Shown: one piece after another, positions 1-62,674 of the stretch
Position numbering within the stretch: the stretch's first letter is position 1
Layout: each line of letters starts with the position of its first letter
Source: Armatimonadota bacterium
GTDB taxonomy: Bacteria; Armatimonadota; Hebobacteria; Hebobacterales; Hebobacteraceae
Assembly: GCA_050010895.1 (NCBI GenBank)
Contig: JBEKKD010000001.1
Coordinates: 1-62,674 of the forward strand
Length of the DNA stretch: 62,674 bases
Reading direction: 5' to 3'
The notes under the pieces: model-generated
What the model saw: the letters and a program-made list of their open reading frames with translations, nothing else
What the model was told of the DNA's origin: nothing
Databases searched by the model: none
Position numbers and translations under genes: made by a program

Positions 1-347
1 GGAGCAGAGGCAGGACTGCAACGCACAGGATTCGAGGCAGGAGAGTGTTCGGGCTCAAGCTCGGATATGCCGAATCGCTGTCGGAAAGCAGCAAGCGCCA
101 CGCGAAGCACGCGACCGAGGCGATTCCAGTCGAGCAGAGCAGCCAGTCGAGCCAGCGAGGCGCCCGCGGCCGTAGATCCCTTCCGCCTGCCATATGACCT
201 TCCTCCGATGAAGTGCTGCGATGGGTGCCGCGATCTGCTGGTGTATGCATGCGGCGTGAAGCACAGGGCTTACCGACTATTGTTATACCTCGCGCGCGGC
301 ACGGTGTCTAACGGAAAGCTCAGGAGCGGAGGAGCGGCAGGATCGCG

Positions 348-1961
348 TCAGCGTTCCAGCACGAGCTGCTCGCGCTGGTATGCCTCGCGACGGCTCTGTC
401 GGTACATGCGGTCCGCTATCTCCTCTATCGGTGCCAGATCGTCGGTCAAGGGCCTGCCGACTCCCCGGACCGCTGTCATCTTGGGCCCGCTGCCGGAGTT
501 GACCTCCTGCGCGATCTCGATCAGGCCGGTATGCCCCACAGCCCGTGCCATGGGAAGGAGATGTGAGATGGAAGCATCGTCGGGGCCCGCCAGCAGCACG
601 GCGCCGGAGCGCCGGGAGATACCGGTGACTGCGTAGACTCTCGGGAAAACCGAACGGACCGTGGCGACTACCAGGCCAAGCAGCTCCGGGTCGCTCGGCG
701 TCCACCATGCGACATTGATGGCCAGAACGCCGCCCGGACTCATGTGAGCCCGGAGCTCCTGAAAGAACTCTTGGGTGACGAGATGGAACGGGATATCGGA
801 ACTCTGGTAGGCATCGACGATCACCCAGTCATATCGCTCTTTCGCGGCAGCGAGGAACGCTCGGCCGTCGGTGACGTGGACTCGCAGGTTCGGTTCGTCC
901 ATGCTGAAGTAGCGCCGCGCCAGCGCGACGATCGCGGGGTCGATCTCGATGCCGTCTATCGGCACCGGCCCATAGGCCTGCGTGATCTGCTTCGATGCCG
1001 TGCCCGCCCCCAGCCCGATAATGAGAACGCGGTGCAGCCACGCCGCGGCCGGCGCCGGGCGAAGGAGGGGCGCGAGCAGGAGGTAGTCGTAGTACTCGCC
1101 GTTTCGGAACTCGCCCGGCGTATAGCACGAAAACGCATCCCAGTTCGCGATCAACAGCCGCGTCGGCCCGGCCTGGACCACGCGGAGGTAGTTGTAGGGC
1201 GACTCCTTCTCCAGGATCGCTCCCCGCGTTGGCAGCAGGGGGGGGAGCGGAACGGCAAGCAGGACGAGCGCGCCCGCCGCGGGAACGAAGCGAAGTCGCG
1301 CCAGCAGCAGGAGCGCGGCGACGATGAGCAGCGCGCCGAACACCATGATGGAGTGGCGAACTCCAAGGCGCGGAATGGTGACGAGGGCCGGCAGGAAGGT
1401 GCCGACCACGCTGCCGATAGCGGAGACGGCATAGATGCGGCCGGAGGTGCGGCCGGTTCGGTCGAGATCATCGACACTCAGCTTCAGGGCAAACGGGCAG
1501 ACACATCCGAGCAGGACCGTGGGCAGGGAGAAGAGCGCGAATGTGCCGACGAGCGAGGCGGGCAGGATTCCCGCCCTGGGAGTCAGGCTTCCGGCCATGT
1601 GCAGGACGGGGGCGCTGACCAGCGGGAGCGCAAGCGCGAGCACGCCCGCCACCAGGACGATGGCTCCCAGCAGAGCGCGGCTGGGGGCGCGATCGGCAAG
1701 GGCGCCGCCGACGTAGTACCCGATGGTGAGAAACGCCAGTATGAGGCCGATGAGGCTGGTCCAGACGGAGAGCGTGTTGCCGAAATGCGGAGCGATGAGC
1801 CGGGAGGCCGACATCTCCAGGCCCATGACGGCGACTCCGCTGGAGAAGACCAGCCAGAGCAGCGCGGCCCGGACGAAGGGCCCGGATGGCGACGTGCCCG
1901 CTGCCTCGGCGGACAGCGCCTGCATTGACGCCTTCTTCCCGACCGCTGGATCGGCTGCCAT
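348..1961 (-). CDS. fused polytopic membrane (MFS-like) / spermidine synthase-family protein
   Basis: 537-aa ORF. The N-terminal half is strongly hydrophobic with many predicted TM helices. The C-terminal half carries an aminopropyl/methyltransferase-type fold signature (VLIIGLGAGTASK ... DWVIVDAYQS). Confidence 0.7.
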   Translation of the reverse strand: MAADPAVGKKASMQALSAEAAGTSPSGPFVRAALLWLVFSSGVAVMGLEMSASRLIAPHFGNTLSVWTSLIGLILAFLTIGYYVGGALADRAPSRALLGAIVLVAGVLALALPLVSAPVLHMAGSLTPRAGILPASLVGTFALFSLPTVLLGCVCPFALKLSVDDLDRTGRTSGRIYAVSAIGSVVGTFLPALVTIPRLGVRHSIMVFGALLIVAALLLLARLRFVPAAGALVLLAVPLPPLLPTRGAILEKESPYNYLRVVQAGPTRLLIANWDAFSCYTPGEFRNGEYYDYLLLAPLLRPAPAAAWLHRVLIIGLGAGTASKQITQAYGPVPIDGIEIDPAIVALARRYFSMDEPNLRVHVTDGRAFLAAAKERYDWVIVDAYQSSDIPFHLVTQEFFQELRAHMSPGGVLAINVAWWTPSDPELLGLVVATVRSVFPRVYAVTGISRRSGAVLLAGPDDASISHLLPMARAVGHTGLIEIAQEVNSGSGPKMTAVRGVGRPLTDDLAPIEEIADRMYRQSRREAYQREQLVLER

Positions 1962-2035
1962 TGCACCCCCCGCGTCAGTGGCATTGAGAAAGCGCTCGCC
2001 CCCCGATCGCCTCAGGGGCCGAGCGCATCGGCTGG

Positions 2036-3871
2036 TTACTCTACGGTCACGCTCTTCGCCAGGTTGCGAGGCTGATCGATCTCGCAGCCGAGCTCATCGG
2101 CGACGTAGTATGCGTACAACTGCAAGGGAATCCCCGCCAACACCGGCGCCAGCATCTCGTTGGTCTTCGGGATGCGGATCACATCATCGGCATAGTTGGA
2201 GATGGCCTCATCGCCCTCATTGGCGATGGCGATTACCTTGCCGCCGCGCGCTCGGATCTCCTGGAGATTCCCCAGGCTCTTCTCGTAGTGCTTGCCGGCG
2301 ACCACTGCCGACATGACGGTGGTGTCGCTGGTGACGAGGGCGAGCGGCCCGTGCTTCATCTCACCCGCGGCATAGCCCTCGGCATCCAGGTACGCGATCT
2401 CCTTGAGCTTGAGCGCGCCCTCCATGGCTGAGGAGTAGTTCGATCCGCGTCCCAGATAGAGGTACCGCTTGACATTGCCGTACTTCTCCGCCAGCGCCTT
2501 GATGTGGCCGGCCTGCGTGAGCACCTCTTCCGCCTGATCGGGGAGCTTCTTGACATCGCGGAGAAAGCGGCGGGCCTGCTGCGGGTTCAGCGAACCCCTG
2601 ACGATGCCCAGGTGGGCGCAGAAGAGCAGCATAGCCAGGATCTGGCTGGTATAGGCCTTCGTGGACGCCACGCCAATCTCCGGCCCGGCGTGGATATAGA
2701 GCAGACCATCGGATTCGCGGGCGACCGAGCTGCCGATGACGTTGGTGATGGCGAGCACTTTGGCGCCCCGGCGGCGAGCCATGCGAATCGCCTGAAGGGT
2801 GTCGGCCGTCTCGCCGGACTGACTGATGGCGATGCCGAGGGTGTCTTTGTCGAAGACGCACTCGCGGCTCTGCAGTTCGGACGCGACATCCACGATCGCC
2901 GGCACGCCGCAGATCTGCTCGATCGCATACTGGCCCGCCATGCCTGCATAGGAGGCGGTGCCGCAGGCGATGATGACGATCTTCTTGATCCGGCGAAGCT
3001 CCGAATCCTTGAGGCCGAGGCCCTCGAGGTCGAGGCGCATCTCGCGGCCGACGATGCGATCGCCGATGGTCTCGCGCAGCGCGGCCGGCTGTTCGAAGAT
3101 CTCCTTGATCATGAAGTGCTTGTTGCCGCCCTTCTCGGCGGCCTTCGCGTCCCACTGCACGTGGAACACGGGTTTGTCGACCGACTTGCCGGCGATCGTC
3201 TTGACGTCGACGCCGTTCTCGGTGACGATCACCATCTCGCCGTTGTCGATGAGATAGGCTTTGCGGGTGAAGGACAGGATCGCGGGGATATCGGAGGCGA
3301 CGAAGTTCTCGCCGCCGTTCTCACCGAGGCCGGCTACCAGCGGGCTGTACCGACGGGCGGCGATCAGGCGACCGGGCTCGGCGTTGGTGATGGCGACGAC
3401 TGCGTAGGAGCCCCGGATATCGCGCAGCGTTCGGCGCATCGCCTTCTCGAGATCGCCGTCGTAATACTTCTCGAGCAGGTGCGGGAAGACTTCGGTGTCG
3501 GTCTGGGATCGGAGCGTGTGGCCGTCGGCCTCGAGTCGCTCACGCAGGTCCAGGTAGTTCTCGATGATGCCGTTGTGAACGACAGCGATGTTACCGGCGC
3601 AATCCGAATGCGGATGGGCGTTCTGCTCCGATGGCGGCCCATGCGTCGCCCATCGGGTATGGCCGATCCCGAGCCGGCCCTTCGGCTTGTGCTTCTCGAG
3701 CACGCTGGCCAGGACTGAGAGCTTTCCCTTCGCTCTGACCACCTCGATCTTGCCGTTTACCAGCACCGCGACGCCCGCGGAATCATAGCCGCGGTACTCG
3801 AGCCGCCGCAAACCCTCGAGGAGCACGTCGACGGTGTTTCTGCCGCCGAGATAACCGACGATGCCGCACAT
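2036..3871 (-). CDS. glmS: glutamine--fructose-6-phosphate aminotransferase (isomerizing)
   Basis: 611-aa ORF starting MCGIVGY (Ntn-amidotransferase Cys2). It is followed by two SIS-type sugar isomerase halves and ends with the typical C-terminus ...NLAKSVTVE. Confidence 0.97.
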   Translation of the reverse strand: MCGIVGYLGGRNTVDVLLEGLRRLEYRGYDSAGVAVLVNGKIEVVRAKGKLSVLASVLEKHKPKGRLGIGHTRWATHGPPSEQNAHPHSDCAGNIAVVHNGIIENYLDLRERLEADGHTLRSQTDTEVFPHLLEKYYDGDLEKAMRRTLRDIRGSYAVVAITNAEPGRLIAARRYSPLVAGLGENGGENFVASDIPAILSFTRKAYLIDNGEMVIVTENGVDVKTIAGKSVDKPVFHVQWDAKAAEKGGNKHFMIKEIFEQPAALRETIGDRIVGREMRLDLEGLGLKDSELRRIKKIVIIACGTASYAGMAGQYAIEQICGVPAIVDVASELQSRECVFDKDTLGIAISQSGETADTLQAIRMARRRGAKVLAITNVIGSSVARESDGLLYIHAGPEIGVASTKAYTSQILAMLLFCAHLGIVRGSLNPQQARRFLRDVKKLPDQAEEVLTQAGHIKALAEKYGNVKRYLYLGRGSNYSSAMEGALKLKEIAYLDAEGYAAGEMKHGPLALVTSDTTVMSAVVAGKHYEKSLGNLQEIRARGGKVIAIANEGDEAISNYADDVIRIPKTNEMLAPVLAGIPLQLYAYYVADELGCEIDQPRNLAKSVTVE

Positions 3872-3926
3872 CGTGTCCTGCCTCCACGTACTATAAGCGG
3901 CCCGTGTGGACCGCTTAGGAAGTCGT

Positions 3927-5066
3927 TCAGCCGCGTATCAGCCGTGCGTACAGCCGGACCAGCTTCTCTGCCATTCGGCCTGCCGAGAATTCTTCGGCAC
4001 GGGCGCGAGCGTGACCTGCCAGAGCCTGACGGAAATCTTGGGACTCGAGGACCAGGGACAGGCCCGCCGCGAGCGCCTCAGGCGTCGGATCGACGAGCAC
4101 ACCATCGACGCCATCTCTGATCACATCGACTACTGCGCCCGAGCGCACCGCGACCGGTGGACGCGACAGCGCCATCGCTTCGAGCACCGCGATCCCTTGC
4201 GTGTCAGTCAAAGAAGCGAAAGCGAAGGCATCAGCGGAGGCGAGGCAATCGAAGACCCGGCTGCGCGGCAGATAGCCGGTGAAATGGACCCTGCTAGCTA
4301 ACCCCAGCGACTCGGCGAGAGCGTGACCCTGAGCATACCACGGCCCGCCGCCGACGAGCAGCAGGTGGGCCTCGCGCAGGCCGCCCGGGAGCAGGGAGAA
4401 GGCGCGAATCAGCAGGTCGAGATTCTTCTCTCGTGCGATGCGGCCGCTGTAGGCGATGACGGGTACGCCGTCGGGAATACCATAGTCGCCGCGGACCGGC
4501 TGGCGCGGTGCGTCGGCAAGATCCAAATCGATGCCTGTCGGGATGACCTCTATGGGCCGCCGCACGCCGTACGAGCGCAGCAGATCGCCAACTGACTGGC
4601 TGGGAACGACCACGGCGTCGGTGGAGTTCGAGAACTCCCGGCTGACCCGGACGGCAAAAGCACGAACAAGTCGGCCAGGCAGCGGGACATAATGCGCGTA
4701 GGCGTGGATAAGAGTATGGTATGTAAGTAGCAAAGGGCGATCTAGCCGCCGGGCCCAGCGGCGCGCCTCTCGCCCGGTGACAAATGGGTGCTGGGCGTGC
4801 ACCACGTCCGGCTGATGAGCCATGAAGCTTCGCGAATACAGGTAACTGCCGAAGGGGATAGCGAGCGGATAGCGGGGACTCGTGGGCAGGGAGATCGACG
4901 GCAGGCGATACACGTTTTTTTCCGAGTCGTGGTGACCCGGAAAGGACGGTGCATAGATGCGGACGTCGTGGCCCTGTTTCGCCAGTTCCCGAGCGAAGGT
5001 TGAAACCGAGACAACTACCCCATTGACGATGGGGTGGTAGCACTCGGTGAAAAGCGCGATTCGCAT
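3927..5066 (-). CDS. glycosyltransferase family 4
   Basis: 379-aa ORF. N-terminus MRIALFTECYHPIVNGV is typical of GT4. The C-terminal Glycos_transf_1-like region contains the ...GIAVLEAMA... motif. Confidence 0.85.
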   Translation of the reverse strand: MRIALFTECYHPIVNGVVVSVSTFARELAKQGHDVRIYAPSFPGHHDSEKNVYRLPSISLPTSPRYPLAIPFGSYLYSRSFMAHQPDVVHAQHPFVTGREARRWARRLDRPLLLTYHTLIHAYAHYVPLPGRLVRAFAVRVSREFSNSTDAVVVPSQSVGDLLRSYGVRRPIEVIPTGIDLDLADAPRQPVRGDYGIPDGVPVIAYSGRIAREKNLDLLIRAFSLLPGGLREAHLLLVGGGPWYAQGHALAESLGLASRVHFTGYLPRSRVFDCLASADAFAFASLTDTQGIAVLEAMALSRPPVAVRSGAVVDVIRDGVDGVLVDPTPEALAAGLSLVLESQDFRQALAGHARARAEEFSAGRMAEKLVRLYARLIRG

Positions 5067-5182
5067 GGCGCGGCTGTTCGCAGGCCTCGTCTACTACCGT
5101 AGCACGAAGGCAGAGGACGCGTCAATCGAGGGCCGCGGTGATGGGCCGGCGGCCCGCTGCAGAGGCAGAGAGGGTGAGCGCG

Positions 5183-6058
5183 ATGTCTCGTGTGAGAGAT
5201 CCCGCGGTCGCGGGTCGCTTCTACGAGGCGGCGCCGGAGAGGCTGACAGCTTCTCTGCGCGACTGCTTCACGCACCCCCTTGGCCCCGGCAGGGCGCCCG
5301 AGGTCGCGGCTGACGGCGCGGGCAGGATCGCGGCCCTGGTCAGCCCGCATGCCGGCTACATGTACTCCGGCCCGGCCGCGGCAAACGGTTTCGCCGCGCT
5401 GGCGGCGGACGGAATTCCGGAGACCGTTGTCATCCTCGGCCCCAGCCACTACTCCTCCGATCGCCGCGCCGCGCTGTCCACTGCCGACGCCTGGCGAACT
5501 CCGCTCGGAGAGGTCAGTCTCGACGCTGCCCTGGGGGAAGCGATTCTGGCGAAGTGCGACCTCATTATCGGCGACGAGCGGCCGCACAGAATGGAGCATT
5601 CGCTGGAAGTGCAGGTGCCGTTCCTCCAGTTCGTTTATGGAGATCGGACGCCGAAGATCTGCCCGATCTGCGTTCGCTCGTACCCTCTGTACCCGATCGA
5701 GGAAGTCGTGGCGGATGCCCGGGCGATCGGCGAAGCTCTGGCGGAGGTGCTGACCGGCCGGCGGGCGGTGCTCATCGCGAGCACGGACCTCTCGCACCAG
5801 ATGCCGCAGGATGTCGCCGAGCGGATGGATAGGATGGCGATAGAGGCGGCTCTGGCGGTCGATCCTCGCCGATTGCTGGACACAGTCGTTCAGAACGGTA
5901 TCACCATGTGCGGCCCGGCGCCTGTCGCCATCGCTCTGGCCTACTGCCGCGCGCTGGGGCGGGTCAAGGCGGAGCTGCTCCGCTACTACACGTCGGGCGA
6001 CATCATCGGTGACCGCGCCGGCGTCGTCGGGTATGCATCGCTGGTGGTCGGCGCCTAG
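5183..6058 (+). CDS. MEMO1 / AmmeMemoRadiSam system protein B family
   Basis: The ORF track gives 5138..6058. The internal start MSRVRDPAVAGRFY matches the family N-terminus (PAVAG.FY). SPHAGYMYSGP and the conserved HS.E region are also present. Confidence 0.8.
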   Translation: MSRVRDPAVAGRFYEAAPERLTASLRDCFTHPLGPGRAPEVAADGAGRIAALVSPHAGYMYSGPAAANGFAALAADGIPETVVILGPSHYSSDRRAALSTADAWRTPLGEVSLDAALGEAILAKCDLIIGDERPHRMEHSLEVQVPFLQFVYGDRTPKICPICVRSYPLYPIEEVVADARAIGEALAEVLTGRRAVLIASTDLSHQMPQDVAERMDRMAIEAALAVDPRRLLDTVVQNGITMCGPAPVAIALAYCRALGRVKAELLRYYTSGDIIGDRAGVVGYASLVVGA

Positions 6059-6156
6059 AAGGACTCGGCCGGCAGGCTGTCGCGCCGAGTGCGCGGAGAG
6101 ATCGCAAAACCCGCCGCGAGAGGGGTATGGTGTGCGGGGTCCGAGGAGGATCGGGG

Positions 6157-6636
6157 ATGGCATGGACTGACATCGTGGCGCTGATACTGATCGCGAGCGT
6201 GGCCTGGATGGAGAGCCACCGCGGATTCGGGCGCTCGCTTTTCGACGTCGTCGGGGCGATCATCTCGCTCAAAGTCACGGAACTGGTCTCCGAGATGCTG
6301 ACCGTAGCCGCGCCGGTGCTTTCCTCCCCCAATGGCACGCACGCGTTCTGGTACTCGGCTGTGTTTCTCGTGCTGGCCGTACTGACCATCCTGGGGACCA
6401 AGGTCATCTACGATACCACCCTGCTTTCGCTCGACGTGCTCGATCCGCTCGTGGGCGCGATCTTCGGGCTGATCTCCGGCCTGATCGTGGCACACGTGTT
6501 CCTGAATACGCTGCAGCTCGGGTATACCGGAGACGACGTCACTGCGTTGCTGAACACCCTCATGGGTGAGGAATTGCTGCAGTTTCGCACGTACCACGCC
6601 ATCGTGACGGCGCTGCAGAGCCTGGGCAATTGGTGA
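6157..6636 (+). CDS. CvpA-family membrane protein
   Basis: The ORF track gives 6127..6636, and the likely start is MAWTDIVALILIASVAW. It is a small protein with about 4 TM helices and a CvpA-like N-terminus (W.D...l.l......rGF.r). Confidence 0.55.
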   Translation: MAWTDIVALILIASVAWMESHRGFGRSLFDVVGAIISLKVTELVSEMLTVAAPVLSSPNGTHAFWYSAVFLVLAVLTILGTKVIYDTTLLSLDVLDPLVGAIFGLISGLIVAHVFLNTLQLGYTGDDVTALLNTLMGEELLQFRTYHAIVTALQSLGNW

Positions 6637-6641
6637 GATGC

Positions 6642-7148
6642 TCAGTCTGAGAGCCGTTTGACTCGTGCGATGATATCCGTGGTCGACGCTCCCGGAACGT
6701 GGCCGGCGAGCGCGACGCGGCCGCCGTAGCTTTCGACGAAGGCGCGCTCCTCTTGGTGAACGGTGCTCAGATCGTAGTCACCGCCCTTCACCCAGATGTC
6801 CGGCTTCAGCGCCTGGATCGTCGGCAGAGAGCTCAGTTCGGCGAAGATCACCACCAGATCGACGCAGGCGAACGCGGCCAGCACTTCGGCACGATCCCGT
6901 TCGTCCATGATCGGGCGGCCAGCCCCTTTGAGTTCCCTCGTAGACTCATCGCTGTTGATGCCGACGATGAGCGCATCGGCCAGCCCTCGGGCATGCTCCA
7001 GAGTCCGCGCATGGCCGGCGTGAATGAGATCGAAGCAGCCGTTCGTGTACGCAACCACCTTCCCTGCCTGGCGCCACTCCGCGACGCGGCGCTTGGCTTT
7101 CGACAGCGTGACGATCTTGTGTGCGGTGTTAGAGGGAACGTCGTTCAT
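6642..7148 (-). CDS. rfaE2: D-glycero-beta-D-manno-heptose 1-phosphate adenylyltransferase (RfaE domain II type)
   Basis: 168-aa cytidylyltransferase-fold protein with VAYTNGCFDLIHAGHARTLEHAR (the HxGH motif). It is the last gene of the LPS-core operon. Confidence 0.8.
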   Translation of the reverse strand: MNDVPSNTAHKIVTLSKAKRRVAEWRQAGKVVAYTNGCFDLIHAGHARTLEHARGLADALIVGINSDESTRELKGAGRPIMDERDRAEVLAAFACVDLVVIFAELSSLPTIQALKPDIWVKGGDYDLSTVHQEERAFVESYGGRVALAGHVPGASTTDIIARVKRLSD

Positions 7149-8061
7149 TGTGTCGTGCCATTCGTCCGTGCAGTAGCCCTGCGATCCCCGCTCGAACCCG
7201 AGCGTAGTCGGTCCTGAGCGCGTCGCGGTGAGCCGCTCTGACAGAAGCCGGGATCAGATGCCACACCAGGCCCAGGAGAGCCGCGCCGCCGACTCGCGCG
7301 GCCAGCAGCTTCGCTCGGGCCGGCGAGTAGTGCTTTCCATAGAAACGGAGGCGCGAGGCGACGGTGCGTCTCTCGGTCTCCGCGCGATCGACGCGCGCCG
7401 AGCTGCCGCCAAGAACATGCACCACGGTCACATCGGGCAGCGTCACTACTCGCCACGCGGCCGCGCGAGCCCGGTAGCACCAGTCGACGTCTTCATAGTA
7501 CATGAAGAAGCCATCGTCGAGCGGCCCAATCTCAGCAATCATCTCGCGTCGAGCTATCAGGCAGGCCCCGGAAACCCAGGCAACGTCACGCTCTGCGCCC
7601 CCGCCGGTTGCCGCCAGAGTCCGGCCCCGCGCTCCCGGATATGAGGTCTCATAGCCGGGAACAACGCGGCCGTTCTCATCGGCGCTGGGGCAGCCGATGA
7701 TGCCAATCCGTGCGTCCGTCGCCATCACCTCGAGCATGCGCGCTATGCTACCGCGTTCTATCCGGGCGTCGGGGTTGAGGAGCAGTAAGAACTCGCCCGC
7801 GGCCACCTCCAGCGCCTGGTTCGCGGCGCGAGCGAAACCAGAATTGCCGCTGTTCTGGATCAGCTTCGCCGCGGGCAGCGCGGCCAGGGCGCGTGCGGTC
7901 GAGCCATCGGTGGAGGCATTGTCCACGAGCAGCACCTCGGTCGAGATGCCTCCGGTCGCTTCCCGCACGGAGCTCAGGCATGACGCGAGCAGGTCTCCGC
8001 CGTTCCAGTTGACGACGATGACCGAAAGCGCCGGGCGCGAAGAGGTGGCGTCGGCGCCCAT
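7129..8061 (-). CDS. glycosyltransferase family 2
   Basis: 310-aa ORF with LSVIVVNWNGGDLL...VDNASTDGS and a DVDWCYRA-type region, all typical of GT2. Confidence 0.8.
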   Translation of the reverse strand: MGADATSSRPALSVIVVNWNGGDLLASCLSSVREATGGISTEVLLVDNASTDGSTARALAALPAAKLIQNSGNSGFARAANQALEVAAGEFLLLLNPDARIERGSIARMLEVMATDARIGIIGCPSADENGRVVPGYETSYPGARGRTLAATGGGAERDVAWVSGACLIARREMIAEIGPLDDGFFMYYEDVDWCYRARAAAWRVVTLPDVTVVHVLGGSSARVDRAETERRTVASRLRFYGKHYSPARAKLLAARVGGAALLGLVWHLIPASVRAAHRDALRTDYARVRAGIAGLLHGRMARHNERRSL

Positions 8062-8844
8062 TCAGTCCGGCCTCCGGCCGTCCGAAGACAGGCGGTCGGC
8101 GAGGGATTGCTGTTCCCAGATTCGGATGTCCTTGGCCGTGGCGTACACCGCCGTCAGCAGCGACACCACCAGTCCCGGCACTCCATCGCGGAAGCCTTGT
8201 TGGAGCAGGTATGCCTTCAAGAACCGCAGGCCGGGGTGGATCATCATGTACGGCGGCGATACTCGCGCGCCCCGGAACCGCGCCTCGGCCGCGTTCCATT
8301 CGGCGTAGCGTCTCAGCTTTCGCCAGTAGTCATCCAGGGAGCGGTAGGAGTAGTGAAGCAGGGCCCCCGTCAGATCGCCCACTGCGCCGTCAACGACGAT
8401 CTGCTCGTGAATCTGGCGCTCGGGATGCGTGCCGCGATCTCTTCGAAACAGCCGCAGCACGCGATCGCTCTGCCAGCCGGAGTAGCGGATCTCGTGACCG
8501 AGAAAGAAGTTGCGGCGCCTGATCCGGTATCCATCGCGGGCGCCGGCGTCCACAAGCACTTGCCTGATCTCGGCGGCCAGCTCATCGGTGACCAGCTCAT
8601 CCGCGTCGACGATCAGCGCCCAATCGCACGAGGTCTGTTCCAGAGCCCAATTCTTCTGTGATGCCGGAGAGCGGTATTGGTGCTGGAGGACGCGCGCCCC
8701 GAGCTTCCCCGCGATCTCAGCCGTCCGGTCGGCGCTGAAGGAGTCGACGACGAGCACCTCGTCAGCGAAACCGAGACGGCCGAGGCACTCGGCGATGCGC
8801 TCTTCTTCGTTCAGCGTCGTGACGATGGCTGCGATGGACGCCAT
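8062..8844 (-). CDS. glycosyltransferase family 2 (LPS-core KdtX/WaaE-like)
   Basis: The ORF track gives 8062..9012. The start is placed at MASIAAIVTTLNEE (ATG 8842-8844), directly after the stop of the upstream gene at 8846. GT2 motifs VLVVDSFSADRT and IVDADE are present. Confidence 0.8.
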   Translation of the reverse strand: MASIAAIVTTLNEEERIAECLGRLGFADEVLVVDSFSADRTAEIAGKLGARVLQHQYRSPASQKNWALEQTSCDWALIVDADELVTDELAAEIRQVLVDAGARDGYRIRRRNFFLGHEIRYSGWQSDRVLRLFRRDRGTHPERQIHEQIVVDGAVGDLTGALLHYSYRSLDDYWRKLRRYAEWNAAEARFRGARVSPPYMMIHPGLRFLKAYLLQQGFRDGVPGLVVSLLTAVYATAKDIRIWEQQSLADRLSSDGRRPD

Positions 8845-8845
8845 A

Positions 8846-9946
8846 TCAGATCTCGGACAGCACCTCGTTGTACAAGGCGATGATACGGTCCACGATCGGC
8901 CCGCGGTCGAAGACGGAGAGCGCCCTCTGCCGCCCCGCCTCGCCCATAGCACGCGCGCGCTGCCCATCCAAGAGCAGCGCGACCAGGGCTTCAGCCAGCG
9001 CGTCGGCATCACCTGCCGGGACGATCAGTCCCGTTTCGCCGTGGATCACCGACTCGGGCAAGCCACCCACATCAGTCGCCACCACCGGTCTGGCCATCGC
9101 CATGGCTTCCAGCGCGGCGACGCCTAGACCTTCCGATAGGGAGGGCATGGCGAAGACGTGTGCTGCCGCGAGAACCGGACGAACGTCCGGCACGAAGCCG
9201 AGGAACTCCACCGCGTGGGAGACGTCCGTCGCGGCCGCCTGCGCTTCGAGCGCGGAGCATTGATCTCCCTGGCCCGCGAGCAGCAGCCGCGCGCTAGGGC
9301 AAGATCGCAGTACGGCCTCCATGGCGCGAAGTAGGACGACATGGCCCTTCTCGCGCGTGAGTCTACCGATGGCGGCGACTGTCGGCGGCCCGCCGGCGCA
9401 TCCATGCGTCGCGGAGGGATCGAAATGTCGACAATCCACGAAGTCAGGGATGACCACCAGGCACTCCGCCGGCACCTGCGCCTGGATCAGGCGTTGCCGT
9501 ACAGCGGACGAAACACAGATGACTCTATCGGACAGGAGTTCGTAGGAGAGGGGCCGTCGGGCGTTCCGCAGAGGGAAGTCGGTCCTGCGGGTGACGACCA
9601 CGCGGGGCTTCCGACGGCTGCGTCTCCCGGCCGTCCATCGCCCCGCCGCCCAGAGCGCTGGAATCTGGGCGGCGGAGTCGTGCACGTGCACTATGTCCGG
9701 CTGCAGGCGGCGGAAGCGGTTGCTCAACCGGAGCCAGGACCACGTTGCCATCTGTTTGAATCCGCGCAGCGGCATGCTCTCCCAGGAAAGTCCGCTGTCG
9801 CGGAGGCGCGCCGCCAACGCGCTGCCGGCCTGGGCCACGAAGTGGACCCGTTCGCCGCGTTCAGCCAGCGCCATGGCGAGGCCAAGAGATTGCACCTGCC
9901 CTCCTCCCCATGCCCGATTCGAGTCGATGTGGATCGAGAATGGCAC
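8846..9946 (-). CDS. glycosyltransferase family 4
   Basis: 366-aa ORF. The N-terminus ...WGGGQVQSLGLAMALAERGERVHFV is typical of GT4. The C-terminus contains EGLGVAALEAMAMARPVVATDVGG. Confidence 0.85.
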   Translation of the reverse strand: MPFSIHIDSNRAWGGGQVQSLGLAMALAERGERVHFVAQAGSALAARLRDSGLSWESMPLRGFKQMATWSWLRLSNRFRRLQPDIVHVHDSAAQIPALWAAGRWTAGRRSRRKPRVVVTRRTDFPLRNARRPLSYELLSDRVICVSSAVRQRLIQAQVPAECLVVIPDFVDCRHFDPSATHGCAGGPPTVAAIGRLTREKGHVVLLRAMEAVLRSCPSARLLLAGQGDQCSALEAQAAATDVSHAVEFLGFVPDVRPVLAAAHVFAMPSLSEGLGVAALEAMAMARPVVATDVGGLPESVIHGETGLIVPAGDADALAEALVALLLDGQRARAMGEAGRQRALSVFDRGPIVDRIIALYNEVLSEI

Positions 9947-9947
9947 C

Positions 9948-11666
9948 CTAACCGCCCGGGGCCAGCGCGGCGCGAGCGAGCGCGCGTGTTGCGGCCAATG
10001 CCACTTCGTCCGGGGTGATGCTGGTCATGCAGGTCCGCGCCGCGCACGTCGGCGCCATACATGGTCCGCAAGGCTGGGGGTGGTAGATGATCTCATGGCC
10101 ATCCCCCATCGGCCCGGTTCGCCCAGGGTCGGTCGGGCCAAAGAGACCGACCACAGGCACTCCCATCGCAGCCGCCACGTGCATGGGCCCGGAATCTATG
10201 CCGATCAGCAGATCGCAGCGAGAGAGCACGGCGGCCAGCTCGGCGGGAGTGGTTCGCCCTGCCAGATTGCCCTCGTCCATGCCGACGGGGAAGAGGATTT
10301 CGTAGCCCAGCATACGGTCCTTCTCCGACCCGACCACGATCAGACGCGCCCGATGATGCTGCACCAACCCCGATGCCAGTTCCTTGAATCCCTCGGGGCT
10401 CCAGGACTTGTAGGGATTCTCGGTTGACTCGCCCGGAGCAAGGGCGATTAGCGGGCCGGAGCCCTCCGGTCCTCGCTCGGCCAGGAGCTTCGCCCCGGCC
10501 TCGTCGTCCTGGGCTGAGAGCCGCGCCAACCCGACGTAATCCATCTTCTCAGGGGTGATCCCCAGGCCGCGCACCAGATGCATCACCTTGCCCGGGCACG
10601 GAATGCCCCGTTCTTGAATGCGATGGCTAAGGAATCGACACAGATCCGAATCCACGTAACCAATCCTGTGCGGCGCGCCGGACAGCCGCGCGCAGAGAGC
10701 CATCGTGGCCGACTGAGAGAAAACGACGGCGAGGTCGGGACGGAGGCGCCGCAGCCGGCGGCCCAGAGCGGCCGCCACGAGCGGGCCCCCTCTCGGCCTC
10801 TGGATTACCTCATCGACATATCCGGTGTGCGCCACCAGGTCGGTGAGGTAGGGACGCACGATACTCGTGATCCTCGCCTGAGGGAACGACTCCCGGAGAG
10901 CCTTCAGAGCCGGGAGCGTGAACATGAGGTCGCCGATCTGGTTGAGGTGGAAGATCAGGATATTCCGGACAGCCGATCGATCACAGAGTGCCTGCCCGTA
11001 GATTCCCTCGACGCGTTCGCTCACCACCGGGAGGGAATAGCGGGACACCACCATCTCCCGGCCGAACCGCGCCAGGTCGCTCAGCGACATGCCGTCTGCG
11101 AGCACTGACACGATGTCTTCCGCGAGCTGCTCCGCCGTTGTCGGCTGCGACGCCTCATGGTCGCCGAAACACGTTCCCTCGGCGCTGGGCAGGCGTGAGG
11201 CTGTGACCGGCCCGATGTAGCCGCCTTTGCCCGCGGCTATGACCGGTTTCCCTGTTGCCATGGCCTCCAGGGCCACACTGGCTGTGCCGACGACCACAGA
11301 ACTCAGACGAAGAAGCTGCGGGATGTCGGATCTGCCGCCCAGCGGGAAGACGGCTCGACGGCCGAGGTCGGCATTCATCTGTCGCGCCGCCGCTGTGACC
11401 GCGCCCTCCTCCGGGCCTTGCCCGACGAGGACAAGCTCGATGCCCGGCGACGTATCTGACAGCATCTTCATCGCCTGGATGAGCGCACGAGCCACCGGAG
11501 CCTTGCTGTGGCTGAAGCGGCTGACGTGCACCACCCGCGGCGAGCCCGGAGAAAGCCCCAATTGGGTCTCCAGCGCCGCATCGGGGGGGCCGGGCTGGAA
11601 TCTCTCGCAGTCGATCCCGATACGGCTAAGAACCACGCGGGATTCCGGCAGGCCGAATCCTTGCAC
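9948..11666 (-). CDS. fusion ORF: GT4 C-terminal (Glycos_transf_1-like) domain + GT9 heptosyltransferase domain; 5' part appears disrupted
   Basis: 572-aa ORF. The first ~225 aa resemble the C-terminal half of a GT4 enzyme (SVALEAMATGKPVIAAGKGG). Residues from ILIFHLNQIGDLMFTLPALKAL to ...GIDSGPMHVAAAMGVPVVGLFGPTDP form a GT9 heptosyltransferase domain. The matching GT4 N-terminal half lies upstream in a different frame. Confidence 0.7.
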   Translation of the reverse strand: MQGFGLPESRVVLSRIGIDCERFQPGPPDAALETQLGLSPGSPRVVHVSRFSHSKAPVARALIQAMKMLSDTSPGIELVLVGQGPEEGAVTAAARQMNADLGRRAVFPLGGRSDIPQLLRLSSVVVGTASVALEAMATGKPVIAAGKGGYIGPVTASRLPSAEGTCFGDHEASQPTTAEQLAEDIVSVLADGMSLSDLARFGREMVVSRYSLPVVSERVEGIYGQALCDRSAVRNILIFHLNQIGDLMFTLPALKALRESFPQARITSIVRPYLTDLVAHTGYVDEVIQRPRGGPLVAAALGRRLRRLRPDLAVVFSQSATMALCARLSGAPHRIGYVDSDLCRFLSHRIQERGIPCPGKVMHLVRGLGITPEKMDYVGLARLSAQDDEAGAKLLAERGPEGSGPLIALAPGESTENPYKSWSPEGFKELASGLVQHHRARLIVVGSEKDRMLGYEILFPVGMDEGNLAGRTTPAELAAVLSRCDLLIGIDSGPMHVAAAMGVPVVGLFGPTDPGRTGPMGDGHEIIYHPQPCGPCMAPTCAARTCMTSITPDEVALAATRALARAALAPGG

Positions 11667-11994
11667 GAGATTGCGCTTGCTGGCCTGGCTGACCCATTCC
11701 CGCCCGCCAGTTATGCGCGTTCACCAGGTCCACGTGCTCGCTTTCGAGCAAGCGCCGCAGCGCGCGCGCCCCCCGCAAGGTCCTTGGGCCGGTGAAATCG
11801 ACGTTGAAGTGCTCGATCCCCGCCGCCTCCAGCTCCGGTACGAGTTGGCCGCCGCTGGACGCGATCAGCACCCGATGTCCCCGGTCTCTGAGAGCGCGAG
11901 AAAGGTGGATGGCGTAGCTCTCGACGCCGCCGTAGTTGAGCCACGAGAGCACCTGGAGAATCGTCAGGCCTGATTCGCGTTGGCGGGCCGGCAC
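11626..11994 (-). pseudogene. GT4 N-terminal-domain fragment, out of frame with the downstream GT4-C/GT9 ORF
   Basis: This frame encodes LTILQVLSWLNYGGVESYAIHLSRALRDRGHRVLIASSGG...HVDLVNAHNWRAG, which corresponds to GT4 beta1 through the HAH motif. It then runs into nonsense (MGQPGQQAQSRARIRP*) and stops at 11626. The downstream frame resumes at ...WVSQASKRNLVQGFGLPESRVV. The only start candidates are GTG 11994 or CTG 11967. Confidence 0.5.
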
Positions 11995-13046
11995 GGGCCA
12001 CCTCCAGGAACGGACGGCCGGATGATGCGAAGCACGGCATCCACGACCTGCTCGACGGAAACCGCGTCCATGCACTTCAGCGGCTGGCACGACCGCCGCC
12101 GACACGGCCGGCACGGCAACTGCGGAGTGATCTTCACGTTTCCATCGCCGTACGGCCCGAGGCGCGTCGAATCGGTCGGTCCAAAGATGGCCGCGGTCGG
12201 CGCGCCGACCGCGGACGCGAGGTACATCGGGCCGGTGTCGTTCGATATCACCGCTCGGCATCGCCGAAACAGGTCCGCGAGCTGTTTCAGGGTCGTCTTG
12301 CCGGTGAGGTCAACAATCGGGGATTCGGCGGCAGCCGCGATCTCGGCTGCGAGGGGCGCGTCCGATGGCGCGCCGACCACGACGCTCGTGATCCCGTCGG
12401 CGGCCAGCGCGTCGGCCACGGCCCCGAACCTGTCGGCCCGCCAGCGCTTGGAAAGCCACCGAGCGCCCGGAACGAGAGCCACGATGTTGGTACGGCCGTC
12501 CAGGAGACGATCGACCGCTGCACGGTCGGCCTCACTCGTAGCTATGGTGAAATCCAGCGGATAGACGGGCGCGTCGAGCGCGTCTGCGAACCCGAGATAG
12601 GCATCCACCGCGTGAACGTCTCTCCGATCTGGAACGACAGCCATGCGGTTCAGCAGGAACGCGCCTTCCTGGTGATTGCGGAACCCGATGCGCACCGGCG
12701 CGCCGCTGAGGTAGGCGACGAGAGCGCTCTTCAGCAGTCCCTGCATGTCGACAGCGACGTCGAAGCGGTGTGGGTGAAGTGCCTGGGCGAGGCGCCTGGG
12801 CGCGCTCAAGGGCGGCAGCGCGCGCGTGTCCGACCGGTCCTGTTCGCGCCCTCCGAGCACCAGGGCTTCGCTCAGATTCGGATTCCCCGTGACCGCGTCG
12901 GCAGCAGGAGGTTTGACCGCCCAGGCGATGTACGCCGATGGGAAGCGGCGCCGGAGCGCTGCGGCCACCGGCAGAGACTGGATCACGTCGCCGATCGAGC
13001 TCAGTTTGACGATCAGCAGGCTATCGACGCGGTCGGGGAGAGTCAC
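11964..13046 (-). CDS. glycosyltransferase family 9 (LPS heptosyltransferase)
   Basis: 360-aa ORF with LLIVKLSSIGDVIQSLPVAAALRRRFP and ISNDTGPMYLASAVGAPTAAIFGPTD, the GT9 hallmarks. Confidence 0.85.
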   Translation of the reverse strand: MTLPDRVDSLLIVKLSSIGDVIQSLPVAAALRRRFPSAYIAWAVKPPAADAVTGNPNLSEALVLGGREQDRSDTRALPPLSAPRRLAQALHPHRFDVAVDMQGLLKSALVAYLSGAPVRIGFRNHQEGAFLLNRMAVVPDRRDVHAVDAYLGFADALDAPVYPLDFTIATSEADRAAVDRLLDGRTNIVALVPGARWLSKRWRADRFGAVADALAADGITSVVVGAPSDAPLAAEIAAAAESPIVDLTGKTTLKQLADLFRRCRAVISNDTGPMYLASAVGAPTAAIFGPTDSTRLGPYGDGNVKITPQLPCRPCRRRSCQPLKCMDAVSVEQVVDAVLRIIRPSVPGGGPCRPANANQA

Positions 13047-13984
13047 GAACGACGCTCCTCAGGGGGCCGGCTCTTCCAGCGCTTGTGGAGCCAGAACCAC
13101 TGCGCCGGATGCTCCCGGATCTGTTGCTCGATGATCTTTGTAAAGCGAGCGGTGTTGACGAGCAGGTCCTGCTGGTGATCGCCGGTTCGGATGATCGGCA
13201 CCGGTTCGCCGACCACTGCAGTATGCAGATCGTCCGCGTTGCGCCAGCCGAAGCAGGGCAGAACCGCAGCGCCGGTACGCAGAGCGAACGCGGCTGGTCC
13301 AGCCGCCGTGGACGCACGATGCCCGAAGAAATCGACGAAGAGGCCGTCGTCGCCCGCGTTCTGATCCATGAGAATGCCCACAGCCTGGTTCTGCCGCAGC
13401 GCGGCAAGCGTCCGCCGCGCCGCGACGTCCTGGTGGAACACGCGCATTCCGCCGGATTCCCGAGTACGCCGAATGAACTCGGTGAGCACGTCGTCACGTT
13501 GAGCCCGAGCGATGACGTTCACCGGATAGCCCTGCGCGGCGATGCGGGCGCCGACCATCTCCCAGTTGCCAAGGTGTGCCGTGATCATGATTACCCCTCT
13601 GCCGGCAGCCAGGGCGGCGTCAATCTTCTCGAACCCGCGCAGATCCACCATGCGCTTGATGTCATCGCTGCCCAGGGCGGGGAGCCTGATGAACTCGACG
13701 AGGCACTTCCCGAGGTGCCGATAGCAGCCGATCGCGATCTCTCGCAGCTCGGCCTCGCTCTTCTCGCTCCCCAGGGCCAGTCGCAAGTTAGTCAGCACAA
13801 TGCGATGGTGGCGTGGAGAGAGCCGCCGCATCAACGTGCCGATGCCGGCGCCCATGCGGTAGCCGGGCTTCTCAGGAATGCTGCGGTAGCGGCGGGCCAT
13901 CCAGAGCACCACCGCGTTGCCCAGCCGCGTCTGCATCCTGCGCTGCCAGTTGTAGAGCGCAGAACGACTTCCCGGCTCGTACAT
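13043..13984 (-). CDS. lipid A late acyltransferase, LpxL/HtrB (lysophospholipid acyltransferase) family
   Basis: The ORF track gives 13043..14083. The start is placed at MYEPGSRS (13984), 5 nt after the lpxK stop. The ITAHLGNWE motif (HX4-type acyltransferase motif) and family-typical length are present. Confidence 0.75.
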   Translation of the reverse strand: MYEPGSRSALYNWQRRMQTRLGNAVVLWMARRYRSIPEKPGYRMGAGIGTLMRRLSPRHHRIVLTNLRLALGSEKSEAELREIAIGCYRHLGKCLVEFIRLPALGSDDIKRMVDLRGFEKIDAALAAGRGVIMITAHLGNWEMVGARIAAQGYPVNVIARAQRDDVLTEFIRRTRESGGMRVFHQDVAARRTLAALRQNQAVGILMDQNAGDDGLFVDFFGHRASTAAGPAAFALRTGAAVLPCFGWRNADDLHTAVVGEPVPIIRTGDHQQDLLVNTARFTKIIEQQIREHPAQWFWLHKRWKSRPPEERRS

Positions 13985-13989
13985 GCCGG

Positions 13990-15108
13990 CTAGGTCGCGC
14001 TCTTTCCCCGCAACAGACACGACAACACCTCCGACAAATCCGGGGCGCCCGGCCGCCCGGCAAGCTCGACATCCAGCGCCCAACTCGGCCTATTCAGCGC
14101 CTCCTCCGGAATGCGGACTGCGTCCTTCTCGGTGGTCACAATCCACTCCGCGCCGTTTGCCTGATCGTCCAGCGTCGCTCGCAGTTCGTCTGCGCGATAC
14201 GCATGATGATCGGGGAAGCGCACCCTCGCGGTCAACTCCGCGCCCAGCCTTTCCAGGCTCCGCTCGAACGCGAGCGGATTGCCGAGGCTGGAGAGCGCGC
14301 AGATCTTGCGTCCCCCCAAGGCGTCCAGCTCGATCACATCGTCGACCACGAGGCTCCGCAGCCGGACCGGCTGGTGGACCGTCTCCCATATCCGAGCATG
14401 TGGCGCGAGACGCTCGACCCGCTCCCGGATGGCCTGGAGGTCATTCCTTCGCACCAGGTCCGAGTGCGTGATCCAGATCGCGTCGGCACGAGCCAGGTGC
14501 GAGGGCGGCTCCCTGAGCAGACCGCGAGGGACCAGAAAATCATACCCGAAGGGCATGAGCGCGTCCACTAGCACAACGTTGATATCGCGAGCCAGTCGCT
14601 GGTACTGGAACCCATCGTCGAGCACCATGGCATCAATCCCGAACTTCTCGAGCGCCAGCGCGCCGGTTCGCCGCCGGTCCTTGCCCACCAATACGAAGAC
14701 TTCGGGCAGCGCGCGTGCGATCATGAACGGCTCATCGCCCGAGATATCGGCGGGCAGAAGCGGCCCGAACCCCTCAGACACGATCAGCGATCTGCGCTCC
14801 CCGGCGCCGCGATAGCCTCGGCTCAGATAAGCCACCCGGCGGCCGTGCTCCGAGAGCCACTTGGCCACGGCAACGGAAGCGGTGGTCTTTCCCGTCCCGC
14901 CGACGGTGAGGTTCCCGACGCTGACCACCAGCGCGGGGAATCGGGTGCGGCGGGCGACTCCGAGGCGATAGCCGGCGAGATGCAGCTTCAGCGCGCCTCC
15001 GTAGACCATCGAGAGGAGGCGCAGCGCGGCGGCCGTGGCGCGCTCCCTGGGCGTGCGCGCGTCACCGCGCACGATGCGCATCCAGAGGCTGTCCTCGGAG
15101 AAGCTCAT
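13990..15108 (-). CDS. lpxK: tetraacyldisaccharide 4'-kinase
   Basis: The ORF track gives 13990..15546. The start is placed at MSFSEDSL (ATG 15106-15108), which forms an ATGA overlap with the waaA stop. P-loop VVSVGNLTVGGTGKTT is present. Confidence 0.9.
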   Translation of the reverse strand: MSFSEDSLWMRIVRGDARTPRERATAAALRLLSMVYGGALKLHLAGYRLGVARRTRFPALVVSVGNLTVGGTGKTTASVAVAKWLSEHGRRVAYLSRGYRGAGERRSLIVSEGFGPLLPADISGDEPFMIARALPEVFVLVGKDRRRTGALALEKFGIDAMVLDDGFQYQRLARDINVVLVDALMPFGYDFLVPRGLLREPPSHLARADAIWITHSDLVRRNDLQAIRERVERLAPHARIWETVHQPVRLRSLVVDDVIELDALGGRKICALSSLGNPLAFERSLERLGAELTARVRFPDHHAYRADELRATLDDQANGAEWIVTTEKDAVRIPEEALNRPSWALDVELAGRPGAPDLSEVLSCLLRGKSAT

Positions 15109-16511
15109 GGCGCGCCCCGGAGGCCCAGCAGAGCGCCTGCGGCGTCGGCGCAGCGTCCGGCAGCGCCACGCTGGCTCCTCATAAGACGCTCTGCGGAGAG
15201 GCCGATTCGCGACCGCAATGCGCTGTCCTTCACGATGCATACAAAGCGCTCGGCCAACTCCTGCGCGGTGTCGACACAGAAACCGACCTGCTCGCCCGTC
15301 ACCATCTCGGCCACATCTGAGCAGTTCGAGGTGTGCGGCCCAAAGATGACGGGGCGGCCCACCGCAGGAGGCTCCAGAAGATTGTGACCACCGATGGGTA
15401 CCAGCGTTCCGCCCACGAAGCCCGCCGCTGCAAGTGCGTAGGCCGAGCGCAGCTCGCCTATGGTGTCCAGGATCACGACTGCTTCCAGGGCGCGTTCGCC
15501 GCCCTCGCCCCCGCTCTCGGTTCGGCGCGCGCTCGCTGCCGTACACTGCCGGGAAAGCTCACTTCTTCGCACAACTTGGAAACCGCGCTGGGCAACCATC
15601 GCGGACACCGCCGGCACCCGCTCCAGGTGACGCGGCGCCAGCAGCAGACGCGCGTGCGGAAGGCGCTCCCGGATCGTGCCGAACGCGTCGATGATCGCTT
15701 CATCCTCGCCCGTGTGCGTGCTTCCGGCGACCAGCCATGTGTCATCGGCGAAGATGCCCAGATCTGCGGCCAGCTCCGCTTCCAGGCGAGCATCGCGCTC
15801 GGACAGACTGTCGACCTTCGTGTTGCCTGCGACCAGAACCCGTGACGGCGTCACTCCCAGGCCGAGAAGACGTTTCGAGTCCTGACTCGACTGCACGCAG
15901 AGCAGATCGGGCAACTGGTACAACCAGGTGACGAAGCCGCGCAGCCACTTGGCCCGGCCGATCGTCCGGTCGGATACGCGGCCGTTCACGACCAGCACCC
16001 GCGCCCCGAAGAGGCGAGCCAGCCCCAAGAAGTTCGGCCACAGCTCCTTCTCCGTGACGACTACCAAGTCCGGCCGCAGCCGCAGAAGGGCCCGACTCAT
16101 GCAGCACGGCGCGTCGAATGGAAGGTAGCAAAACACATCGGCGCTCTGGCAGCTCTGTCTCGCAATCGCCATGCCGGCGGTGGTGACGGTCGACACCGCG
16201 ATCCGCGCGCTCGGGAAAGTCGCTCGGAGCGAATCGAGTACCGGTCTTGCCGCCGCGACCTCTCCGGCAGAGACCGCGTGCAGCCATATCCGCGGTCCGC
16301 GCCCGCTGCCCAGTCGTGGGACCAGGCCCAACCGGTGTCGCCACGAGCCCATCGGCTTGCGGCGGACGAGCGATCTCCACGCCATCCAGCAAACAATGGC
16401 GGGCACCGCGGCGAGCAGCAGCAGGTCGAAGATGAGCAATCGAAGCACGAGGCCCCACTGGCGGCCACGATGCTGTTGCGTGTTCGGCGCCACTCCCGCG
16501 GTGATGCTCAT
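15105..16511 (-). CDS. waaA: 3-deoxy-D-manno-octulosonic acid (Kdo) transferase
   Basis: 468-aa ORF with an N-terminal TM helix and WLHAVSAGEVAAARPVLDSL, matching the KdtA signature H.VS.GE. Overlaps the msbA stop by 4 nt. Confidence 0.9.
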   Translation of the reverse strand: MSITAGVAPNTQQHRGRQWGLVLRLLIFDLLLLAAVPAIVCWMAWRSLVRRKPMGSWRHRLGLVPRLGSGRGPRIWLHAVSAGEVAAARPVLDSLRATFPSARIAVSTVTTAGMAIARQSCQSADVFCYLPFDAPCCMSRALLRLRPDLVVVTEKELWPNFLGLARLFGARVLVVNGRVSDRTIGRAKWLRGFVTWLYQLPDLLCVQSSQDSKRLLGLGVTPSRVLVAGNTKVDSLSERDARLEAELAADLGIFADDTWLVAGSTHTGEDEAIIDAFGTIRERLPHARLLLAPRHLERVPAVSAMVAQRGFQVVRRSELSRQCTAASARRTESGGEGGERALEAVVILDTIGELRSAYALAAAGFVGGTLVPIGGHNLLEPPAVGRPVIFGPHTSNCSDVAEMVTGEQVGFCVDTAQELAERFVCIVKDSALRSRIGLSAERLMRSQRGAAGRCADAAGALLGLRGAP

Positions 16512-18403
16512 GACGCGGCTGAAGCCTCCTGCGCGGTGGCTTCGCCGACAGGGGCTGCCGGCATCTGAAGCTGGGCCTCATACAGCCGACGATAGGCGCC
16601 GGCATTGAGAAGAAGCTGGTGGTGACTCCCGTCCTCGACGATCCGCCCGTCGGCGAGCACGAGGATGCGGTCAGCCCGCTGAATGGTCGAAAGCCGATGG
16701 GCGATTACGAGGGTCGTGCGGCCCTCCATCAGGCGCTCGAGCGCGGCCTGGACGAGAGCCTCCGACTCGGCATCGAGAGCGCTGGTGGCCTCGTCGAGGA
16801 TGAGGATGCGAGGATCGCGCAGGATGGCCCGCGCGATGGCGATACGCTGGCGCTGACCGCCGGACAGCTTGGCGCCGCGCTCGCCGATGTGCGTGTCGTA
16901 GCCCTGTGGGAACGATGCTATGAACTCATGCGCGTTCGCCGCCATCGCGGCGTCTTTGATCTCGTCGAAGCTTGCATCCGGCTGGCCATAGGCGATGTTC
17001 TCCCCGATCGGCCCCGCGAAGAGGATCGGCTCCTGCGGGACTATCCCGATCTGGGAACGCAGGGAGCGGAGAGTGACAGTCCGGATGTCGATTCCGTCGA
17101 CCTCGATAACTCCCGAAGTCGGGTCATAGAACCGCGGGATGAGGCTGGCCAGGCTGGTCTTCCCGGACCCGCTCGCGCCAACAAGCGCGGCCACCTGGCC
17201 GGACTCGATGGAGAGATCGATGTTCCGCAGCACGGGCTCACCATCCCGATAATGGAAGGCCACGTCACGGAGAACGACCTGGCCCCGGAGACGCTGGATC
17301 GCCCGCGCGGTCGGCGCCTCCGGGACTTCCTCGTGCGTATCCAGGATTTCGAAGATGCGATCTCCCGCGGCAGAGCCCTGCTGAGCGGAGAGCCAGATCT
17401 TGCCCAGCAGGCCGAGACGGCTGCCCAGGCTCTGGCCCGCGTAGGCGAACGCGACCAGGGTCGGCAGGCTCAGCGGCCCCTTGATCGCGAAATACCCGGC
17501 AATGCCGACGAGCACGACCATCCCGATGCCGCTGATGAGCTCGATGAGCGGCACGAGCACAGAGGCTGCGGCCGCAGCGCGGATGTTCACCCGATAGTTG
17601 CTGTCGTTGATCTCGCGGAAGCGCCCCGCCTCTCGCTCTTCCATGCTGAAGAGCTGAACGGTTTCGATCCCTGCGATGCGCTCCTGGAGAAACGAGTTCA
17701 GCTTGCCGAGGCGGCGCTGCGTCTCGCGAGACAGATGGCGCAGTCGCTCGCCGGAGCGCGCGATCAGGAATGAGATGAACGGGACGCACGCGAGGGCGAC
17801 GAACGTGAGACGCCACTCCAGCGAGAACATCAGCACGAGCGCGATCACCACCGTGATCGGCCCACGGGCGGCGTCCATGAGATCATTGCCGAGCATGCGC
17901 TGCAGCACCGCGACGTCATTGCTGACCCGCGAGAGCAGATCGCCGGTTTCGCGCGCTCGGTAGAACGCGAGCGACTGCTTGAGGAGATGATCGTAGAGCT
18001 GGCGGCGCAGGTCGCGAATAACGCTCTGAGCAAAATGCTGGCAGAGGTACATGCGACCGAACGAGAAGATGCTCTTCAGAACCCATGCCAGAAGCAGCAC
18101 CGCGGCGAATATGAGCAGGCTCTGCAGCCGCTGTTCCGGAGTGCCCGAGTGAACCCAGCCGAGACGCTGTATCCAGTCCACCCGCATTCTCGGGCCAAGC
18201 GCTGTGGCGGCGGACGAGGGCGCAACCGTAAGGAGGAGGAACGCGAGCAGCACCGGTATGGCGGCGTTCTCGATCAGCGATTCGCCGAACAGGCATATCA
18301 GCGCGCCATAAGCAGACCAGCGCCGGGTGCGCGCCTGCGAAAGCAGCCGACGCAGGATGCGAACGGCGTGCGCGGGAGGACGCGTGGCGTCAGATGGAGG
18401 CAT
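16508..18403 (-). CDS. msbA: ABC exporter, fused permease/ATPase, MsbA-like lipid A flippase
   Basis: 631-aa ORF with a 6-TM exporter domain followed by Walker A GASGSGKTS, signature LSGGQRQR and Walker B ILILDEATSALD. It is embedded between lpxB and waaA. Confidence 0.8.
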   Translation of the reverse strand: MPPSDATRPPAHAVRILRRLLSQARTRRWSAYGALICLFGESLIENAAIPVLLAFLLLTVAPSSAATALGPRMRVDWIQRLGWVHSGTPEQRLQSLLIFAAVLLLAWVLKSIFSFGRMYLCQHFAQSVIRDLRRQLYDHLLKQSLAFYRARETGDLLSRVSNDVAVLQRMLGNDLMDAARGPITVVIALVLMFSLEWRLTFVALACVPFISFLIARSGERLRHLSRETQRRLGKLNSFLQERIAGIETVQLFSMEEREAGRFREINDSNYRVNIRAAAAASVLVPLIELISGIGMVVLVGIAGYFAIKGPLSLPTLVAFAYAGQSLGSRLGLLGKIWLSAQQGSAAGDRIFEILDTHEEVPEAPTARAIQRLRGQVVLRDVAFHYRDGEPVLRNIDLSIESGQVAALVGASGSGKTSLASLIPRFYDPTSGVIEVDGIDIRTVTLRSLRSQIGIVPQEPILFAGPIGENIAYGQPDASFDEIKDAAMAANAHEFIASFPQGYDTHIGERGAKLSGGQRQRIAIARAILRDPRILILDEATSALDAESEALVQAALERLMEGRTTLVIAHRLSTIQRADRILVLADGRIVEDGSHHQLLLNAGAYRRLYEAQLQMPAAPVGEATAQEASAAS

Positions 18404-19622
18404 TACGCCCGCCCTTCGCGTCGATGAGCTCCAGCACCATCTCGGCCGTTCGTTCGGAGGCTCCAGGCGGGCCCAGGGCCGATGCTACCGCGTGGAGATC
18501 GGCCCGCATCTGCGCTCGCCGGCGCTCGTCCCGGAGCAGCGCCGCGGCGACATCCGCGATCGAGCCGGGCTGCGCGGCGGAGCCGAGCAGTTCCGGGATG
18601 ATCTCGCGTCCGGCGATGATATTCGGCATGGCGGCGAACCGCTGACCACCGATGAGGCCGCGGACGAGTCTGAACTGAAGCGTGGTGGCCCGGCTGGCGC
18701 GGTAGGCGACGATCATCGGAATGCCAAGACATGTGAACTCGAGCGTGACGCTCCCGGAGCAGACGATGGCGAGATCTGCGAGCTGGAGCGCGTCATAGTC
18801 CATCCCGTCGAGAAAGATCGCTTTCACTCCGGCACGTGCGACGAGTTGCTCGATGGGCTCGGGCCGGAGAGATGCGGCTATGGAGATGAGAAACTGCACG
18901 CCCGGGGCCGCGGATCCCAGGAGCTGTGCAGCCTCGACGAGAGTGGGAAGCAGATAGTGAATCTCCTGGCGCCGGCTCCCCGGCGCCACGGCAACAACCG
19001 CTCGGTTCCGATCGACACCATAGCGAGCCGCGGCCACGTCGAGAGGCAGCGTCGGCCGCGCAGACTCGACCACGGGATGGCCCACCCATTTCACGTATGC
19101 CCTGCCGCCGGACAGCAGATCAGCAGACCACGGGAAAGGCGTGGCGATCGCATCGACAGCGTCGCGTACCGCGACACTGCGCGGCGTCCGACGCCACGAG
19201 CCCGGCGGGAAGTAGTAGAGGGTCGGCAGGCCGAGGCCGCGAGTCATCCGCACCAGCCGCATGTTCACGGCGCCGGCGTCGATCAGGACCAGCGCAGACG
19301 GCCGCTGGGCTGCGAGGAGCGCATGGGCGGCTCGCAGCGCGCGCGCGACGCTGGGAATCCTCGAGAGCGCCTCAAAAATGCCGATGGCAGCCCACTCCGC
19401 GCTGTCGGCGAGGAGTTCGACGCCCGCGCCGGACATGCGCCGACCGCCGATTCCGGAGAGCGCGATCTCAGGCCGCCGGCGGCGCAGCGCCCCGGCCAGT
19501 CGCGCTCCCGCCCAATCGCCGGAGGCCTCGCCGGCCACCATGAACACCGAGTCTCTTTGGCTCGTCACTGCATGGCCCCGTGGCGCGACCCGATTGCCGG
19601 TAGGGCTCTCGACCACAGCCAT
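18390..19622 (-). CDS. lpxB: lipid-A-disaccharide synthase
   Basis: 410-aa ORF. FMVAGEASGDWAGARLAGAL matches the LpxB N-terminal signature (AGE.SGD). Confidence 0.9.
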   Translation of the reverse strand: MAVVESPTGNRVAPRGHAVTSQRDSVFMVAGEASGDWAGARLAGALRRRRPEIALSGIGGRRMSGAGVELLADSAEWAAIGIFEALSRIPSVARALRAAHALLAAQRPSALVLIDAGAVNMRLVRMTRGLGLPTLYYFPPGSWRRTPRSVAVRDAVDAIATPFPWSADLLSGGRAYVKWVGHPVVESARPTLPLDVAAARYGVDRNRAVVAVAPGSRRQEIHYLLPTLVEAAQLLGSAAPGVQFLISIAASLRPEPIEQLVARAGVKAIFLDGMDYDALQLADLAIVCSGSVTLEFTCLGIPMIVAYRASRATTLQFRLVRGLIGGQRFAAMPNIIAGREIIPELLGSAAQPGSIADVAAALLRDERRRAQMRADLHAVASALGPPGASERTAEMVLELIDAKGGRNASI

Positions 19623-19624
19623 AG

Positions 19625-20416
19625 TTAGCTGACGGCTTCTTGCTGGCGCCCGACCCGCCCGTTGCGCATCCGCTCCAGGAAGTCTACCAGATAGCGGACT
19701 TCGGCGTAGTCCGCCAGCTCCGCGTTTACCTGCTCCAGCGCGTGGGACAGGTCGAGGTCCGAGCGATAGATCAGCCGGAAGGCTCTCTGAATCGCCTGCC
19801 GCACCTCCGGCTCGAATCCGGCGCGCCGGAGGCCGACGATGTTCGGCCCGATCACCCGCGCCGGCTTGCCGTCCACCAGGCTGAACGGCGGCACGTCCTG
19901 GCTGAGCTTGGAGTAGCCGCTGACCATGGACATCTTGCCCACACGCACGAACTGGTGGGATCCGACCATCCCCCCGATAATGACGCGGTCTTCCAGGATG
20001 GTATGTCCGCTCATGCCCGAGAGCGTGGCGATCATCACGTGGTTCCCGACCTGGCAGTTGTGGGCGAGGTGGATGACGGCCATCAGCATGCAGTCATTAC
20101 CGACGCTGGTGACGTTCCCTTCGCCGCTGGCGCGATGAACGGTGACCTGCTCCCGGATGATATTGCGGTCACCGATGACGACGCGCGTCTCCTCGCCGCG
20201 ATAGTGCAGGTCCTGAGGCGGCGCCCCGAGCGCGGCCCCGAAGTGAACCTGACAGTCCTCGCCGATAGTCGTGTACTCCAGCATCACGTGAGCATCAATC
20301 ACCGTGCGCGAACCGATGATGCAGCGGTTCCTGATGATCGAATAGGGGCCGACCTGGACGTCGCCGGCCAGCTCGCAATCGCGGTCGATGATCGCGGTCG
20401 GGTGGATCAGCGCCAC
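19625..20416 (-). CDS. lpxA: acyl-ACP--UDP-N-acetylglucosamine O-acyltransferase
   Basis: The ORF track gives 19625..20515. The start is placed at GTG (VALIHPTAIID), 1 nt after the fabZ stop. Left-handed beta-helix hexapeptide repeats are followed by an alpha-helical C-terminal domain. Confidence 0.9.
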   Translation of the reverse strand: MALIHPTAIIDRDCELAGDVQVGPYSIIRNRCIIGSRTVIDAHVMLEYTTIGEDCQVHFGAALGAPPQDLHYRGEETRVVIGDRNIIREQVTVHRASGEGNVTSVGNDCMLMAVIHLAHNCQVGNHVMIATLSGMSGHTILEDRVIIGGMVGSHQFVRVGKMSMVSGYSKLSQDVPPFSLVDGKPARVIGPNIVGLRRAGFEPEVRQAIQRAFRLIYRSDLDLSHALEQVNAELADYAEVRYLVDFLERMRNGRVGRQQEAVS

Positions 20417-20417
20417 C

Positions 20418-20888
<471 letters not shown>

Positions 20889-20975
20889 CCGAGTCTCTCC
20901 TCGCGCGAGACAAGTTGGCTTCCATCCATGCCGGCATTGCAGTCGCCGCAGGCGGTGCTCACCCCGCGCCGGCGA

Positions 20976-21824
20976 TCAGGTGGGCTGCGCTCCTGAGGTG
21001 AGCGCTGCGCGCACCGCGCGCGCGAGCTCAGCATTCCCCCGGTGCCCCGGCCTGACGGCTATCACCTGAGCGCGCAGAGCATAGCCGCATAGAGCAAGGT
21101 CGCCGATGAGATCGAGCGCCTTGTGGCGAACTACCTCATCCGGAAAGCGCAGCGGCCCGGAATAGCCGTCCTTGCCCACCGTGAACGCGTTCTCGATGCC
21201 GCCGCCTCTCGCCAGTCCCGACGAGCGCAGCGCTTTCACCTCGTGCTCGAACGCGAATGTGCGTGCCGGCGCCAAATCTGTGGCAAAGCGCCGAGCAACG
21301 GACGGCGTCCAGAGTGTCTGCCTGCCCGCCACCGTCCCCGGAAAATCGACTGCCACACCGACTGACAGCCCTGTTCTCGCCGGCAGGACGACAGCCCAGG
21401 AATCCGCGCCGCCATGCCAGACAGCCGTCTGCAGCGGCCTGGCCGCTCGGGCCATCCCCAGTCGCCGCCGTCCGGCTCGCTGGACCAGAGCAACCCACTC
21501 CATCGCGCTCCCGTCGCACGCTGGCACTTCGGGGCCGTCTGCTTCGACTCTCACATTGTCAATGCCGGCCATGAAGATCGCGGCCATCAGGTGCTCGACG
21601 GCGCCGATGGATGCGCCGCCGTTCCCCAGGGTCGTGGCGCGCTGGGTGTCCACTACGAACTCGACGGTAGCAGGGACCTCGATGCCCGAGCGCAGGACGA
21701 AGACGATGCCCGTATCGGACGCCGCGGGCGCCAGCCTCACGGAGGCGCTCACGCCGGTATGCAGGCCGATCCCATGCTTCGTGACTGGCCGCGCAAGCGT
21801 GGTCTGTTCTGCACTCTTACCCAT
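20976..21824 (-). CDS. lpxC: UDP-3-O-acyl-N-acetylglucosamine deacetylase
   Basis: 282-aa ORF with GIGLHTG near the N-terminus and the EVVRHKALDLIGDLAL motif characteristic of LpxC. Confidence 0.9.
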   Translation of the reverse strand: MGKSAEQTTLARPVTKHGIGLHTGVSASVRLAPAASDTGIVFVLRSGIEVPATVEFVVDTQRATTLGNGGASIGAVEHLMAAIFMAGIDNVRVEADGPEVPACDGSAMEWVALVQRAGRRRLGMARAARPLQTAVWHGGADSWAVVLPARTGLSVGVAVDFPGTVAGRQTLWTPSVARRFATDLAPARTFAFEHEVKALRSSGLARGGGIENAFTVGKDGYSGPLRFPDEVVRHKALDLIGDLALCGYALRAQVIAVRPGHRGNAELARAVRAALTSGAQPT

Positions 21825-22054
21825 AGACGACGCGATCCGGGCCGCGGCCTAGAGGCCAGCATGGGCCGAACGAGCGACTCGGCGGCGATCTGCTGGACTG
21901 GGAATCACGAAGGCATTCTAACACGCCTCCCCTGGGGTGTAAAGAAAACGGGGCGGAAGAGGCTGCCGAACGCGCGGGGAAGGGCAAGGGCAGTCCAGGA
22001 GGGCAGACTGGCCGTGCAGGATTGCCCAGGGCATGGTGGAATGCCTCCATTGCT

Positions 22055-22609
22055 ATGCGTGTCAGCTTTCTGGCCGCCGCCCTACTGGCACTCCTGAGTC
22101 CTACCTTCGCTACGGCAGCGGAAGCCCTCCCCGATGCGCAAGTGGTCCGGATCTCGCTGCGCGGTGGCGACATCCGCGTAGGCGATAGGGTGGGGCTGAC
22201 CGTCGAGGTGAAGAATGCCGGAAATGCGCCCCTGCCCCGCGTCCCCGTCGTGCTGACCGTAGACGGAGCCGCTTACTCGGAGTGGATGCTGCCCAGAGAG
22301 CTTGCGCCGGGCGAGCAGACAACGTGGAGGACGGTCTTCTCCGGTGACAGAGGAATGCACCTCGTCGCCGCCACCGTGGACCCCTTGGACCAAATTCGCG
22401 AGGGCGACAAGACCAACAACGCCGCGTTTATCAACGTCGGAGTGGGCGATCGCAGGCCGCCATTCCCGTGGGCGGGCCTGGTATTCGGGGTCCTGTTCTT
22501 CATCCTCGGAATCGGTGCAGGCGGGCTGCTGCGGCGTCCGGACAGCATCCGCGTCCGGCGCCAGGCCCACACGCCGACCCGCCGGATGCCGGGCAAAGAC
22601 AGGAAGTGA
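22055..22609 (+). CDS. CARDB-domain protein with signal peptide and C-terminal TM anchor
   Basis: The ORF track gives 22022..22609. The start is placed at MRVSFLAAALLALLSPTFATA (signal peptide). The VGLTVEVKNAGNAPLPRVPVVLTVDG pattern is CARDB-like. A hydrophobic C-terminal helix is followed by a basic tail. Confidence 0.6.
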   Translation: MRVSFLAAALLALLSPTFATAAEALPDAQVVRISLRGGDIRVGDRVGLTVEVKNAGNAPLPRVPVVLTVDGAAYSEWMLPRELAPGEQTTWRTVFSGDRGMHLVAATVDPLDQIREGDKTNNAAFINVGVGDRRPPFPWAGLVFGVLFFILGIGAGGLLRRPDSIRVRRQAHTPTRRMPGKDRK

Positions 22610-22653
22610 TGCCCAGTGGCTGCGGAACTGCCCTCTGCGGATCGACCGCGGAA

Positions 22654-23052
22654 TCAGCAGGCGAGGTGCAGGATCGCCACCGCGCGTCGGCGCGGCAGCA
22701 CCTCATTGAAGGTGCGGCAGGCGGTGCGGGTGTCGAAGACCAGCAGCTCTACACCCAGTTCTCGCGTGCGCGAAACCACTTCCGGGGCAATCTGAAGGCA
22801 TTCGTGACTGCCGCTGCCGATGATCAGCACCTCCGGAAGGCTGGCAAGAGCTTCATCCAGGTCGTCAAGCTGGAGGAGGTGGTGCTCCCTGCGCCACCAC
22901 CGAGCAGGGGGCCGATCAGCGAAGACTACGATGTCCTCAGTGTACTCTCTGCCGCCTATCTCGACCGACCCGAACCGATAGGCTTGGATTCGGGTGGGCC
23001 CGGCGTCCGCCAATGCGACGCCAGCGCCGCCCGCCCTGCCGCTCTCAGCCAT
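22654..23052 (-). CDS. Mth938-like (DUF498/NDUFAF3-like) domain protein
   Basis: The ORF track gives 22654..23109, and the likely start is MAESGRAGG. The pattern IQAYRFGSVEIGGREYTEDIVVF...LDDL...EVLIIGSG is typical of the Mth938 family. Confidence 0.65.
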   Translation of the reverse strand: MAESGRAGGAGVALADAGPTRIQAYRFGSVEIGGREYTEDIVVFADRPPARWWRREHHLLQLDDLDEALASLPEVLIIGSGSHECLQIAPEVVSRTRELGVELLVFDTRTACRTFNEVLPRRRAVAILHLAC

Positions 23053-23201
23053 GATGTGCCTCCAGGTATCCCGTACCCCTTGCCCTGAGCAGCACACGAA
23101 ACACTCCAACTGTACAGCCCCAGACTCAGACGTGTTGTGAAATGTTTACCCAGGAAGCGCCACGCCTGTGTCGAATAGACGACAAGGAAACTCACAAGGA
23201 G

Positions 23202-23528
23202 ATGTCAATGTCGAGGGCAGAGACCATTCTCTTCGGCCTCGTGAAGCGATTCTGCGCGCAGGAAGCAGCTGGCGTCAGTGCAACCTACCAACTGAACCTC
23301 ACTGGCGACGAGGGCGGCAACTGGTATCTGTCGGTGTCGGATGAGAAATGCTCAGTCGGCACCGGCACTTCGGCTCACTCCGACGTCACCATCACGATGA
23401 CCGCCGATGACTGGGTGGACCTGCTGTCGGGCAAGCTCGACGGATATACGGCTTTCCTGCAAGGCCGGGTGGATGTTCAGGGGGATCTCTCCCTCGCCTT
23501 GCGGCTCCAGAGCATGTTCGGGTTCTGA
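23202..23528 (+). CDS. SCP2 sterol-binding-domain protein
   Basis: The ORF track gives 23142..23528, and the likely start is MSMSRAE, preceded by AAGGAG. The pattern ATYQLNLTGDEGGNWYL...ADDWVDLLSGKLDGYTAFLQGRVDVQGDLSLALRLQSMF is a typical SCP2 fold pattern. Confidence 0.7.
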   Translation: MSMSRAETILFGLVKRFCAQEAAGVSATYQLNLTGDEGGNWYLSVSDEKCSVGTGTSAHSDVTITMTADDWVDLLSGKLDGYTAFLQGRVDVQGDLSLALRLQSMFGF

Positions 23529-23586
23529 AAACAGGCGGACCGGAAGCTCGCGCCTCCGATCCGCCGGAGCTTGCCTGCTGCTTTCC

Positions 23587-26074
23587 CTATAGCGCGCCTG
23601 TGGGCGGCTGTGGCACCGGCTGGGCAACCTCCCGCTCCCCTGCGACAGGCTTGACCGGTTTGGCGTCCCGTTTCGGGCGGTCATGGAGAGCGAGGTTCAG
23701 CACATCGTCCATCGTCTCGACGAAGCGGAACTTCAGGTCTCGCTGGACGTGAGCCGGGATCTCATCCAGGTCCCTCTGGTTATCCTTCGGCAGAATCACG
23801 GTCTTCAGCCCCGCCCTGTGCGCCGCAAGCACCTTCTCTTTGATGCCGCCAACTGGCAGCACCTTGCCGCGAAGGGATATCTCTCCGGTCATGGCGATAT
23901 TCCGATGAACCGGCCGGCGAGTGAGCGCCGAGATCAGTGCCGTGGCCATGGTGATCCCGGCGGACGGCCCGTCCTTTGGAATCTGGCCCGCGGGAACATG
24001 AATGTGAACGTCGGTGTTCCGGTAGAAGTCTTCGCTGATGCCCAGGTCAGCGGCACGAGAACGGGCATAGCTGAAGGCCGCTTTCCCCGACTCCTGCATG
24101 ACATCGCCGAGGTGGCCGGTCAGCAGCAGTCCACCTCGACCCTTCATCAAACTGACTTCGATGAACAGGATATCGCCGCCAAACTCGCTGACGCCGAGGC
24201 CGGTTGCGACGCCTGCTTCGTCCTCCTTCTCGGCCACGCCGAACCGGAAGCGGGGCTGACCGAGGTACTTCCGGATGGAGTGGCCCGTGATCCGCGCGGA
24301 CTTGACCTTATCCTGGGCGACGCCCTTCGCGACCTTGCGGCAGATGGACGCGATCTCCCGCTCCAGGTTCCGCACGCCGGCCTCACGGGTGTACTCTCGG
24401 ACCACACTACGCAGGCCGGCCTCAGCGAAGATCAGTTGCTTCGACGTAAGGCCATGGTTCTTGAGCTGCTTCTGAACCAGGAAGAGCTGGGCGATCTTCA
24501 GCTTCTCTTCCTCGATGTATCCCGGGAATTCGATGATCTCCATGCGGTCCCGCAGGGCGGGCGGGATCGGATCATGGAGGTTACCCGTGGTAATGAACAT
24601 CACCTCCGATAGGTCGAGGGGCACCTCCAGGTAGTGATCGCTGAAGGCGTAGTTCTGCTCCGGGTCGAGAACCTCCAGGAGCGCCGACGCCGGGTCGCCC
24701 CGGAAGTCGATTCCTATTTTGTCGACTTCATCCATCATGAATACGGGATTGCGAGTGCCAGCGGTCTTCAGGCCTTGGACGATCCTGCCGGGCAGCGCCC
24801 CGACGTACGTTCGCCGATGGCCGCGGATTTCGCCTTCATCGCGCACGCCGCCCAGCGAAATGCGCACGAACTTGCGCCCGGTTGCACGGGCAATCGACCG
24901 GCCGATGGAGGTCTTGCCGACGCCGGGGGGTCCGATGAAGCAGAGGATGGGTCCTTTGATCTCGGAGGCGAGTTTCCGCACGGCCAGGAACTCGAGCACC
25001 CGCTCCTTGACCTTCTTCAGTCCGTAATGATCCTCGTTGAGGATCCGCTCGGCGGCGATGATGTCGAGCTTCTCCTCGCTGCGAACGCTCCAGGGCATAG
25101 CGATCAGCCAGTCGAGGTAGGTGCGGACCACAACCACCTCGGGCGAGGCCGGAGGCATCCGCTCGAGGCGCTCCACCTCCTTGAGGGCCCGCTCCTCCAC
25201 CTCTTCCGGCATCTTGGCCGCCAGGATGCGGCTGCGAAGCTCCTCTATCTCGCCGGTCCGCTCGTCCCGCTCCCCCAGCTCCTGCTGGATCGCCTTCATC
25301 TTCTCGCGAAGGTAGAACTCTTTCTGAGACTCCTCGAGCTCTTTCTTGACACGGGAGCTGATCTTGCGCTCCACCTCGAGGATCTCTATCTCGCGGTTGA
25401 GTACATTGGCAAGGATCTCGAGTCGCTCGCGCTGATTGGCCGCCTCCAGGATCTGCTGTTTGACCTCGACCGGGATCTGCGTGTAATACCCGATCAGGTC
25501 GCCGAGGCGCCCCGCGTCGGTCATGCGGCGGGCGGTCTCGAGCGCCTCGGTGGGCAGGTTCTTGCCGAGGTTGATGAGACGCTCGAACTGCGCCACGACA
25601 TTCCGGACGAGGGCTTCGGTCTCGATGCCGGGCTCCTGGATCTCCGGTACCGCCTCGATCCGGGCGCGCAGGTAGGGATCGGTATGCGTGTAGCCCTTGA
25701 TCCTGATGCGCTCGAAGCCTTCAATCATGACTCGGATGGTGCCGTCGGGCAGACGAAGGAGCTGCACGACCTCTGCCAAGGTGCCGACCTGGTACACGTC
25801 ATCGGGCCCGGGATCGTCGACATCCACGTTCTGCTGGGCGACGAGAGCGATGCGGTGGTCCTCACGCATCGCCGCCTCCAGCGCCTCAACCGATCGCGGC
25901 CTGCCCACGAAGAGCGGCACGACCAGATACGGATATATGACAGCGCCCCTGGTGGGCAGAATCGGCGCCTCATCGGGCACCGCGCGCACCTTCTCACCCT
26001 CTTCGGGCTCACTGACCAGGAGCGGTTTCGCCTCGCTCACACCTTCCATTGGACCTCCCTGTTCAGGAGTCGCC

Positions 26075-26082
<8 letters not shown>
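23587..26082 (-). CDS. lon: ATP-dependent Lon protease
   Basis: 831-aa ORF with a Lon N-domain, AAA+ Walker [10 protein letters not shown] and the catalytic-serine motif [19 protein letters not shown]. Confidence 0.97.
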
Positions 26083-27385
<1,303 letters not shown>

Positions 27386-27484
27386 CTTCCTTCCTCTCCG
27401 CCTTCCAACTCATCGGCGGCATCGTGTCAAGCAGATCGGCCCATTCGAGCGCCAGTCCTAGTGCGGCAGCGCCTCTGCGGCCGC

Positions 27485-28090
27485 CTATTCCTTCGGCTTC
27501 GCCTTCTTGGCGGGCATCTCCAGCACCTGATCGACTATGCCATATGTTTTGGCCTCTTCAGCGGCCATCCAGTAATCCCGTTCGGTGTCGCGCTTGATCG
27601 TGTCAACGCTCTGACCGGTGTGATAGGAGAGGATCTCGTTGATGCGATCGCGCGTTCGGAGCAACTCCCGGGTGAAGATCTCGATCTCGGTTACCTGGCC
27701 GTATGCTCCGCTGAGCGGTTGGTGAATGAGCACGCGCGAGTTCGGCAGCGCCGACCGCTTCCCTTTGGTCCCAGCCGCAAGCAGCACGGCCGCCATGCTG
27801 CAGGCCTTCCCAATGCAGTAGGTGCGGATATCGGGCATGACCACCTGCATGGTGTCGTAGATCGCAAGCCCGGCCGGCACTTCGCCGCCGTTGCTGTTTA
27901 TGTAGATGTCGATATCTTTGTTGGTGTCCTCGCTCTGAAGGTAAAAGAGCTGCGCGATGACGAGGCTTGCGACCATGTCGTTGATATCACTGCCGATGAA
28001 GATGATGCGATCCTGCAGCAGCCGCGAGAACAGGTCCCAAGACCTTTCGCCCCGCGGAGTCTGCTCGATAACGTTCGGGATGTACAGCAT
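27485..28090 (-). CDS. clpP: ATP-dependent Clp protease proteolytic subunit
   Basis: 201-aa ORF with a ClpP N-terminus ([22 protein letters not shown]), the catalytic Ser context [11 protein letters not shown] and the His context RVLIHQP. AGGAGG sits 7 nt upstream of the ATG. Confidence 0.97.
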
Positions 28091-28409
28091 CTGATTTCCT
28101 CCTAAGTTTCCCGACTGGACCGCGACATGGAGGCTGGGCTCGTGGAAAGCGGAGCCGCGTCACAGACTCTGGGGGGACAGGAGAAGCATACCCGAAAAGC
28201 CCGGCAGTCTCACAGTCGCCGCCAACATCTGACCCCACGCGCGAACAAGCGCCCCCGGTCGCAGCACAGCAATACCGCCCAGCACAGCGAAAGCCCCGCG
28301 TGGTCAACGCGGGTGCGCTGCTGCCAGCCCGCTATTGTTACCATGTCTGGCCCCGTTTTCCCTCTGGAGGGTTCAGGGACGGGCGTCGGCCAGTCCGCAC
28401 ACTGGTGCC

Positions 28410-28437
28410 GGTCCTGCTGAGGAAGGTCAGCAGGACC
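28410..28437. other. perfect 11-bp stem-loop in the clpP / oxidoreductase divergent intergenic region
   Basis: ggtcctgctga - ggaagg - tcagcaggacc. There is no flanking U-run on either strand. Confidence 0.6.
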
Positions 28438-28539
28438 ATGTGACCGAAACCGCTGGTCTGTGCCGGCGCCGGAGGTCGGACGCTCCTGCTGAGAGCGGCG
28501 ATTCGGGGAGATCACGACCGGGCTGGCTGGAGGAGTTCC

Positions 28540-29505
28540 ATGCTGAAGATCGTGTTGCTGGGTGCGGGGTCGCAATCTGAGCACGTCCATGGGCCATCTC
28601 TGGCCCTCTACGCACGAGAGCATCCCGGCGAGATCGAGTTGGCCGCGGTCTGCGACCTGCGCGAGGAGAGGGCCAGGCTCTTCTGCGACAGATTCGGCTT
28701 CGCCCGCGCGTATACCGATCTCGAGCGGATGCTCGACACGGAGCGCCCCGATGCCTGCTGGGTGATCTCGCCGATCGACCTGACGCGGGACCTCGCCGGG
28801 CGGGTGATGCAGCGGGCTATCCCCACGTTCTTTGAGAAGCCCCCGGGGAAGAACCCGCAGGAGGCGCGCGAACTCGCCGATATTTCCGAACGCGCCGGGA
28901 CGCCCAACATGGTCGCGTTCAACCGCCGCTGGGCGCCGTGCACCCGGAAGGCGCTAGCGTGGGCGAAGGAGCACGGCCCGTTCGAGTATCTGTATGCGCG
29001 CATGCTCCGGACGGGACGCGCCGAACAGAGCTTCGCGATCGGAACGGGCATCCACCTGTTGGACTGCGTGCGGGCGCTGGCGGAGGCAACGATGGGGGGG
29101 ATCCGTGGGGCCCGCGCCGCTCGGACCGAGCCGGCCGCGGGCGTGTTCAACTTCCACGTTGACCTCGATTTCGGCTCGGGCGCCCGCGGCAGGTGCGACA
29201 TTCTGCCGACGTGCGGGATCACTGAAGAGAGCTACACGCTGTTCGGGCGCGATCGGTCGATCCTGTCGTCACTGCCGTGGATCTCCGTGGACGGTAGGGC
29301 CGAACTGAACATCGACGGAAAGGTTGTGGAATCGGAGGCTTGGCCGGCCCAGCCGTCGAACGTGAGCAGCGGGTTCTACGGCGAGACAATCGAGTTCATC
29401 TCCGCGTTGAGGGAGGGCCGGCGCCCGTCGCCATCGCCTCAGGAATCCGTCGATTCGGTGGTGCTGGCGGAGGCGGTGCAGGAGGGGAAGTCGGTCAGCT
29501 TCTGA
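28540..29505 (+). CDS. Gfo/Idh/MocA-family NAD(P)-dependent oxidoreductase
   Basis: 321-aa ORF with an N-terminal Rossmann pattern (MLKIVLLGAGSQSEHVH) and an EKP motif (FFEKPPG). Confidence 0.75.
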   Translation: MLKIVLLGAGSQSEHVHGPSLALYAREHPGEIELAAVCDLREERARLFCDRFGFARAYTDLERMLDTERPDACWVISPIDLTRDLAGRVMQRAIPTFFEKPPGKNPQEARELADISERAGTPNMVAFNRRWAPCTRKALAWAKEHGPFEYLYARMLRTGRAEQSFAIGTGIHLLDCVRALAEATMGGIRGARAARTEPAAGVFNFHVDLDFGSGARGRCDILPTCGITEESYTLFGRDRSILSSLPWISVDGRAELNIDGKVVESEAWPAQPSNVSSGFYGETIEFISALREGRRPSPSPQESVDSVVLAEAVQEGKSVSF

Positions 29506-29596
29506 GCAATCCGGGCCGGACATGGGCAGGTGTCGGCGTTCGGTCGTGGTAGCATGCCCGTGGACTCGGGCGTCACGCCCGCGAAAGGGGGAAGTG

Positions 29597-31084
29597 ATGA
29601 GGCGTTCTGCGGCGGCGGTTGTCGCGGCTGTGCTCTGCATGCTGGTCTCGGCTGGAATCGCGTGGGGGGAGAACCCGGCGCGGTCCCCGGCCTCCCTCGT
29701 GCCTGCGGGCCCGGGCTACTACGTTGAAGTGAACCTCGACGGCATCTTGGGGAAGACCCCTGATACTGCAGCGTTCGGCCAGGCCTTCGCCAATCTCCAG
29801 AGCATCAAGGTAATCAGAGGGCTGGTGGCGCAGAACGCCGACGCCCAGAAGGGCTTCGACGAAACGCTGCTGGTGCTGAACGGCGTCACCGAAGCTCTGG
29901 GGCCCCGGATCGCGGTCGCGGTCTGGCTGCCGGACATGGCTTCGGTCCTGAAAGGCGCGCCGGGCATGTTCGGGGCCAGCGCGGTGACCGCGGTGGCCCC
30001 GAACGGCGACGACTCGGATTCTGATGAGGCCAGCGGCGATTCCCTGGCGATGACTCCGAAAGTGTTAGTAGTGGCCGATGTGCGTGACGGCGCCAAGCTG
30101 GACGCGCTGCTGGCGCAGGAGCTGCCGAAGGCCACGGGCCTCTCAGCCGAGGCCGGGCCGCCTTACGCTGATGCCAAAGTCACGCTGTTCGCTGACGGCA
30201 AGGCGGCGCTGGCGCAGGGAAGCGACTGGCTTGCCTTTGGTTTCCCTGCCGATCTGATGAAAGCGGCAGCGGACCGCGCGGCGGGGAAGGCCACCGATGG
30301 CTCCCTCGCGTCCGACCCGAAGTACCAGCAGGCGATGGCGGGGCTGCCCGAAGGCGGGCTGATGCACGGCTATCTGAGCGGCGCTCTGCTCAAGCAGTTG
30401 CAGGCCGCGGTGACGCTGATGTCGCCATCGACGACGTTCCCACCGCCGGCGGAGGCCGGACTGGGCTGGACGTACGGGCTGCGAGTGGACGAAAAGCAGG
30501 GCCGGAGGATGGTCACGTTCTCCTCTACGACCGACCTCGACGCTTGGGTCCAGATCATGGACACGACGATCTCGCTCTACGCCGGGATAGTGAGCGCCGC
30601 ACTTCAGGGCAGCCGCGGTGGCGGCGCCATGGCCGGCTGCCTCTCTCATATGAAGAGCCTGTCGATGGCAGCCCAGATGTTCGCAACCGACTACGATCGC
30701 TTCCCCGACGCGAAGACGTGGGTGGACGATCTCCAGGAATACGTCGGCGACGAGTCCGTCTACAAGTGCCCTCAGGACAAGTCAGGGGCGCGATCGAGCT
30801 ACGGCATGAACGCCGCCATGAGCAAGATGCCGGTAACGAAGATCAAGAACCCCGTCGCCACAGTGGTCTTCTACGAAACGGCTCATCCCGGCGATTGCCC
30901 TTCCGGCGGGGCGAAGGATGTGGTGACGCCTCTCCGGCATCCGGAGGGCAACAGCTACGGGTTCGCTGACGGCCACGCCTCCAGGCTCAAGACGACCCCG
31001 AGCTTCACGGTCGCGACGGCGAAGCAGCAGCCAAAGCCGAAGGCCAAGCCCAAAGCGAAGACAACGCGGCGGAGTAGCGGGTAG
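29597..31084 (+). CDS. secreted protein: unknown N-terminal ~340 aa + C-terminal pilin-like DUF1559/H-X9-DG domain
   Basis: The ORF track gives 29522..31084. The start is placed at MRRSAAAVVAAVLCMLVSAGIAWG (Sec-type signal peptide, purine-rich tract upstream). The C-terminal part CLSHMKSLSMAAQMFATDYDRFPD ... HPEGNSYGFADGHASRLK contains an exact H-X9-DG motif. Confidence 0.6.
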   Translation: MRRSAAAVVAAVLCMLVSAGIAWGENPARSPASLVPAGPGYYVEVNLDGILGKTPDTAAFGQAFANLQSIKVIRGLVAQNADAQKGFDETLLVLNGVTEALGPRIAVAVWLPDMASVLKGAPGMFGASAVTAVAPNGDDSDSDEASGDSLAMTPKVLVVADVRDGAKLDALLAQELPKATGLSAEAGPPYADAKVTLFADGKAALAQGSDWLAFGFPADLMKAAADRAAGKATDGSLASDPKYQQAMAGLPEGGLMHGYLSGALLKQLQAAVTLMSPSTTFPPPAEAGLGWTYGLRVDEKQGRRMVTFSSTTDLDAWVQIMDTTISLYAGIVSAALQGSRGGGAMAGCLSHMKSLSMAAQMFATDYDRFPDAKTWVDDLQEYVGDESVYKCPQDKSGARSSYGMNAAMSKMPVTKIKNPVATVVFYETAHPGDCPSGGAKDVVTPLRHPEGNSYGFADGHASRLKTTPSFTVATAKQQPKPKAKPKAKTTRRSSG

Positions 31085-31094
31085 GAATTGCCTG

Positions 31095-33110
31095 TCACTG
31101 GCCGTATTCGAACGCACCCATATCCGGCGCTTTCCCTTTGTACCGGCGGTCGTTGATCCCGGGGATGACCTCGCCTGCGTCTATGCATGGGCTGTCGGCC
31201 GATAGCCGGCAGTCGCCTTTGGCGGCGTCAACGAACCTGGGGTCCCTGGAGATGAGATGCTCCCCGATCTTGGTGTCGCCAAAATCGGGCACGAGCGTGG
31301 TCACTCGGCCCTTGCGGAAATCGTCGAGCGTCTGGTAGAAGACTCCTCCCAGCTCCCCGAACGGCCCCGATTCGTAATAGATGTCATCGTAATCCCAGTT
31401 CACCGGCCAGAGTTTGCGCTCGAAGTCGAAGATCCCGCCGATCCTGCCGCACCAGATGTTGTTCCGGAACCGGATGCTGCGCCAGATCGCGTACTTCACG
31501 AGAAAGGCGCGGCTCTCCGCGTAGCCGGTATAGGAGGTGTTATGGTACAGAAACACCGGGCCCGTCCCCATGTCGGTGTTGTAGTCCCCGCCGTTCGTCT
31601 TGATCGGGTACCCCCAGTCGCCGCTGAGCTGCGCTGAGACCGACATCCCCCAGTTCGCGAGCACGTTGTACATGACCCACGTGGGACCATCCAGCGCCTG
31701 CGCCAGCGAGACGCCGGTCAGTGAGCCGTCCATGCGGTTGCCGAAGATGCGGACGTTACGGCTGAAGCCATCGGTCTCGAGGAAATCGTCGGCGACGTTT
31801 CTGATCTCGTTGTCGTAGAAGTCGGTCTCGCTCGAGCGGGCGTTGATGGTGATCCACGGACAGAGGTGGCTGCCGTCGAATAGGCCCTCGATGTGGTTCC
31901 TGCGGGCCACGAGGCCGCGCCCTGAATATCGCCCGTCGACGCAGACTGCGCCCGTCTCGATGTAGCCGTGGTAGAGCCAGCCCGCTTCTGTCTTGCAGTA
32001 GCTGAAATCCCAGTGGTTCACGTCATCGAGGAAGAAGCTGTCCTGAACGGTGTTGTTGGAGCTGTCGCCTTTGACCCAGATGCCGGCATTCGAGTAGAGC
32101 ACGCGGCAGTTCTGGAAGAGCGACTCCGAGGTATCGATCAGCTTCGCCGCGCAGTCGCCGAAGTAGCGGAACTCGATGCCATCGAAGAGGAGATGATTGC
32201 AGCCCTGCGCCAGCACGCCACTGGTGGGCTTCGAGGCGTGCACGTAGTAGTCGTCCATCACGCCCTTCGGCAGCCGGAGATGCAGCAGCTTCCCGTCGAA
32301 GTGGTAGGCTCCCGTGAATCCGAGTTGCTGGAAGGTCTTGCCGGCACTGATGCCTGTCCTGAGTTCCTCGAGCGTTCTCAGAGGGTATGACCGGTAGTGC
32401 TTGCCGGTCTTCTTGTCCTCGACGGTGACGTTCCAGGTCATCTCCTTGATCGGCGCGGAGTAGATGCCATCACTCTCGGGCGTCCAATGGGCGTCCGTGA
32501 GCTCCCGATACGAACCGTCTATGGCTGCCTTCTCCCCACGGTAGCTGCGGATGACGATCGGCTCGCGCCTGGTGCCGCCCTTTGGCGCAGCGAGGTCGCC
32601 TTCGTAGTACACCCCGCCTCGAAGATAGATCGTGGTGCCCGGCCGCGCCCTGGTGAATGCGGCCGCGATGGTCTTGAGCGGACGCTGCAGCGTGCCGGGG
32701 TCTGCATCGCTGCCGCTGGGGGAGACGAAAACCGATCTGGCGGTGGCCGGGATCCCCGGCTCCGGCCGGGTGCGGCCAGTCTCACGATGCTTGGAGATCA
32801 GCTTGCCCTCAACATCGTAGTACTCGATCTCGACCGTGTACCCGGTATCCGGCTGTAGGAAGAAGAGCGATGTGGCGAAGTAGTCGCGCGGCTCCACGGC
32901 GCTGGCAACTCGCACGAAGTCGTGCACCTGTCGGCGCCGGCCGTCTTCGATGAGATAGGCCTTGATCTGGCCGATTCCCCTGGGGGTGTAGCCCTTCGGG
33001 CTGTCAACCAGGATGCCCATGGTGTTGAAGTTGCCGTAGGTTTCAGCTCGAACGAGAGCGGGCGCAGGCAGCAGCGATAGACCGAGCAGGACGAACAAGA
33101 ATCTCTTCAA
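31095..33110 (-). CDS. secreted right-handed parallel beta-helix (pectate-lyase-fold) protein
   Basis: 671-aa ORF with signal peptide MKRFLFVLLGLSLLPAPALVRA. SVFVSPSGSDADPGTLQRPLKTIAAAFTRARPGTTIYLRGGVYYEG is the typical entry motif of DUF1565/beta-helix proteins. The protein is Asn/Gly/aromatic rich throughout. Confidence 0.6.
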   Translation of the reverse strand: MKRFLFVLLGLSLLPAPALVRAETYGNFNTMGILVDSPKGYTPRGIGQIKAYLIEDGRRRQVHDFVRVASAVEPRDYFATSLFFLQPDTGYTVEIEYYDVEGKLISKHRETGRTRPEPGIPATARSVFVSPSGSDADPGTLQRPLKTIAAAFTRARPGTTIYLRGGVYYEGDLAAPKGGTRREPIVIRSYRGEKAAIDGSYRELTDAHWTPESDGIYSAPIKEMTWNVTVEDKKTGKHYRSYPLRTLEELRTGISAGKTFQQLGFTGAYHFDGKLLHLRLPKGVMDDYYVHASKPTSGVLAQGCNHLLFDGIEFRYFGDCAAKLIDTSESLFQNCRVLYSNAGIWVKGDSSNNTVQDSFFLDDVNHWDFSYCKTEAGWLYHGYIETGAVCVDGRYSGRGLVARRNHIEGLFDGSHLCPWITINARSSETDFYDNEIRNVADDFLETDGFSRNVRIFGNRMDGSLTGVSLAQALDGPTWVMYNVLANWGMSVSAQLSGDWGYPIKTNGGDYNTDMGTGPVFLYHNTSYTGYAESRAFLVKYAIWRSIRFRNNIWCGRIGGIFDFERKLWPVNWDYDDIYYESGPFGELGGVFYQTLDDFRKGRVTTLVPDFGDTKIGEHLISRDPRFVDAAKGDCRLSADSPCIDAGEVIPGINDRRYKGKAPDMGAFEYGQ

Positions 33111-33155
33111 GGCAGTCCTCGAGTAGATGGGATAGTGCGGATGGGCCCAGCCGAC

Positions 33156-34280
33156 TTACTTCACCGTGCCCAGGGCCGCGACGGCCTCGCGCAGCCGAAT
33201 CGGAATGTCGATCCCTGCTGGGCAGCGTTCCAGACACTCGCCGCACTCTTCGCAGGCGTCTGGAGGGACGTCGAGGCCATCGTACACCTCTTGGCCCATG
33301 AACCGCTGGTCCTCGGGGTAGCTCTGGTGCATGTACAGGGCGCGGAAAACTGTCGGGATGTCGATGTCCTGACGGCAGGGAGCGCAATAGCCGCAGCTCA
33401 GGCAGAGCTGACCGTACCGCAGCTCCTTCTTCATCGAGGCAATGGTCTCGAAGAGCCGGCGGCGGGCGGCTTCATCGAACGCGGAGGCGCCGGCGATCGC
33501 GCGGTAGTTCTCGTTCACTTGCTCGACACTGATCATGCCCGGGATGACGGTGGTGACGTGTGGGTTGATGGCGATGCCGCGGAGCGTGCCGGCGACGACG
33601 GGGTCGAGGCCGTCCGCCCTCGCCGAACCGGGAGGCGAGACGAGCAGCCCGCCGGAGAGGGGCTTCATGATAATGACACCCATGTCGTGTTTTGCCGCCA
33701 GCGGGATCAGCTCAGGCCCGGTGCCCTCTTCGTCGATCGGGTTGTAGGCCAGCATGATAGTCTCGAAGAGGTCCGATTCGATGGCGCGGCGGATAGCGGC
33801 GTGGTGGCGGTGCATGGTGATGCCGTAGTGGCGGATCTTGCCCTGCTCCTTCGCCTTGCGGAACGCTTCCAGTGCGCCGCCCGGCGCCAGCACCTGGTCG
33901 AGAACGTCGCCGTTGCAGACCCAGTGCGCCTGATAGAGGTCTATGTCGTCGGTCTGCAGATTCTTCAGACTCGTTTCGAGTTCGGCCATCGCGTCTTCGG
34001 CCGTTCGCTTGCCGGTCTTGGTGGCGATGTAGACCTCCCCGCGGCGGCGCTTCAGCACCGGGCCGATTTTCACTTCGCTGTCGCCATACCCGCGGGCGGT
34101 GTCGATGAAGTTCACGCCCAGATCGAGCGCTCTGTCGAGCGCGTCGGCCGCTTCCTGGGCCGAGATGTGCGGGAACTTGATCGATCCGAATCCGAAGAGG
34201 GTGACGTATAGTTCTGTCTTCCCCAGGCGGCGCTTTTCGAGTTGTTCGGCCATTGCATTCTCCTGAATGGACTGGTCCAA
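33156..34280 (-). CDS. aldo/keto reductase with C-terminal 4Fe-4S ferredoxin-type domain
   Basis: 374-aa ORF with AKR motifs (LGKTELYVTLFGFGS, IDTARGYGDSE) and two Cys clusters at the C-terminus (CLSCGYCAPC and CEECGECLERCP). The true start may be the internal MAEQLEK. Confidence 0.85.
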   Translation of the reverse strand: MDQSIQENAMAEQLEKRRLGKTELYVTLFGFGSIKFPHISAQEAADALDRALDLGVNFIDTARGYGDSEVKIGPVLKRRRGEVYIATKTGKRTAEDAMAELETSLKNLQTDDIDLYQAHWVCNGDVLDQVLAPGGALEAFRKAKEQGKIRHYGITMHRHHAAIRRAIESDLFETIMLAYNPIDEEGTGPELIPLAAKHDMGVIIMKPLSGGLLVSPPGSARADGLDPVVAGTLRGIAINPHVTTVIPGMISVEQVNENYRAIAGASAFDEAARRRLFETIASMKKELRYGQLCLSCGYCAPCRQDIDIPTVFRALYMHQSYPEDQRFMGQEVYDGLDVPPDACEECGECLERCPAGIDIPIRLREAVAALGTVK

Positions 34281-34328
34281 AGCGAGAATTAGGCGCGAGC
34301 GATCCGTCTCCTGTGCCGGAAACGGCCG

Positions 34329-36335
34329 TCAGGAGTTGATGCCGAGAGCGCGGAAGACAATGGACTGCAGCAGTCCCATAGTCGCGCTGCCGACGATGAG
34401 GCCGAGAAAGAACGGGAGCGCGCGGCGATGCGAGCGCAGGCCGCCATAGCGCAGGAGGAGGGTCTTGACGAGCCACGAGATGATGATCGCGGGGGTCATG
34501 GAATCGATGGGGTAGCAGAACGCCAGGGGAAAGGCGATGGGGTGCAGCGGCCACCAGGAGAACTGCAGCTTGAGCGCCATGAGAACCAGCGTGGCGGCGA
34601 AGCCGGCGCCGATCGCCTCGACGCCGCCCCAGTTGGCGTCGCCCGGGTTGCGAAGCCATTCATCGAGCTTCTGGGAGGTCTCCCGAGGCACGAAGATCAG
34701 ACTCTGACTCGCCTTCGCCGTGCCCATTCCGAGATGGTAGCCGACGTGGATGCTCGCCCAAAAGTAGCAGAGCATCACGAGCGGCACCGCAGCCATGATG
34801 ACCCACGCCAACCGCGTGGGGTTGATCGCATCGCGCTCCGCCATTCTGAGCGCCTCGAGTTCTACTGGAGACGGGTTCGGCCTTTGCTCCCCCATGTAGG
34901 GGCGGAGCAGGGCGAGCGTGGCCATCCCGCGAGGGCCCAGAGCGCGCGTACCCGGGAACTGGGTGAGAGCGAACTCAGGCATGGTTCCGTACATCTCGTG
35001 GTTCGGCGGGCCCAGGTGCGCGCGGATCCGGCTCATCGCCATGGCCATGACGAAGTAGAGAAACAGGAACGCGCCCGTCACCGGACTGCTCATGCCTCCC
35101 CGGCCGAGGAAATAGCAGAGGAAAGCCAGGCCGCCAAGCGCTCCGAATACCGCCAGCCGATAGCTGAACGCTTCTTCGCTGTCATCGGCCATGGAGTGCA
35201 GCCCCACCGCCTTCCTCATCACCTGCGCCAGATACTTCCGGTCGAGCCACACGACAGAAACCATGAGGGCTACATAGGCGCCGATCGTCTGCTGATCTCC
35301 ATAGGGGAACCCGGCATAGCCGCTGGTCGTCCAGCCCAGCATGCGTGTGACGACATACTCTCCCCGCCAGAAGATGTTGAACGCGATCATCGAAAACGCG
35401 AGGTCCACCGGCATCAGATACGAAAGGCCGATGCTCCAGGGGTCCCAGCCGAGGGTGGGTGTTCGCAGCACGTCCCAGGGCTTGTTGTTGGAGAGGTAAT
35501 TGCCGATGTCCACGCTGGTCGGGATACCGGGGAAGGCGGGGACGAGGCGCGCGATGGTGTTGATCACGTGTATGCCGGCGGCGATCGCGATTCCGAGCCA
35601 CCAAACGGGATTCGAGAGCAGGCCGGAGCGCTCGTCTGTCATCTGGAGCGGCAGGATCGTCATGGGGAAGGGAAGCTGCTCCTCTTCCGACCAGCGCTTG
35701 CGCACGATCACGTTGAGGCAGAACGACACCCAGATCAGCGCCGTCGCCCACGCCGTCCACCAGAATGCAGGCTGGATCCAGGCGCGGAGGATCCATGCAT
35801 GGTACGGGTTCGTCTCGCCCATGAAGAACCCGGCGAGCGCATCCCGGTTCGAGACAGTCAGCCAGGTGGGCAGATTCGGCCAGATGAGGCTGTACCACTG
35901 GTTCTCCGGGCTGGCGTTCCAGATGGGCCAGGTGATCACGGTGGCCACGGACCCATTCCAGTCCCACACGCTGCCAGTGATTCCGATGGCAATCACCAGC
36001 ACGACATAGACGCAGATCACCTCGCCGCTGGTGAAAGCCCAGCGCGGTCGCCATCGCTTCAGGCCGTAGTTCGCCGCCGAAAGCGCGGTGAGGGCCGCAA
36101 CCGCGGCCGAAACCAGGGAGTCCATGCTCGACCCGCCGCCGACCAGCCAGTCGGATTGGACCATGTAGAAGACGGCGATGGGCACGAGCACGATGGCCAA
36201 GAGCATGGCCCGCGCCCGGATCGGCTGGAGAGGGCGGCCGCGGGCACGCCGCCCGCCGACAGTGGGGACAAGGCCTTCGCTCTTCAGTGGGGTATCTTCT
36301 CGTGCGGGCATCGCAGGCATTCTCAGGCACGTCAC
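34329..36335 (-). CDS. large polytopic membrane protein of unknown function
   Basis: 668-aa ORF with roughly 14 or more hydrophobic helices, Trp/Gly/Pro rich. I cannot assign a transporter signature. Coding is supported by length and by G/C-dominated third positions. Confidence 0.5.
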   Translation of the reverse strand: MTCLRMPAMPAREDTPLKSEGLVPTVGGRRARGRPLQPIRARAMLLAIVLVPIAVFYMVQSDWLVGGGSSMDSLVSAAVAALTALSAANYGLKRWRPRWAFTSGEVICVYVVLVIAIGITGSVWDWNGSVATVITWPIWNASPENQWYSLIWPNLPTWLTVSNRDALAGFFMGETNPYHAWILRAWIQPAFWWTAWATALIWVSFCLNVIVRKRWSEEEQLPFPMTILPLQMTDERSGLLSNPVWWLGIAIAAGIHVINTIARLVPAFPGIPTSVDIGNYLSNNKPWDVLRTPTLGWDPWSIGLSYLMPVDLAFSMIAFNIFWRGEYVVTRMLGWTTSGYAGFPYGDQQTIGAYVALMVSVVWLDRKYLAQVMRKAVGLHSMADDSEEAFSYRLAVFGALGGLAFLCYFLGRGGMSSPVTGAFLFLYFVMAMAMSRIRAHLGPPNHEMYGTMPEFALTQFPGTRALGPRGMATLALLRPYMGEQRPNPSPVELEALRMAERDAINPTRLAWVIMAAVPLVMLCYFWASIHVGYHLGMGTAKASQSLIFVPRETSQKLDEWLRNPGDANWGGVEAIGAGFAATLVLMALKLQFSWWPLHPIAFPLAFCYPIDSMTPAIIISWLVKTLLLRYGGLRSHRRALPFFLGLIVGSATMGLLQSIVFRALGINS

Positions 36336-36412
36336 CGACGGCCCATCGGTTCAGACCGAGGTCACGGCAGCATCTTCTGTCCTCGGACAGTCAGTGCCTC
36401 TCGTGGTAGGGT

Positions 36413-37120
36413 GTGACTGCACGCCGTCGAATGGTACTGAGACGCCGATGGAAAGCTGCCTTTCCATTCGCGCTGACCGCACAAGAGCTTTGCCGCCCAA
36501 CGACAGTGAACGACAAGCGACAGACACCTGAGGAACTCGCGGCCGCGACGTGGTTCGCCTCCGCCAAGGTGCACCGCGCGCAGACGTGGGCGAGCAAGTT
36601 GCGCTGGGTGCTCGCGCTGCCCGCGGTCGCAGTGCTGTTCGCCTTCGCCGACCGACCGCCGATGTGGACCGGCGTTGCGCTCGCCCTTTTCGGCGAGTGC
36701 ATCCAGGTTTGGGCTTCGGCGCATCTCCGGAAGAACGTTGACGTCGTCATGTCGGGCCCGTATGCGGTGACGCGAAATCCGATGTACACCGGCCGGTTCT
36801 TCGTTGGCCTCGGCCTGGTGCTGCTCACCTGGCGATGGTTCCTGATCGTGCCATACGTCATCGGGTTTGCGCTGTACGCGCAGGCTCGCGTGCTGGGGGA
36901 AGAGGCGCACTTGAGATCGCTCTTTGGTGACAGGTATGAGCAGTACTGCGCGGCGACACGGCGATGGTGCCCGTGGCCGCCGCGCCGGCGATTCTCCGAT
37001 GAGCGATGGTCGTGGGAGTGCGTGCTGCGCAACCACCAGCTCCGGGTGACGGCGGCTGTGGTGATCGGGCTGATCGCGATCAAGTGGCGGATCTCGTCAC
37101 TCGGGCGGCTGCCGTGGTGA
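36413..37120 (+). CDS. isoprenylcysteine carboxyl methyltransferase (ICMT/PEMT) family membrane methyltransferase
   Basis: GPYAVTRNPMYTGRFFVGLGL ... EEAHLRSLFGDRYEQYCAATRRW matches the ICMT-family C-terminal SAM-binding pattern. The start is uncertain (ATG 36413 or GTG about 36569). Confidence 0.7.
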   Translation: MTARRRMVLRRRWKAAFPFALTAQELCRPTTVNDKRQTPEELAAATWFASAKVHRAQTWASKLRWVLALPAVAVLFAFADRPPMWTGVALALFGECIQVWASAHLRKNVDVVMSGPYAVTRNPMYTGRFFVGLGLVLLTWRWFLIVPYVIGFALYAQARVLGEEAHLRSLFGDRYEQYCAATRRWCPWPPRRRFSDERWSWECVLRNHQLRVTAAVVIGLIAIKWRISSLGRLPW

Positions 37121-37157
37121 GCGCAGCATGCAGAACCGAAGGGCGTGACAGCGCCTG

Positions 37158-37688
37158 ATGGGCCGATTGCGGCGAACCCACATCCACTTTCTTCTCGCGC
37201 TGGCTGCGCTCGTGCTGGCGCACCCGCGTCCAGTCACAAACATCATCGGCACGGTCCTCTGCGTGGTCGGAATCGCCGTTCGCGTCTGGGCCGCTGGGGT
37301 GCTCGAGAAAGGGGGAGGTCTCTGCACTGACGGGCCGTACCGCTGGGTCCGACATCCGCTCTACTTCGGCAGCTCAATGGTGGCGCTGGGGCTATGCGTG
37401 ATGGCTAACTCGCTGTGGGGGTGGGCCGTCATCCTTCCGGCATTCGCCGCGTTGTACTGGGCACAGGCGGTGTACGAGGAGGGACGGCTGAGGGATGAGT
37501 TCGGCGAAGATCACGAGCGGTACGCTCGTAGCGTGCCCATGATCGTGCCCGCGCCTCCACGGGTCGTCGGCAGTGGTCGGGCGTGGCAACTCGCGCGCGT
37601 TGTGAAGAACCGCGAGCACTTCCACGTCCTGGTAACCTGCCTGCTCGTCGTGCTGTTCTATCTGCGGCACCTCCTGCCGCGGGTGTGA
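37158..37688 (+). CDS. ICMT/PEMT-family membrane methyltransferase (tandem paralog)
   Basis: 176-aa ORF with GPYRWVRHPLYFGSSMVALGL ... EEGRLRDEFGEDHERYARSVP, the same motif set as the upstream gene. Confidence 0.75.
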   Translation: MGRLRRTHIHFLLALAALVLAHPRPVTNIIGTVLCVVGIAVRVWAAGVLEKGGGLCTDGPYRWVRHPLYFGSSMVALGLCVMANSLWGWAVILPAFAALYWAQAVYEEGRLRDEFGEDHERYARSVPMIVPAPPRVVGSGRAWQLARVVKNREHFHVLVTCLLVVLFYLRHLLPRV

Positions 37689-37689
37689 C

Positions 37690-38961
37690 ATGAAGCCGCT
37701 GCGCCTGCTTCTGATCCTCGTCTCCCTGATCGCCCTGTGCGGCTGCGGGCAACGACGCCAGGCAGTCGAACTCGAGTTCTGGCTCGCGGACTTCAACGAA
37801 CAGACCCGCGCGCTCATCGACAAGCAGCTTGTCCCGCAGTTCGAGGCGAAGCATCCTGGCGTGAAGGTCAACACTCAGTACATCTCCTGGGCTCACCTGG
37901 ATGAAAAGCTGACCATCAGCTTTGCCGGCGGCGTGGCCCCTGACGTGTTCCAGGTGGGGGCCGAGTACGTCGGAGGTTTGGCCTACCGCGGAATGGCTCA
38001 GTCGATCGACGAGTATGTGAACCGCTGGGGCGCGAAGGGCGACTTCTTCCCAGCATCCTGGAATACGTGCGTCTATCAGAACCGCGTCTACGGCCTGCCC
38101 TATCTCTCTGCCCCGCGCGGTCTGCTCTACCGGAAGGACCTGCTGAAGGCGGCCGGCTTTGAGCGTCCACCGGACACGTGGGAGGAACTGGCGGCGGCCG
38201 CTCAGCGGATGACAGTGCGCGATGGCCCGGTCACCGAGATGGCCGGCATGAATCTCCCCGTGTCGTGGCAGATCTTCGTGGAGTTCCTGTGGGAGAATGG
38301 CGGGAGGATCTTCAGCGACGACGGCCGCCGCTCCGAGCTGAATGCGCCCGCGGCAGTCGAGGCGCTGCAGTTCTATGTGGACCTCTACAACAAGTACCAC
38401 GTCTGCCCGACCGCGGGCATGCCGCAGATCGGCGGTTCCGTCCCCGTCTTCGCGTCCAAGAAGGCGGCGATGGAGATCATGAACCAGTTCGGCATCTACA
38501 ATATCACCAAGTACGCGCCGGAACTGCTTCCGCTGGTGGATGTGGCGCCGACACCGAAGAGAAAGCAGCGCGTGATCTCCGTCTATACGGACTGGCTCGC
38601 CATGTCGCCCCAGAGCCGGCACAAGGACCTGGCCTGGGAGCTGATGGCGTTCCTGACGGAGCCGAAGAACCTGGCCGCATACAACGCGACTCTCTTCTTC
38701 ATCCCGCCCCGGCGCTCGGCTGCGAAGTCGGCGGACTTCATGCAGAGGAGCCCCCAGCTTCAGGAGTTCGTCGGGCTTATGGATCGCTACGGGCGGTCGC
38801 TCCCGGCGATCCCGGAGTGGTTCGAGATCCGCACCGGCCTGCAGTCCGCCATCGAGGCCGCGATCTATGGGAGCAAGACGCCGCGGCAGGCGCTGAATGA
38901 CTATTCGCGCGAGTTGGACGCGCTGCTCGCGGAGAGGACGGCCCCGGCCGATGGCAGCTAG
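37690..38961 (+). CDS. sugar ABC transporter substrate-binding lipoprotein (CUT1 / family 1)
   Basis: 423-aa ORF with a lipobox-type signal (LILVSLIALCGC). It has family-1 solute-binding-protein features and is followed by two permease genes. Confidence 0.9.
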   Translation: MKPLRLLLILVSLIALCGCGQRRQAVELEFWLADFNEQTRALIDKQLVPQFEAKHPGVKVNTQYISWAHLDEKLTISFAGGVAPDVFQVGAEYVGGLAYRGMAQSIDEYVNRWGAKGDFFPASWNTCVYQNRVYGLPYLSAPRGLLYRKDLLKAAGFERPPDTWEELAAAAQRMTVRDGPVTEMAGMNLPVSWQIFVEFLWENGGRIFSDDGRRSELNAPAAVEALQFYVDLYNKYHVCPTAGMPQIGGSVPVFASKKAAMEIMNQFGIYNITKYAPELLPLVDVAPTPKRKQRVISVYTDWLAMSPQSRHKDLAWELMAFLTEPKNLAAYNATLFFIPPRRSAAKSADFMQRSPQLQEFVGLMDRYGRSLPAIPEWFEIRTGLQSAIEAAIYGSKTPRQALNDYSRELDALLAERTAPADGS

Positions 38962-39883
38962 CGCCGCGACGAGAGAGGAGCGAACGGCTTACCTGTTCCT
39001 CGCGCCCGGCCTGGCGTTGTTTCTTCTGTTCGTGATGATCCCCGTGGTGGCGGCGTTCTACCTGTCGTTTTGTCGCTACGATATCATCCACTCGCCGCAC
39101 TGGATCGGAACCGCGAACTATCAGCGTATCGCCAGAGACATCGGGAGCCAGGGCGTGTTCTGCGTCTCTCTGCGCAATACCGCGCAGTATGCCCTCGGCA
39201 CCATCCCTCTCGGTATGGCGCTCGCGCTGGCATTGGCACTGCTCGTCAACGCAGGCCTGCGCGGTGTCAGCATCTATCGAACGACCTATTACCTGCCTGT
39301 GGTCACGAGCCTGGTGGCCATCTCGATGGTGTGGATGTGGATCTATGACCCGAGCTATGGGCTGCTCAACTACCTCCTCGTCCTGATCTCCCGCGCGGCG
39401 AGCGCGGTCACGGGCCACCACGTCCTCATCGCTCCTCAGACGTGGCTGGCGAACCCGAAGCAGGCGATGCCCGCGATCATCGCCATGTCCATCTGGCGGG
39501 GCCTGGGCTACAACATGGTGATCTATCTCGCCGGGCTGCAGGGCATCCCGGAGCATCTCCACGAAGCCGCGCTCATTGACGGCGCGTCGAAGTGGCAGCG
39601 GTTCAGGGCGATCACCTGGCCGCTGCTCAAGCCCACCACCGCGTTCATCTTCGTCGTCTCCGTGATTGGCGCATCGCAAGTCTTCGCGCAGGTCTACGTG
39701 ATGACGAACGGCGGGCCGAACAATGCCACCACCACCATCGTGCACCAGATCTTCCAGAACGCCTTCAGCTTCATGAAGATGGGCTATGCCTCGGCGATGG
39801 CGTTCGTGCTCTTTGCCATCATCTTCGTGCTCTCGCTGATCAACCTGCGGCTGATGCGCGGTGGCGAGGTCGAGTACGTATGA
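38951..39883 (+). CDS. carbohydrate ABC transporter permease (MalF-like)
   Basis: The ORF track gives 38897..39883. The start is placed at MAASAATREERTAYLFLAPG. It has six TM helices and the EAA-loop region EAALIDGASKWQRFRAITWPLL. Confidence 0.9.
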   Translation: MAASAATREERTAYLFLAPGLALFLLFVMIPVVAAFYLSFCRYDIIHSPHWIGTANYQRIARDIGSQGVFCVSLRNTAQYALGTIPLGMALALALALLVNAGLRGVSIYRTTYYLPVVTSLVAISMVWMWIYDPSYGLLNYLLVLISRAASAVTGHHVLIAPQTWLANPKQAMPAIIAMSIWRGLGYNMVIYLAGLQGIPEHLHEAALIDGASKWQRFRAITWPLLKPTTAFIFVVSVIGASQVFAQVYVMTNGGPNNATTTIVHQIFQNAFSFMKMGYASAMAFVLFAIIFVLSLINLRLMRGGEVEYV

Positions 39884-40746
39884 AGCTCTCCATTGCGAAG
39901 CGCGCCGCGCTCCACGTCCTCCTCATCGCCGGCGCTCTCACGATGATCCTGCCGTTTCTGTGGATGCTCTCGACATCTCTGAAGCCTGAGGCGGAGATCT
40001 TCCGCTTTCCGCCCAACTGGTTCCCGAACCTGTGGAAGTGGGCGAACTACTCGGAGGCGATGAATGCCGCGCCGTTTGGCCGCTACTTCGTAAACACGGC
40101 AATCTACGCCGCCGCGATCACGCTCTCGAACCTGCTGCTGTGCTCGATGGCGGCCTACGCCTTTGCTCGCCTCCGCTTCCGCGGACGCAACATTCTCTTC
40201 ATCCTCACGCTGGGCACGATGATGGTGCCCGGGCAAGTAACGATGGTTCCGGTCTTCATCCTGCTGAAACGCTGGCCGCTCATGGGGGGCAATGGCTGGC
40301 TCGGCATCGGCGGACACGGGCTGCTGAACTCCTACACCGGCCTGATCCTGCCGGGCGCGGTGGGGGCGTTCGGCATCTTCCTGCTGCGGCAGTTCTTCAT
40401 GACGCTGCCGCGGGACCTCGAGGACGCGGCGCGTATCGACGGGTGCTCGGAGATCGGCATCTACTGGCGCATCATCCTCCCGCTCTCCGCCCCCGCGCTC
40501 GCGACGCTGGGCATCTTCACCTTCACCGCCGCCTGGAATGAGTTCCTCTGGCCGCTGCTCATCATGAGCAAGGACTCGATGAAGACCCTCCAGATCGGCC
40601 TGCAGGTCTTCCAGACCCAGTACACCACCCGCTGGGACCTGCTCATGGCCGGCACGGTCGTCGTCACGCTTCCGGTGCTGGTGATCTTCCTACTGGGACA
40701 GCGGTACTTCACGCGTGGCATTGCGCTGAGTGGGATGAAGGGGTAG
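39880..40746 (+). CDS. carbohydrate ABC transporter permease (MalG-like)
   Basis: Start MKLSIAKRAAL (ATG 39880) forms an ATGA overlap with the upstream stop. The EAA-loop region is DAARIDGCSEIGIYWRIILPL. Confidence 0.9.
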   Translation: MKLSIAKRAALHVLLIAGALTMILPFLWMLSTSLKPEAEIFRFPPNWFPNLWKWANYSEAMNAAPFGRYFVNTAIYAAAITLSNLLLCSMAAYAFARLRFRGRNILFILTLGTMMVPGQVTMVPVFILLKRWPLMGGNGWLGIGGHGLLNSYTGLILPGAVGAFGIFLLRQFFMTLPRDLEDAARIDGCSEIGIYWRIILPLSAPALATLGIFTFTAAWNEFLWPLLIMSKDSMKTLQIGLQVFQTQYTTRWDLLMAGTVVVTLPVLVIFLLGQRYFTRGIALSGMKG

Positions 40747-40788
40747 AGGCGCAGGGCGGCTCAATCTCTGCACTCCCCCGTCTTCGTG

Positions 40789-40794
40789 TATAAT
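40789..40794 (+). promoter_or_regulatory. candidate -10 box (perfect TATAAT) upstream of hicB
   Basis: cgtgTATAATgtc lies 37 nt upstream of the hicB ATG in an otherwise GC-rich context. No good -35 element was seen. Confidence 0.3.
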
Positions 40795-40830
40795 GTCTCT
40801 GTAGGCACCCGGGTTGCTGGGAGAGGTCAC

Positions 40831-41061
40831 ATGGAGACGCGGCATTACAACTACACCGTCATCATAGAGCCGGAGGAAGGCGGCGGGTACCATGCCTTCT
40901 GCCCGGCGCTCAAAGGCGTCCACACCTTTGGCGATACGCTGGAAGAGGCCATTGCCCATGCCCGCGAGGCGGTGGAGGTCTACCTCGAAAGCCTGAAGGA
41001 GCACGGCGAGCCGCTCCCGGTAGAGGACATCGTGATCAAGCCGATTGAGGTGGCGGCTTGA
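40831..41061 (+). CDS. hicB: HicB-family (UPF0150) antitoxin-like protein, short form without DNA-binding domain
   Basis: The ORF track gives 40786..41061. The start is placed at METRHYNYTVIIEPEEGGGYHAFCPALKGVHTFGDTLEEAIAHAREAVEVYLESLKEHGEPLP, a close match to the HicB-like consensus. GGAGAGG lies upstream. Confidence 0.75.
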   Translation: METRHYNYTVIIEPEEGGGYHAFCPALKGVHTFGDTLEEAIAHAREAVEVYLESLKEHGEPLPVEDIVIKPIEVAA

Positions 41062-41191
41062 GCCCGAAGCGCTGGAGCCTACCCCCCGCCGGCCTGAGCG
41101 ATATACGGACTGCGTCTCCTTCCTCCGCCCGCGGTTGACACCTCCCCCGCATTCCTCTATCCTCCAAACACCTCCACGGTGGACAGCAGTC

Positions 41192-43021
41192 ATGTACCTC
41201 CTGAAACTCCTACTCCATCTGCTGCGGCCTCAGCGGCGGCGCATTGCGCTTCTGTTCACCATCATCTTCCTCGCCTCGCTGGTCGAGGTCGCGATCCTTC
41301 CTGCACTGCTCGGCGGCATCCTCAACCTCTTCCAGCCCAAGCACATCACGCTGCACAAATGGATGACCGCCTACCCGTTTTTCGTGCACGCAGCCGATGG
41401 ACTGAACCGACTGTTCGAGGGCTCGGCCCGGACGCGCGTGCATCTGCTCATGATTCTGATCGGGGTGACGCTCGCGGTGGCCGCGCTGCGATCGGCTCTC
41501 GCCTACAGCCGTGACTACCTGGGTCAGTACGTAGGCGGCCGAGCCCTGGTTGACCTGCGCCTGCAGTTGTTCGAGCGGCTTCAGCGCCTCTCGCTGACGT
41601 TCTTCGAGTCCCAGCGGGTGGGCGATCTCATGTCCCGCCTGACGACGGACGTGGGCCTGGTGCAGCAGTTGGTCACGACCGACATGACCTACTACATCGC
41701 GTCGCCACCCATTATCGTGATGGGCCTGGGGGTGATGCTCTACCTCAACTGGCGACTCACGCTCTTCATCGTCATCTTCGCTCCGCTTACCACCTACGTC
41801 ATCTCGCGTACCGGGCGCAGGATCGGCCGGCTCACGCGAAAGCAGCAGGAACGGATCGGCGATATCAACGCTCGGCTCCACGAGCGGCTCGCCTCGATCC
41901 GCGTCATCCAGTCGTTTGCCCGCGAGAGCTACGAGATCGAGCAGTTCGGGGGGTTGAACGAGAGCAGCTTCGACGCGATCATGCGAGTGGCGCGGGTGAG
42001 CGCGCTCTCCCCGCAGGTGATTCAGTTTCTCTCGACTGCCGCGTTCGCCATCGCGGCGGGATACGCGGGCATCCTCATCGTGAACGGCCAGCTCGACGTC
42101 AACTCGCTGATGGTGTACTTCGTCGTGACGCAGCGAGTGGGCGTGTACTTCGTCAAGTTCGGCACATTGAACCTGCGGGTGCACCAGTCGCTCGCCGCTC
42201 TCGGGCGGGTGGCAGAGATCACCATGAGAGAGCCCGACGTGCAGGAGCGACCCGGCGCGCGACCGCTCCCGCCGGTCGAGGGGCGCGTGGCGCTCAAGAA
42301 TGTAAGCTTCCGCTACCCCGAGGGCGATGCCGTTCTCACGAATGTGGACGTGGAGGCGGCGCCCGGCGAAGTGGTGGCCCTGGTGGGCCCGTCCGGCGCG
42401 GGGAAGACCAGTCTGGCGAACCTGGTGATGCGCTTTTACGATCCGAGGGAGGGCCGAGTTGAGGTGGACGGCCACGATGTGCGCGAGGTGACGCTGCATT
42501 CGCTGCGCTCGCAGATCGGTCTCGTCCCGCAGGACACGATCCTCTTCGGTGGGACCATCAAGGACAACATCCTCTACGGCCGGTTCGGCGCAAGCGACGA
42601 GGAGGTCGTCGAGGCGGCGAATGCGGCGAATGCGCACGATTTCATCATGAACCTGCCGCAGCAATACGAGACGGAGGTGGGCGAGCGGGGCGTGAAGCTG
42701 TCGGGCGGGCAGCGCCAGCGGATCGCAATCGCTCGCGCCGTGCTCAAGGATCCACGCATTCTCATCCTCGATGAGGCCACCAGCGCCCTCGACTCAGAGT
42801 CGGAAGCGCTCGTGCAGGATGCGCTCGATAGGCTGATGAAGGGGAGGACGACGCTGGTGATCGCCCATCGTCTCTCAACTATCCGTCGGGCGCACCGCAT
42901 TCTCGTCCTGTCCGATGGCCGAATCGTGGAGTCGGGCACGCACGACGAGCTGATCGCGCGCGAGGGAAGATACGCCCGATTGTACCGGTCGTACGGTGAG
43001 GCGCATGTCAGCCCCGGCTGA
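41192..43021 (+). CDS. ABC exporter, fused permease/ATPase (second MsbA-like paralog)
   Basis: The ORF track gives 41045..43021. The start is placed at MYLLKLLLHLLRPQRRR. It has a 6-TM exporter domain, Walker A GPSGAGKTS, signature LSGGQRQR and Walker B ILILDEATSALD. Confidence 0.85.
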   Translation: MYLLKLLLHLLRPQRRRIALLFTIIFLASLVEVAILPALLGGILNLFQPKHITLHKWMTAYPFFVHAADGLNRLFEGSARTRVHLLMILIGVTLAVAALRSALAYSRDYLGQYVGGRALVDLRLQLFERLQRLSLTFFESQRVGDLMSRLTTDVGLVQQLVTTDMTYYIASPPIIVMGLGVMLYLNWRLTLFIVIFAPLTTYVISRTGRRIGRLTRKQQERIGDINARLHERLASIRVIQSFARESYEIEQFGGLNESSFDAIMRVARVSALSPQVIQFLSTAAFAIAAGYAGILIVNGQLDVNSLMVYFVVTQRVGVYFVKFGTLNLRVHQSLAALGRVAEITMREPDVQERPGARPLPPVEGRVALKNVSFRYPEGDAVLTNVDVEAAPGEVVALVGPSGAGKTSLANLVMRFYDPREGRVEVDGHDVREVTLHSLRSQIGLVPQDTILFGGTIKDNILYGRFGASDEEVVEAANAANAHDFIMNLPQQYETEVGERGVKLSGGQRQRIAIARAVLKDPRILILDEATSALDSESEALVQDALDRLMKGRTTLVIAHRLSTIRRAHRILVLSDGRIVESGTHDELIAREGRYARLYRSYGEAHVSPG

Positions 43022-43038
43022 GCAGAAGCAGGCGCGAC

Positions 43039-44058
43039 ATGGATGAGGGAACCGGCGGCGGGGGCGGGGGCCGGGCGCCGCGCTCGCAGTCTATCGATCT
43101 ATCGATCATCATCATCAATTGGAACACGGCCGATTACCTGGCCGGGTGCCTGGATTCCCTGGCGAACTGCGGCCTGGACGGGCTGTCCGCGGAAGTCTGG
43201 GTTATAGACAACGCGTCCACCGACGGCAGCGCGGACCTCGTCCGCAGTCGCTACCCATGGGTCCGTCTGGAGGCCAACGCGTCGAACCTCGGATTCGCCG
43301 CGGCGAACAACGCGGTGATGCGGAAGGCCGAGGGGCGCGTCTTCTTCCTGCTGAATGCCGACATGGTAGTTCCGCCTTCGACCACCGCGGCCCTGTTCTC
43401 CCGCATTGCCGCTGCCCCCGACGTTGGGGCCGCGGCCAGTCGCCAGGTAGACGCGCAAGGCAACACGCTGGAATCATGCGTGTTCGACTACATGGACGGC
43501 AGGATTCCGGGGTCGGTAGACCCGCCTCAGCCATCGGATGACCGAAAGTGGATCGAGGCCGCCTGGGTGTGGGGGTCGGGCATGATGGTGCGCCGGGAGG
43601 TGTTCGAGCGAATCGGCGGGTTCGACGAGAGCTTCTTCATGTACTACGAGGATCTCGAGTGGTGTTGGCGGATGCGGCGGGCGGGCTGGCGCGTGCGCTA
43701 CTGTGATGACGTCCACGTGCAGCACTTCGTCCGGCGCAGCACATCCCGAGTTCCCGCCCGGACGACGGCGACACGCCTGGTCGCCGGCGAACTCTTACTG
43801 ATGCAGCGCTTCATGTCTCCTCGGCGCTTCCGCAAATTCCTCGTCGGGAGGTTCCTCTACTCGCTTCGCGGCATCGCGTTCTACCGGGTGATGCTCGCGC
43901 TGGCGCCGTGCGAGAAATACCACACGAAGTATCTGCGGTATCTGACGAACGTGAGCGCCATCGCGATGCGAAGCCCGATCGCGCAGGAGCTGGGGCATCG
44001 CTGGTCGCGAGTTCTGGGCCGAGACAGGAGCCACCCGCCTGTGGTAGGAGGGAACTAG
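43039..44058 (+). CDS. glycosyltransferase family 2
   Basis: 339-aa ORF with LSIIIINWNTADYL...IDNASTDGS and the YYEDLEWCWR region, typical of rhamnosyltransferase-like GT2 enzymes. Confidence 0.85.
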   Translation: MDEGTGGGGGGRAPRSQSIDLSIIIINWNTADYLAGCLDSLANCGLDGLSAEVWVIDNASTDGSADLVRSRYPWVRLEANASNLGFAAANNAVMRKAEGRVFFLLNADMVVPPSTTAALFSRIAAAPDVGAAASRQVDAQGNTLESCVFDYMDGRIPGSVDPPQPSDDRKWIEAAWVWGSGMMVRREVFERIGGFDESFFMYYEDLEWCWRMRRAGWRVRYCDDVHVQHFVRRSTSRVPARTTATRLVAGELLLMQRFMSPRRFRKFLVGRFLYSLRGIAFYRVMLALAPCEKYHTKYLRYLTNVSAIAMRSPIAQELGHRWSRVLGRDRSHPPVVGGN

Positions 44059-47000
44059 GCGGAGCCGGAGACCTCTTCAGGTTTCTTGAGATCCCCTCGT
44101 CGAGCCGCCTTGCGCTCTTTGACCTGAGACATGAACGAGACGATCTTCGCGTCCCTGCTCGCATCCACAAACCCATCGTAGTCCAGGTTCAGGAACGGGA
44201 TATTGTCATGGTGCCGCCGGAACGCCTGCGACAGCATCGTCACCGTCATTCCGGGCATGCAGTTGAACGGGGCCACGCTGACGATCCCGTCCAAGTGCCG
44301 CTTCGCGAAATCGCGGGCCTTGCCCATGCTGCAGATGGCCTCGCCCCCGAAGGTCGGGTGAATGTAGCGCGAACCCGCTTCGATCAGCTCATCGGGCCCG
44401 ATGTCGTCGAACCCATCGAGGTACGGCAGCGTGGCGGTGAACAAGTGATGCTCGTCGCGGACTGCGATCCCGCTCATCAGCCGTCCGCCGAAGATGTCGC
44501 GCAGGTCCTCCCAGGCGCGTGAGTCCTCCCAGCGATCTGCCGCGAGCAGCGAGCCGATGCTGTTGCAGTAGCTGAAGAATTCAGTCGTGGGCGCCAGCCA
44601 CACCTCCGCGCCGGCCCGCTCAAGCTTGCGAATGATCTCCTGATTCGAGCCGTCGTGGATGCGCACGAAGAACTCACCGACCATGCCGATGATCGGGCGC
44701 GGCTCGGCGTCCGTGCGCCGGGGCACTCCGGCAAGATCGCGCTGGGCGCGGCGCAGGAGATCCTCCAGGGCGCGGGTGTGACGACCGGCGATCAGCCGAA
44801 GCCGGCCGGAGCTCGACGTGAGGATGCGGCGCTGGTGCGGCATCAGCTCGCACGCCTTCCGCAAGTAATGCTCGAAGATGGTGTCGCTGGTCCCCGCGCG
44901 AGCCTCGTACGGCCGGGTATGCAGGCGCATCTTGTCCAGCATGTCGTGCGCCAGGAATCCTGGCCAGGCCACGAGGAGGAAATCCATTCCCAGGCCGCCG
45001 TGCGCACTGCGATTGCCCAGGGCCACGATGTCAACGTCCTGGAGTCCCATCTTATCGAGGATGCGGCGCTGCATCATGCAGTACATTCCGAATCGGCATG
45101 GCCCCTCGGACTGCCCCTGGAAGAAGGCCTCTTTCGCGGGATCGAAGTTGGGCGCGTTGACACGTTCGAGGATGTCCTGAGTCGTGACCAGCATCGGCAG
45201 ACACACATCCTCGGAGATCGCCCGCCGTGCCAGATTCATCCCGGGGTCGGCCGACCTGGGCAGCGGTGCGGCGTCGATGCCCCATGCCTGCAGCGCGGCC
45301 GACAACATGTCCGCCGCTCCGGACGCATCGGGGATCCACAGCCGCTTGCTCCCTAGCTGCAGGATCGGGGTGTCGTCTGTCGTGAAGCCCGCGTGCGACC
45401 CCTTGCCGTTCCTGCCGGCGGCGGTGTCGGCGAACGCCTCCATTCGGGTGATAACGCCCGCGTCGGCCGTGTGCTCGTCTATCTGCATGACGTAGCACGG
45501 TTCACCGACCTCGTCCTTGAAGAACGGGTTTGCGAACGAGTCAGGGCCGCAGGCGAAGTAGGTGAGCACGACCGCACGCAGCCTGGGGTCTTTGGACACC
45601 AGGCGGGCCGCTGCAAGTTTTTTCTGGATCTGCCGGGAATACGCGTTCGACCAGTGGTCGGAGATGTCTTCGTCGCTCAACGGCAGAAAGTCGAGCGGAA
45701 TGGCGATGATCCCCAGGTCCTGGATCTTCTTTCCGATATCCATGTTGACCGCGGGGTCATAGTTTGTGTAGGGCCTGCCGACAACGATGAAGGCCCGCTG
45801 ATCCTCGCCCAGAGCCTCCATCACCCCTCGGCCCCGCGCCTCAACTTGCGCGCGAAAATCCCGCAGCGACTGCAGGCCGGCGTCGATCGCCAGCTCGATG
45901 TCCGGCCGCGACTTGCCCAACTGCCTGCCGATATCTCGGAACGCTCGGCGCAGGTGGCGGTCGCCCCGCCGGAAGAAGAACCGCGGACGGAGCAGAACCG
46001 GCCCGGACTCATCCAGATGCAGCGCGGCCGCGATCACCTCGGGCGCCGACATCACGTACGGACACGTGTGGCTCTGCCGGAACTTGGCATTCGGCTGCTC
46101 GGTATCGCAGACCCCGGGAAGGAAGATGTAGTCGACTCCCCGCTCGATGAGTTGGACCACATGCCCGTGTGCGACCTTCAGCGGGAAGCAGGGCTCGCCT
46201 GCGACCGCGTTGATCCCCTTCGTGATGATCTCTTTGCTCGATGGGTCGGATGGCAGTACACGCATCCCGAGGGTCTGGAAGAATGCACGGTACAGGGGGT
46301 AGTACTCCGCGAACATCAGGCCCCGCGGGATGCCTACGGTAGGCGCTCCCTCGGGCGCTTCGGCCTCTGTGCCTGCCATGAGCATCTGCTCGCGTTCCGC
46401 GAACAGATCCGGCAGTTGGTCGCCGAGACCGTGTTTGTGAGCGCCACTGTAACGCTCGCAACGATCGTTGTAGTAGTATTTTGGCCCGCCGTCGACCTGG
46501 AAGACGTTGACATCGCAGTGGTTTGCGCAACGGGCGCACTCGAACGACGAGACCTGGTACTGCCCCGTTGCGATGCGGTCGAATCCGCGGAACTTGCTCA
46601 CGGCCGGCCGCTGACGATAGGCGATCACAGCCGCACCCACCGCGCCGGTGATGTGCGGATATGGCGGCACCACGATGGGGCGGCGCAGTATTGTCTCGAA
46701 CGCTGCCACCATCCCTTGGTTGAAGGCGACCGCGCCCTGGAATACCACCGTCTCGCCGATCTCTCTGCTGGCGACATTCTTGTGCAAGTAGTTCTTCGCG
46801 CTCGCCAGACAGAGCCCCGCGCAGAGGTCCTCGATCGGCACGTTGTTCTGCTGGTAGTACACCGACGCCGACTCGGAGAACACCGTGCACGTCCAGTCCA
46901 GGTCGGGCGGCCGCGTGGCTTTCAGTGCCGTAGGGCCGAAATCGGCGATCGCCAGTCCCAGCCGGGCGGCCTGCTTTTCGAGGAACGCACCCGTGCCGGC

Positions 47001-48446
47001 CGCGCACGCTTTGTTCATCTCGAAATCGACGATCACGTCACCTTCGAGACGGATGTACTTCGAATCCTGGCCGCCGATCTCCAGGATCGACTCGACCTCC
47101 GGCAGGAATGCTCTGGCGCCCTGCGCCTGGGTGGTGATCTCGTTCTTGATGACGTCGGCGCCAATGTAATCGCCTGTAAGGTACCGGCCGGAGCCGGTGG
47201 TCGCGGCAACTATCTGGCCGATGGTGAAACCAGCGTCCTCCACCTGACGCTGAATCTGCCCGATGGTGTCCCGGACTGCCGCCAGCGGATCGCCGTCGGT
47301 TCGCCGGTAGAAGCTGGCGAGGATGCGAACCTTGCCGCCAACCTCCGTGACCAGCGCCGCTTTCGTGCTGACCGAGCCAATGTCCACACCCAGAGCTGCC
47401 AGCGCGATCGTGCGAGGCAGGTCGTCGTTCCCGCCATCGCCCTCGAGCGTGCGCGACTGGTCGCGTACCAGCGGCTCAGTGCCCGCGTACTCCAGCGGCC
47501 TCTCGATCTGAGCGTCCAGGGCCGCCAGTGCCTGCACCAGGTCTATGTCGGACTGGGCCCGCAGAGCCGCCCCTATCGCCGCGATGGTGAGGTTGTGCGG
47601 TGGCACGACGATCTGCTCGGGTGCCAGGCGGAGCTCCTTTGCCAGGTACTTCCGGACCGCTGGGTTGAGAGAAACCCCTCCGATGAACAGGACCTGATCC
47701 TCGAACGCTTTGCCGCGCGCAATCGCCGATCGGTAGTTCCGGCAGATCGCGTGGTGAATGCCGGCAGCGATGCGCTCCCGAGGCGTGCCTTTCTGATACA
47801 GGTGGACGATGTCGGATTCCGTGAAAACGGCGCACCGGCCTGAGAGCGAGGCGGGATTCTCCGTCTCGTCCGCCACTCTGGCAAACTCGGCGATCGAGCC
47901 GTAGTTCAGCCGCCGGGACATGTGGTCGAGGAACGACCCGCTGCCGGCAGCGCACTTGCTGCTGAGATTCGCGTCGTCGAGGAGCAGCCTCCCCGATGCT
48001 TCGTCCCAAGCGAACCGGAGGTACTTCTGGGTCTCGCGGCCCATTTCGATGACGGTCCGCGTGTCCGGGTAGAGCAGGTTGCATGCGGCCGCGACGGCGT
48101 TGGGCTCATCGACGGGTTCGACGCCAAGCAGGTGCGCAACCTGAGGCGCGCCGCTGCCCGTGAGCCCGACTCGCGCCGCGGACACGCCTGTCTCGCGGAC
48201 CTGCTGGAGGATCTCGCGGACCCGCTCGAACGGCTTCCCCCTGACCGGGACGACCGCCAACTGCTGCACCCGCGCGACACTGTCGGGCCTTTCACGGTCG
48301 GCGTTCCCACCTACGAGGACCGCCTTGATCGTGTCAGCGCCGATATCGATCCCCAGCCGCGGCGCGCGCGCGGCGCCTTGCAGCGGTTCATCTTTGGGCG
48401 GGGCGGTTGGAAGAGGTCCGCTCTTCGGGTACTGAGTCATTGACAT
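44055..48446 (-). CDS. giant fusion protein: two BcrAD/BadFG-type (2-hydroxyacyl-CoA dehydratase activase-like) ATPase modules + DUF2229/dehydratase-subunit-like domains
   Basis: The ORF track gives 44055..48563, and the likely start is MSMTQYPKS (ATG 48444-48446). It has two ASKHA-fold modules (LGIDIGADTIKAV... and LGVDIGSVSTKAA...), each carrying the activase cluster-ligand motif (SSKCAAGSGSFLDHM and MNKACAAGTGAFLEKQ). A Cys-rich linker (FECARCANHCD) follows, then about 800 aa resembling 'CoA enzyme activase' uncharacterised domains and HgdA/B-like domains. Confidence 0.8.
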   Translation of the reverse strand: MSMTQYPKSGPLPTAPPKDEPLQGAARAPRLGIDIGADTIKAVLVGGNADRERPDSVARVQQLAVVPVRGKPFERVREILQQVRETGVSAARVGLTGSGAPQVAHLLGVEPVDEPNAVAAACNLLYPDTRTVIEMGRETQKYLRFAWDEASGRLLLDDANLSSKCAAGSGSFLDHMSRRLNYGSIAEFARVADETENPASLSGRCAVFTESDIVHLYQKGTPRERIAAGIHHAICRNYRSAIARGKAFEDQVLFIGGVSLNPAVRKYLAKELRLAPEQIVVPPHNLTIAAIGAALRAQSDIDLVQALAALDAQIERPLEYAGTEPLVRDQSRTLEGDGGNDDLPRTIALAALGVDIGSVSTKAALVTEVGGKVRILASFYRRTDGDPLAAVRDTIGQIQRQVEDAGFTIGQIVAATTGSGRYLTGDYIGADVIKNEITTQAQGARAFLPEVESILEIGGQDSKYIRLEGDVIVDFEMNKACAAGTGAFLEKQAARLGLAIADFGPTALKATRPPDLDWTCTVFSESASVYYQQNNVPIEDLCAGLCLASAKNYLHKNVASREIGETVVFQGAVAFNQGMVAAFETILRRPIVVPPYPHITGAVGAAVIAYRQRPAVSKFRGFDRIATGQYQVSSFECARCANHCDVNVFQVDGGPKYYYNDRCERYSGAHKHGLGDQLPDLFAEREQMLMAGTEAEAPEGAPTVGIPRGLMFAEYYPLYRAFFQTLGMRVLPSDPSSKEIITKGINAVAGEPCFPLKVAHGHVVQLIERGVDYIFLPGVCDTEQPNAKFRQSHTCPYVMSAPEVIAAALHLDESGPVLLRPRFFFRRGDRHLRRAFRDIGRQLGKSRPDIELAIDAGLQSLRDFRAQVEARGRGVMEALGEDQRAFIVVGRPYTNYDPAVNMDIGKKIQDLGIIAIPLDFLPLSDEDISDHWSNAYSRQIQKKLAAARLVSKDPRLRAVVLTYFACGPDSFANPFFKDEVGEPCYVMQIDEHTADAGVITRMEAFADTAAGRNGKGSHAGFTTDDTPILQLGSKRLWIPDASGAADMLSAALQAWGIDAAPLPRSADPGMNLARRAISEDVCLPMLVTTQDILERVNAPNFDPAKEAFFQGQSEGPCRFGMYCMMQRRILDKMGLQDVDIVALGNRSAHGGLGMDFLLVAWPGFLAHDMLDKMRLHTRPYEARAGTSDTIFEHYLRKACELMPHQRRILTSSSGRLRLIAGRHTRALEDLLRRAQRDLAGVPRRTDAEPRPIIGMVGEFFVRIHDGSNQEIIRKLERAGAEVWLAPTTEFFSYCNSIGSLLAADRWEDSRAWEDLRDIFGGRLMSGIAVRDEHHLFTATLPYLDGFDDIGPDELIEAGSRYIHPTFGGEAICSMGKARDFAKRHLDGIVSVAPFNCMPGMTVTMLSQAFRRHHDNIPFLNLDYDGFVDASRDAKIVSFMSQVKERKAARRGDLKKPEEVSGSA

Positions 48447-48733
48447 GCTCAAGGCTGACTGTAGTGCAGGAGATGTCAGACTTCGGCACAGGCGAAGCTT
48501 CCGCTCGCCCGGCGCCGGCCGCCTGCGGAACGCGAGATTCGCCGATGCCGTGCGGAGCGACATATGGAATGATACTCAGCCATCTCTCGGCTGTCAACCG
48601 AGGTTTGTTGCTCGGGCGCGGCAGCACCGATCGCGAATACTGCCGCGATAGCAGGCCGCGGCCCTGCAGGTTACTGCGCGATCCAGGCAGAACTATACGT
48701 CGTCGGCTTCCAGCTACCCGCAGAGGGGCATCC

Positions 48734-49423
48734 ATGAGCGACCACGGTCTGGTTATTCGCGATCTCCCGCAACAGGAACGGCCGCGCGAGCGGATGCAGC
48801 AATACGGCCCGGAGGCGCTGTCGAATGCCGAGCTTATTGCCATCCTGCTCCGTGTGGGCTCAAAGGGCGAATCGGCGGTCAGAATGGCAGAAAGGCTGCT
48901 CAGCGAGTTCGGCGGCCTGGTCGGCCTCACCCGTGCCCGCATACCGCAACTCTCAGCGATCCCCGGCATCGGTCTGGCGAAGGCGACTCAGATCAAAGCG
49001 GCGTTCGAGTTGGGCCGCCGCCTCGCCACCACCAGTGATGGCCCGCGGCCCACTATCAACAACGCGTGGGACGCGGCCAAGCTGGTCATGGAGGATCTCC
49101 GGTACCAGCAGCAGGAGCGCTTGGTCGCCATCTTCCTCGACACGCGCAACCAGGTGATCCGCGTCCACACGGTCTCGGTTGGGACCCTGACAGGCAGTCC
49201 GGCCCATCCGAGGGAGATATTCAGAGAAGCTCTCGCTCATGGCTCGGCGAATCTGATCGTCTGCCATAACCACCCATCGGGCGACCCCAGTCCAAGCAGA
49301 GACGACATCGCCCTCACCGCGCGGCTGAAGCAGGCAGGTGACCTGATGGGGGTCACTCTGCTCGATCACATCATCATCGGTGACGGCCGCCATATCTCGC
49401 TCAAGGAGATCGGGAAGCTATAG
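48734..49423 (+). CDS. radC: RadC-family JAB/MPN-domain protein
   Basis: The ORF track gives 48407..49423. The start is placed at MSDHGLVIRDLPQQERPRERM. It has a helix-hairpin-helix region (IPGIGLAKATQIKAAFELGRR) and the JAMM motif VCHNHPSGDPSPSRDD. Confidence 0.9.
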   Translation: MSDHGLVIRDLPQQERPRERMQQYGPEALSNAELIAILLRVGSKGESAVRMAERLLSEFGGLVGLTRARIPQLSAIPGIGLAKATQIKAAFELGRRLATTSDGPRPTINNAWDAAKLVMEDLRYQQQERLVAIFLDTRNQVIRVHTVSVGTLTGSPAHPREIFREALAHGSANLIVCHNHPSGDPSPSRDDIALTARLKQAGDLMGVTLLDHIIIGDGRHISLKEIGKL

Positions 49424-49448
49424 CCCTGCAGGAGTGAGTGGCGGCGTG

Positions 49449-50744
49449 TCAGCATTCCTCGAGTTCGCCGTGGTTCTGACCGCGGCCCTTGAGGATCATG
49501 AGTCTGAGTACGGCCAAGAGCTGTGCCGGAGCCTGTATGGTGCCATGGTTCACGTAGACCCCGATCTTCTGTAATAGCAGCTCTGGAGTGACGTCCTCGG
49601 CGAATGTCAGCTCCCCGTGGTTCTCCAGGTGCGAGCCGTCATCCATCAGCTCCAGTTCGGCGCGCCCCAGCATCATCTCATCACGGTTCTCGACGACACC
49701 CGCGGACTCGGCGCTGACCTCCACAAACGAGCCGAAGTTCTCAGTACACCGGTCCTCCAGCGCGGCCAGCAGTCGGGCGGGGCCGATGGTCTTGCCGTAG
49801 TTCGTGTACTTCGCGATCTTCCGGAACAGCAGCTCCTCGGGCACGTCGGCGGCGATGATGGTCTCGCCGTAATTCTCATACGACGAATCATCGCGGATGC
49901 GCTCCAGGAATGCCCGCGTCAGCATGCGCTTTCCGTAGTTGGACACCTTTTTGCCCTCGGCCGCTGCTTCCTCCGCACTCGTCGCCTCGAACTGCCCCAG
50001 GTTGGTTGGGCAGCGCGTCTTCAGCAGGTTCAGCACCGCCTCCGGGCCCGACGTCTGCCCCACGTTGTGGTAGGCCGCGATCTTCGTGCCCACCATTTCC
50101 TCGGTGACGTCCACCGAGAACGTCGTCTGACCGATGTTCACGTAGGTGGTGCCGTCGTCGAGCCGGGAGAGGTAGTCGGGCGTGACGCTGGTCTGCCCGA
50201 CAGAACGCACCACCGCGCCCACCGAGTCGGGGAGCACGATCGTGATGCCGGTGATCTCGAGCTTGCCGAACATGGCGCCAATGACACTCTCGCAGGCCAC
50301 CACGATGCCCACCATACGCAGGTCATCGAACTTCTCCCCGATCAGCGCCGCGGGGACATCAGGCCTGATGAACGCGTTGCCGACGACCATCACCTTCTGG
50401 CCCGATGGCATCCCCTCGGCCATCGCTCTGGAGATGGTGATGTCCGGCTGTACGATGACCCGGAGGTCGGAGGGGGCCACCACTATTGACCCGGCGCTTT
50501 CCACAGACACATTCGCGAGCGCGGCGCTGTTCTTCTCGTCCAGCAGTATGATGCCCGCGGACTTGATCGACTCGATTTGTGCGACTTGCTCTGCTGGAAC
50601 GCCGCGCAGGTCGAGCACGCCCGCCGACTCGATCCGCCGACTAGGAATCCCGCGGATGACTCCCGCGCTCTCGCTCGTCGCCGCGCGGAGCATACTCTCT
50701 TTCTCGACTTCGTTCTCTTCGTTCATCTCACTCTCCCCATTCAT
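49449..50744 (-). CDS. orphan acidic repeat protein (431 aa), no recognisable family
   Basis: The ORF track gives 49449..50894. The start is placed at MNGESEMNEENE (ATG 50742-50744), which forms an ATGA overlap with the upstream small ORF. No signal peptide or TM helix. It has N-terminal x-SAG-x mini-repeats and three C-terminal repeats of about 75 aa. Confidence 0.5.
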   Translation of the reverse strand: MNGESEMNEENEVEKESMLRAATSESAGVIRGIPSRRIESAGVLDLRGVPAEQVAQIESIKSAGIILLDEKNSAALANVSVESAGSIVVAPSDLRVIVQPDITISRAMAEGMPSGQKVMVVGNAFIRPDVPAALIGEKFDDLRMVGIVVACESVIGAMFGKLEITGITIVLPDSVGAVVRSVGQTSVTPDYLSRLDDGTTYVNIGQTTFSVDVTEEMVGTKIAAYHNVGQTSGPEAVLNLLKTRCPTNLGQFEATSAEEAAAEGKKVSNYGKRMLTRAFLERIRDDSSYENYGETIIAADVPEELLFRKIAKYTNYGKTIGPARLLAALEDRCTENFGSFVEVSAESAGVVENRDEMMLGRAELELMDDGSHLENHGELTFAEDVTPELLLQKIGVYVNHGTIQAPAQLLAVLRLMILKGRGQNHGELEEC

Positions 50745-50977
50745 TGTCTGTACAGCCCGGCTGAGCGACTCCGGTTCGCCCAACTCGACCTGATGCTCGC
50801 AGGCCGTATCCTCGCGGTGGTGCGGATCATAGCTGCCATGAAGAACGCCCACGCCTGCGCCTCGCCACGCGCCCGTGCCGTGAACCCATCCCACAGCGCG
50901 TCCTTCTCGGTCTCGCTCAGGGCGAGGCCGGCGCGCAGCGCCGTTGACAGCGCCTGATCGATGTCCTCAGCTCTCAT
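50741..50977 (-). CDS. small ORF (78 codons) coupled to the ECF sigma gene; possible unconventional anti-sigma/partner protein
   Basis: ATG 50975-50977 overlaps the sigma stop (ATGA). By hand count, G/C dominates third positions in the first ~55 codons. The frame stays open upstream to 51094, so the true start is uncertain. No zf-HC2 motif and no clear TM helix. Confidence 0.35.
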   Translation of the reverse strand: MRAEDIDQALSTALRAGLALSETEKDALWDGFTARARGEAQAWAFFMAAMIRTTARIRPASIRSSWANRSRSAGLYRQ

Positions 50978-51558
50978 GCGACACTCCCGCGGCGCTTCGC
51001 GCCGCACGCTCCACCGCGGCGCTTCCCGCCGCATGCTCCACCGCGGCCGGCAGCAGGCTTCGGCGAAGCCGCAGCCGCTCCGGTCGGGGCCCACTGCCCC
51101 AGGCTATCTGCGAGGACGTGCCTGCACTCCGACAGTCGTCGCCGCACGGAACCCTCCGGAACGCCCAGCACTTCCCCGATCTCGCGGCTCGTCATGTCCT
51201 GCAGATACCGCATGACCACCATCTCCCGGTCTGCCTCGTCGAGCTGCATCAGGGCGCTCATCACGTCCATCCGCAGATCCGCTTGATTGCCGCCCCCCGG
51301 GTGGTGCGCCGGGAGAGCGTGGACAGGAAATGCCGCCTGCCGCCGCCATACGTCAGTCGCCAGGTTGCGCATGGTCTGCAGCAGCCAGGCGCGCTGGGCC
51401 GGAGGTTCCGCGACTGAGAGCGCTTCGAAGTGCCGCCAGGCCCGCAGGAAGGTCTCCTGGACAATGTCCTCGGCCTGCCACTGATCCCGGAGCCGGGCGA
51501 AAGCCATGGCATGGACGAGTTGCACATTGACTCGGTAGAAGGACTCGAAGTCGCTCAT
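50974..51558 (-). CDS. RNA polymerase sigma factor, ECF (sigma-70 group 4) family
   Basis: 194-aa ORF with region 2 (AEDIVQETFLRAWRHF) and region 4 HTH (DREMVVMRYLQDMTSREIGEVLGVPEGSVRRRLSECRHVL). It has a ~40-aa Gly/Ala/Arg-rich C-terminal tail containing a tandem 9-aa repeat. Confidence 0.85.
   Translation of the reverse strand: MSDFESFYRVNVQLVHAMAFARLRDQWQAEDIVQETFLRAWRHFEALSVAEPPAQRAWLLQTMRNLATDVWRRQAAFPVHALPAHHPGGGNQADLRMDVMSALMQLDEADREMVVMRYLQDMTSREIGEVLGVPEGSVRRRLSECRHVLADSLGQWAPTGAAAASPKPAAGRGGACGGKRRGGACGAKRRGSVA
50991..51044. repeat. tandem 27-nt direct duplication inside the 3' end of the ECF sigma ORF
   Basis: ggcgcttcgcgccgcacgctccaccgc (50991-51017) is followed by ggcgcttcccgccgcatgctccaccgc (51018-51044), with 2 mismatches. 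It is in frame and gives GGACG(G/A)KRR twice in the sigma tail. Confidence 0.85.
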
Positions 51559-51575
51559 TGCCGTCCTGATATAGG

Positions 51576-51600
51576 AACGAATGAGAGCCTGGAAGTGTTC
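51576..51600 (-). promoter_or_regulatory. candidate ECF-type promoter (GAAC-N17-CGTT) upstream of the ECF sigma gene
   Basis: The minus strand reads cgcGAACacttccaggctctcattCGTTcctatatcaggacggcaATG. The spacing fits the common ECF consensus GGAAC-N16-17-CGTT, but the -10 element is only 17 nt from the ATG, leaving a very short leader. Confidence 0.3.
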
Positions 51601-51699
51601 GCGGGATGTGCGACGGACTCAGGATGCCGACCGTAGCCAGCATCTCCTCAGAGCAGGCCCGTCGCCCGTCGGTCCGACCTGGTGTGGACGTACCGGCGG

Positions 51700-52980
51700 C
51701 TATCCGGCGGCCACAACACTCAGCGACGCGAACTTGATCGCCGGGGAATAGGTGGAGTACGACCACTCCGGCTCGGAGCCGATCGCCTCGATTCGCGGCA
51801 GCGCCTTGTATACATTGCCCGCCACCATCGCGTCTTTCACGCGGCCCACGATTTCACCGTTTTCGATCTTGTAGCCCAGGGCGATGTTAACCGAAAAATC
51901 GCCATTGATGACGTTGCCCTGTCCGAGTCCGAGCACCTGCTCTACGATGACGCCCTCTTTCGTGCCTCTGACCATCTCGTCGAACGAGACGTCACCAGGC
52001 GCCACGACCGTGTTGGAGGCTCCACAGCCGGGGCCGTTCCCCGTGCTGCGGGCGCCGGCTTTGGAAGCGGTCTCGAGGTCATAGAGGAACGCCGATAGAA
52101 CACCGCTGCGGATAATCTCATTCCGCTGCCTGGGGACGCCCTCTCCGTCATACGGCGCGCTCTGGGGTGCGAAGTCGAGCGTTCCATCATCGGCAAGCGA
52201 GAACCCCGGCGCCGCGATGGGCTCCCCCAGCCTGTGGGCGAGGGGAGAGTCGCCCTTGAGGACGTTCTTGCCATTGGTCCCCATGAGAAGCGGCCCCAGA
52301 ATGACCTGCATACCGCGGGGAGTGAAGATGACCGGCATCTCCTTCGTCGCCAGATCGGCGGTGCGCTCGGAACGGCGGAATTCGACGATCGCGGCGTCTG
52401 TCAGCTCTCGTACATCGAGGGTTTTCGATCGCCAGTAGTGCAGCTTGCCCACGAACAGCATATCGGTCCCGCGGATCAGCAGGCCGGAGACATGCCCGAC
52501 GTGGGTGCTGTAATCCGCGCTCACGTCCAGGCCGCTGGAGTTGATGAGGCGGCCCCTCGAAACGACCCATGCCGATTCGGCCGAGGTCTTGATCTCCTGG
52601 TTGTAGGACTTGATGCGTTCCAGCATCTCCCCACCCGCTGCCACGAGTTCATCGCGGGATATGCGCTCCACCTGCGGATCATACGTCTGGACAGGCGCGC
52701 CGGGCGCAGGCCCTGGGAAGTCGAATCGCGCCTCGCTGCCGAACTCGGCCAGCTCGATCGCGCGAGCCACCGCCGACTCCGCCTCGCTTTCATCGGTAGC
52801 CCTGCTGACCCCAACTCTGTCATCGACGATGACCCGCACCGTGAGATCCAGCGACTGAGAGGCGCTGACCCGCTTCAGCTTGTCGTCCTCATACTCCGCC
52901 GACGACATGCGCTCGTCGTGCATGACGATCTCCGCGGCCCGCGCTCTCTTCAGCGCGAGTTCGAGTGCTCTCTCGATCAT
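51700..52980 (-). CDS. pmbA: TldE/PmbA-family protein (non-catalytic partner of TldD metalloprotease)
   Basis: 426-aa ORF with TldD/PmbA-family architecture and no HExxxGH motif. It overlaps the upstream tldD stop by 4 nt. Confidence 0.85.
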   Translation of the reverse strand: MIERALELALKRARAAEIVMHDERMSSAEYEDDKLKRVSASQSLDLTVRVIVDDRVGVSRATDESEAESAVARAIELAEFGSEARFDFPGPAPGAPVQTYDPQVERISRDELVAAGGEMLERIKSYNQEIKTSAESAWVVSRGRLINSSGLDVSADYSTHVGHVSGLLIRGTDMLFVGKLHYWRSKTLDVRELTDAAIVEFRRSERTADLATKEMPVIFTPRGMQVILGPLLMGTNGKNVLKGDSPLAHRLGEPIAAPGFSLADDGTLDFAPQSAPYDGEGVPRQRNEIIRSGVLSAFLYDLETASKAGARSTGNGPGCGASNTVVAPGDVSFDEMVRGTKEGVIVEQVLGLGQGNVINGDFSVNIALGYKIENGEIVGRVKDAMVAGNVYKALPRIEAIGSEPEWSYSTYSPAIKFASLSVVAAG

Positions 52981-54332
52981 TGGCGACCTCCCACGGTGAC
53001 GCCCTGTATGCGGACATGCGGGCTGCCGATCCCGACGGGCAGAGGCGACTGGCCGCCCTTGCCACAGCCGCCTCCACCATCCGCCCAGGCGAGATCGTCT
53101 GCGACCATGTCGATGTTCTTCAGTGTCTCGAAGACGTTGCCTGTGAGAACGACATCGCGCACCAACTCAGCGACACGGCCGTCGCGGATCATGTAGCCAT
53201 AGGCCGCGCTGAAGGTGAACATCTCCATCATGGTTTGGCCGCCGATCATGTCCAGAGCATAGAGACCCAGCCGCACGTCCCGTATCAGATCGTCGAAGGC
53301 GGCGGATCGCGGTTCGATAAAGGTGTTCGCCATGCGCACGATAGGCGGGAAACGCCACGTCAGCGCACGCGCGTTGCCGGTCACGCTCTCACCCATCTTG
53401 GCCGCGGTCTCCCTGCTGTGCAGACGGCCCACGAGGACACCGTCCCTGATCAGGTAGTTCTTCCGAGTGCGCACGCCTTCGTCATCGAACGGGTGACTCC
53501 CGCGGCCGCCCGGCAGAGAGCCGTCATCGACGATACTGAGAGCGCCCGAACCGAACTGCTTGCCCAGCACCATCAGCTCTTTCATCTTCTCGTTTTCGTA
53601 CACGAAGTCGGATTCGCTGAGATGGCCGAATGCCTCATGCGCGAACACGCCGCCGAGCTTCTGGTTGAGGATGACGGTGTAGACGCTGCCCTGCACCTGC
53701 GGCGCGGCCAGCAGATCGGCCGCGCGCTGCGCCGCCGCCGCCGCCTTACTCTCGAGCCCGAGCGCAACCTCGAATCCGGCGGCACGCCCCGCACTCTCGT
53801 GAGCGCGCTGGACGAGGTCGCCCTCGCGTGCCACCGCGCCCAGCGAGACCACCACGTCGGGACGCGTCTCCTCGAAGTAGCTGCCTTCGCTGTTCGCGAA
53901 GTGGACCTCCCGGTACGCGTCTCGGTACGATGTCTGCGTCGTGTGGATTCCCCGCACGGCGAGCATCAGCTCATTGCACTGCTCAGTCACCTGCTTCTTC
54001 TCCGACAGGGCGACTCCACGGAAGTCCCGCAGCATCGGCGGCGCAGGTATGATTTCCTCGATCCTCTCGACAGCGGCCAACTCGGTCTTCTCGTGCCCCA
54101 CCAGTCGGGCGCAGGCCACTGCCTCGTTCACGCGCGCGCGAAGGTCGGCGATATCGTTGAAGGTGACGACGCCCCAGCCGCCTCTGACGACCGCCCGAGC
54201 CGTCCCGCCCAGTGAACTGGAGGACGAGATGCGATCTATCTCGTGGCCCCGGAAGCCGATCTCAGTCGTCTGCGCCCGCTCGATCCTGATCTCAGCGTAA
54301 TCCGCGCCGCTGCGACGCAGCGCTTCTTCCAT
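52977..54332 (-). CDS. tldD: TldD-family zinc metalloprotease
   Basis: 451-aa ORF. It contains the HExxxGH zinc motif (FAHEAFGHLSE) and the conserved C-terminal region GGCGKGGQ. Confidence 0.9.
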   Translation of the reverse strand: MEEALRRSGADYAEIRIERAQTTEIGFRGHEIDRISSSSSLGGTARAVVRGGWGVVTFNDIADLRARVNEAVACARLVGHEKTELAAVERIEEIIPAPPMLRDFRGVALSEKKQVTEQCNELMLAVRGIHTTQTSYRDAYREVHFANSEGSYFEETRPDVVVSLGAVAREGDLVQRAHESAGRAAGFEVALGLESKAAAAAQRAADLLAAPQVQGSVYTVILNQKLGGVFAHEAFGHLSESDFVYENEKMKELMVLGKQFGSGALSIVDDGSLPGGRGSHPFDDEGVRTRKNYLIRDGVLVGRLHSRETAAKMGESVTGNARALTWRFPPIVRMANTFIEPRSAAFDDLIRDVRLGLYALDMIGGQTMMEMFTFSAAYGYMIRDGRVAELVRDVVLTGNVFETLKNIDMVADDLAWADGGGGCGKGGQSPLPVGIGSPHVRIQGVTVGGRQ

Positions 54333-54483
54333 CTGCTGTCTCGTGCCATACGCTCCTGGCGGCAGGGACGCGTGCAGCCAAGACGGTGCGGGCCCGGCCG
54401 AGACCGGGCGGCTTGGTCCCAGCCGGGACTCGCGGTCACCGGCGGCAGGCTCCTGTAGCGTCCTTGCGCCACTGACGATACTA

Positions 54484-54519
54484 ATGACTTTCGCCCAAAG
54501 AAGTAAGGGCGAAAGTCAT
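54484..54519. other. perfect 13-bp stem-loop (hairpin 1) in AT-richer intergenic island
   Basis: atgactttcgccc - aaagaagtaa - gggcgaaagtcat, read directly. Confidence 0.7.
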
Positions 54520-54546
54520 CAGAAGACCAGCGAATACCTGAAAGAA

Positions 54547-54582
54547 GACGTTCGCCCGATGTTTCTTTGTTGGGCGAACGTC
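54547..54582. other. perfect 11-bp stem-loop (hairpin 2), sequence-related to hairpin 1
   Basis: gacgttcgccc - gatgtttctttgtt - gggcgaacgtc. It shares the TTCGCCC/GGGCGAA core with hairpin 1, and the aaagaag motif recurs just 5' of it. Confidence 0.7.
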
Positions 54583-54789
54583 CGTAGAGGGGTGCCGATT
54601 GACCTGCCGCGGCGGCGATCATGGCGCGTTCGGTCCCGTCGCAACGGGGGCGACAGAGGCCGGGTCTGCGGTCTGCTCTGAGACTTGTGGAATAAGGATC
54701 ATCAGCGCTGTCGGGCAGGCAGCGGCGTCGCGTGTGGCCGGGCAATGAGGGGGGCGCGAGCGGCGTGAAGCGCCGCCGGCAAGGGGCGC

Positions 54790-56394
54790 ATGCGACGCAC
54801 GCACGCCCTGCCCGCGGGAGGTATTGGACTGAGACCCGATCTGCGCCTATTCGAACCGCGGCAGATCCGCTTTGCCCGTGGCATCATCCTCGTGACGGCC
54901 GCTGTTACCGCCGGGATGCATGCCGTGGCGCAGGGCCACGCCTGGCAGGGGATCTCCCTAGCCACTGGTGCGTTGCTGTACGTCCTCCTCACTGCCGTCG
55001 TCCCCGCCATCACGCGCGCACTGGAGCAGGACGACTCGCCCCATCACATGGCGGTTACCGTCGTCGACCTGCTCTTCATTACCGCGGTTGTCTGGTCGAC
55101 CGGCGGAGTTCAGAGCGAGTACTACCTGCTCTACTACGGACCGGTCCTGTACGCGGCCCTGCGCCTGAACATACGCGATGGCATCGGCGCGACTGTTCTG
55201 GCAGCAGTGCTGTACCTTCTCGTCGTGCTCGGGCACTCCAATCCCGATGTGGTGGTGACGACCCCGCCGCTGCGCGTGCTCGCGGTGCTCGTCTCCGCTG
55301 GGATCCTGGCGGTGTTCTTCGCGTTGATCAGACGCGAGGCGGTCGCTTATGAGAGCCTCCGTGAGTACCTCCACAGCTCGCTCCAGCGTGTGAGCGCTGT
55401 CTACGATCTGGCTCACGCGGCGAATGCCGGAGTCAATCTGCACGCTCTCGCGAGCATGCTGCTGGATCAGACCATGCGCGCCACCGGCACGGATGCCGGA
55501 GCCGTGTCTCTGCTGGCAGACGAGGGCCGGCTCGTGCTCACCTCGTCCGCCGGGCTGGACGCTCAGGATGAGCAGCCATTCGCCGCCGCACTCACGGCGT
55601 CGGCGCTGCGGGCGATGGGGGAGCGGAAACCGGTGCTCGAGAACGTCCCCGACGGCGTCTGCGGGCTTCATCGGCTGCTCACCGCGCCACTCATAGGCCC
55701 AGGAGGCCCTGTAGGAGTTCTGACGATCGCCTCTCGCGTCGCCAGGAGACCGCGGAGCAGTCACGTGGAGTTCGTCCAGGTGCTGTGCTCTGAGGCGGCG
55801 ATTGCGATCGAGAACGTTCAACTGCACGCGCAGCTTGGTCGGCTGGCCAGCACTGACCACCTGACGGGCCTCGCCAATCGGCGGGAAATGGAGCGCGTCT
55901 TGAGCATTGAGGCCGAGAGAGCAGGCCGCTACCAACGGCCTCTCGCCCTGCTGGCCGTTGACGTGGACAATCTCAAGGCGGTGAATGACTGCTACGGTCA
56001 TGCGGTGGGTGACAGAGTGCTTTGCGCCCTTGGGCGTGTGCTCGCAGGGAACCTCAGGAGCTCGGATGCTGCCGGCCGGATGGGCGGCGATGAGTTCCTG
56101 GTGGTCCTTCCGGAGACAGATACGCGCGGCGGGGAAGCGCTCGCCGTGCGGCTCGCAGAGGATTTCAGTGCCGAGATCCGGGCGATGCAGAGTTGGAGGC
56201 AGACGACGGCCGTGTTGGGACTGAGCATCGGTACCGCCGCCACAGAGGACGGTCTGGCGCAGGTCGGCCAATTGTTGACGGCGGCCGACGAGGCCCTCTA
56301 TGAAGCAAAGCGCGCTCGGAAGGATCGGGCATCTCTCCCCGAAACGCAGCAGTTGGCCTGCCTGACGCCCAAGGGGCCCCTGGCTACTTGCTAG
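54790..56394 (+). CDS. membrane-anchored GAF-GGDEF diguanylate cyclase
   Basis: 534-aa ORF with about 5-6 N-terminal TM helices and a GAF-like middle region. The GGDEF domain has an intact active site (GRMGGDEFLVVL) and an RxxD I-site exactly 5 residues upstream (RSSD). Confidence 0.85.
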   Translation: MRRTHALPAGGIGLRPDLRLFEPRQIRFARGIILVTAAVTAGMHAVAQGHAWQGISLATGALLYVLLTAVVPAITRALEQDDSPHHMAVTVVDLLFITAVVWSTGGVQSEYYLLYYGPVLYAALRLNIRDGIGATVLAAVLYLLVVLGHSNPDVVVTTPPLRVLAVLVSAGILAVFFALIRREAVAYESLREYLHSSLQRVSAVYDLAHAANAGVNLHALASMLLDQTMRATGTDAGAVSLLADEGRLVLTSSAGLDAQDEQPFAAALTASALRAMGERKPVLENVPDGVCGLHRLLTAPLIGPGGPVGVLTIASRVARRPRSSHVEFVQVLCSEAAIAIENVQLHAQLGRLASTDHLTGLANRREMERVLSIEAERAGRYQRPLALLAVDVDNLKAVNDCYGHAVGDRVLCALGRVLAGNLRSSDAAGRMGGDEFLVVLPETDTRGGEALAVRLAEDFSAEIRAMQSWRQTTAVLGLSIGTAATEDGLAQVGQLLTAADEALYEAKRARKDRASLPETQQLACLTPKGPLATC

Positions 56395-56905
56395 ACGGGC
56401 CCTTGCCGTACTGCTTCTCGATCTCTTCCGCAACGGCCTTCTTCACGTGGTCGGCCGTCCAGTACCGGCCCATCTCTTGAGAGAAATCCACGGTATACGG
56501 GTTGGGCTTCGCGTGAATCGTGTAGTCTTTCTCGCTGTTGATCATCAACCCCGACACCGTCATCTTCGCGTTCTGGAAGACCTCGTAGCCTTGCGGAGTT
56601 CTGTAGTCCACGTATTTCACGTAGACCTTGCCGGGATACTCCTGAACGAGCCCCTTCAGAAGATCCATCACCGGCTTGTGTTGGTCGTCGATAGGGAAGA
56701 ATGCCACGATCCTTACCTTGGCGCTCGTGGGTCCTTCTTCGACGATGGGCTTGGCCGGGAGTGGGCTAGTCGACGCTGCGTTCGTGTTCGTTTGAGCCTT
56801 CGGTCCTCTAAACTGTCCCCCAGGCAGCACCGGCCGGCCGCACCCGGCTGCCAGGCAGGAAATACATGCAGCAACTGCGAGCAGAAGAAGATGGCGCTGG
56901 TTCAT
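56384..56905 (-). CDS. hypothetical lipoprotein
   Basis: The ORF track gives 56384..57016. The start is placed at MNQRHLLLLAVAACISCLAAGCG (lipobox). The mature part is about 150 aa of alpha/beta-looking sequence with no CxxC. Function unknown. Confidence 0.5.
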   Translation of the reverse strand: MNQRHLLLLAVAACISCLAAGCGRPVLPGGQFRGPKAQTNTNAASTSPLPAKPIVEEGPTSAKVRIVAFFPIDDQHKPVMDLLKGLVQEYPGKVYVKYVDYRTPQGYEVFQNAKMTVSGLMINSEKDYTIHAKPNPYTVDFSQEMGRYWTADHVKKAVAEEIEKQYGKGPSSK

Positions 56906-57003
56906 GCGAGATCCTCCATCGTCCTCGCTGTTCGTCACCAAGCCCCGGTTCTCCTGTCGGTTGCCGCAACAGCACGATGGGGTGGCTCGCCGGGGGCAAC
57001 TGG

Positions 57004-57012
57004 TGGTACAAT
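57004..57012 (+). promoter_or_regulatory. candidate extended -10 (TGgTACAAT) upstream of larE
   Basis: tggtacaat lies about 29 nt upstream of the larE GTG start and about 18 nt upstream of its AGGAG. Confidence 0.3.
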
Positions 57013-57040
57013 ACACCTACTTGTCCGATAGGAGATGTGA

Positions 57041-57889
57041 GTGCGAGAAGACCTGCAGAACAAGTATGACATGCTGAAGAGCATTCTGGCGCAGACCGGA
57101 GGGGTGTTGGTTGCCTACTCCGGCGGCGTTGATAGCACGCTGCTGCTGAGGGTGGCCATGGAGGCATTGGGCGACCGGGTGCTCGCGGTGACGGCTTCCT
57201 CAGAGACATACCCGATGCACGAAGTGGACGAGGCGGTCTGCCTGGCGCACGAGATGGGAGCCCGTCTGCGCACGATTCACACTGAAGAGCTCGATATGGA
57301 GGAGTTCGCCAGCAATCCGCCGGAGCGCTGTTTCTACTGCAAGCAGGAGCTGTTCGGGAAGCTCATCGCCATCGCCGAGGAAGAGGGACTGCCGGCCGTG
57401 GCGGACGGGAGCAATGTGGACGATGAGGGAGACTTCCGCCCGGGGACGAAGGCAGCGGCCCAGCTCGGAGTCCGACATCCGCTTCGCGAAGCCGGGCTGA
57501 CCAAAGCCGACGTGCGGGAGCTTTCGAGAGAGCTCGGACTGCCGACGTGGGACAAGCCGTCTTTCGCCTGCCTCGCCTCTCGGTTCCCCTATGGCGACAG
57601 CATCACGCGCGAGGGGCTCAAGCGAGTCGCCGCTGCGGAACAGGTACTGCGGGACCTCGGCTTCCGCCAACTGCGCGTCCGACATCACGGCGAAACGGCG
57701 CGCATCGAGGTCGGAGTCGAGGACCTCTCCAAGGCAGTAGCGCCGGCGGAGCGGGATCGGATCGTGTCAGAATTCCGGAAGCTCGGCTACCTCTACGTCA
57801 CACTCGACCTTGAGGGCTATCGCACGGGGAGCATGAACCGTGTTCTGACGCCTGACGTGATCGGCGGCGAGTCGTCGGCCAGGGCCTAG
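57041..57889 (+). CDS. larE: ATP-dependent sacrificial sulfur transferase LarE / PP-loop ATP pyrophosphatase family
   Basis: 282-aa ORF with GTG start and AGGAG 6 nt upstream. PP-loop SGGVDST is present, as are CFYCK and the Cys context FACLASRF typical of LarE (TIGR00268-type). Confidence 0.8.
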   Translation: MREDLQNKYDMLKSILAQTGGVLVAYSGGVDSTLLLRVAMEALGDRVLAVTASSETYPMHEVDEAVCLAHEMGARLRTIHTEELDMEEFASNPPERCFYCKQELFGKLIAIAEEEGLPAVADGSNVDDEGDFRPGTKAAAQLGVRHPLREAGLTKADVRELSRELGLPTWDKPSFACLASRFPYGDSITREGLKRVAAAEQVLRDLGFRQLRVRHHGETARIEVGVEDLSKAVAPAERDRIVSEFRKLGYLYVTLDLEGYRTGSMNRVLTPDVIGGESSARA

Positions 57890-57934
57890 CTCAACGGATC
57901 GGCAGCCCCGTAGACGCTCTCCCGGGCCGGACGA

Positions 57935-59170
57935 CTAGAAGTCCCAGTCCGGCTTCGGCTCTGGCAGCCGGAACGCCCAATCGAGCTGTTCGAGCAGGTC
58001 TTGCGGCCCAGAGAGGTCGTCAGTGATCGCGAGACCGGTGGCAGGGCGCACGCCGAGCCACAGGCGGGTGAACGAAGGAATAGTGGCGGTGAGGGTCGGC
58101 AGCGACGGATCCCTGCCCTTCTGCGCGCTGCATGCGGAGGCGAGCGAGACAATGAGGTCGCCGCCGGAGCCGCCCCAGGCCGAATCAGCAGCGAGATATC
58201 GCTCAATCGGATCTGAGAGACTGAGGTTGAACCTCAGTGCATCGCACCTGAGACGGGTCTTTGCCATGCATCCCGGCAAGTCGCAGATTCGCATCTGCCA
58301 GTACGCTTCGCTGCGAGCGGCGCTCTCAAAACGGGCACTTCTGCTGACGCTCCGATGCTTGAACGGCTTCTCCAGCAGGTCCTGAAGTTGGATTCCTGCC
58401 GGCTCGTGCATCTCTACCAGCCGCACCTGGTCTCCGAGAGACTTCACCAGCGCCATCAGCTCCAGGAACTGCTCCCGGCTGCGGAAGACGCACCACTTCA
58501 CGCTGTACGGGCCGCTGTCCATATTCTTGGCAGAGAACCAGAGGTAGTGGCTGAGCTCGCCATCCGGGCCGTCGTTGTAACCGAGGCCGAACCCCTTGTC
58601 CTCGTCCAGCATGTCCACCCGTGTCATTTCGGCTGGCGTGAGGTTGCAGCCGCCGTGCCCCCGTCGCCTGGCGACGCGCGCGGCGTGAGCGACGGCCCAG
58701 TCGCCGGGTGCGATGCGGCGCGGCACGCGCGCCGTGGCATCGACTCGCAAGCACGAGGGATCGAAGCTCAGCCAATGCTCGTAGACGCCGCTGCCGAATC
58801 CGAGTTGGTTGTAGAAGCCCTGCTCGAACATCCCCAGGCCGGCAACCAGTGCGCCGTGTTCCACCACGTCGGCCGCGAGCGCGGCTGCGACGAGACGCTT
58901 CGGGAATCCCTGCTTTCGAGCGATGTGGCTGGTCGTGACGCCGGTCACGCACGCGAATGGCAGGTCCTCGTCGAGATAACGAATGGTGCCCGGCGCGCTC
59001 AACACTAGGCATTCCGCCTCGCCATTCATCTCGGCGACCAGAGCCCGGCCGGCCTGTATGCTGAGGGAGAGCGACTCGTCTTTGTCGCGACCGATCCAGC
59101 CGCACTCATACCAGATGCGCTTGACAGCCTCCCGGTCGCGCGCCGGGTCATAGTCGCGGAAGACCATCAT
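57935..59170 (-). CDS. GNAT-family N-acetyltransferase, Eis-like (GNAT + SCP2-like C-terminal domain)
   Basis: 411-aa ORF. The length and layout resemble Eis-type enzymes, with an N-terminal GNAT core (ACVTGVTTSHIARKQGFPKRLV). The assignment is by overall resemblance only. Confidence 0.6.
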   Translation of the reverse strand: MMVFRDYDPARDREAVKRIWYECGWIGRDKDESLSLSIQAGRALVAEMNGEAECLVLSAPGTIRYLDEDLPFACVTGVTTSHIARKQGFPKRLVAAALAADVVEHGALVAGLGMFEQGFYNQLGFGSGVYEHWLSFDPSCLRVDATARVPRRIAPGDWAVAHAARVARRRGHGGCNLTPAEMTRVDMLDEDKGFGLGYNDGPDGELSHYLWFSAKNMDSGPYSVKWCVFRSREQFLELMALVKSLGDQVRLVEMHEPAGIQLQDLLEKPFKHRSVSRSARFESAARSEAYWQMRICDLPGCMAKTRLRCDALRFNLSLSDPIERYLAADSAWGGSGGDLIVSLASACSAQKGRDPSLPTLTATIPSFTRLWLGVRPATGLAITDDLSGPQDLLEQLDWAFRLPEPKPDWDF

Positions 59171-59234
59171 GGGCTCCTTGGCGATAATCGGTCGCGTCTC
59201 GGTACGTCAGTCCCGGGATCGCGGGACCGCAGAT

Positions 59235-60653
59235 CTACCCCTCAGTCGCCGGCTCGGCCGTCCCGGCGCTCTGTTCCGGCGTCTGCTCGACATCGGAGGC
59301 CGACTCCACGGTTTCCTCAGTGACCTGAGCGTTGTCTTCCAGGAACTGAAGGATCTTGTGATGGTACAGCCGGTTGTAGACGCGCGTGAGCTCGCCGCTG
59401 TCGTGGAGCCTCTGGCGGAGGCGCTCTTCGTCTATGTGCTCGGCTTCGGCGAGACGGTGTATCTCGGCGTGCAGCTCCCCGTCGGCCACTTCGATCTTCT
59501 CGCGTTCGCCGATCTCGTCGAGGATCAGTGCCCGCCGGGCGATCTGCCGCGCGTCAGCCTCCAGGTCCGCCTTCCAGTCCTCGAAGGAGCGGTTGGTCTG
59601 CTGCAGGTACTGGTGGAGCGTGAGGTTGCGCCGCTCCAGTTCGTCCGTTACCTCGTCGATGCGGCGATCGGTCTCGCGGCTCACGATGGTATGCGGCACA
59701 TCGAGGGTTGCGCCTTCCGCCAGCGTGCGGATGAGCTGATCGCGCACGCCCTCCTCGGCGATCGCCTTCCCGATAGCCTCCAGATTCTGCCGAATGCGCT
59801 CGCGCAGCGCGTCCGCTGTTTCCAGGCCTGAGACCTGGACTGCGAATTCGTCGCTCAACTCCGGCAGTTGCCGGCGTCGAGCCTGCTTCACCGATACCTG
59901 AAAGGTCGCTGTCTTGCCGGCCAGCGAGGCATCGGTGTGGCCCTCGGGGTACGTAACCTGGAGCTCCTTCGTGTCATCCGGTCGTGCGCCGACGAGAATG
60001 TCGTTCAGCTCAGGGAAGAGCTGATCCGCGCCGACTTCGAGCGGATAGCCCGATGCGCTTGCGTCCTCGCGCTTCTCGCCATCGACCGACATGTCGTAGT
60101 CAACGACGACGAGATCGCCCTTCTCGATCACCCCGCCCTCTGGCAGGTCCCCGTACTGGGCGCGGCGAGAGCGGAGACGCTCGAGTTCCGTGTTGACCTG
60201 CTCGTCGGTGACGGGTGTAATCTGGCGCGTGACTTCGATGCCCTTGTATTCCCCCAGCGTGATCTCCGGCCGGACCGTGACGGTGGCCTTGAACGTGAGC
60301 GCCCCGTCTTCCGTCAGCTCCTGGTCGGCGATCACGGCGCGATCGAGCGCCTTGATCCCGGTTTTCTCGAGGGCCGCGTCGTAGGCGTCCGAAAGCAGCG
60401 AGTCGATGATCTGCTCCTTGAGGGCATCCTGATCCATGAAGCGCTCGACTACCGCGCGCGGCGCTTTGCCCTTGCGGAACCCCGGGATGTTGGCCCGCCG
60501 GACAAAGGTCGAAACCACCTTTTCCCGGATCTTCCGGACGGGCTCGGCCGGAACCCGAATGTCCAGCTCTACCTGACCTCCCTCAAGCTGCTTCGTCTCT
60601 ACCTCTACGTCAGTCTTCTCTTTAGCCGGAGCGGTCACGACGTTACTCCTCAC
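59235..60653 (-). CDS. tig: trigger factor
   Basis: Ribosome-binding signature GFRKGKAP, then a PPIase-like middle domain and a C-terminal arm domain. The likely true start is the GTG at 60638, since GAGGAG lies 7 nt upstream of it, rather than the GTG at 60653. Confidence 0.95.
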   Translation of the reverse strand: MRSNVVTAPAKEKTDVEVETKQLEGGQVELDIRVPAEPVRKIREKVVSTFVRRANIPGFRKGKAPRAVVERFMDQDALKEQIIDSLLSDAYDAALEKTGIKALDRAVIADQELTEDGALTFKATVTVRPEITLGEYKGIEVTRQITPVTDEQVNTELERLRSRRAQYGDLPEGGVIEKGDLVVVDYDMSVDGEKREDASASGYPLEVGADQLFPELNDILVGARPDDTKELQVTYPEGHTDASLAGKTATFQVSVKQARRRQLPELSDEFAVQVSGLETADALRERIRQNLEAIGKAIAEEGVRDQLIRTLAEGATLDVPHTIVSRETDRRIDEVTDELERRNLTLHQYLQQTNRSFEDWKADLEADARQIARRALILDEIGEREKIEVADGELHAEIHRLAEAEHIDEERLRQRLHDSGELTRVYNRLYHHKILQFLEDNAQVTEETVESASDVEQTPEQSAGTAEPATEG

Positions 60654-60827
60654 CAGTCCCTTGCGATGGGCCTATGGCAACACGATGACCTCGCCGAGCG
60701 ATCAGGCGAGGTCTGAAAGGATCCGGCAGGAACGCAGCGCTGCCGTCGTTCCGCCGTCAATCCATGTCTGCGAACCCGATCGAAAGGCGCCATGCCCCTC
60801 GATCACGCGTCCCGCGTCAGAATCCTC

Positions 60828-60902
60828 TGGAGCGGGAGAAGGGACTTGAACCCTCGACCCTCACCTTGGCAAGGTGACGCTCTACCACTGAGCTACTCCC
60901 GC
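60828..60902 (-). tRNA. tRNA-Gly (anticodon GCC), CCA encoded
   Basis: The reverse complement reads GCGGGAGTAGCTCAGTGGTAGAGCGTCACCTTGCCAAGGTGAGGGTCGAGGGTTCAAGTCCCTTCTCCCGCTCCA. It folds as a cloverleaf with a 7-bp acceptor stem, anticodon loop TTGCCAA and TPsiC loop TTCAAGT. Confidence 0.9.
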
Positions 60903-60931
60903 TCGATGCCTCGTGCACGCTGCCTGTGGGC

Positions 60932-61016
60932 TGGTGGGCGAGGGGAGAATCGAACTCCCACGGCTTTCGCCACAGGATCCTAAATCCTGCGCGTCTACCA
61001 ATTCCGCCACTCGCCC
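60932..61016 (-). tRNA. tRNA-Leu (anticodon TAG), long variable arm, CCA encoded
   Basis: The reverse complement reads GGGCGAGTGGCGGAATTGGTAGACGCGCAGGATTTAGGATCCTGTGGCGAAAGCCGTGGGAGTTCGATTCTCCCCTCGCCCACCA. The anticodon loop is TTTAGGA and there is a class II variable arm. Confidence 0.9.
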
Positions 61017-61105
61017 TCACGGCGCCAACCATCCGACCGCGCGGCATAGTGTCCGTCGGCTGACGGATATGATAGCCGCGGCCGCTGAGGATTGTCAAGG
61101 CGAGG

Positions 61106-61132
61106 GTCGAAGAGTCGAGGAGTCGAAGAGTC
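61106..61132. repeat. 8-nt microrepeat GTCGARGA x3.4
   Basis: The sequence gtcgaaga gtcgagga gtcgaaga gtc was read directly. Confidence 0.8.
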
Positions 61133-61160
61133 CCGTTCGCTGCGCTCAGGGTAAACTCCG

Positions 61161-61211
61161 GGAACGGCGAACGGCAAGACCATCCGCCGATGAACGCCGA
61201 TGCACGCTGAT
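61161..61211. repeat. intergenic ~50-nt repeat element, copy A
   Basis: ggaacggcgaacggcaagaccatccgccgatgaacgccgatgcacgctgat aligns with copy B at roughly 85 percent identity (aligned by eye). Confidence 0.6.
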
Positions 61212-61506
61212 TCCCGCTCGCAATGACAGAGCAGCAAGTAAGCGCTTACTCGTACAAGCAGCAAGCCCGTTTTGGGTCTCCTAACGAATTAGTAATTGGA
61301 GCGCGATTTCGCGGGCGCGGTGCGCGCACTCCAGGATGGGCTGGGAGGGGGCTGAGGGGGGCGTGGCGAGGGGGGTGTCGCGATGCGCGGCCGCGTGTCG
61401 GGTGGTGAAAAAAGTCGCGCGCGGGGTCGAAAATCGTTCCTGGGGCAGTGTGGTGGGTTGGGGGGCGAAATCGGGGCGCGCAAGTGTCGCGCGCGATACG
61501 CGGCGC

Positions 61507-61559
61507 GGAACGACGAAAACGGCAAGGCCATCCGCCGATGGACGCCGATACACGCGGAT
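61507..61559. repeat. intergenic ~50-nt repeat element, copy B (followed by GC hairpins)
   Basis: The copy reads ggaacgacgaaaacggcaaggccatccgccgatggacgccgatacacgcggat. CCGCCGAT can pair with ATCGGCGG 18 nt downstream. A cggcggc-ttc-gccgccg hairpin follows. Confidence 0.6.
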
Positions 61560-61730
61560 CGGCGGCTTCGCCGCCGGGACGGCGACGGCGAGGCCGCCCG
61601 CTGGAGCGCTTCCCAAGAGGCGGCGGCGAGAGTAGAATGCGCGCATGAGCGGGGAGCAGGGGCAAGGGCACGTCGGCAGCAAGCAACGGAAGAGGCCGAC
61701 AATGACTCGCGGGATGTCGACAGTGGAGAA

Positions 61731-62516
61731 ATGAGGGCGACGACGATGCGGTATCTTTTCCCCGGCTACTACTATGTCAACTACTATCCGCCCACTCGAC
61801 GCGAGCGCGCGGAGGCGGCGCAGCTTCGCCCGGCGGCGCGGGGGACCTATACTGACGGGACCCCTAGGGATTACCGACAGGGACTTGTGCTCCTCCTCCT
61901 GTTCTGGTCCTTGGTCCCGGTGGGGGGAATCAGCGCGTTGTGCCAGGCGGTAATGTCTCCGCCAGGAGCGATGCTGAGCCAGGTTGGCACCGATCGAAGT
62001 TGGCATCTGACGACCCGGGCTGAGCTGGCGCTCCTCGGCGTGGGCGGCATCGGGATCGCGATCCTCGTCCCTATCCTGCTTTGGCCGAGTGTGGTCCGCT
62101 GGCCTGCCCAGAGTGTCGTGTGGGACGAGCGGGGTCTTCAGGTCACAAAGTGCTACGGCGGGCCGATTGCCCTCAGGTGGGAGGAGTTGCTCGGGCTGAC
62201 GCAGTTCATGAGCAATGGTTGGAATCCCAGGCGCGTGGTCGTGGCCGCCCGCGGCTACCGGTCTTTCAGCATCCACGGCAAGGGGTCAGGGTACGACGAA
62301 CTTGTTGACGCCCTAAAGGCCCACATCTGGACGCGAGACGAGGATGGTGCGGGTGAAGCGCCCGTCAGCACGTTTGGGTCCGGACCTTCCAGCGGCGAGG
62401 CGATGGCGCCGAGCCAGCAGCAGCCGGAATGCAAGTGGTGTGGAGAGACCTTCCCAGTAGGGACTACGACGTGCCCGCTCTGCGGGCGGCCGCTGTCGGT
62501 CGAGAACAGCATCTGA
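61731..62516 (+). CDS. hypothetical membrane protein with C-terminal zinc-ribbon
   Basis: The ORF track gives 61383..62516, but its 5' third covers the repeat/G-tract region and looks non-coding. The start is placed at MRATTMRYLF (or the ATG at 61746). It has two TM helices, a soluble ~90-aa domain and CKWCGETFPVGTTTCPLCG (CxxC...CxxC). Confidence 0.5.
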   Translation: MRATTMRYLFPGYYYVNYYPPTRRERAEAAQLRPAARGTYTDGTPRDYRQGLVLLLLFWSLVPVGGISALCQAVMSPPGAMLSQVGTDRSWHLTTRAELALLGVGGIGIAILVPILLWPSVVRWPAQSVVWDERGLQVTKCYGGPIALRWEELLGLTQFMSNGWNPRRVVVAARGYRSFSIHGKGSGYDELVDALKAHIWTRDEDGAGEAPVSTFGSGPSSGEAMAPSQQQPECKWCGETFPVGTTTCPLCGRPLSVENSI

Positions 62517-62529
62517 AGGGGAGTGAGAT

Positions 62530-62674
62530 ATGGGCGGAAGCGTGCGCAGGCGGAATTCTGGAAAGGACACCCGGCAAGTCTGGGCCGTCCTGGCCTACTC
62601 GGTGCTGGCTCTGGCGTGGGGCTGCGGCCGGTCGCAGCCGGCGCCAGCGGACCCGAACGGACCAGCCACTTCCC
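62530..62674 (+). CDS. hypothetical lipoprotein, 5' fragment (runs off window)
   Basis: An ATG at 62530 opens MGGSVRRRNSGKDTRQVWAVLAYSVLALAWGCG, a lipobox-like sequence. The frame is open to the window end. Confidence 0.35.
   Translation, partial: MGGSVRRRNSGKDTRQVWAVLAYSVLALAWGCGRSQPAPADPNGPATS

What the first reader, a model, noticed from the sequence alone, without database searches (positions are those of the whole stretch)
49449..51558. ECF sigma factor translationally coupled to a small ORF and a 431-aa orphan repeat protein
Three minus-strand ORFs are chained by two ATGA start/stop overlaps. The sigma stop at 50974-50976 overlaps the next ATG at 50975-50977. The small-ORF stop at 50741-50743 overlaps the next ATG at 50742-50744. 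The sigma factor has clear region 2 and region 4 motifs. The slot normally held by a membrane anti-sigma factor is taken by a 78-codon ORF that has no H-x3-C-x2-C zinc motif and no convincing TM helix. That ORF is followed by an acidic, soluble-looking 431-aa protein that I cannot place in any family. This is my best candidate for an undescribed regulatory module in the window, consisting of a sigma factor plus unconventional soluble partner(s).
Basis: partly seen in the sequence, partly recalled or inferred. Interest (0 to 1): 0.7.

Follow-up and report, generated by a model that had tools for sequence, protein, structure and literature searches.

The report
ECF sigma with unannotated soluble partners
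An alternative sigma factor gene in an uncultured Armatimonadota bacterium sits in one operon with a tiny helical protein and an acidic repeat protein of an unannotated family that lies next to a sigma factor of this type in three gene arrangements, including in cultured Bacillota, so it is probably an unrecognised kind of soluble sigma-factor regulator, although binding has not been tested.

Summary
Three minus-strand genes run in series: an ECF sigma factor (50974-51558), a 78-aa ORF (50741-50977) and a 431-aa repeat protein (49449-50744). The sigma/small-ORF ATGA overlap is conserved in relatives. The second ATGA is probably not the start that is used; ATG 50726 has its own Shine-Dalgarno sequence and is the invariant Met.

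The 431-aa protein is not an orphan. It belongs to an unannotated family of at least 245 cluster representatives. They are acidic and soluble, and the model is a beta-hairpin/helix solenoid with no Pfam, NCBIfam or PDB match.

All 18 distinct informative stand-alone loci place the solenoid gene beside a same-strand ECF sigma gene, in three arrangements:
- sigma-small-solenoid (8 loci, Armatimonadota-type)
- sigma-solenoid (7 loci, including Natribacillus and Caldanaerobius)
- solenoid-sigma (3 loci)

In the first two arrangements the sigma genes share one upstream ECF-type promoter, AACACT-N14-CGT.

The same domain replaces the sensor domain of BlaR1-type M56 proteases paired with BlaI. Its repeat unit also occurs with SHOCT-like domains next to a DUF2089 regulator.

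The small ORF family has 28 members. All are stand-alone, two-helix proteins with no TM segment; the window protein has no Cys or His.

Most likely this is an autoregulated ECF module whose cognate soluble regulator or sensor is the solenoid, with a lineage-specific small adaptor or anti-sigma. Binding is untested.

The parts
51577..51600 (-). ECF-type autoregulatory promoter candidate, GAACACT-N14-CGT (-35 AAC, -10 CGT), about 20 nt upstream of the sigma ATG
   Evidence: CGAACACT and CGT are invariant in the alignment of six Armatimonadota loci. It is the only copy in the window, with 0.11 expected by chance. Exact AACACT-N14-CGT sits upstream of sigma in every type A and type B locus that has upstream DNA, except L012, which has AACAGT.
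50974..51558 (-). ECF (group 4) sigma-70 family factor, 194 aa
   Evidence: Pfam Sigma70_r2 and Sigma70_r4_2; TIGR02937 above its cutoff. It is 52-58% identical to the sigma of five related loci and 29-31% identical to the sigmas paired with distant solenoid homologues.
50987..51047 (-). 27-bp tandem repeat (2.3 copies) inside the sigma 3' end, encoding a Gly/Arg/Cys-rich C-terminal extension (RGGACGGKR repeated)
   Evidence: TRF score 108. The roughly 30-aa extension is present only in the window and L009; other relatives are 164-165 aa.
50741..50977 (-). 78-aa basic (pI 11.1) two-helix soluble protein whose start overlaps the sigma stop (ATGA); candidate adaptor or small anti-sigma
   Evidence: Conserved in 8 loci. 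The family has 28 proteins of 69-131 aa, none fused to another domain. W29 and W43 are invariant; L10, E39, A42, F46, P59 and A60 are nearly so. No TM. AF2 gives helix 3-18 plus helix 22-76, pLDDT 75.7, pTM 0.36.
50731..50738 (-). Shine-Dalgarno GGGGAGAG serving the probable true start (ATG 50726-50724) of the solenoid gene
   Evidence: Read directly from the sequence. Met7 is invariant. Relatives have their own SD and a 10-30 nt gap.
49449..50744 (-). Acidic (pI 4.7) soluble beta-hairpin/alpha-helix solenoid protein, 431 aa from ATG 50744 or 425 aa from ATG 50726; candidate cognate regulator or sensor of the sigma
   Evidence: AF2 pLDDT 89.4, with residues 1-25 disordered. No Pfam, NCBIfam, PDB or Foldseek match. 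Family of 245 or more representatives. Homology to the 400-aa sigma-linked family: hhalign probability 100%, E 4.9e-42.
50472..50666 (-). Solenoid unit U0 (residues 27-91, partial unit)
   Evidence: AF2 secondary structure; unit alignment.
50220..50471 (-). Solenoid unit U1 (residues 92-175)
49968..50219 (-). Solenoid unit U2 (residues 176-259); end of the roughly 260-aa core shared by all family members
   Evidence: U2 is 41% identical to U3 and 37% to U4. The core alone makes up the 250-270 aa members.
49707..49961 (-). Solenoid unit U3 (residues 262-346); extra C-terminal repeat
   Evidence: U3 is 49% identical to U4. Members of about 345 aa have one extra unit and members of about 440 aa have two.
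49452..49706 (-). Solenoid unit U4 (residues 347-431); extra C-terminal repeat

Best explanation
This is an autoregulated three-gene ECF sigma operon. The sigma transcribes its own operon from the AACACT-N14-CGT promoter. The acidic solenoid protein is the sigma's evolutionarily conserved soluble partner. Most likely it is a cytoplasmic sensor-type anti-sigma, or sigma regulator, of a structural class not yet recognised. It would hold the sigma inactive and release it when the solenoid binds a signal, either a ligand or a protein. The 78-aa basic two-helix protein, translationally coupled to the sigma, is an accessory specific to the Armatimonadota-type lineage. It could be an adaptor bridging sigma and solenoid, or a co-anti-sigma.

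Shown: gene structure, the conserved promoter, the conserved sigma-solenoid linkage across three gene orders, fold class, solubility, and reuse of the domain at the sensor position of BlaR1-type proteins.

Inferred: physical binding, the direction of regulation, and the signal.
For: (1) Linkage. All 18 distinct informative stand-alone loci put the solenoid gene next to a same-strand ECF sigma.
- Type A, sigma-small-solenoid: window, L009, L006, L007, L002, L004, L005, L014.
- Type B, sigma-solenoid with overlap or a gap of up to 14 nt and no small ORF: L010, L012 (Natribacillus halophilus protein), L013 (Caldanaerobius fijiensis protein), L016/21/22, L017/18, L019, L023.
- Type C, solenoid-sigma, overlapping (shown for L026) or within a few nt: L025-L027.
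The solenoid families are homologous over their full length (hhalign probability 100%, E 4.9e-42).

(2) The sigmas of types A and B are only 29-35% identical. Even so, they carry the same upstream motif with exact spacing, AACACT-N14-CGT. This points to one ECF clade that has co-inherited the solenoid partner.

(3) The position directly after and coupled to the sigma gene is the canonical anti-sigma position (established knowledge; reviewed in PMC7826278 and PMC8999054).

(4) The core domain occupies the C-terminal position after the last TM of BlaR1-type Peptidase_M56 proteins. In P0042 the gene is preceded by an overlapping BlaI (Penicillinase_R) gene. That is the sensor position of another signal-transduction system.

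(5) The repeat unit also occurs with SHOCT-like domains, next to a DUF2089 HTH regulator in L004, and partly matches the C-terminal part of Pfam RHH_8.

(6) The solenoids are soluble and uniformly acidic, pI 4.2-5.0, while the sigma (pI 9.3) and the small protein (pI 11.1) are basic.
Against: - No interaction evidence of any kind exists.
- The solenoid has no resemblance to any known anti-sigma domain.
- In M56 fusions the domain should be extracytoplasmic, by analogy with BlaR1 topology, whereas here it has no signal peptide. The same domain would therefore have to work on both sides of the membrane.
- Conserved neighbours of ECF sigmas can be targets rather than regulators. The ECF41 neighbour genes are an example (my own knowledge).
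- The small ORF sits in the classical anti-sigma slot in type A loci, so it rather than the solenoid could be the sigma binder.
Confidence: 0.45

Rival explanations
1. Partner-switch variant. The 78-aa two-helix protein is the real anti-sigma, a short soluble NepR/CnrY-like class II type. The solenoid is the sensor or anti-anti-sigma that sequesters it when a signal is present.
For: - The small ORF occupies the anti-sigma slot and is translationally coupled to the sigma in all 8 type A loci.
- AF2 predicts two helices with no globular core (pLDDT 75.7, pTM 0.36). This is typical of proteins that fold on a partner, as class II anti-sigmas do (my own knowledge; NepR disorder is noted in PMC8999054).
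- The charges are opposite: small protein pI 11.1, solenoid pI 4.7.
- Several type B loci have a different 63-64 aa ORF behind a second copy of the sigma-type promoter immediately downstream of the solenoid gene. This could be an analogous third component.
Against: - Type B and type C loci keep the sigma-solenoid linkage with no small ORF between them.
- The small ORF family is confined to 28 close-lineage proteins.
- It has no similarity to NepR, CnrY or any Pfam or PDB entry.
- Homology between it and the 63-64 aa type B ORFs is not evident.
Confidence: 0.25
2. The small protein and the solenoid are outputs of the sigma, co-transcribed effector or stress proteins, not regulators. The sigma would be controlled in some other way, for example transcriptionally or by an unlinked factor.
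For: - They lie in the same operon behind an autoregulated promoter.
- They have no recognisable anti-sigma domain.
- Some ECF groups have conserved neighbouring target genes rather than anti-sigmas (my own knowledge of ECF41; non-canonical regulation is reviewed in PMC8999054).
Against: - Linkage is maintained in three different gene orders with tight or overlapping junctions over large phylogenetic distance. This is more typical of stoichiometric partners.
- The domain recurs at the sensor position of BlaR1-type transducers and beside other transcription regulators.
- No catalytic or structural-effector family signature was found.
Confidence: 0.25
3. The small ORF and/or the large ORF are chance open frames in GC-rich DNA, or the remnant of a frameshifted membrane anti-sigma gene.
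For: GC-rich DNA gives many long spurious ORFs. Fifty ORFs of at least 50 aa overlap the 6 kb listed.
Against: - Both are conserved at the protein level across divergent loci, including a lower-GC relative, L014.
- The AF2 model of the large protein has pLDDT 89.4.
- No member of the small-ORF family is fused to a TM or extracytoplasmic domain.
Confidence: 0.02

Closest known systems
Canonical ECF sigma / class I anti-sigma pairs (e.g. RpoE-RseA, SigW-RsiW; soluble ZAS types SigR-RsrA, RpoE-ChrR)
   Same: An autoregulated operon in which the sigma gene is followed by, and translationally coupled to, its partner gene. The promoter is of ECF type (AAC -35, CGT -10). ChrR-type partners are soluble and carry a separate sensor domain.
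   Different: No anti-sigma domain is detectable and there is no HxxxCxxC motif or TM helix. The conserved partner is a 250-440 aa beta-hairpin/helix solenoid that matches no Pfam, NCBIfam or PDB entry.
EcfG-NepR-PhyR partner switch (ECF15) and CnrH-CnrY-CnrX (class II anti-sigma plus separate sensor)
   Same: A three-component logic: a sigma, a very small helical protein of about 60-95 aa, and a larger sensor or antagonist protein. The small protein is predicted to lack an independent fold.
   Different: There is no sequence or profile similarity to NepR or CnrY. No PhyR-like sigma mimic, receiver domain or histidine kinase is in the operon. CnrY and CnrX are membrane and periplasmic proteins, whereas both proteins here are soluble. 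Relatives of types B and C lack the small protein entirely.
BlaI/BlaR1 (MecI/MecR1) signal transducers
   Same: Relatives of the solenoid core are the C-terminal domain of Peptidase_M56 proteins encoded after an overlapping BlaI-family gene. That is the position of the BlaR1 sensor domain.
   Different: The window protein has no M56 domain and no TM helix. The sensor domain of true BlaR1 is a penicillin-binding transpeptidase-like fold, not this solenoid.
Leucine-rich-repeat (LRR) solenoids
   Same: A tandem beta-alpha repeat of about 21 residues forming an elongated solenoid. The best, though non-significant, Foldseek hits are plant LRR receptor ectodomains.
   Different: Foldseek E is only 6e-3 with TM-score 0.16. 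There is no LRR Pfam hit. The beta element is a roughly 10-residue hairpin centred on a conserved Gly/Asn-x-Gly rather than a 3-5 residue strand, and there is a higher-order unit of about 84 aa.
Pfam PF17723 RHH_8 and the SHOCT-like/DUF2089/LiaG-like (DUF4097) proteins
   Same: The roughly 84-aa repeat unit partly matches the C-terminal 40-75 positions of RHH_8. The 400-aa relatives P0062, P0068 and P0081 exceed the cutoff. The unit is also fused to SHOCT-like domains and to regions with weak similarity to LiaG.
   Different: The window protein scores 21.4 bits against a cutoff of 25.4, and only on the non-RHH part. It has no ribbon-helix-helix, SHOCT or LiaG-like region.

Membership tests
ECF (group 4) sigma-70 factors | Only the sigma-2 and sigma-4 domains are present, with no region 1.1 or 3 | tested here: met
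   Pfam Sigma70_r2 covers residues 8-75 and Sigma70_r4_2 covers 97-143, with nothing else. TIGR02937 scores 83 bits against a cutoff of 42.9.
ECF (group 4) sigma-70 factors | An autoregulatory promoter with an AAC-containing -35 and a CGT-containing -10 upstream of its own operon | tested here: met
   GAACACT-N14-CGT lies at 51577-51600. It is conserved in position and spacing in all type A and type B loci that have upstream DNA; L012 has AACAGT. Use by this sigma is inferred, not shown.
A named ECF subgroup (NCBIfam equivalogs/subfamilies such as SigE-fam_strep, SigW, SigM) | Score above the curated cutoff of the subgroup model | tested here: not met
   The best subgroup hit is TIGR02983 at 96.9 bits against a cutoff of 141.55; all others are far below their cutoffs. 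The same holds for the type B sigmas. Assignment to an ECF Hub group could not be tested.
Class I anti-sigma domain / ZAS anti-sigma factors (small ORF) | An N-terminal four-helix ASD detectable by profile (zf-HC2, RskA and similar) and, for ZAS, an HxxxCxxC motif | tested here: not met
   No Pfam or NCBIfam hit at E<=10 for any of 11 members. The window protein has no Cys or His.
Membrane-anchored anti-sigma factors (small ORF) | A single TM helix after the cytoplasmic sigma-binding domain | tested here: not met
   The maximum KD19 score is 0.2-1.46 in 29 members. The L014 homologue is hydrophilic throughout.
Class II anti-sigma factors (NepR/CnrY-like) (small ORF) | A short protein of about 60-95 aa with two helices that embrace sigma-2 and sigma-4 | tested here: inconclusive
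   AF2 gives two helices (3-18 and 22-76) with low pTM of 0.36. This is compatible, but there is no sequence or profile similarity, Foldseek gave 0 hits, and sigma binding could not be modelled.
Leucine-rich repeat proteins (solenoid) | The LxxLxLxxN/C consensus detected by LRR profiles, and the LRR horseshoe fold | tested here: not met
   No LRR Pfam hit. The Foldseek best hit is HAESA LRR at E 6.3e-3, TM 0.16.
Pfam PF17723 RHH_8 (solenoid) | Score above the gathering threshold, including the N-terminal ribbon-helix-helix | tested here: not met
   21.4 bits against 25.4; the match covers only profile positions 81-118 of 119.
BlaR1/MecR1 Peptidase_M56 sensor-transducers (solenoid) | A multi-TM M56 zinc-protease domain with HExxH | tested here: not met
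   Absent from the window protein. It is present only in fused relatives P0034, P0036, P0041, P0042, P0048 (Pfam) and P0115 (HELIH motif read, TM pattern).
Sigma-linked solenoid family (defined here) | Full-length homology to the 250-440 aa acidic beta-hairpin/helix proteins, encoded adjacent to a same-strand ECF sigma gene | tested here: met
   phmmer and hhalign homology. Adjacency in 18 of 18 informative loci.

The most novel reading that the evidence does not exclude
The beta-hairpin/helix solenoid is a new structural class of soluble anti-sigma or sensor module. It is the cognate regulator of a cross-phylum ECF clade defined by the AACACT-N14-CGT promoter. The same module would serve as a general signal-sensing domain plugged into at least three other regulatory chassis: BlaI/BlaR1-type M56 proteases, SHOCT/DUF2089 regulators and RHH proteins. 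In Armatimonadota a 70-78 aa helical protein would add a third layer that works like a partner switch.
Probability: 0.35. Interest if true: 0.75.

Novelty: new variant of a known kind. Interest (0 to 1): 0.6.

Why it matters
ECF sigma factors are one of the largest bacterial signal-transduction families. The 2021 reclassification states that soluble anti-sigma factors can only be recognised when they resemble known ones, and that other soluble variants probably exist (PMC7826278). This locus leads to a concrete candidate. It is an unannotated family with a confidently predicted fold that has no significant PDB match. The family is always linked to an ECF sigma gene (a shared promoter motif unites the sigma-first arrangements) and is present in cultivable Bacillota, where it can be tested genetically. 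The same domain sits at the sensor position of BlaR1-like proteases, which suggests a reusable sensing module whose ligand is unknown. If confirmed, it would add a new anti-sigma class, give orthogonal sigma/regulator pairs for synthetic biology, and assign a function to several hundred hypothetical proteins.

Tried and rejected
- Complex modelling: sigma + (GGGGS)x5 linker + small ORF, as a paired alignment of 5 loci. No interface test was possible, and model coordinates are not exposed.
- Foldseek of the solenoid model against PDB: nothing at E<1e-3; the top hits were LRR ectodomains at TM 0.16. Foldseek of the small-ORF model: 0 hits.
- PDB sequence-profile searches for both proteins: only noise at E around 1.
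- PADLOC defence models: no hit for the small ORF or the solenoids; the sigma had only a weak CARF3 match (E 0.0033). An anti-phage reading was not supported.
- Literature: 'ECF sigma' + 'Armatimonadetes' gave 0 papers, PF17723 gave 0, and RHH_8 gave only irrelevant papers. The ECF reclassification paper and the review of non-canonical ECFs do not mention this family. The supplements of PMC7826278 are not held, so the ECF Hub group could not be determined.
It was repeated with 5 sequences.
- Context look-ups of P0039, P0053 and P0079 landed on contigs of 1-1.7 kb. Only L014 was informative.
- A TM reading of the small-ORF hydrophobic stretch (AWAFFMAAMI) was rejected. It is below threshold in all members and hydrophilic in L014.
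- A TM reading of the solenoid's KD peak (1.73 at MVGIVVACESVIGAMFGKL) was rejected. The segment contains charged residues and is modelled with pLDDT above 95 as part of the solenoid.
- Sigma-70-type promoter and intrinsic terminator scans of 49300-51800 found none.
Full report
**1. What is in the sequence**

Three minus-strand ORFs lie in series at 49449-51558.

The first, 50974-51558 (194 aa), is an ECF sigma factor.
- Pfam Sigma70_r2 covers residues 8-75 at 56 bits.
- Sigma70_r4_2 covers residues 97-143 at 49.5 bits.
- NCBIfam TIGR02937 'sigma70-ECF' scores 83 bits against a cutoff of 42.9.
- No named subgroup model reaches its cutoff.

Its TGA (50976-50974) overlaps the ATG (50977-50975) of a 78-aa ORF (50741-50977). 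The TGA of that ORF (50743-50741) overlaps an ATG (50744-50742) that opens a 431-aa ORF ending at 49449.

The window is from an Armatimonadota MAG. The small ORF is NCBI 'hypothetical protein ABSD48_00220'.

**2. Two corrections to the observation**

(a) The second ATGA is probably not the start that is used.
- A second ATG at 50726-50724 is preceded by GGGGAGAG (50738-50731).
- Met7 is an invariant column in the 34-sequence family alignment.
- In L006, L007, L002, L004 and L005 the third gene begins 10-30 nt after the small ORF and has its own strong SD.
- In the 91%-identical L009 the gene call starts at the Met7 equivalent, 15 nt after the small-ORF stop, although the M1 ATG is retained there.

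By contrast, the overlap between sigma and the small ORF is conserved. It takes the form ATGA, GTGA, ATGCGTGA or TGATG in every relative.

(b) The 431-aa protein is not an orphan. It has 33 close homologues and 245 cluster representatives at E<=1e-3 in an exhaustive phmmer search.

**3. Anatomy of the large protein**

- AlphaFold2 with the 34-sequence alignment gives a confident model: mean pLDDT 89.4, with residues 1-25 disordered. The pTM of 0.56 shows the mutual orientation of the units is less certain.
- The model is a regular succession of roughly 10-residue beta-hairpins, each centred on a conserved Gly or N-x-G, and short helices.
- These sub-repeats of about 21 residues group into units of about 84 aa: U0 27-91 (partial), U1 92-175, U2 176-259, U3 262-346 and U4 347-431. 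U2-U4 are 37-49% identical to each other.
- Family members of about 260, 345 and 440 aa differ by zero, one or two extra C-terminal units.
- The protein is acidic (pI 4.7), as are all relatives checked (pI 4.2-5.0).
- It has no signal peptide or TM helix. The single hydropathy peak (1.73) lies in a strand-helix element modelled with pLDDT above 95 and contains charged residues.
- No family reaches a cutoff in Pfam or NCBIfam. Only the C-terminal third of PF17723 RHH_8 matches, at 21.4 bits against a cutoff of 25.4.
- A PDB sequence-profile search gives only noise. Foldseek against PDB gives nothing below E=1e-3; the best hits are plant LRR ectodomains at TM-score 0.16.
- It is therefore a beta-alpha solenoid reminiscent of LRR proteins but not a member of that family, and it has no solved relative.

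**4. Anatomy of the small protein**

- A profile search finds 28 proteins of 69-131 aa. All are stand-alone, none is fused to a TM or sensor domain, and there are no hits between E=3e-11 and E=1.
- W29 and W43 are invariant. L10, E39, A42, F46, P59 and A60 are nearly so.
- The window protein has no Cys or His.
- The central hydrophobic stretch never reaches TM hydropathy: maximum KD19 is 0.2-1.46. It is replaced by a hydrophilic sequence in the L014 homologue.
- AF2 predicts helix 3-18 plus one long helix 22-76, with pLDDT 75.7 and pTM 0.36. That is a protein without an independent globular fold.
- There are no Pfam, PDB or Foldseek matches.

**5. Comparative genomics, the decisive evidence**

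Type A, sigma-small-solenoid.
- It is found in the window, L009, L006 (=L003), L007 (=L001, L008), L002, L004, L005 and L014.
- Flanking genes partly differ between these loci.
- The organism titles are Armatimonadetes, 'Candidatus Hebobacterum abditum', or unclassified MAGs.

Type B, sigma-solenoid.
- Proteins of about 400 aa, only 21-28% identical to the window protein in the exhaustive search, are homologous over their full length. hhalign of the two family alignments gives probability 100%, E 4.9e-42, over 368 columns.
- They lie immediately after a 151-165 aa ECF sigma, overlapping it or within 14 nt (junctions read for L010, L012 and L013), with no small ORF between.
- The loci are L010/L011, L012 (the Natribacillus halophilus protein), L013 (the Caldanaerobius fijiensis protein), L016/21/22, L017/18, L019 and L023.

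Type C, solenoid-sigma.
- Shorter homologues are followed by an ECF sigma gene of a different sequence type in L025-L027.
- The ORFs read for L026 and L027 are about 250 and 300 aa. The start codon overlaps the solenoid stop in L026.

In total, 18 of 18 distinct informative stand-alone loci have an adjacent same-strand ECF sigma. L015, L020, L024 and the P0079 contig were too short to judge.

**6. A shared promoter**

- Upstream of sigma, the six Armatimonadota loci share an invariant CGAACACT...CGT about 20 nt before the ATG. In the window this is 51577-51600.
- It is the only copy in 62.7 kb, with 0.11 expected by chance.
- The exact pattern AACACT-N14-CGT occurs upstream of the sigma gene in every type A and type B locus that has upstream DNA. 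L012 has AACAGT instead.
- The type A and type B sigmas are only 29-35% identical.
- This is an ECF-type promoter (AAC -35, CGT -10; established knowledge). It implies autoregulation and a common promoter specificity, that is, one ECF clade that has kept the solenoid partner.
- In L017/18, L019, L020 and L021/22 a second copy lies just downstream of the solenoid gene, in front of a 63-64 aa ORF with a conserved C-terminal IL..W....RLL motif. This is a candidate regulon member or third component.

**7. Other architectures of the domain**

- The roughly 240-aa core is the C-terminal domain of 622-881 aa BlaR1-type proteins. It follows the last TM helix and a Pro/Ala-rich linker. P0034, P0036, P0041, P0042 and P0048 hit Pfam Peptidase_M56. 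P0115 shows the HExxH motif and the same TM pattern.
- P0042 is preceded by an overlapping BlaI-family (Penicillinase_R) gene. By analogy with BlaR1 (established knowledge), that is the extracytoplasmic sensor position.
- The C-terminal repeat unit also occurs after SHOCT-like domains (PF22746). In P0066 and P0083 it is followed by a long repetitive Gly/Asp-rich C-terminal region, which in P0083 shows weak similarity to LiaG.
- In L004 such a SHOCT-repeat protein, together with a DUF2089 Zn-ribbon/HTH/SHOCT regulator, lies directly downstream of the three-gene module.
- The recurring theme is association with transcription-control systems.

**8. Interpretation**

The position after and coupled to an ECF sigma gene is the canonical anti-sigma position. 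The solenoid, not the small ORF, is the partner conserved across all three arrangements.

I therefore favour the solenoid as the cognate soluble regulator or sensor of this ECF clade, with the small basic helical protein as an Armatimonadota-type accessory such as an adaptor or co-anti-sigma (confidence 0.45).

A partner-switch variant, with the small protein as anti-sigma and the solenoid as sensor or anti-anti-sigma, is a serious rival (0.25).

So is the possibility that both proteins are outputs rather than regulators (0.25).

Chance ORFs or a decayed membrane anti-sigma are excluded by conservation (0.02).

None of the binding steps is shown.

One unresolved tension remains. The domain would be extracytoplasmic in M56 fusions but cytoplasmic here.

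**9. Comparison with what is known**

- The review of non-canonical ECFs lists the recognised soluble anti-sigma types: ZAS proteins (ECF11, 12, 14, 270, 271), NepR (ECF15), CfrX (ECF102), ECF121-like proteins (ECF125, 127) and Asp23-family proteins (ECF286, 292) (PMC8999054). None corresponds to this family.
- The ECF reclassification paper notes that soluble anti-sigmas unlike known ones would have been missed (PMC7826278).
- I found no paper mentioning the family. NCBI names the members 'hypothetical protein'.
- I could not check whether ECF Hub already numbers this sigma clade.

**10. Verdict**

The mechanism is inferred.

In kind this is a new variant of a known system: an ECF sigma plus a cognate partner, where the partner is a probably new soluble partner family with a fold that has no solved relative.

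Interest is 0.6. The main reasons are that the family spans at least two bacterial phyla, is testable in cultivable Bacillota, and may be a reusable sensor module.

Noticed in passing
window 50987-51047 (-), inside the sigma gene 3' end: A 27-bp tandem repeat (2.3 copies, 94% match) encodes RGGACGGKR-RGGACGAKR. It gives this sigma a roughly 30-aa Gly/Arg/Cys-rich C-terminal extension, present only in the window and the 98%-identical L009. Other relatives stop at 164-165 aa. Its function is unknown. It also lies just upstream of the coupled start of the small ORF.
   Followed up: partly
L017 3874-4123; L019 4195-~4400; L020 1192-1445; L021/L022 3805-4058: In several sigma-solenoid (type B) loci a second exact copy of the AACACT-N14-CGT promoter lies just downstream of the solenoid gene. 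It sits in front of a 63-64 aa ORF with a conserved C-terminal motif (ILKIWREHREQLIKQRLRLL / ILREWSGHMARLLRVRMHLL). This is a candidate regulon member or a third component. No homology to the Armatimonadota small ORF is evident.
   Followed up: partly
L025 2501-3538; L026 2456-3825; L027 2084-3505: An inverted arrangement. A solenoid homologue (about 250 aa in L026, about 300 aa in L027) is followed by an ECF sigma gene of a different sequence type (RRRFWLFAIAKNI region); the start overlaps the solenoid stop in L026. The AACACT-N14-CGT motif is not found in these loci.
   Followed up: partly
L004 2843-3785: Directly downstream of the three-gene module lie two further genes: a DUF2089 regulator (Zn ribbon + HTH + SHOCT-like) and a 177-aa protein made of a SHOCT-like domain plus one solenoid repeat unit. 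This is another pairing of the repeat unit with a transcription regulator.
   Followed up: partly
P0034, P0036, P0041, P0042, P0043, P0048, P0115 (metagenome proteins); P0042 contig genes 2611-5669: BlaR1-type Peptidase_M56 membrane proteins carry the solenoid core as their C-terminal domain after the last TM helix and a long Pro/Ala linker. P0042 follows an overlapping BlaI (Penicillinase_R) gene. The signal these would sense is unknown.
   Followed up: partly
L007 3110-4054 (-); L006 1-882 (-); L013 2344-3141 (+): An AP_endonuc_2 (xylose-isomerase-like TIM barrel) gene lies just upstream of the sigma operon in two Armatimonadota loci and in the Caldanaerobius fijiensis locus. This may be coincidence, because the family is common.
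   Followed up: no
window 51700-54332 (-) and 48407-49423 (+): The operon is flanked upstream by a TldD/PmbA-like pair (426 aa and 451 aa, with overlapping stop and start) and downstream by a convergent RadC/JAB-like gene whose stop is 25 nt from the solenoid stop. The window genes are assigned by collinearity with L009 and L006, where Pfam calls PmbA_TldD and RadC; the window ORFs themselves were not scanned. The same flanks occur in L009 and L006 but not next to the module in L007.
   Followed up: no
window 44055-48563 (-): A very long (1502 aa) ORF. Its counterpart in L009 hits BcrAD_BadFG (two ATPase modules) and DUF2229, which looks like an activator/dehydratase-type fusion. Not examined further.
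   Followed up: no
L015 925-1215 (-): A Cas2 gene lies 37 nt downstream of a 266-aa solenoid homologue (P0053) on a 1.5-kb contig. The contig is too short to tell whether a sigma gene or a CRISPR locus is nearby.
   Followed up: no
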